The notes under the pieces were generated by a model. It saw nothing but the letters and a program-made list of their open reading frames with translations. It searched no databases and was not told where the DNA came from. A program made the position numbers and the translations under genes. A DNA stretch of 10,949 nt from Armatimonadota bacterium (lineage in GTDB: Bacteria; Armatimonadota; Zipacnadia; Zipacnadales; UBA5352): NCBI GenBank assembly GCA_034722055.1, contig JAYENL010000095.1, positions 30,701 to 41,649 on the forward strand. Reading direction: 5' to 3'. This document shows, in pieces, positions 1 to 10,949 of the stretch. Numbering within the stretch: the first letter of the stretch is position 1; each line of letters begins with the position of its first letter.

Positions 1-86
1 GGGAACAGGATGGCTGCCAGGATCGCGATGATCGCGATCACGACCAGCAGTTCGATGAGGGTGAAGCCACGCCTGTCGGTAAACAT
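1..86 (-). CDS. Prepilin-type N-terminal cleavage/methylation domain protein (probably DUF1559-type pilin-like protein); only the 5' end is visible, truncated by the window edge
   Basis: Manual translation from the ATG at 86: MFTDRRG|FTLIELLVVIAIIAILAAILFP. This is a canonical class III signal peptide (G|F cleavage, Glu at +5, hydrophobic helix). SD AGGAGG(G) at 93-99. Not in the ORF track because the stop is outside the window. The DUF1559 label is inferred from the N-terminus only. Confidence 0.93.
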   Translation of the reverse strand, partial: MFTDRRGFTLIELLVVIAIIAILAAILF

Positions 87-89
87 AAT

Positions 90-256
90 CGTCCCTCCTG
101 CTTGCTGGCGCAGGGGGGGACGTGATACAATCGCTACAGGCGGCGTGGCGATTGCCACGTCCCCGGCCCGTAGCGCGTTGCCGCGCGCTGCGGGCCTTTG
201 TATTGCGCCGCTGTCTGACCTGGGGGCCTCTGAAACGGACAGGCGCCTCAGGACAG
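90..256 (-). promoter_or_regulatory. Structured 5' leader of the prepilin gene; candidate cis-regulatory RNA with anti-SD hairpin
   Basis: Stems read directly: 116-124/156-164 (9 bp perfect, plus inner 128-134/148-154); 165-177/184-196 (13 bp, 1 mismatch or wobble); outer 107-112/204-209; 211-215/252-256. Alternative helices: 90-101/110-122 covering the SD, and 144-149/154-159. Confidence 0.5.
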
Positions 257-272
257 TGCTATATTGCCAGAT

Positions 273-299
273 ATTGCCCCCTCGGACAATAATTCCTTC
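273..299 (-). promoter_or_regulatory. Putative sigmaH-like promoter for the prepilin gene
   Basis: Minus strand reads GAAGGAATT-N11-GGG-CAAT, resembling the Bacillus sigmaH consensus RNAGGAWWW-N11/12-RNNGAAT (C for G at the first -10 base). The same geometry occurs upstream of four other units in the window. Confidence 0.5.
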
Positions 300-302
300 G
301 CG

Positions 303-328
303 ATTCGCGCGTTAAATTCGTGCGTCAA
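303..328. repeat. 13-bp tandem direct repeat (ATTCGCGCGTTAA / ATTCGTGCGTCAA), candidate transcription factor site
   Basis: 303-315 vs 316-328, 11/13 identical, immediately upstream of the putative -35 element of the prepilin gene. Confidence 0.45.
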
Positions 329-374
329 TGTCCAACATTTGGAGCCAGGTTGGCGCCGCCGACCTAGACGCAAC

Positions 375-1232
375 TCACAGGTCTATGGGCATCAGCTCCT
401 CGCCGAGGATGACCTCTCCGTCGTAGACCTGTGCCATCTCGGCAAGAGCCTCGTCGCGCTCATTGACTAGCGACTGCGTGAGGTGCACGAGCACGAGACG
501 GTCCACGCCGGCGTCGCGAGCCACCTGGGCGGCGTCGAGGGTCCCGTAGATGCACGTCGCCAGGTCCGGGTGCAGGCGCTCCTGGCGCAGCGGCACGTTC
601 GCCACCAGCGTACCGACGTCCGCGGCAAGCTCCACGACCGGTGCGTGGGAGGACGTGTCGCCGGTGAAGCACACGCTCCCTCTCTCCCAGTCGAAGCGCC
701 AGGCCAGGGAGGTCAGCCAGGGATCCACGTGCTCGACCTCCGCGCAGGTGGCCGTCCACTCCACGGCCTCGACGGTGAGGCCCGGCCCGGCCTGATATGC
801 CTCAGGCTCCGGCTCCGGCCGGGGCAGCGATCCCCCGCGGTCGGTATGGCAGCGGTGGCTGGCGGGATGCTCGCTGCGGGCGCGGATGTCATCGGCGAAG
901 GCGCCCTCAGGGCCGAAGAGCTTCTCCGCCATCTCCATGGTGGGCGGCGGGCCCACGATCCGCAGCGGCGGCTCGCCTCCCGTGCAGTGATCCCAGCGAG
1001 TCAGCAGCAGTGCGGGGAGATCCACGGTGTGGTCCGAGTGGTGGTGGGTGAAAAAGAGCCACTCGACGTCGGTCGGCCGGAACCCGGCCCGCACCAGCTT
1101 GAGCGTGGCGGCCGGCCCGCAGTCGATCATGACCACGTCCTCACCAACCTCCAGCGCGAAGGCCGTGCCCCAGCGCTCGGGCATCGGTGAGGGCGTTCCC
1201 GCCCCCAGGATGTGCAGCGTCGGCATCGCCAT
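375..1232 (-). CDS. MBL-fold metallo-hydrolase, RNase Z/ElaC-AtsA-like subgroup (285 aa)
   Basis: Motifs LHILGAGTP, MIDCG, FTHHHSDH (THxHxDH), VEH, FTGDT, LVLVHL. The start ATG at 1232-1230 overlaps the upstream TGA (TGATG). An alternative ATG lies at 1226. The ORF-track extension to 1682 overlaps the upstream gene and is not credible. Confidence 0.9.
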   Translation of the reverse strand: MAMPTLHILGAGTPSPMPERWGTAFALEVGEDVVMIDCGPAATLKLVRAGFRPTDVEWLFFTHHHSDHTVDLPALLLTRWDHCTGGEPPLRIVGPPPTMEMAEKLFGPEGAFADDIRARSEHPASHRCHTDRGGSLPRPEPEPEAYQAGPGLTVEAVEWTATCAEVEHVDPWLTSLAWRFDWERGSVCFTGDTSSHAPVVELAADVGTLVANVPLRQERLHPDLATCIYGTLDAAQVARDAGVDRLVLVHLTQSLVNERDEALAEMAQVYDGEVILGEELMPIDL

Positions 1233-3214
1233 CAGTCCTCGTCCGTGACGTCGCCCTGAAGCTGGATGCCCTTGGGCTTGACGGTGGGCCGCTGGGCGAT
1301 CCGCCGGGCGGTGGGCGTGATGCTCCGCTCGGGGCGCACAGCGTGCTCCCCCTCCAGGAACTCGTGCAGCACCCGGCCCTCGTTCTGGGCCGGGACGTCC
1401 AGGCCCAGCAGGTGAGCGAGCGTCGGCGCGACGTCGGTGGTGCAGATGCGGAACTGCTCGTCGCGGGGAGCCGGCTCCTGCGGGCGGATGCCCGCCCCGC
1501 CCAGGACCATGGCGCCCATGACGGACGTGGTCTCGGTCTCGTAGGTGGGGATCATTGGCCCGTGGTTGCCGCCACCGCGGGGGAACACCACGCGCTTTTC
1601 GTCCATGCGCAGCACCTCGGGCCCCGACCATGTGTATCCGCCGGCGTAGACGAAGCAGACGTCCCCGATGTACTCGCCCCACAGGCCGACCATTGGGGCA
1701 TCCTCGCGCGGCAGGACGATGGGCAGCACGTGCTCGCCGGTCTCCGGGTCTGTGACCGCGCGCATCTTGGCGATGACGCGCCGCCGCAGGTCATCGTACT
1801 CCTCCGGCGGGACGATCCCGCCTTCATCGCGCCCCTGGAGGTTGATCCACAGGTGGTTCTGTCTGAAGCACACCTTGCTGCGCCTCCAGTCGATGCCCTG
1901 GCCGTCCTCGGTGGTCTGCAGCCAGCCCTCTTCGAGGAAGAGGTTGACCAGCGACACGGCCTTCATGTTCGCCGGCATGCCGTGGTCGGAGGCGACGCAG
2001 AAGACGGTCTCCCCATCGTCAAAGAGGTCCAGGAAGCGGCCCAGGAGTCGGTCGGCGGCGCGGTAGTAGCCCCGGATGATCTGCCAGCCCTCGTCGGCGC
2101 GCTCGGGATCGTAGCCCGTCCCGGTGGGATCGACGCGCTGCACGAACTGGTGGCCCATGGCGTCCAGGATATGCCAGTGCAGGTAGAGCAGACCGGCGTC
2201 GGTCTCCTGCATGGCGGTCTGCACGGCCCGCGGCCACCACTCGGCCTCATCGGCCATGAGCTGATCGACGGTCTCGAAGTCCAGCCAGCCCTTCCGGTGC
2301 AGGTCGCAGCTCATCCCCGCGTGGACGTAGGGCCCAAGCTCCTCGACTACCCGGCGACCGAGGTCGGGGTCGGAGCAGAAGCGCCCGTCGGTGGGGAAAA
2401 CGTCGCTGCGGTAGATCTGCACGCGGGAGCCGTCGGGGGCCAGCTCCAGGAGCTTGAAGCGGAAGGCCCCCTCCACCTCGCCCATCTCGTCGGTGCTGAA
2501 CTGCGCGTGGACCCACTCGCCCCACTGCCCGACACGCAGCGTCGCCACCGGGCAGCCGGCGTCGCGGTCGGGGGAGATCAGCAGCGTGTCGTATTCCTCG
2601 TCGCCGAAGAGCAGAGCGTGGTAGGTCGGCCCAAGCCCCTCGGTGGCGGTGTGGACCTCCAGCACGGCGGCCAGGGGCTGCACGCCCGAGTCCGGCGGGT
2701 TCTCCCAGCTCTGTGCGGGCGCCAGCTCGATGGGGTCGGTGGTGTTCAGCTCCGGGCAGTTGTGGTAGTTGGTGGGCGGAGCGATGTCGAAGTAGGACCG
2801 GGCCGGCTTGAAGAGCCACTCGATGTGAGTCACTGCCTCCGGCCGCGTGGGCGGATAGCCGGCGTAGTTGAAGACCACGCTTCGGACGTCGTTGCGTGCC
2901 GCCGTCTCCCACAGGTACTCCGCCTGGCAGAAGCCGGCGTTGAAGCCCTCGTCGGTGTGCGAGACGGCGTGCGCCTCGCCGGGGATGCGCGACCCCCACT
3001 GGATGATGGCGTGGGTTCCGGGCGTGGCGCCGGTCGCCAGCGTCGTCCAGTTCGTGGGCGTCTGCGCCGGGATGACGGGGCGGATGCGCGTGAAGACGCC
3101 GCGCTCGAGCAGCCGGTCGAAGTTGGGCAGGACGCCCTCCGCGCGGAACCGCTCCACCATGTTGGGCACCAGGGCGTCGAAGCCGAGAAACAGCGCGCGT
3201 GAGGCCTGGGCCAT
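1232..3214 (-). CDS. Alkaline phosphatase superfamily protein, type I phosphodiesterase/nucleotide pyrophosphatase-like (660 aa)
   Basis: Motifs LFLGFDAL (metal Asp), PAQTPTNWTTLATGATPGTH (Thr nucleophile region), ILDAMGH, ASDHGM, GNHG and C-terminal DVAPTLAHLLG. ATG at 3214 has an AGGAG SD. The ORF track start at 3235 lacks an SD. Confidence 0.9.
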   Translation of the reverse strand: MAQASRALFLGFDALVPNMVERFRAEGVLPNFDRLLERGVFTRIRPVIPAQTPTNWTTLATGATPGTHAIIQWGSRIPGEAHAVSHTDEGFNAGFCQAEYLWETAARNDVRSVVFNYAGYPPTRPEAVTHIEWLFKPARSYFDIAPPTNYHNCPELNTTDPIELAPAQSWENPPDSGVQPLAAVLEVHTATEGLGPTYHALLFGDEEYDTLLISPDRDAGCPVATLRVGQWGEWVHAQFSTDEMGEVEGAFRFKLLELAPDGSRVQIYRSDVFPTDGRFCSDPDLGRRVVEELGPYVHAGMSCDLHRKGWLDFETVDQLMADEAEWWPRAVQTAMQETDAGLLYLHWHILDAMGHQFVQRVDPTGTGYDPERADEGWQIIRGYYRAADRLLGRFLDLFDDGETVFCVASDHGMPANMKAVSLVNLFLEEGWLQTTEDGQGIDWRRSKVCFRQNHLWINLQGRDEGGIVPPEEYDDLRRRVIAKMRAVTDPETGEHVLPIVLPREDAPMVGLWGEYIGDVCFVYAGGYTWSGPEVLRMDEKRVVFPRGGGNHGPMIPTYETETTSVMGAMVLGGAGIRPQEPAPRDEQFRICTTDVAPTLAHLLGLDVPAQNEGRVLHEFLEGEHAVRPERSITPTARRIAQRPTVKPKGIQLQGDVTDED

Positions 3215-3261
3215 GCCGATCACTCCTGCAGTCATATCTGCCTCGAAACGATCGGCCTACT

Positions 3262-3289
3262 ATTGCCCGGTGACCGGGCGCCCTCCTTC
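3262..3289 (-). promoter_or_regulatory. Putative sigmaH-like promoter for the phosphodiesterase-MBL operon
   Basis: Minus strand GAAGGAGGG...GGGCAATAG. The A of AGG (3287) and the C of CAAT (3265) are 22 nt apart. Confidence 0.4.
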
Positions 3290-3292
3290 ATC

Positions 3293-3320
3293 GCAGGCCC
3301 CCGGGCGCCGGGCGAGGAAT
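3293..3320 (+). promoter_or_regulatory. Putative sigmaH-like promoter for the exported-protein operon
   Basis: GCAGG (3293-3297) ... GAAT (3317-3320). AGG to GAAT spacing is 22 nt, about 30 nt before the start codon. Confidence 0.45.
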
Positions 3321-3352
3321 GACCCGACAGACCGCATCGGGAGGAATGCACG

Positions 3353-5677
3353 ATGAGCCGCCTGTGGCCTGCGTTGATGGTCGTCCTGGTCGCCGCCGCG
3401 AGCTGTGGCGCCCAGCCGGTGTTCCGCGCTGACTTCGAGAGCGAAGGCGAGGCGCCGTCCGGCTGGCGGTTCGCCCAGGTCCGCGGGGAGTGCTCGGGGG
3501 CCTGGGATCACTCCGAGCCGGCCGGCGGCAGCTCTATCCGCTGCGACATTCCGGAGGATGCCTCCGCACGCGCAAGCTGGATCTGCACCAAGCGCATCGA
3601 GCTGCAGCCGGACACGGCGTATCGGCTGCGGCTGCGCGTGATGCTCGGAGACATCTCCGAGGGCGCGAAGGGCGCCTACGTCATCCTCTACGAGGATGGC
3701 GTTGAGGCGCCGGATCACTGGCACATGACGCCCTTCATGCGGGACAGCCAGGACTGGCACGATCGGGAGCTGACCTTCGTCACCCGCCCGGACACCACGT
3801 GGGCGAGGCTGCAGTGCAAGCTGTGGGAGTGCACCGGCCACGCCTGGTTCGATGACATCGTCATCGAGCGGATCCCGCGAGAGGAGGCCCAGGCGGAGCC
3901 GTCGGCGCTCCTGCACCTGCCCCAGGACGACGGGTGGCCGCTGCAGCTCATTGTCTACCCCGCACAGCGCCGCGTGGACCGCACCGTGTGCCTGCTTCGC
4001 GGCAGGCTCAACCCCATGGCGGTCTTCTTCTACGGCCGGTCCGACGAGGTCGCTGACCCGCACCTGATCGTCGAGGCGCCGGAGGAGGTAACGCTACGGG
4101 GCCCGGTGGTCTGCGGCCGGCAGCCGCCGCCGGAGCCGGTCGATCTCGAGCCCGAGGCGGTGGAGCGCGACGGCGGGACTTTCCTGCGCTGGCGGCTGCC
4201 CATCCCGCAGGACACGCTCGTGCGGGGGCTGTCGCCCGAGGGCCCGCGCTGGAGTCGCTATCACTTCATCTACGCCCGGCCCGGGCCGGGCTGCCCGGAC
4301 GAGTTCACCTGGCGCTGGCGCATCGAGAACGCCGGAGAGCCGGGCCCCGAGCACTCCATGTCGGCGCGGGCCGTCGAGAACCTGGGGCCGAACCTCGGGC
4401 CCATCGAGGGCTTCGACCTTTACGCCCAGCACTCCAGCGCCCTGCGGCTGCCTACCGCCGAGGGGCGCCAGGAGGTGCTGGACTACCTCCACTACGCCGG
4501 CATCCGGGGAGGGCTGGCGTTGAGCTACTACCAGCCGGAGCTGCTGCCCATCGACGAAGAGCTGGGCGAGAGGGGCTGGTTCACCTGGTCGTGGGCGTGG
4601 TACGGCTATGGCGGGCCGACGGAGGAGGGGCAGGAGATCGTCTTCGACCGCGAGGATGCGCGCAGGCGCGGCGACGTCTGCCCGCAGGTGCAGGTGGAGA
4701 TGCTCGAGCCCTACGCGCCCTGGCTGCGGGAGTTCTACGCCAAGCCGCTGGCGCTCGACCGTGACTGGATCATCATCAACTACGAGCCGCCGGTCTTCAA
4801 CGTCTGCTTCTGCGAGCGCTGCCGGCGGGCGTTCGCCGAGTTCGCGGGGTTGGAGGTCGCCGAGGTGCTGGGGATGACGCCGCAGGAGATTCAGGGGCTG
4901 CCCGACCACGCCTGGGGGCGCTTCCGCGCCTGGCAGAACGAGCGCATCATCGAGAACCACTGCGCGGTCATCCACGAGATCGACCCGGACATCCTGGTTG
5001 GCATCTGCGGCCCCGGGCGCACCGAGTGGACCGCCAATCGCGGCATGGACATCGCCCGCTTCGAGCCTGACGTGGGCCTGCACGCGCCCATGCTCTATCT
5101 CGACCCTGTACAGTACGAGTGGATCGTGCGCGAGACCTGTGAGGCGACCAGCGCTCCGGTGATACCCTTCATGCTCGGCTCCGACCTGGCGGTGAAGGGC
5201 GTCTTCCCGACCGCCTGGGACCAGCACACAAACATGCTGGCCACGGCGCTGTCGGGCGGCCGCGGTGCCATCCTGTGGGTGGGCATCGAGTCCCTGGACG
5301 GGGAGATCATGAACGCGCTGCGCCGGAGCATGGAGCAGATCCAGGTCCTGGAGCCCTACATCCTGGGCGCCGAGCGCGGCGCCGGCGCGACCATCGAGCC
5401 GGAGCTGCGCGAGACCCGGACCGTGACCGTCAACGGCCAGGAGATCCAGGTCTCGCCGGAGAACTCGCGCACGCCGGTCCGCTCCTGGCAGTGGCGCGGC
5501 GCGCAGGGCCGACTGATCGGGCTGATCAACTACGATCGCGAGCAGCCACACGCGGTGAGAATCTCGGCCGAGGGGATCGAGGGGGCGCGGGCCCTCTTCG
5601 GACCGGAGCCACAGAGGGCGAACGGCGCAGCCACGCTGGAGCTGGCGCCGGGGGAGTTCGCGGCCGTGGCATGGTGA
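3353..5677 (+). CDS. Exported protein with N-terminal carbohydrate-binding-like (CBM4/9-like) domain and GH42-like glycoside hydrolase TIM barrel (774 aa)
   Basis: SD GGGAGG. Signal peptide MSRLWPALMVVLVAAASCGA. CBM-like pattern DFE...GW...LQPDTAYRL...DW...TF.T...GHAWFDDIVIE. GH42-like segment VCP...INYEP...CFCERCRRAF...WGRFR...IHEIDPD. Function is inferred. Confidence 0.8.
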   Translation: MSRLWPALMVVLVAAASCGAQPVFRADFESEGEAPSGWRFAQVRGECSGAWDHSEPAGGSSIRCDIPEDASARASWICTKRIELQPDTAYRLRLRVMLGDISEGAKGAYVILYEDGVEAPDHWHMTPFMRDSQDWHDRELTFVTRPDTTWARLQCKLWECTGHAWFDDIVIERIPREEAQAEPSALLHLPQDDGWPLQLIVYPAQRRVDRTVCLLRGRLNPMAVFFYGRSDEVADPHLIVEAPEEVTLRGPVVCGRQPPPEPVDLEPEAVERDGGTFLRWRLPIPQDTLVRGLSPEGPRWSRYHFIYARPGPGCPDEFTWRWRIENAGEPGPEHSMSARAVENLGPNLGPIEGFDLYAQHSSALRLPTAEGRQEVLDYLHYAGIRGGLALSYYQPELLPIDEELGERGWFTWSWAWYGYGGPTEEGQEIVFDREDARRRGDVCPQVQVEMLEPYAPWLREFYAKPLALDRDWIIINYEPPVFNVCFCERCRRAFAEFAGLEVAEVLGMTPQEIQGLPDHAWGRFRAWQNERIIENHCAVIHEIDPDILVGICGPGRTEWTANRGMDIARFEPDVGLHAPMLYLDPVQYEWIVRETCEATSAPVIPFMLGSDLAVKGVFPTAWDQHTNMLATALSGGRGAILWVGIESLDGEIMNALRRSMEQIQVLEPYILGAERGAGATIEPELRETRTVTVNGQEIQVSPENSRTPVRSWQWRGAQGRLIGLINYDREQPHAVRISAEGIEGARALFGPEPQRANGAATLELAPGEFAAVAW

Positions 5678-5706
5678 GCGATTCACAGACGAGGAGGCAT
5701 CGAGCA

Positions 5707-8013
5707 ATGCAGACGCCGATGGTCACGATGATCTGCTGCGCGGCGGCCATGGTGGCCGCCGCGCCGGACGCGGCTGAGCTGGTGATCGCCGAGGAGGGGC
5801 GCACGGACTACACCATCGTCCTGCCGGACGAGCCCTCGCCCGAGGAGCAGCATGCGGCGGAGGAGCTGGCGCATTACCTGGCGGAGGCCACGGGCGCGGA
5901 CCTCCCGGTGGTCTCACACAGTGAGGCGCCGGCGGCCAGGCGAGTCCTCGTGGGAGATAGTGCGCTGACCCGGCAGGTCGTCGGCGAGGCAGCGATCGGT
6001 GACCTCGAGGGCGACGCCTTCCTCGTTCGGACGCTCGGCGATGATCTCGTCATGGTCGGCGCGCCGCCGCGCGGGACGCTCTATGCGGCCTACTCGTTCC
6101 TGGAGCGCGAGGTGGGCTGCCGGTGGTTCAACTGGTACGGGGAGGAGCACGTCCCGGAGGTTGAGCGGCTGGTCGTGCCGGACGTGGACCGGCGAGAGAC
6201 TCCCGCCTTCGTGGCGCGCGACATCTACTTCCTCAAGTACGGCTTCCCCGACCAGATGCGCGACTTCCTGGTGCGCAGCCGGGTCACGGGACCCGCGACG
6301 GGCGGGCTTCTGGGCCAGGAGGGCTACGGCGGCTCGGTGCACAGGCAGATCTCGCCGGGGGTGCATACGCTCTTTCACTACGTGCCGCCGGAGGAGCACT
6401 TCGACGAGCACCCGGAGTACTTCGGCTACACCAACGGCCGCCGGCAGCAGCGGCAGTTGTGCTTCACCAACCCGGAGCTGCGGCGAACGCTGACAGCCGC
6501 CGTGGTGCGCAAGATCGAGCAGGTGGGCGGCGTCGGCAACCTGTCGGTCTCCGCCCAGGATACCGGCGGCCCGTTCTGCGACTGCCCGCAGTGCACCGCC
6601 CTGGTGAGGGCTGAGGAGGCCACGGGCGCGCCGCTGTACGACTACATCAAACAGCTCGCCGACACCGTGCGCGATGACTGGCCGGACATCTACATCACCA
6701 CGCTGGCGTATCGTCACAACCAGTCGGAGACGCCGCCGAAGTCCATGCACATGCCCGGGAACGTCATCATCATCTTCGCGCCCATCGACGGCAACTTCGC
6801 CGCCGCGCTGGAGCACCCGTCCAACGCCCGCACCCTCGCGGACATCACGGCCTGGCCGGACCACGCCGAGCACCTGTGGGTCTGGTACTACTCGAACCCC
6901 TATGGCAGGGGGGCCGGCTTCCCGATCGGCAACCTCGGCCGACTGGCTCAGGATATGCGCCTGTTCGAGCGCGTCGGCGTGGAGGGCTTCTTCATCGAGC
7001 ACGACACCGGCATCCCTCAGATGCACCTGCTGGCCGACCTGCAGACGTGGCTGCTGGCGAAGCTGCTGTGGGCGCCCCACCGGGACGTGGACGCCCTCAT
7101 CGCCGACTTCACCGATCACTACTACGGCCCGGCGGCGCCCATGATCCGAGACTACGTCGAGCGGCTGGAGAGCGCCACCTCCGCCATGTCCACGGGCATG
7201 ACCTGGAACGCCAGCCCCGGGCAGTACCGCTACCTGACTCCAGACCTGCTGATCGAGTGCCAGCGGCTCTTCGACGCCGCGGAGGAGGCCGTCGCCGGGG
7301 ACCAGACGCTGCTGCACCGCGTGCGCATCGCCCGGATGAGTGTCGATCGAGCGACGCTGTTCTTCTGGAGCGATGTCGCCGCGGAGGATGCGCACGGGCT
7401 GAGCCAGGCGGAGCTTGCCCAGCGCTACCGCGAGACCTTCGACAGGGCGCTTGAAGAGCGCATCCGTCCGGAGTTCCACGACAGGCTGCGCCCGTGGGTC
7501 GCGGACCTGATCGACCTGGCCGCCAAGCTGACGGCGCCCAAGCCCCTGCCGCCGAAGCTTGAGGGCATCGACCCGCAACGCATCGTCCAGGTCAGCCCGA
7601 TGGTCGTCCAGCCCGGCCACGGCACCGGGCTTCGGGAGGATGCCCAGGCGGCCATGGGGATCTGCGCCACGCGCGAGACCGATGGCGAGCTGCCGCTGAA
7701 CCTGGGCGTCTACGACTGGATGGATCGAGAGACCGTGGCCCGGCGGGACATCGAGGGCGGGGAGATCACCTCACCGGGATACTCCCTCTACCGCATCGGC
7801 TCCGGCGCCCTGAGCCAACACTGCGGCGTGTGGATCACCCGCTCCTGGCGGCTACAGGTGCCACTGGAGGGCGCCTACACGCCGGACGCGCCCGACCGGG
7901 AGTGGGAGATCTACGCCTCACTGCGCTTCGAGGGTCCGGCCTATCCCCATGGTGGCGAGGGCGAGCAGAACCGCGTGTTCCTGGATCGCATCGTCCTGGT
8001 TGCAGCGCAGTGA
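5707..8013 (+). CDS. Exported DUF4838 domain-containing protein (putative glycoside hydrolase-like, 768 aa)
   Basis: SD GAGGAGG at 5691-5697 before ATG 5707. Signal peptide. N-terminal GH20/GH67-type domain (EQHAAEELAHYL..ATGADLPV...RGTLYAAYSFLE.EVGCRW...P). DUF4838-type motifs HTLFHYVPP..HFDEHPEYF, QLCFTNPEL, FCDCPQC, TLAY and WLLAKLLW.P...DF...YYGPAA. Confidence 0.87.
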   Translation: MQTPMVTMICCAAAMVAAAPDAAELVIAEEGRTDYTIVLPDEPSPEEQHAAEELAHYLAEATGADLPVVSHSEAPAARRVLVGDSALTRQVVGEAAIGDLEGDAFLVRTLGDDLVMVGAPPRGTLYAAYSFLEREVGCRWFNWYGEEHVPEVERLVVPDVDRRETPAFVARDIYFLKYGFPDQMRDFLVRSRVTGPATGGLLGQEGYGGSVHRQISPGVHTLFHYVPPEEHFDEHPEYFGYTNGRRQQRQLCFTNPELRRTLTAAVVRKIEQVGGVGNLSVSAQDTGGPFCDCPQCTALVRAEEATGAPLYDYIKQLADTVRDDWPDIYITTLAYRHNQSETPPKSMHMPGNVIIIFAPIDGNFAAALEHPSNARTLADITAWPDHAEHLWVWYYSNPYGRGAGFPIGNLGRLAQDMRLFERVGVEGFFIEHDTGIPQMHLLADLQTWLLAKLLWAPHRDVDALIADFTDHYYGPAAPMIRDYVERLESATSAMSTGMTWNASPGQYRYLTPDLLIECQRLFDAAEEAVAGDQTLLHRVRIARMSVDRATLFFWSDVAAEDAHGLSQAELAQRYRETFDRALEERIRPEFHDRLRPWVADLIDLAAKLTAPKPLPPKLEGIDPQRIVQVSPMVVQPGHGTGLREDAQAAMGICATRETDGELPLNLGVYDWMDRETVARRDIEGGEITSPGYSLYRIGSGALSQHCGVWITRSWRLQVPLEGAYTPDAPDREWEIYASLRFEGPAYPHGGEGEQNRVFLDRIVLVAAQ

Positions 8014-8032
8014 CCCGCGGCCGCGGCACGGT

Positions 8033-8482
8033 CTACAGCCGCGCCGGCTCGCCGTCATCGTTGAGTGCCTCGCCCGTCTCGATAAGGTGCGCGACGCGGC
8101 GGCGGATCTGATCGCGAACCGCGCGGAAGACCGCCATGCGCTCCTCCTCGGTGCCCGTGGCCTCCACGGGGTCCTGAAGCGACCAGTGCACCTGCTGATC
8201 CGCGCCCAGGAACATGGGGCAGGCCTGCTTGGCCTGATCGCAGACCGTGATCAGCAGGTCGAAGTGATCGTCATCGTAGCGATCCAGCGATTTCGGGAAC
8301 TGATCGGAGATGTCGATGCCCACCTCCGCCATGGCCCGCACGGCCAGGGGATGGACCTCGTCTGCGACCTCGATGCCGGCGGAGTGGACCTTGAACTCGT
8401 CGCCGCCTATCTCGCGCAGGAAGCCCTCCCCCATCTGGCTGCGACAGGAGTTGCCGGTGCACAGGAACAGGACCTTGGGCAT
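8033..8482 (-). CDS. arsC: Arsenate reductase, thioredoxin-coupled (LMW-PTP fold), 149 aa
   Basis: P-loop VLFLCTGNSCRSQMGEG, SAG, redox pair TVCDQAKQACP, HWSLQDP and FRAVRDQI. ATG at 8482 is preceded by GAGGAGAGGTGG. Confidence 0.9.
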   Translation of the reverse strand: MPKVLFLCTGNSCRSQMGEGFLREIGGDEFKVHSAGIEVADEVHPLAVRAMAEVGIDISDQFPKSLDRYDDDHFDLLITVCDQAKQACPMFLGADQQVHWSLQDPVEATGTEEERMAVFRAVRDQIRRRVAHLIETGEALNDDGEPARL

Positions 8483-8502
8483 GGCCGCCACCTCTCCTCA
8501 TT

Positions 8503-8525
8503 GGCAGGCTGGAAGCCCGCCCCAC
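8503..8525 (-). repeat. REP-like palindrome GTGG-GGCGGGCT-TCC-AGCCTGCC
   Basis: GTRG tetranucleotide foot followed by an 8-bp GC-rich imperfect stem with a 3-nt loop, the usual architecture of GTRG-family REP elements. Only one copy in the window. Confidence 0.55.
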
Positions 8526-8615
8526 GGTTGTGATCTCTTGGGCGGTAGTGTTGCTGAGTGGCAGTATTTCGCGTGTCATCGCCATGACGACCGCGGGCCC
8601 ACGTTGCCTGTGGAG

Positions 8616-8689
8616 GGGCCGCCGCGAGCGAAGCGAGCGGTGGGAGGTCTGGAGGGTAGCGAAGGACCTCCCAGGTTCCACCCCGGCCC
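8616..8689 (+). repeat. Structured GC-rich intergenic element with GCGAAGC mini-hairpin and 9-bp inverted repeat
   Basis: GCCGC-GA-GCGAAGC-GA-GCGGT (8621-8641). TGGGAGGTC (8641-8649) / GACCTCCCA (8665-8673) is a perfect inverted repeat. Flanking GGGCC (8616-8620) / GGCCC (8685-8689). Confidence 0.45.
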
Positions 8690-8797
8690 TGCACCAGCCT
8701 GAACCCCACTGTGGCGAGCACGATGCTGCGCATCCTCAGGACAACGCCGGCCGCCCCATCATCTGAGCCGACGGCGCACGTGGACTTCCGCGAGTCA

Positions 8798-10216
8798 CTA
8801 CTGGAGCGTGAGCCAGATCGGACTCGACCAGGCCTGCGCGCCGGATTCGCATGTGACGCGCAGGTAGTAGTAGACGAAGGGGCTGTCGAACCAGCCTCGC
8901 GGCTCGAACGCGACGTCGGCGAGGGCCTCCTCGTCGGTAAACTCCACCTCCCCGCGCCAGCCGTCGCCGGCCACGGCGTGGATGTCGCGACCGTTGCGCA
9001 CCAGATCGACGCGCAGGACGTCGGACCGGCCAGCCACGTGAGCGTGGAACTGGCGCGGCACGCGCGCGTCGTCCCACTCGATCACCCGCCCCATGCGCCC
9101 GCCGGTCATGTTCTCCTCGATGATGATGCGCTCCTCGCTGGTTCCCCAGCAGTCGCGGGCGAGCATGGCGTCGTAGACGGCCTCGCGCGAGAGATCACTT
9201 GCCCGGATCGCGGTCAGCCCCGGCATACGATCGATGTGCGGGGTGTCGTCGCCGTAGCTGGAGGGCATGGTGGCGTGGGTGTCCGTGCCGGCGATGAAGC
9301 CCAGCGGATAGCCCTGCGCCAGCAGGTCCTGAACGTAGCTGGGACCCTCATGCACCTCGTGCAGGGCATTGGGATTGCCGCGATACTCGCTGGTGCCCCA
9401 CTTGGAGTGGATCTCGACGACCGGCATGCGGTCGGGGCCGGGGTAGATGGCGTCGGACAGCTCCCCGTGTTTGCCGGTGCGCGTAGTGTGGTGCGGAACG
9501 ACGAAGCAGTCCTGGGGCAGGGCCTCGGCCAGCGTGCGGGCGTTGCCCTCCTCGTAGTGGTCGATGAAGTCCTCCAGGTCGCCCCGGCAGTAGACGTTAT
9601 TGTCGCCACCACAGCCGCCCTTCAGCGACGCCTCGTAGGCCAGCAGCGCGGCGAAGTGGGGCGGATCGTCGAAGACGCGCACCGCGCGTCGCTGGGCCTC
9701 CCACTTGCCCTTCCCGGAGCGGCCGTTGGAGACGTGGTCGGCCGCGCACACCCAGTCCAGGCCCGACATGTAGCGGGCCCCCACGAAGCAGAAGTCCAGC
9801 GAGCGGCAGGACGTGGGATGGCAGCGACTGAGGACGGTGTGCACGTGCGGGTCGCCCCAGAAGATGCGCGGCGACTCGGCGCTGCAGTGCACGGGATTGC
9901 TCAGCCACGTCTCACCAGCCATCTCGAAGGCCAGGCGCTGCCAGCCCTCGTCGGCGATACTCACGCCCTCCATCGAGGCCACCGCCGGTCGCCCGCGCTC
10001 GAAGGCCACCTCGCGCAGCCCATCGGCCGGACCGTCCGTCGGCCTTGCCGCGGCATCGCACTCCATCGAGGGGTAGGCTTTCTCATCGAGCGCCGCCAGC
10101 CTGACGGCAAAGCGCTCGCCGGGCCTGACGACGGAAGGGGCGACAACGGAGAGGCGATCGACGGCGCCCCCGGGCGCCTCGACCGCCAGGATGCGCTCAC
10201 ACAGGGTGTGCCACAT
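8798..10216 (-). CDS. DUF3604 domain-containing protein (PHP-like metallohydrolase)
   Basis: PHP-type metal motifs FWGDPHVHT.LS, LDWVCAADH, AYE, VPHH, VEIHS.WG, GFIAGTDTH, GLTAI.A..LSREAVYDAM.AR.CWGT and C-terminal YYYLRV...AWSSPIW. Tandem stops TAG TGA. ATG 10216 has a GGGAGG SD; the alternative ATG 10252 has none. Confidence 0.87.
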   Translation of the reverse strand: MWHTLCERILAVEAPGGAVDRLSVVAPSVVRPGERFAVRLAALDEKAYPSMECDAAARPTDGPADGLREVAFERGRPAVASMEGVSIADEGWQRLAFEMAGETWLSNPVHCSAESPRIFWGDPHVHTVLSRCHPTSCRSLDFCFVGARYMSGLDWVCAADHVSNGRSGKGKWEAQRRAVRVFDDPPHFAALLAYEASLKGGCGGDNNVYCRGDLEDFIDHYEEGNARTLAEALPQDCFVVPHHTTRTGKHGELSDAIYPGPDRMPVVEIHSKWGTSEYRGNPNALHEVHEGPSYVQDLLAQGYPLGFIAGTDTHATMPSSYGDDTPHIDRMPGLTAIRASDLSREAVYDAMLARDCWGTSEERIIIEENMTGGRMGRVIEWDDARVPRQFHAHVAGRSDVLRVDLVRNGRDIHAVAGDGWRGEVEFTDEEALADVAFEPRGWFDSPFVYYYLRVTCESGAQAWSSPIWLTLQ

Positions 10217-10264
10217 CGACAAGGGGCCCTCCCAGGGCGAGGCTTCTCTCATGATGCCAGTGAG

Positions 10265-10293
10265 TACTTCGCCGCGGGAGGGAATCTCCCTCG
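10265..10293 (-). promoter_or_regulatory. Putative sigmaH-like promoter for the DUF3604 gene
   Basis: Minus strand CGAGGGAGATT...GGCGAAGTA. AGG (10291) to GAAG (10270) spacing is 21 nt. Confidence 0.4.
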
Positions 10294-10399
10294 CTGCCCC
10301 ACAGCGCCAGCTCCAGCAGCACCGTCATCCCGCCGCGGGCAAGCACCGCGTCTGCGCCGAGAAGCGGTGTGCGCTGCCGTCCATTTCGCGCCCGTACAG

Positions 10400-10426
10400 G
10401 CAGGCCCTTGCGGGCAGGCGCCGAAT
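10400..10426 (+). promoter_or_regulatory. Putative sigmaH-like promoter for bcp
   Basis: GCAGG (10400-10404) ... GCCGAAT. AGG (10402) to GAAT (10423) spacing is 21 nt, about 40 nt before the ATG. Confidence 0.45.
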
Positions 10427-10466
10427 TCCTATGGTGTCGATACAGCTACGGCATGAGGTGAGGACG

Positions 10467-10949
10467 ATGGCGGAGATCGCCGAGGGGAAGCGCGCACCGC
10501 AGTTCACACTCCCGGCGGTGAACGTCGAGAAGATCGGCATGGAGGGCGAGAAGATAGCCCTCAAGGACCTCAAGGGCGACCGGATCGTGGTGCTCTACTT
10601 CTACCCCAGGGACATGACCAAGGGCTGCACCACCGAGGCTGTGGGCTTCAGGGACCTCAAGGGCCAGTTCACCCGCAACGGCGCGGTGATCCTGGGCGTA
10701 AGCACCGACGACATCGAGACCCACGAGAAGTTCGCGGCGAAGCAGAAGCTCAACTTCCCGCTGCTGTCGGATGAGGATGCGACGGTGGCGAAGAAGTACG
10801 GCGTCTGGCAGGAGAAGACGATGTTCGGGAAGACCAGCATGGGCATCGTGCGCTCCACCTTCGTGATCGACCGATCCGGGAAGGTCGCGAAGATGTGGCG
10901 GAGGGTCAGCCCTGAAGGGCACGCCCGAGAGGTGCTGGACGTCGTGAAG
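10467..10949 (+). CDS. bcp: Peroxiredoxin, BCP/PrxQ family (thiol peroxidase); stop codon lies beyond the window edge
   Basis: Manual translation: MAEIAEGKRAPQFTLPA...IVVLYFYPRDMTKGCTTEAVGFRD...ILGVSTD...HEKFAAKQKLNFPLLSD...YGVWQEK.MFGK...GIVRSTFVID..G...V...GHA.EVL. Contains PxxxTxxC and the catalytic Arg. SD GAGGTGAGGA. 161 open codons to the window end; absent from the ORF track. Confidence 0.95.
   Translation, partial: MAEIAEGKRAPQFTLPAVNVEKIGMEGEKIALKDLKGDRIVVLYFYPRDMTKGCTTEAVGFRDLKGQFTRNGAVILGVSTDDIETHEKFAAKQKLNFPLLSDEDATVAKKYGVWQEKTMFGKTSMGIVRSTFVIDRSGKVAKMWRRVSPEGHAREVLDVVK

Follow-up and report, generated by a model that had tools for sequence, protein, structure and literature searches.

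Refolding of a leader by an antisense RNA is a textbook device of plasmid copy control. In the staphylococcal RepA_N plasmids, the counter-transcribed RNAI of pSK41, ~83 nt long with two stem-loops, binds the rep leader upstream of the ribosome-binding site (RBS); according to the passages of a review that describe it, a stem-loop that buries the RBS then forms, and transcription is not terminated (PMC5703833). The same passages give pT181 RNAI and pIP501 RNAIII a pre-emptor logic, in which half of a downstream hairpin is kept occupied by an upstream arm until the antisense RNA removes that arm, and the hairpin that they induce is a transcription terminator (PMC5703833). For iron, IsrR of Synechocystis is a cis-antisense RNA under an iron repressor that silences leaky isiA mRNA and sharpens induction; it lies in the coding region and acts by co-degradation, with no leader refolding in the account cited (PMC8635728). 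Other metal-transport genes carry structured leaders, NiCo/czcD and yybP-ykoY, with an RBS or terminator platform, which in the parts of the source cited sense the ion directly and mostly turn on efflux (PMC9294342).

The element described here lies in a 10,949-nt stretch of an Armatimonadota genome (hereafter the window), where it forms the minus-strand leader of a prepilin-type gene and, on the plus strand, a predicted small RNA gene. As in pSK41, according to the same passages, an opposite-strand promoter within the leader heads a short two-stem-loop RNA with its own terminator, its target lies upstream of the RBS and not over it, and an RBS-burying helix is induced, here in silico, in 17/18 copies from the same class and 3/6 copies from other classes. 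Unlike pSK41 RNAI as described there, the element is chromosomal, its predicted RNA is about 65 nt long, the antisense promoter itself is the arm that pairs with the Shine–Dalgarno sequence (SD), and the genes served are DUF1559, outer-membrane, feoAB-linked and TonB-type genes, not rep. It shares the pre-emptor logic of pT181 and pIP501, but no conserved U run was found after the SD helix in 19 downstream sequences inspected by eye, and we therefore read the control as translational. In contrast to the metal riboswitches, it has an opposite-strand gene, no Rfam match and no conserved loop bases. It is no member of the plasmid ctRNA/RNAI group either: no rep gene lies downstream, no Rfam family matches at gathering score, and PLSDB gave no match over more than 24% of the query. 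On the antisense strand of one diverged copy the best Rfam hit was ctRNA_pGA1 (RF00236), with 24.7 bits (E 0.005) against a gathering score of 45; it was not hit in the window and is a likeness of shape only. A type I toxin–antitoxin pair was also considered and rejected, the targets being secreted or pilin-like proteins of 200–480+ aa and not small toxin ORFs.

Folds of the mRNA leader

The minus-strand features are as follows.

1..86, minus strand: 5′ end of a prepilin-type (N_methyl + DUF1559) gene, from the open reading frame and from Pfam on a neighbour with an identical start
90..101, minus strand: Shine–Dalgarno region, the anti-SD target in fold B, from folding
110..122, minus strand: anti-SD; 3′ foot of the long hairpin; on the plus strand, spacer of the antisense promoter
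116..164, minus strand: long hairpin P2 (148–164 with 116–134), whose anti-anti-SD arm holds the anti-SD in fold A, predicted to be translation-permissive
144..159, minus strand: local hairpin of fold B (hairpin B); complement of the first stem-loop of the predicted antisense RNA
204..209, minus strand: 5′ strand of outer stem P0 (partner 107–112), which covaries only in the window's own subtype

The gene starting at ATG 86 is truncated by a scaffold gap of 100 N that adjoins the window on its left (G000:C95:30601-30700), and its N_methyl and DUF1559 domains are those that Pfam finds in the neighbour with the identical start. The preliminary description had proposed that its leader is a bistable, riboswitch-like RNA. 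All eight segments that it named read as written and where it placed them, and its fold A, a three-way junction, is the minimum free energy (MFE) structure of 84–265 (−87.6 kcal/mol, z −4.5, 0/200 shuffles). The helices are all present, and folds A and B are both possible, at −66.2 and −65.1 kcal/mol for 84–209. The two are near in energy, but A is favoured, and bistability depends on the stretch folded, because the ensemble share of fold B runs from 20% down to 0. Forced fold B lies above A by 1.1 kcal/mol in 84–209 and 0.6 in 84–265, where its share is 18–20%, and by 3.3–3.5 kcal/mol in 84–164, 84–196 and 70–265; its share is about 1% in 70–265, 0.3% in 84–196 and 0.00 in 84–225. The statement that fold A leaves the SD free holds with the outer stem formed; otherwise a short hairpin, 110–114/97–101 (P about 0.45–0.7 in ensemble folding), covers part of it. 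Between 15 and 60 °C only this short hairpin melts in 84–225 (0.91 to 0.01) and the long anti-SD helix does not form; these folds lend no support to a thermosensor, one of the two triggers suggested earlier.

Comparison across homologues bears out the anti-SD/anti-anti-SD logic. The copies are kin and all p values given here therefore overstate. The arms of the long hairpin fit their own partner better than a swapped one in 15 class copies (0/5000 permutations), with a cognate advantage at p 0.0004 in 8 diverged copies and p 0.011 in 6 close copies. In nine copies, nine cells of this hairpin are changed on both sides (0/500), and for pairs with such a change the figure is 48/500. RNAalifold on 11 close copies of the element found two-sided change in only 3/30 pairs. 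The long hairpin is more stable on the mRNA strand in 13/19 copies, and in the 6 copies from other classes it is weak, with no cognate advantage (p 0.72). The anti-SD and SD, which stand 30–150 nt apart, covary in the 8 diverged copies (p 0.0002) and in the 6 from other classes (p 0.007); within the window's subtype no cognate advantage was found (p 0.26), and the mRNA strand gives the more stable form of their helix in only 5/19 copies. The outer stem covaries in the window's subtype (30/5000) and neither in the 8 diverged copies (2033/5000) nor elsewhere (1505). The strength of SD pairing is ordinary (median of the best duplex −16.7 kcal/mol in 15 motif leaders versus −17.1 in 40 other prepilin leaders, same genome). 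What stands above chance is the fixed position of the anti-SD and its covariation across homologues, not duplex strength. A leader peptide (PEE(M/V)W-stop in some copies) was considered but discarded, since the window's subtype lacks the stop.

A predicted small RNA gene on the opposite strand

Four features lie on the plus strand.

102..107, plus strand: −35-like hexamer TTGCTG (3/6 match to the consensus)
123..131, plus strand: extended −10 element TG-A-TACAAT of the predicted antisense promoter
138..204, plus strand: predicted antisense small RNA, about 65 nt, consisting of stem-loop 1 (139–164), a terminator hairpin and a U tail
165..204, plus strand: intrinsic-terminator-like hairpin (165–196, 14 pairs) with a U-rich tail (197–204)

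Within the 3′ arm of the long hairpin, on the antisense strand and at one offset, 19/20 copies match the consensus of a sigma-70-type promoter, taken as TAnnnT plus either a −35 of at least 4/6 or an extended TG, 16–18 bp apart, the −10 position having been picked after the pattern was seen. At other offsets within 60 nt on either strand the same test is passed by at most 1/20 copies, and in the genome background by 41 of 132,077 positions. All 7/7 copies found later also carry the antisense promoter. Two features of the leader coincide with it: the conserved GUCAA 3′ of the long hairpin is complementary to a −35 box, and the TG-n of the extended −10 corresponds to the 2-nt bulge in that hairpin. 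Diverged copies have TTGACA, TTGACC or TTGACT at −35; in the window the −35 is weak (3/6), the spacer is 18 bp and the site is missing from the output of an automated promoter scan. The −10 is lost in one copy, G016b. Elsewhere in the phylum the 12-mer CGTG-N-TACAATC appears, from gene positions, to behave like a promoter, with a same-strand gene start at most 69 nt on at 14/28 unrelated sites, compared with 5/28 on the other strand and 122/1500 (8%) at random places; a stricter first version of this test, in which an SD was demanded, failed (5/30 versus 107/300).

Positions 114–120 of the window are a run of seven G that belongs both to the antisense promoter spacer and to the anti-SD. The run is eight long in paralogue C95c and is interrupted by an A in most relatives. 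Slippage in it would shift the promoter spacer from 17 to 18–19 bp; none was seen within the locus at 114–120.

The start of the antisense RNA (138) is inferred from the spacing to the −10. A terminator scan called the hairpin at +165–196, which is followed on this strand by a U run; read on the mRNA, the terminator-like hairpin is hairpin P1 plus an A-rich linker, and this linker of the three-way junction is the complement of the antisense U tail. Across copies the predicted RNA is 60–68 nt long, with two hairpins and a U tail that is U-rich in 17/19 copies; copy C319b has lost most of the terminator. The two hairpins are more stable as antisense than as mRNA in 17/19 copies, and over the 19 copies G–U pairs number 63 on the antisense strand versus 10 on the mRNA strand. 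In P1 and hairpin B, A–C mismatches on the mRNA are G–U pairs on the opposite strand. In the window, hairpins 165–196 and 144–159 both fold better on the opposite strand, a point against a riboswitch aptamer as the trigger. The window RNA (139–203) folds with a z of −6.35. Among the 8 diverged copies 98% of cells are paired and 11/25 pairs are changed on both sides (0/500 shuffles); slid controls gave 44–57% of cells. The loops of the predicted RNA are not conserved between copies, and a CUCC-rich stretch within it is mostly paired.

Distribution and metal-uptake gene context

The family comprises 21 copies in 15/79 genomes of the class, spread over four families and two orders, and 6 more copies in other classes of Armatimonadota (150-genome phylum sample). 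These counts are lower bounds because the models lose copies in whole-genome mode: model R1 found only 11 close copies, and R2 and R3 missed the window's subtype in that mode. In the phylum sample R3 gave 22 hits, of which 19 were examined and 6 kept, the rest being terminators, tRNAs or unclear. The window's genome has five full copies and one partial copy (three plus one on contig C95, two on C319), all before a DUF1559 gene, and 6 copies occur in 4 other genomes of three genera. Diverged copies were found in G074, G059, G078 and G045, by following neighbours and with further models, and also in G058, G076, G002, G064, G051 and G049. The two subtypes are ~50% pairwise identical. A model built from 8 diverged copies alone recovers window 101–205 (+) at 34.2 bits (E 1e-8) and gives no other strong hit in 92.7 kb. 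Orthologous copies are more alike in the motif than in the upstream DNA (0.83 versus 0.56, and 0.77 versus 0.48).

Searches outside the family returned little. At gathering score Rfam gave no match in the window, in 8 homologue loci or in 18 further loci (one tRNA aside), and in E-value mode only chance matches in the window. Scans of viral collections gave 0 and 1 chance hit, and of metagenomes 0 and 106 chance hits, of which not one lay near a prepilin motif and 0/100 tested matched the model; a genome-contig collection gave 11 loci, 6 true and 5 by chance. Twenty-three loci with other DUF1559 leaders are without the motif, and it is absent from the DtxR–feoAB operon of G006, which has the same outer-membrane gene, and from a gene with a DtxR box in G054. 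No description of the element was found in the literature, although supplements of large RNA-motif surveys could hold it, and it is absent from Rfam 15. The element is real and conserved and has apparently not been described before, and the earlier view of an undescribed cis-regulatory RNA before an N_methyl + DUF1559 gene is upheld by the family of copies and the lack of an Rfam match.

The genes around the copies point to metal uptake. In the class, 17/21 copies lie behind a DtxR-type box, immediately downstream of fur or of feoB, or within a DtxR operon. Four stand directly behind fur, and two of these are followed by an outer-membrane-like gene and feoB. A feoB-like gene precedes two more, and DUF4198, within a DtxR operon, precedes one; CbiX and FmdE genes are among the neighbours. 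A facing sigma-70 sense promoter lies 137–241 nt upstream in 9/20 copies, and in 9/20 the sense sigma-70 promoter is overlapped by the palindrome TTAG-N6-CTAA, which also precedes the G049 copy. We read this palindrome as an operator of the DtxR family because it stands before many DtxR/MntR-like genes across the order (Pfam confirmed the G006 protein). The remaining class copies are one that begins at a contig end and the three on C95, including that of the window, which have no metal context; neither a DtxR box nor a sense sigma-70 promoter was found near the C95 copies. Apart from the element, TTAG-N6-CTAA overlaps promoters of DtxR/MntR-like genes at G000:C324:8257 and in L198–L226, and the class likely has an autoregulated DtxR regulon.

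In other classes all 6/6 copies follow a small CxxC...R(A/G)PP ORF, and the genes behind them are TonB-receptor-like or DUF1559 genes; a protein with a carboxypeptidase-regulatory domain follows in 4/6, and three have a weak TonB plug hit. A CxxC motif with a C-terminal R(A/G)PP is given as the hallmark of CruR in the text cited (PMC9426467). Pfam found DUF2946 in 0/6 of these upstream ORFs. Across the phylum, small His-rich CxxC...R(A/G)PP ORFs that resemble CruR head many DUF1559 and TonB-like genes (L251, L253, L254, L241, L250 and L312–L320) and, with no Pfam hit in six tested, may be an unrecognised branch of metal-sensing leader peptides.

At L057:89-1033 (G005:C825), an unrelated gene for a secreted outer-membrane-like protein, which has no Pfam family and whose homologues sit in feoAB operons, is fused to the cassette and to the ten opening codons of a prepilin gene (MFTSRRGFTL); judging by this fusion, the leader is a mobile module. 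Another structured non-coding stretch, unlike this element, occurs in two genomes of another class (L316:1500-1634 and L324:1500-1631); it has a promoter-like start and a GC-rich terminator, matches R3 weakly and is not in Rfam.

Probable antisense control and its alternatives

Because the opposite strand holds a promoter, two hairpins and a terminator, the antisense RNA is a likely trigger, and the leader is probably a chromosomal cis-antisense translational switch thrown by its own ~65-nt antisense RNA and not by a small molecule. The place of the promoter, the hairpins and U tail, the complementarities, the conservation and the context are in the sequence itself, the folds are predicted, and transcription and function are what we infer. 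Among the RNA runs searched, none contains the stretch beyond a share of 0.05, and shares of 0.05–0.07 do not count as evidence. When the antisense target is kept unpaired in silico, the ribosome site costs over 2 kcal/mol more to open in 17/18 class copies (median about 8), and blocking P1 alone has this effect in 10/18 (median about 3); fold B is already the free MFE structure in 5/18, and in copies from other classes the in silico switch works in only 3/6. Cofolding of the window leader with its own antisense RNA gives exactly the anti-SD:SD helix of fold B. In stepwise folding hairpin B forms first and P2 replaces it only once base ~116 is made, so that the antisense RNA would have a window in which to bind. 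Given these blocking, cofolding and stepwise-folding results, fold A is likely the default, with the SD predicted to be open, and fold B the antisense-bound state. The antisense RNA would pair with the 5′ arm of the long hairpin, freeing the anti-SD to bury the ribosome site.

Made constitutively, as seems plausible, such an RNA could set a threshold that silences leaky transcripts, in most cases layered under the control of feoAB, TonB-receptor and DUF1559 genes by DtxR, Fur or CruR-like leader peptides, and would be overrun when induction is strong. This purpose is suggested by analogy with IsrR/isiA. The DUF1559 gene array of the window's contig, with three full copies on C95, would have taken over the cassette without an evident metal operator. 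A wider proposal, which we hold to be doubtful, is that a portable cassette of ~120 bp, in which one stretch serves as antisense promoter, anti-SD and hairpin arm, provides a second threshold, made of RNA only, phylum-wide under three metal sensors that are unrelated to one another (DtxR, Fur and CruR-like leader peptides), and that paralogous antisense RNAs cross-repress one another like incompatible plasmids, limiting which DUF1559 gene is translated. Cross-repression of array members is suggested because paralogous copies are near-complementary, the C95 copies pairing with each other at 86–94% of the cognate duplex energy.

A real antisense RNA could also act mainly through interference between convergent transcripts or through mRNA decay triggered by the double strand, the folds being secondary. 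It would fit that the promoter and two-hairpin RNA are the part most conserved phylum-wide, that the long hairpin fades in other classes and that 9/20 copies have the facing sense promoter; such a mode of action, however, needs neither covariation of an anti-SD and SD 30–150 nt apart nor the class-wide covariation of the long hairpin, and we consider it unlikely. Much less probable is that the small RNA regulates metal metabolism in trans, its gene being only lodged in these leaders and silenced by transcription of the uptake operon through it. The RNA gene is self-contained, with promoter and terminator, and its CUCC-rich stretch could pair with SD sequences, but that stretch is mostly paired within the RNA, the loops vary between copies, which one expects of a cis-antisense RNA but not of a seed, and one genome holds five copies, each before a gene in the same orientation.

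A ligand, the other trigger to which the preliminary description pointed, would make the junction a sensor of a metal ion or metal cofactor and the opposite-strand promoter incidental. Two folds near-equal in energy and mutually exclusive at the RBS, the strong tie to feoAB, fur, DtxR and TonB genes and an outer stem that covaries in the window's subtype (30/5000) are what one would look for in such a riboswitch. Yet no loop or junction base is invariant in 18 aligned copies, the 11 invariant columns all lying in stems, the anti-SD or the opposite-strand promoter; the outer stem is unsupported in the 8 diverged copies (2033/5000); the A–C mismatches of P1 and hairpin B turn into G–U pairs on the other strand; nothing in Rfam matches, NiCo and yybP-ykoY included; and an aptamer has no use for a conserved −35 at 17 bp. 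A riboswitch is thus very unlikely. Least probable of all is that duplication of the gene start in the C95 array merely took the leader with it and that the leader has ceased to regulate anything: the copies there are 88–98% alike and have their first codons in common, no DtxR box or sense sigma-70 promoter is near, and the G7–G8 run has lengthened the promoter spacer to 18–19, but all three have kept every helix, the extended −10 and the terminator while the gene bodies diverged, and the motif is kept better than upstream DNA between orthologues, as given above.

If the leader is the antisense-driven switch proposed here, the mechanism would extend to nutrient regulons in a barely studied phylum; the cited passages of the sources consulted give antisense leader refolding for plasmids only, and this family is chromosomal and tied to metal uptake. 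It would also offer synthetic biology natural parts, diverse in sequence, of a kind already in use there and suggest a role in metal uptake for a subset of the DUF1559 pilin-like proteins. Searches for riboswitches should reckon with this case, since a hidden antisense gene can have as its target an anti-SD platform that covaries and precedes metal genes.

Upstream of the window copy, the minus strand at 211–256 and 262–342 holds a further hairpin and an upstream stretch that is ~80% like that of paralogue C95c; this is probably the sense promoter region. A sigma-70 scan found no sense promoter for the window copy, and an alternative-sigma promoter at ~270–300 was unsupported (1/50 leaders against a shuffled mean of 0.49).

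The scaffold gap left of window position 1 separates two near-identical leader-plus-start repeats. One contig joins 1–36 to a further leader copy up to 222, with unknown sequence in between, and a 222-bp tandem duplication was dropped as the cause of the gap, the joint having unknown sequence between its sides. Contig depth for the gene left of the gap is 5.5 and 25, compared with 14.9 and 49.8 for the unique DNA of the window, a weak hint that the C95 array may hide another gene or differ among cells. Elsewhere in the genome an IS-like end (TGACTGCTGAA...) occurs ten times, on G000 contigs C28, C106, C154, C176, C203, C230, C250, C269 and C275 (and in G011, L056:7160-7245), always within about 320 bp of a contig end. 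Nine of the ten lie inside the conserved IAII codons of prepilin-type genes, which then read VIAII-stop, and the end looks like part of an element that targets the DUF1559 gene family.
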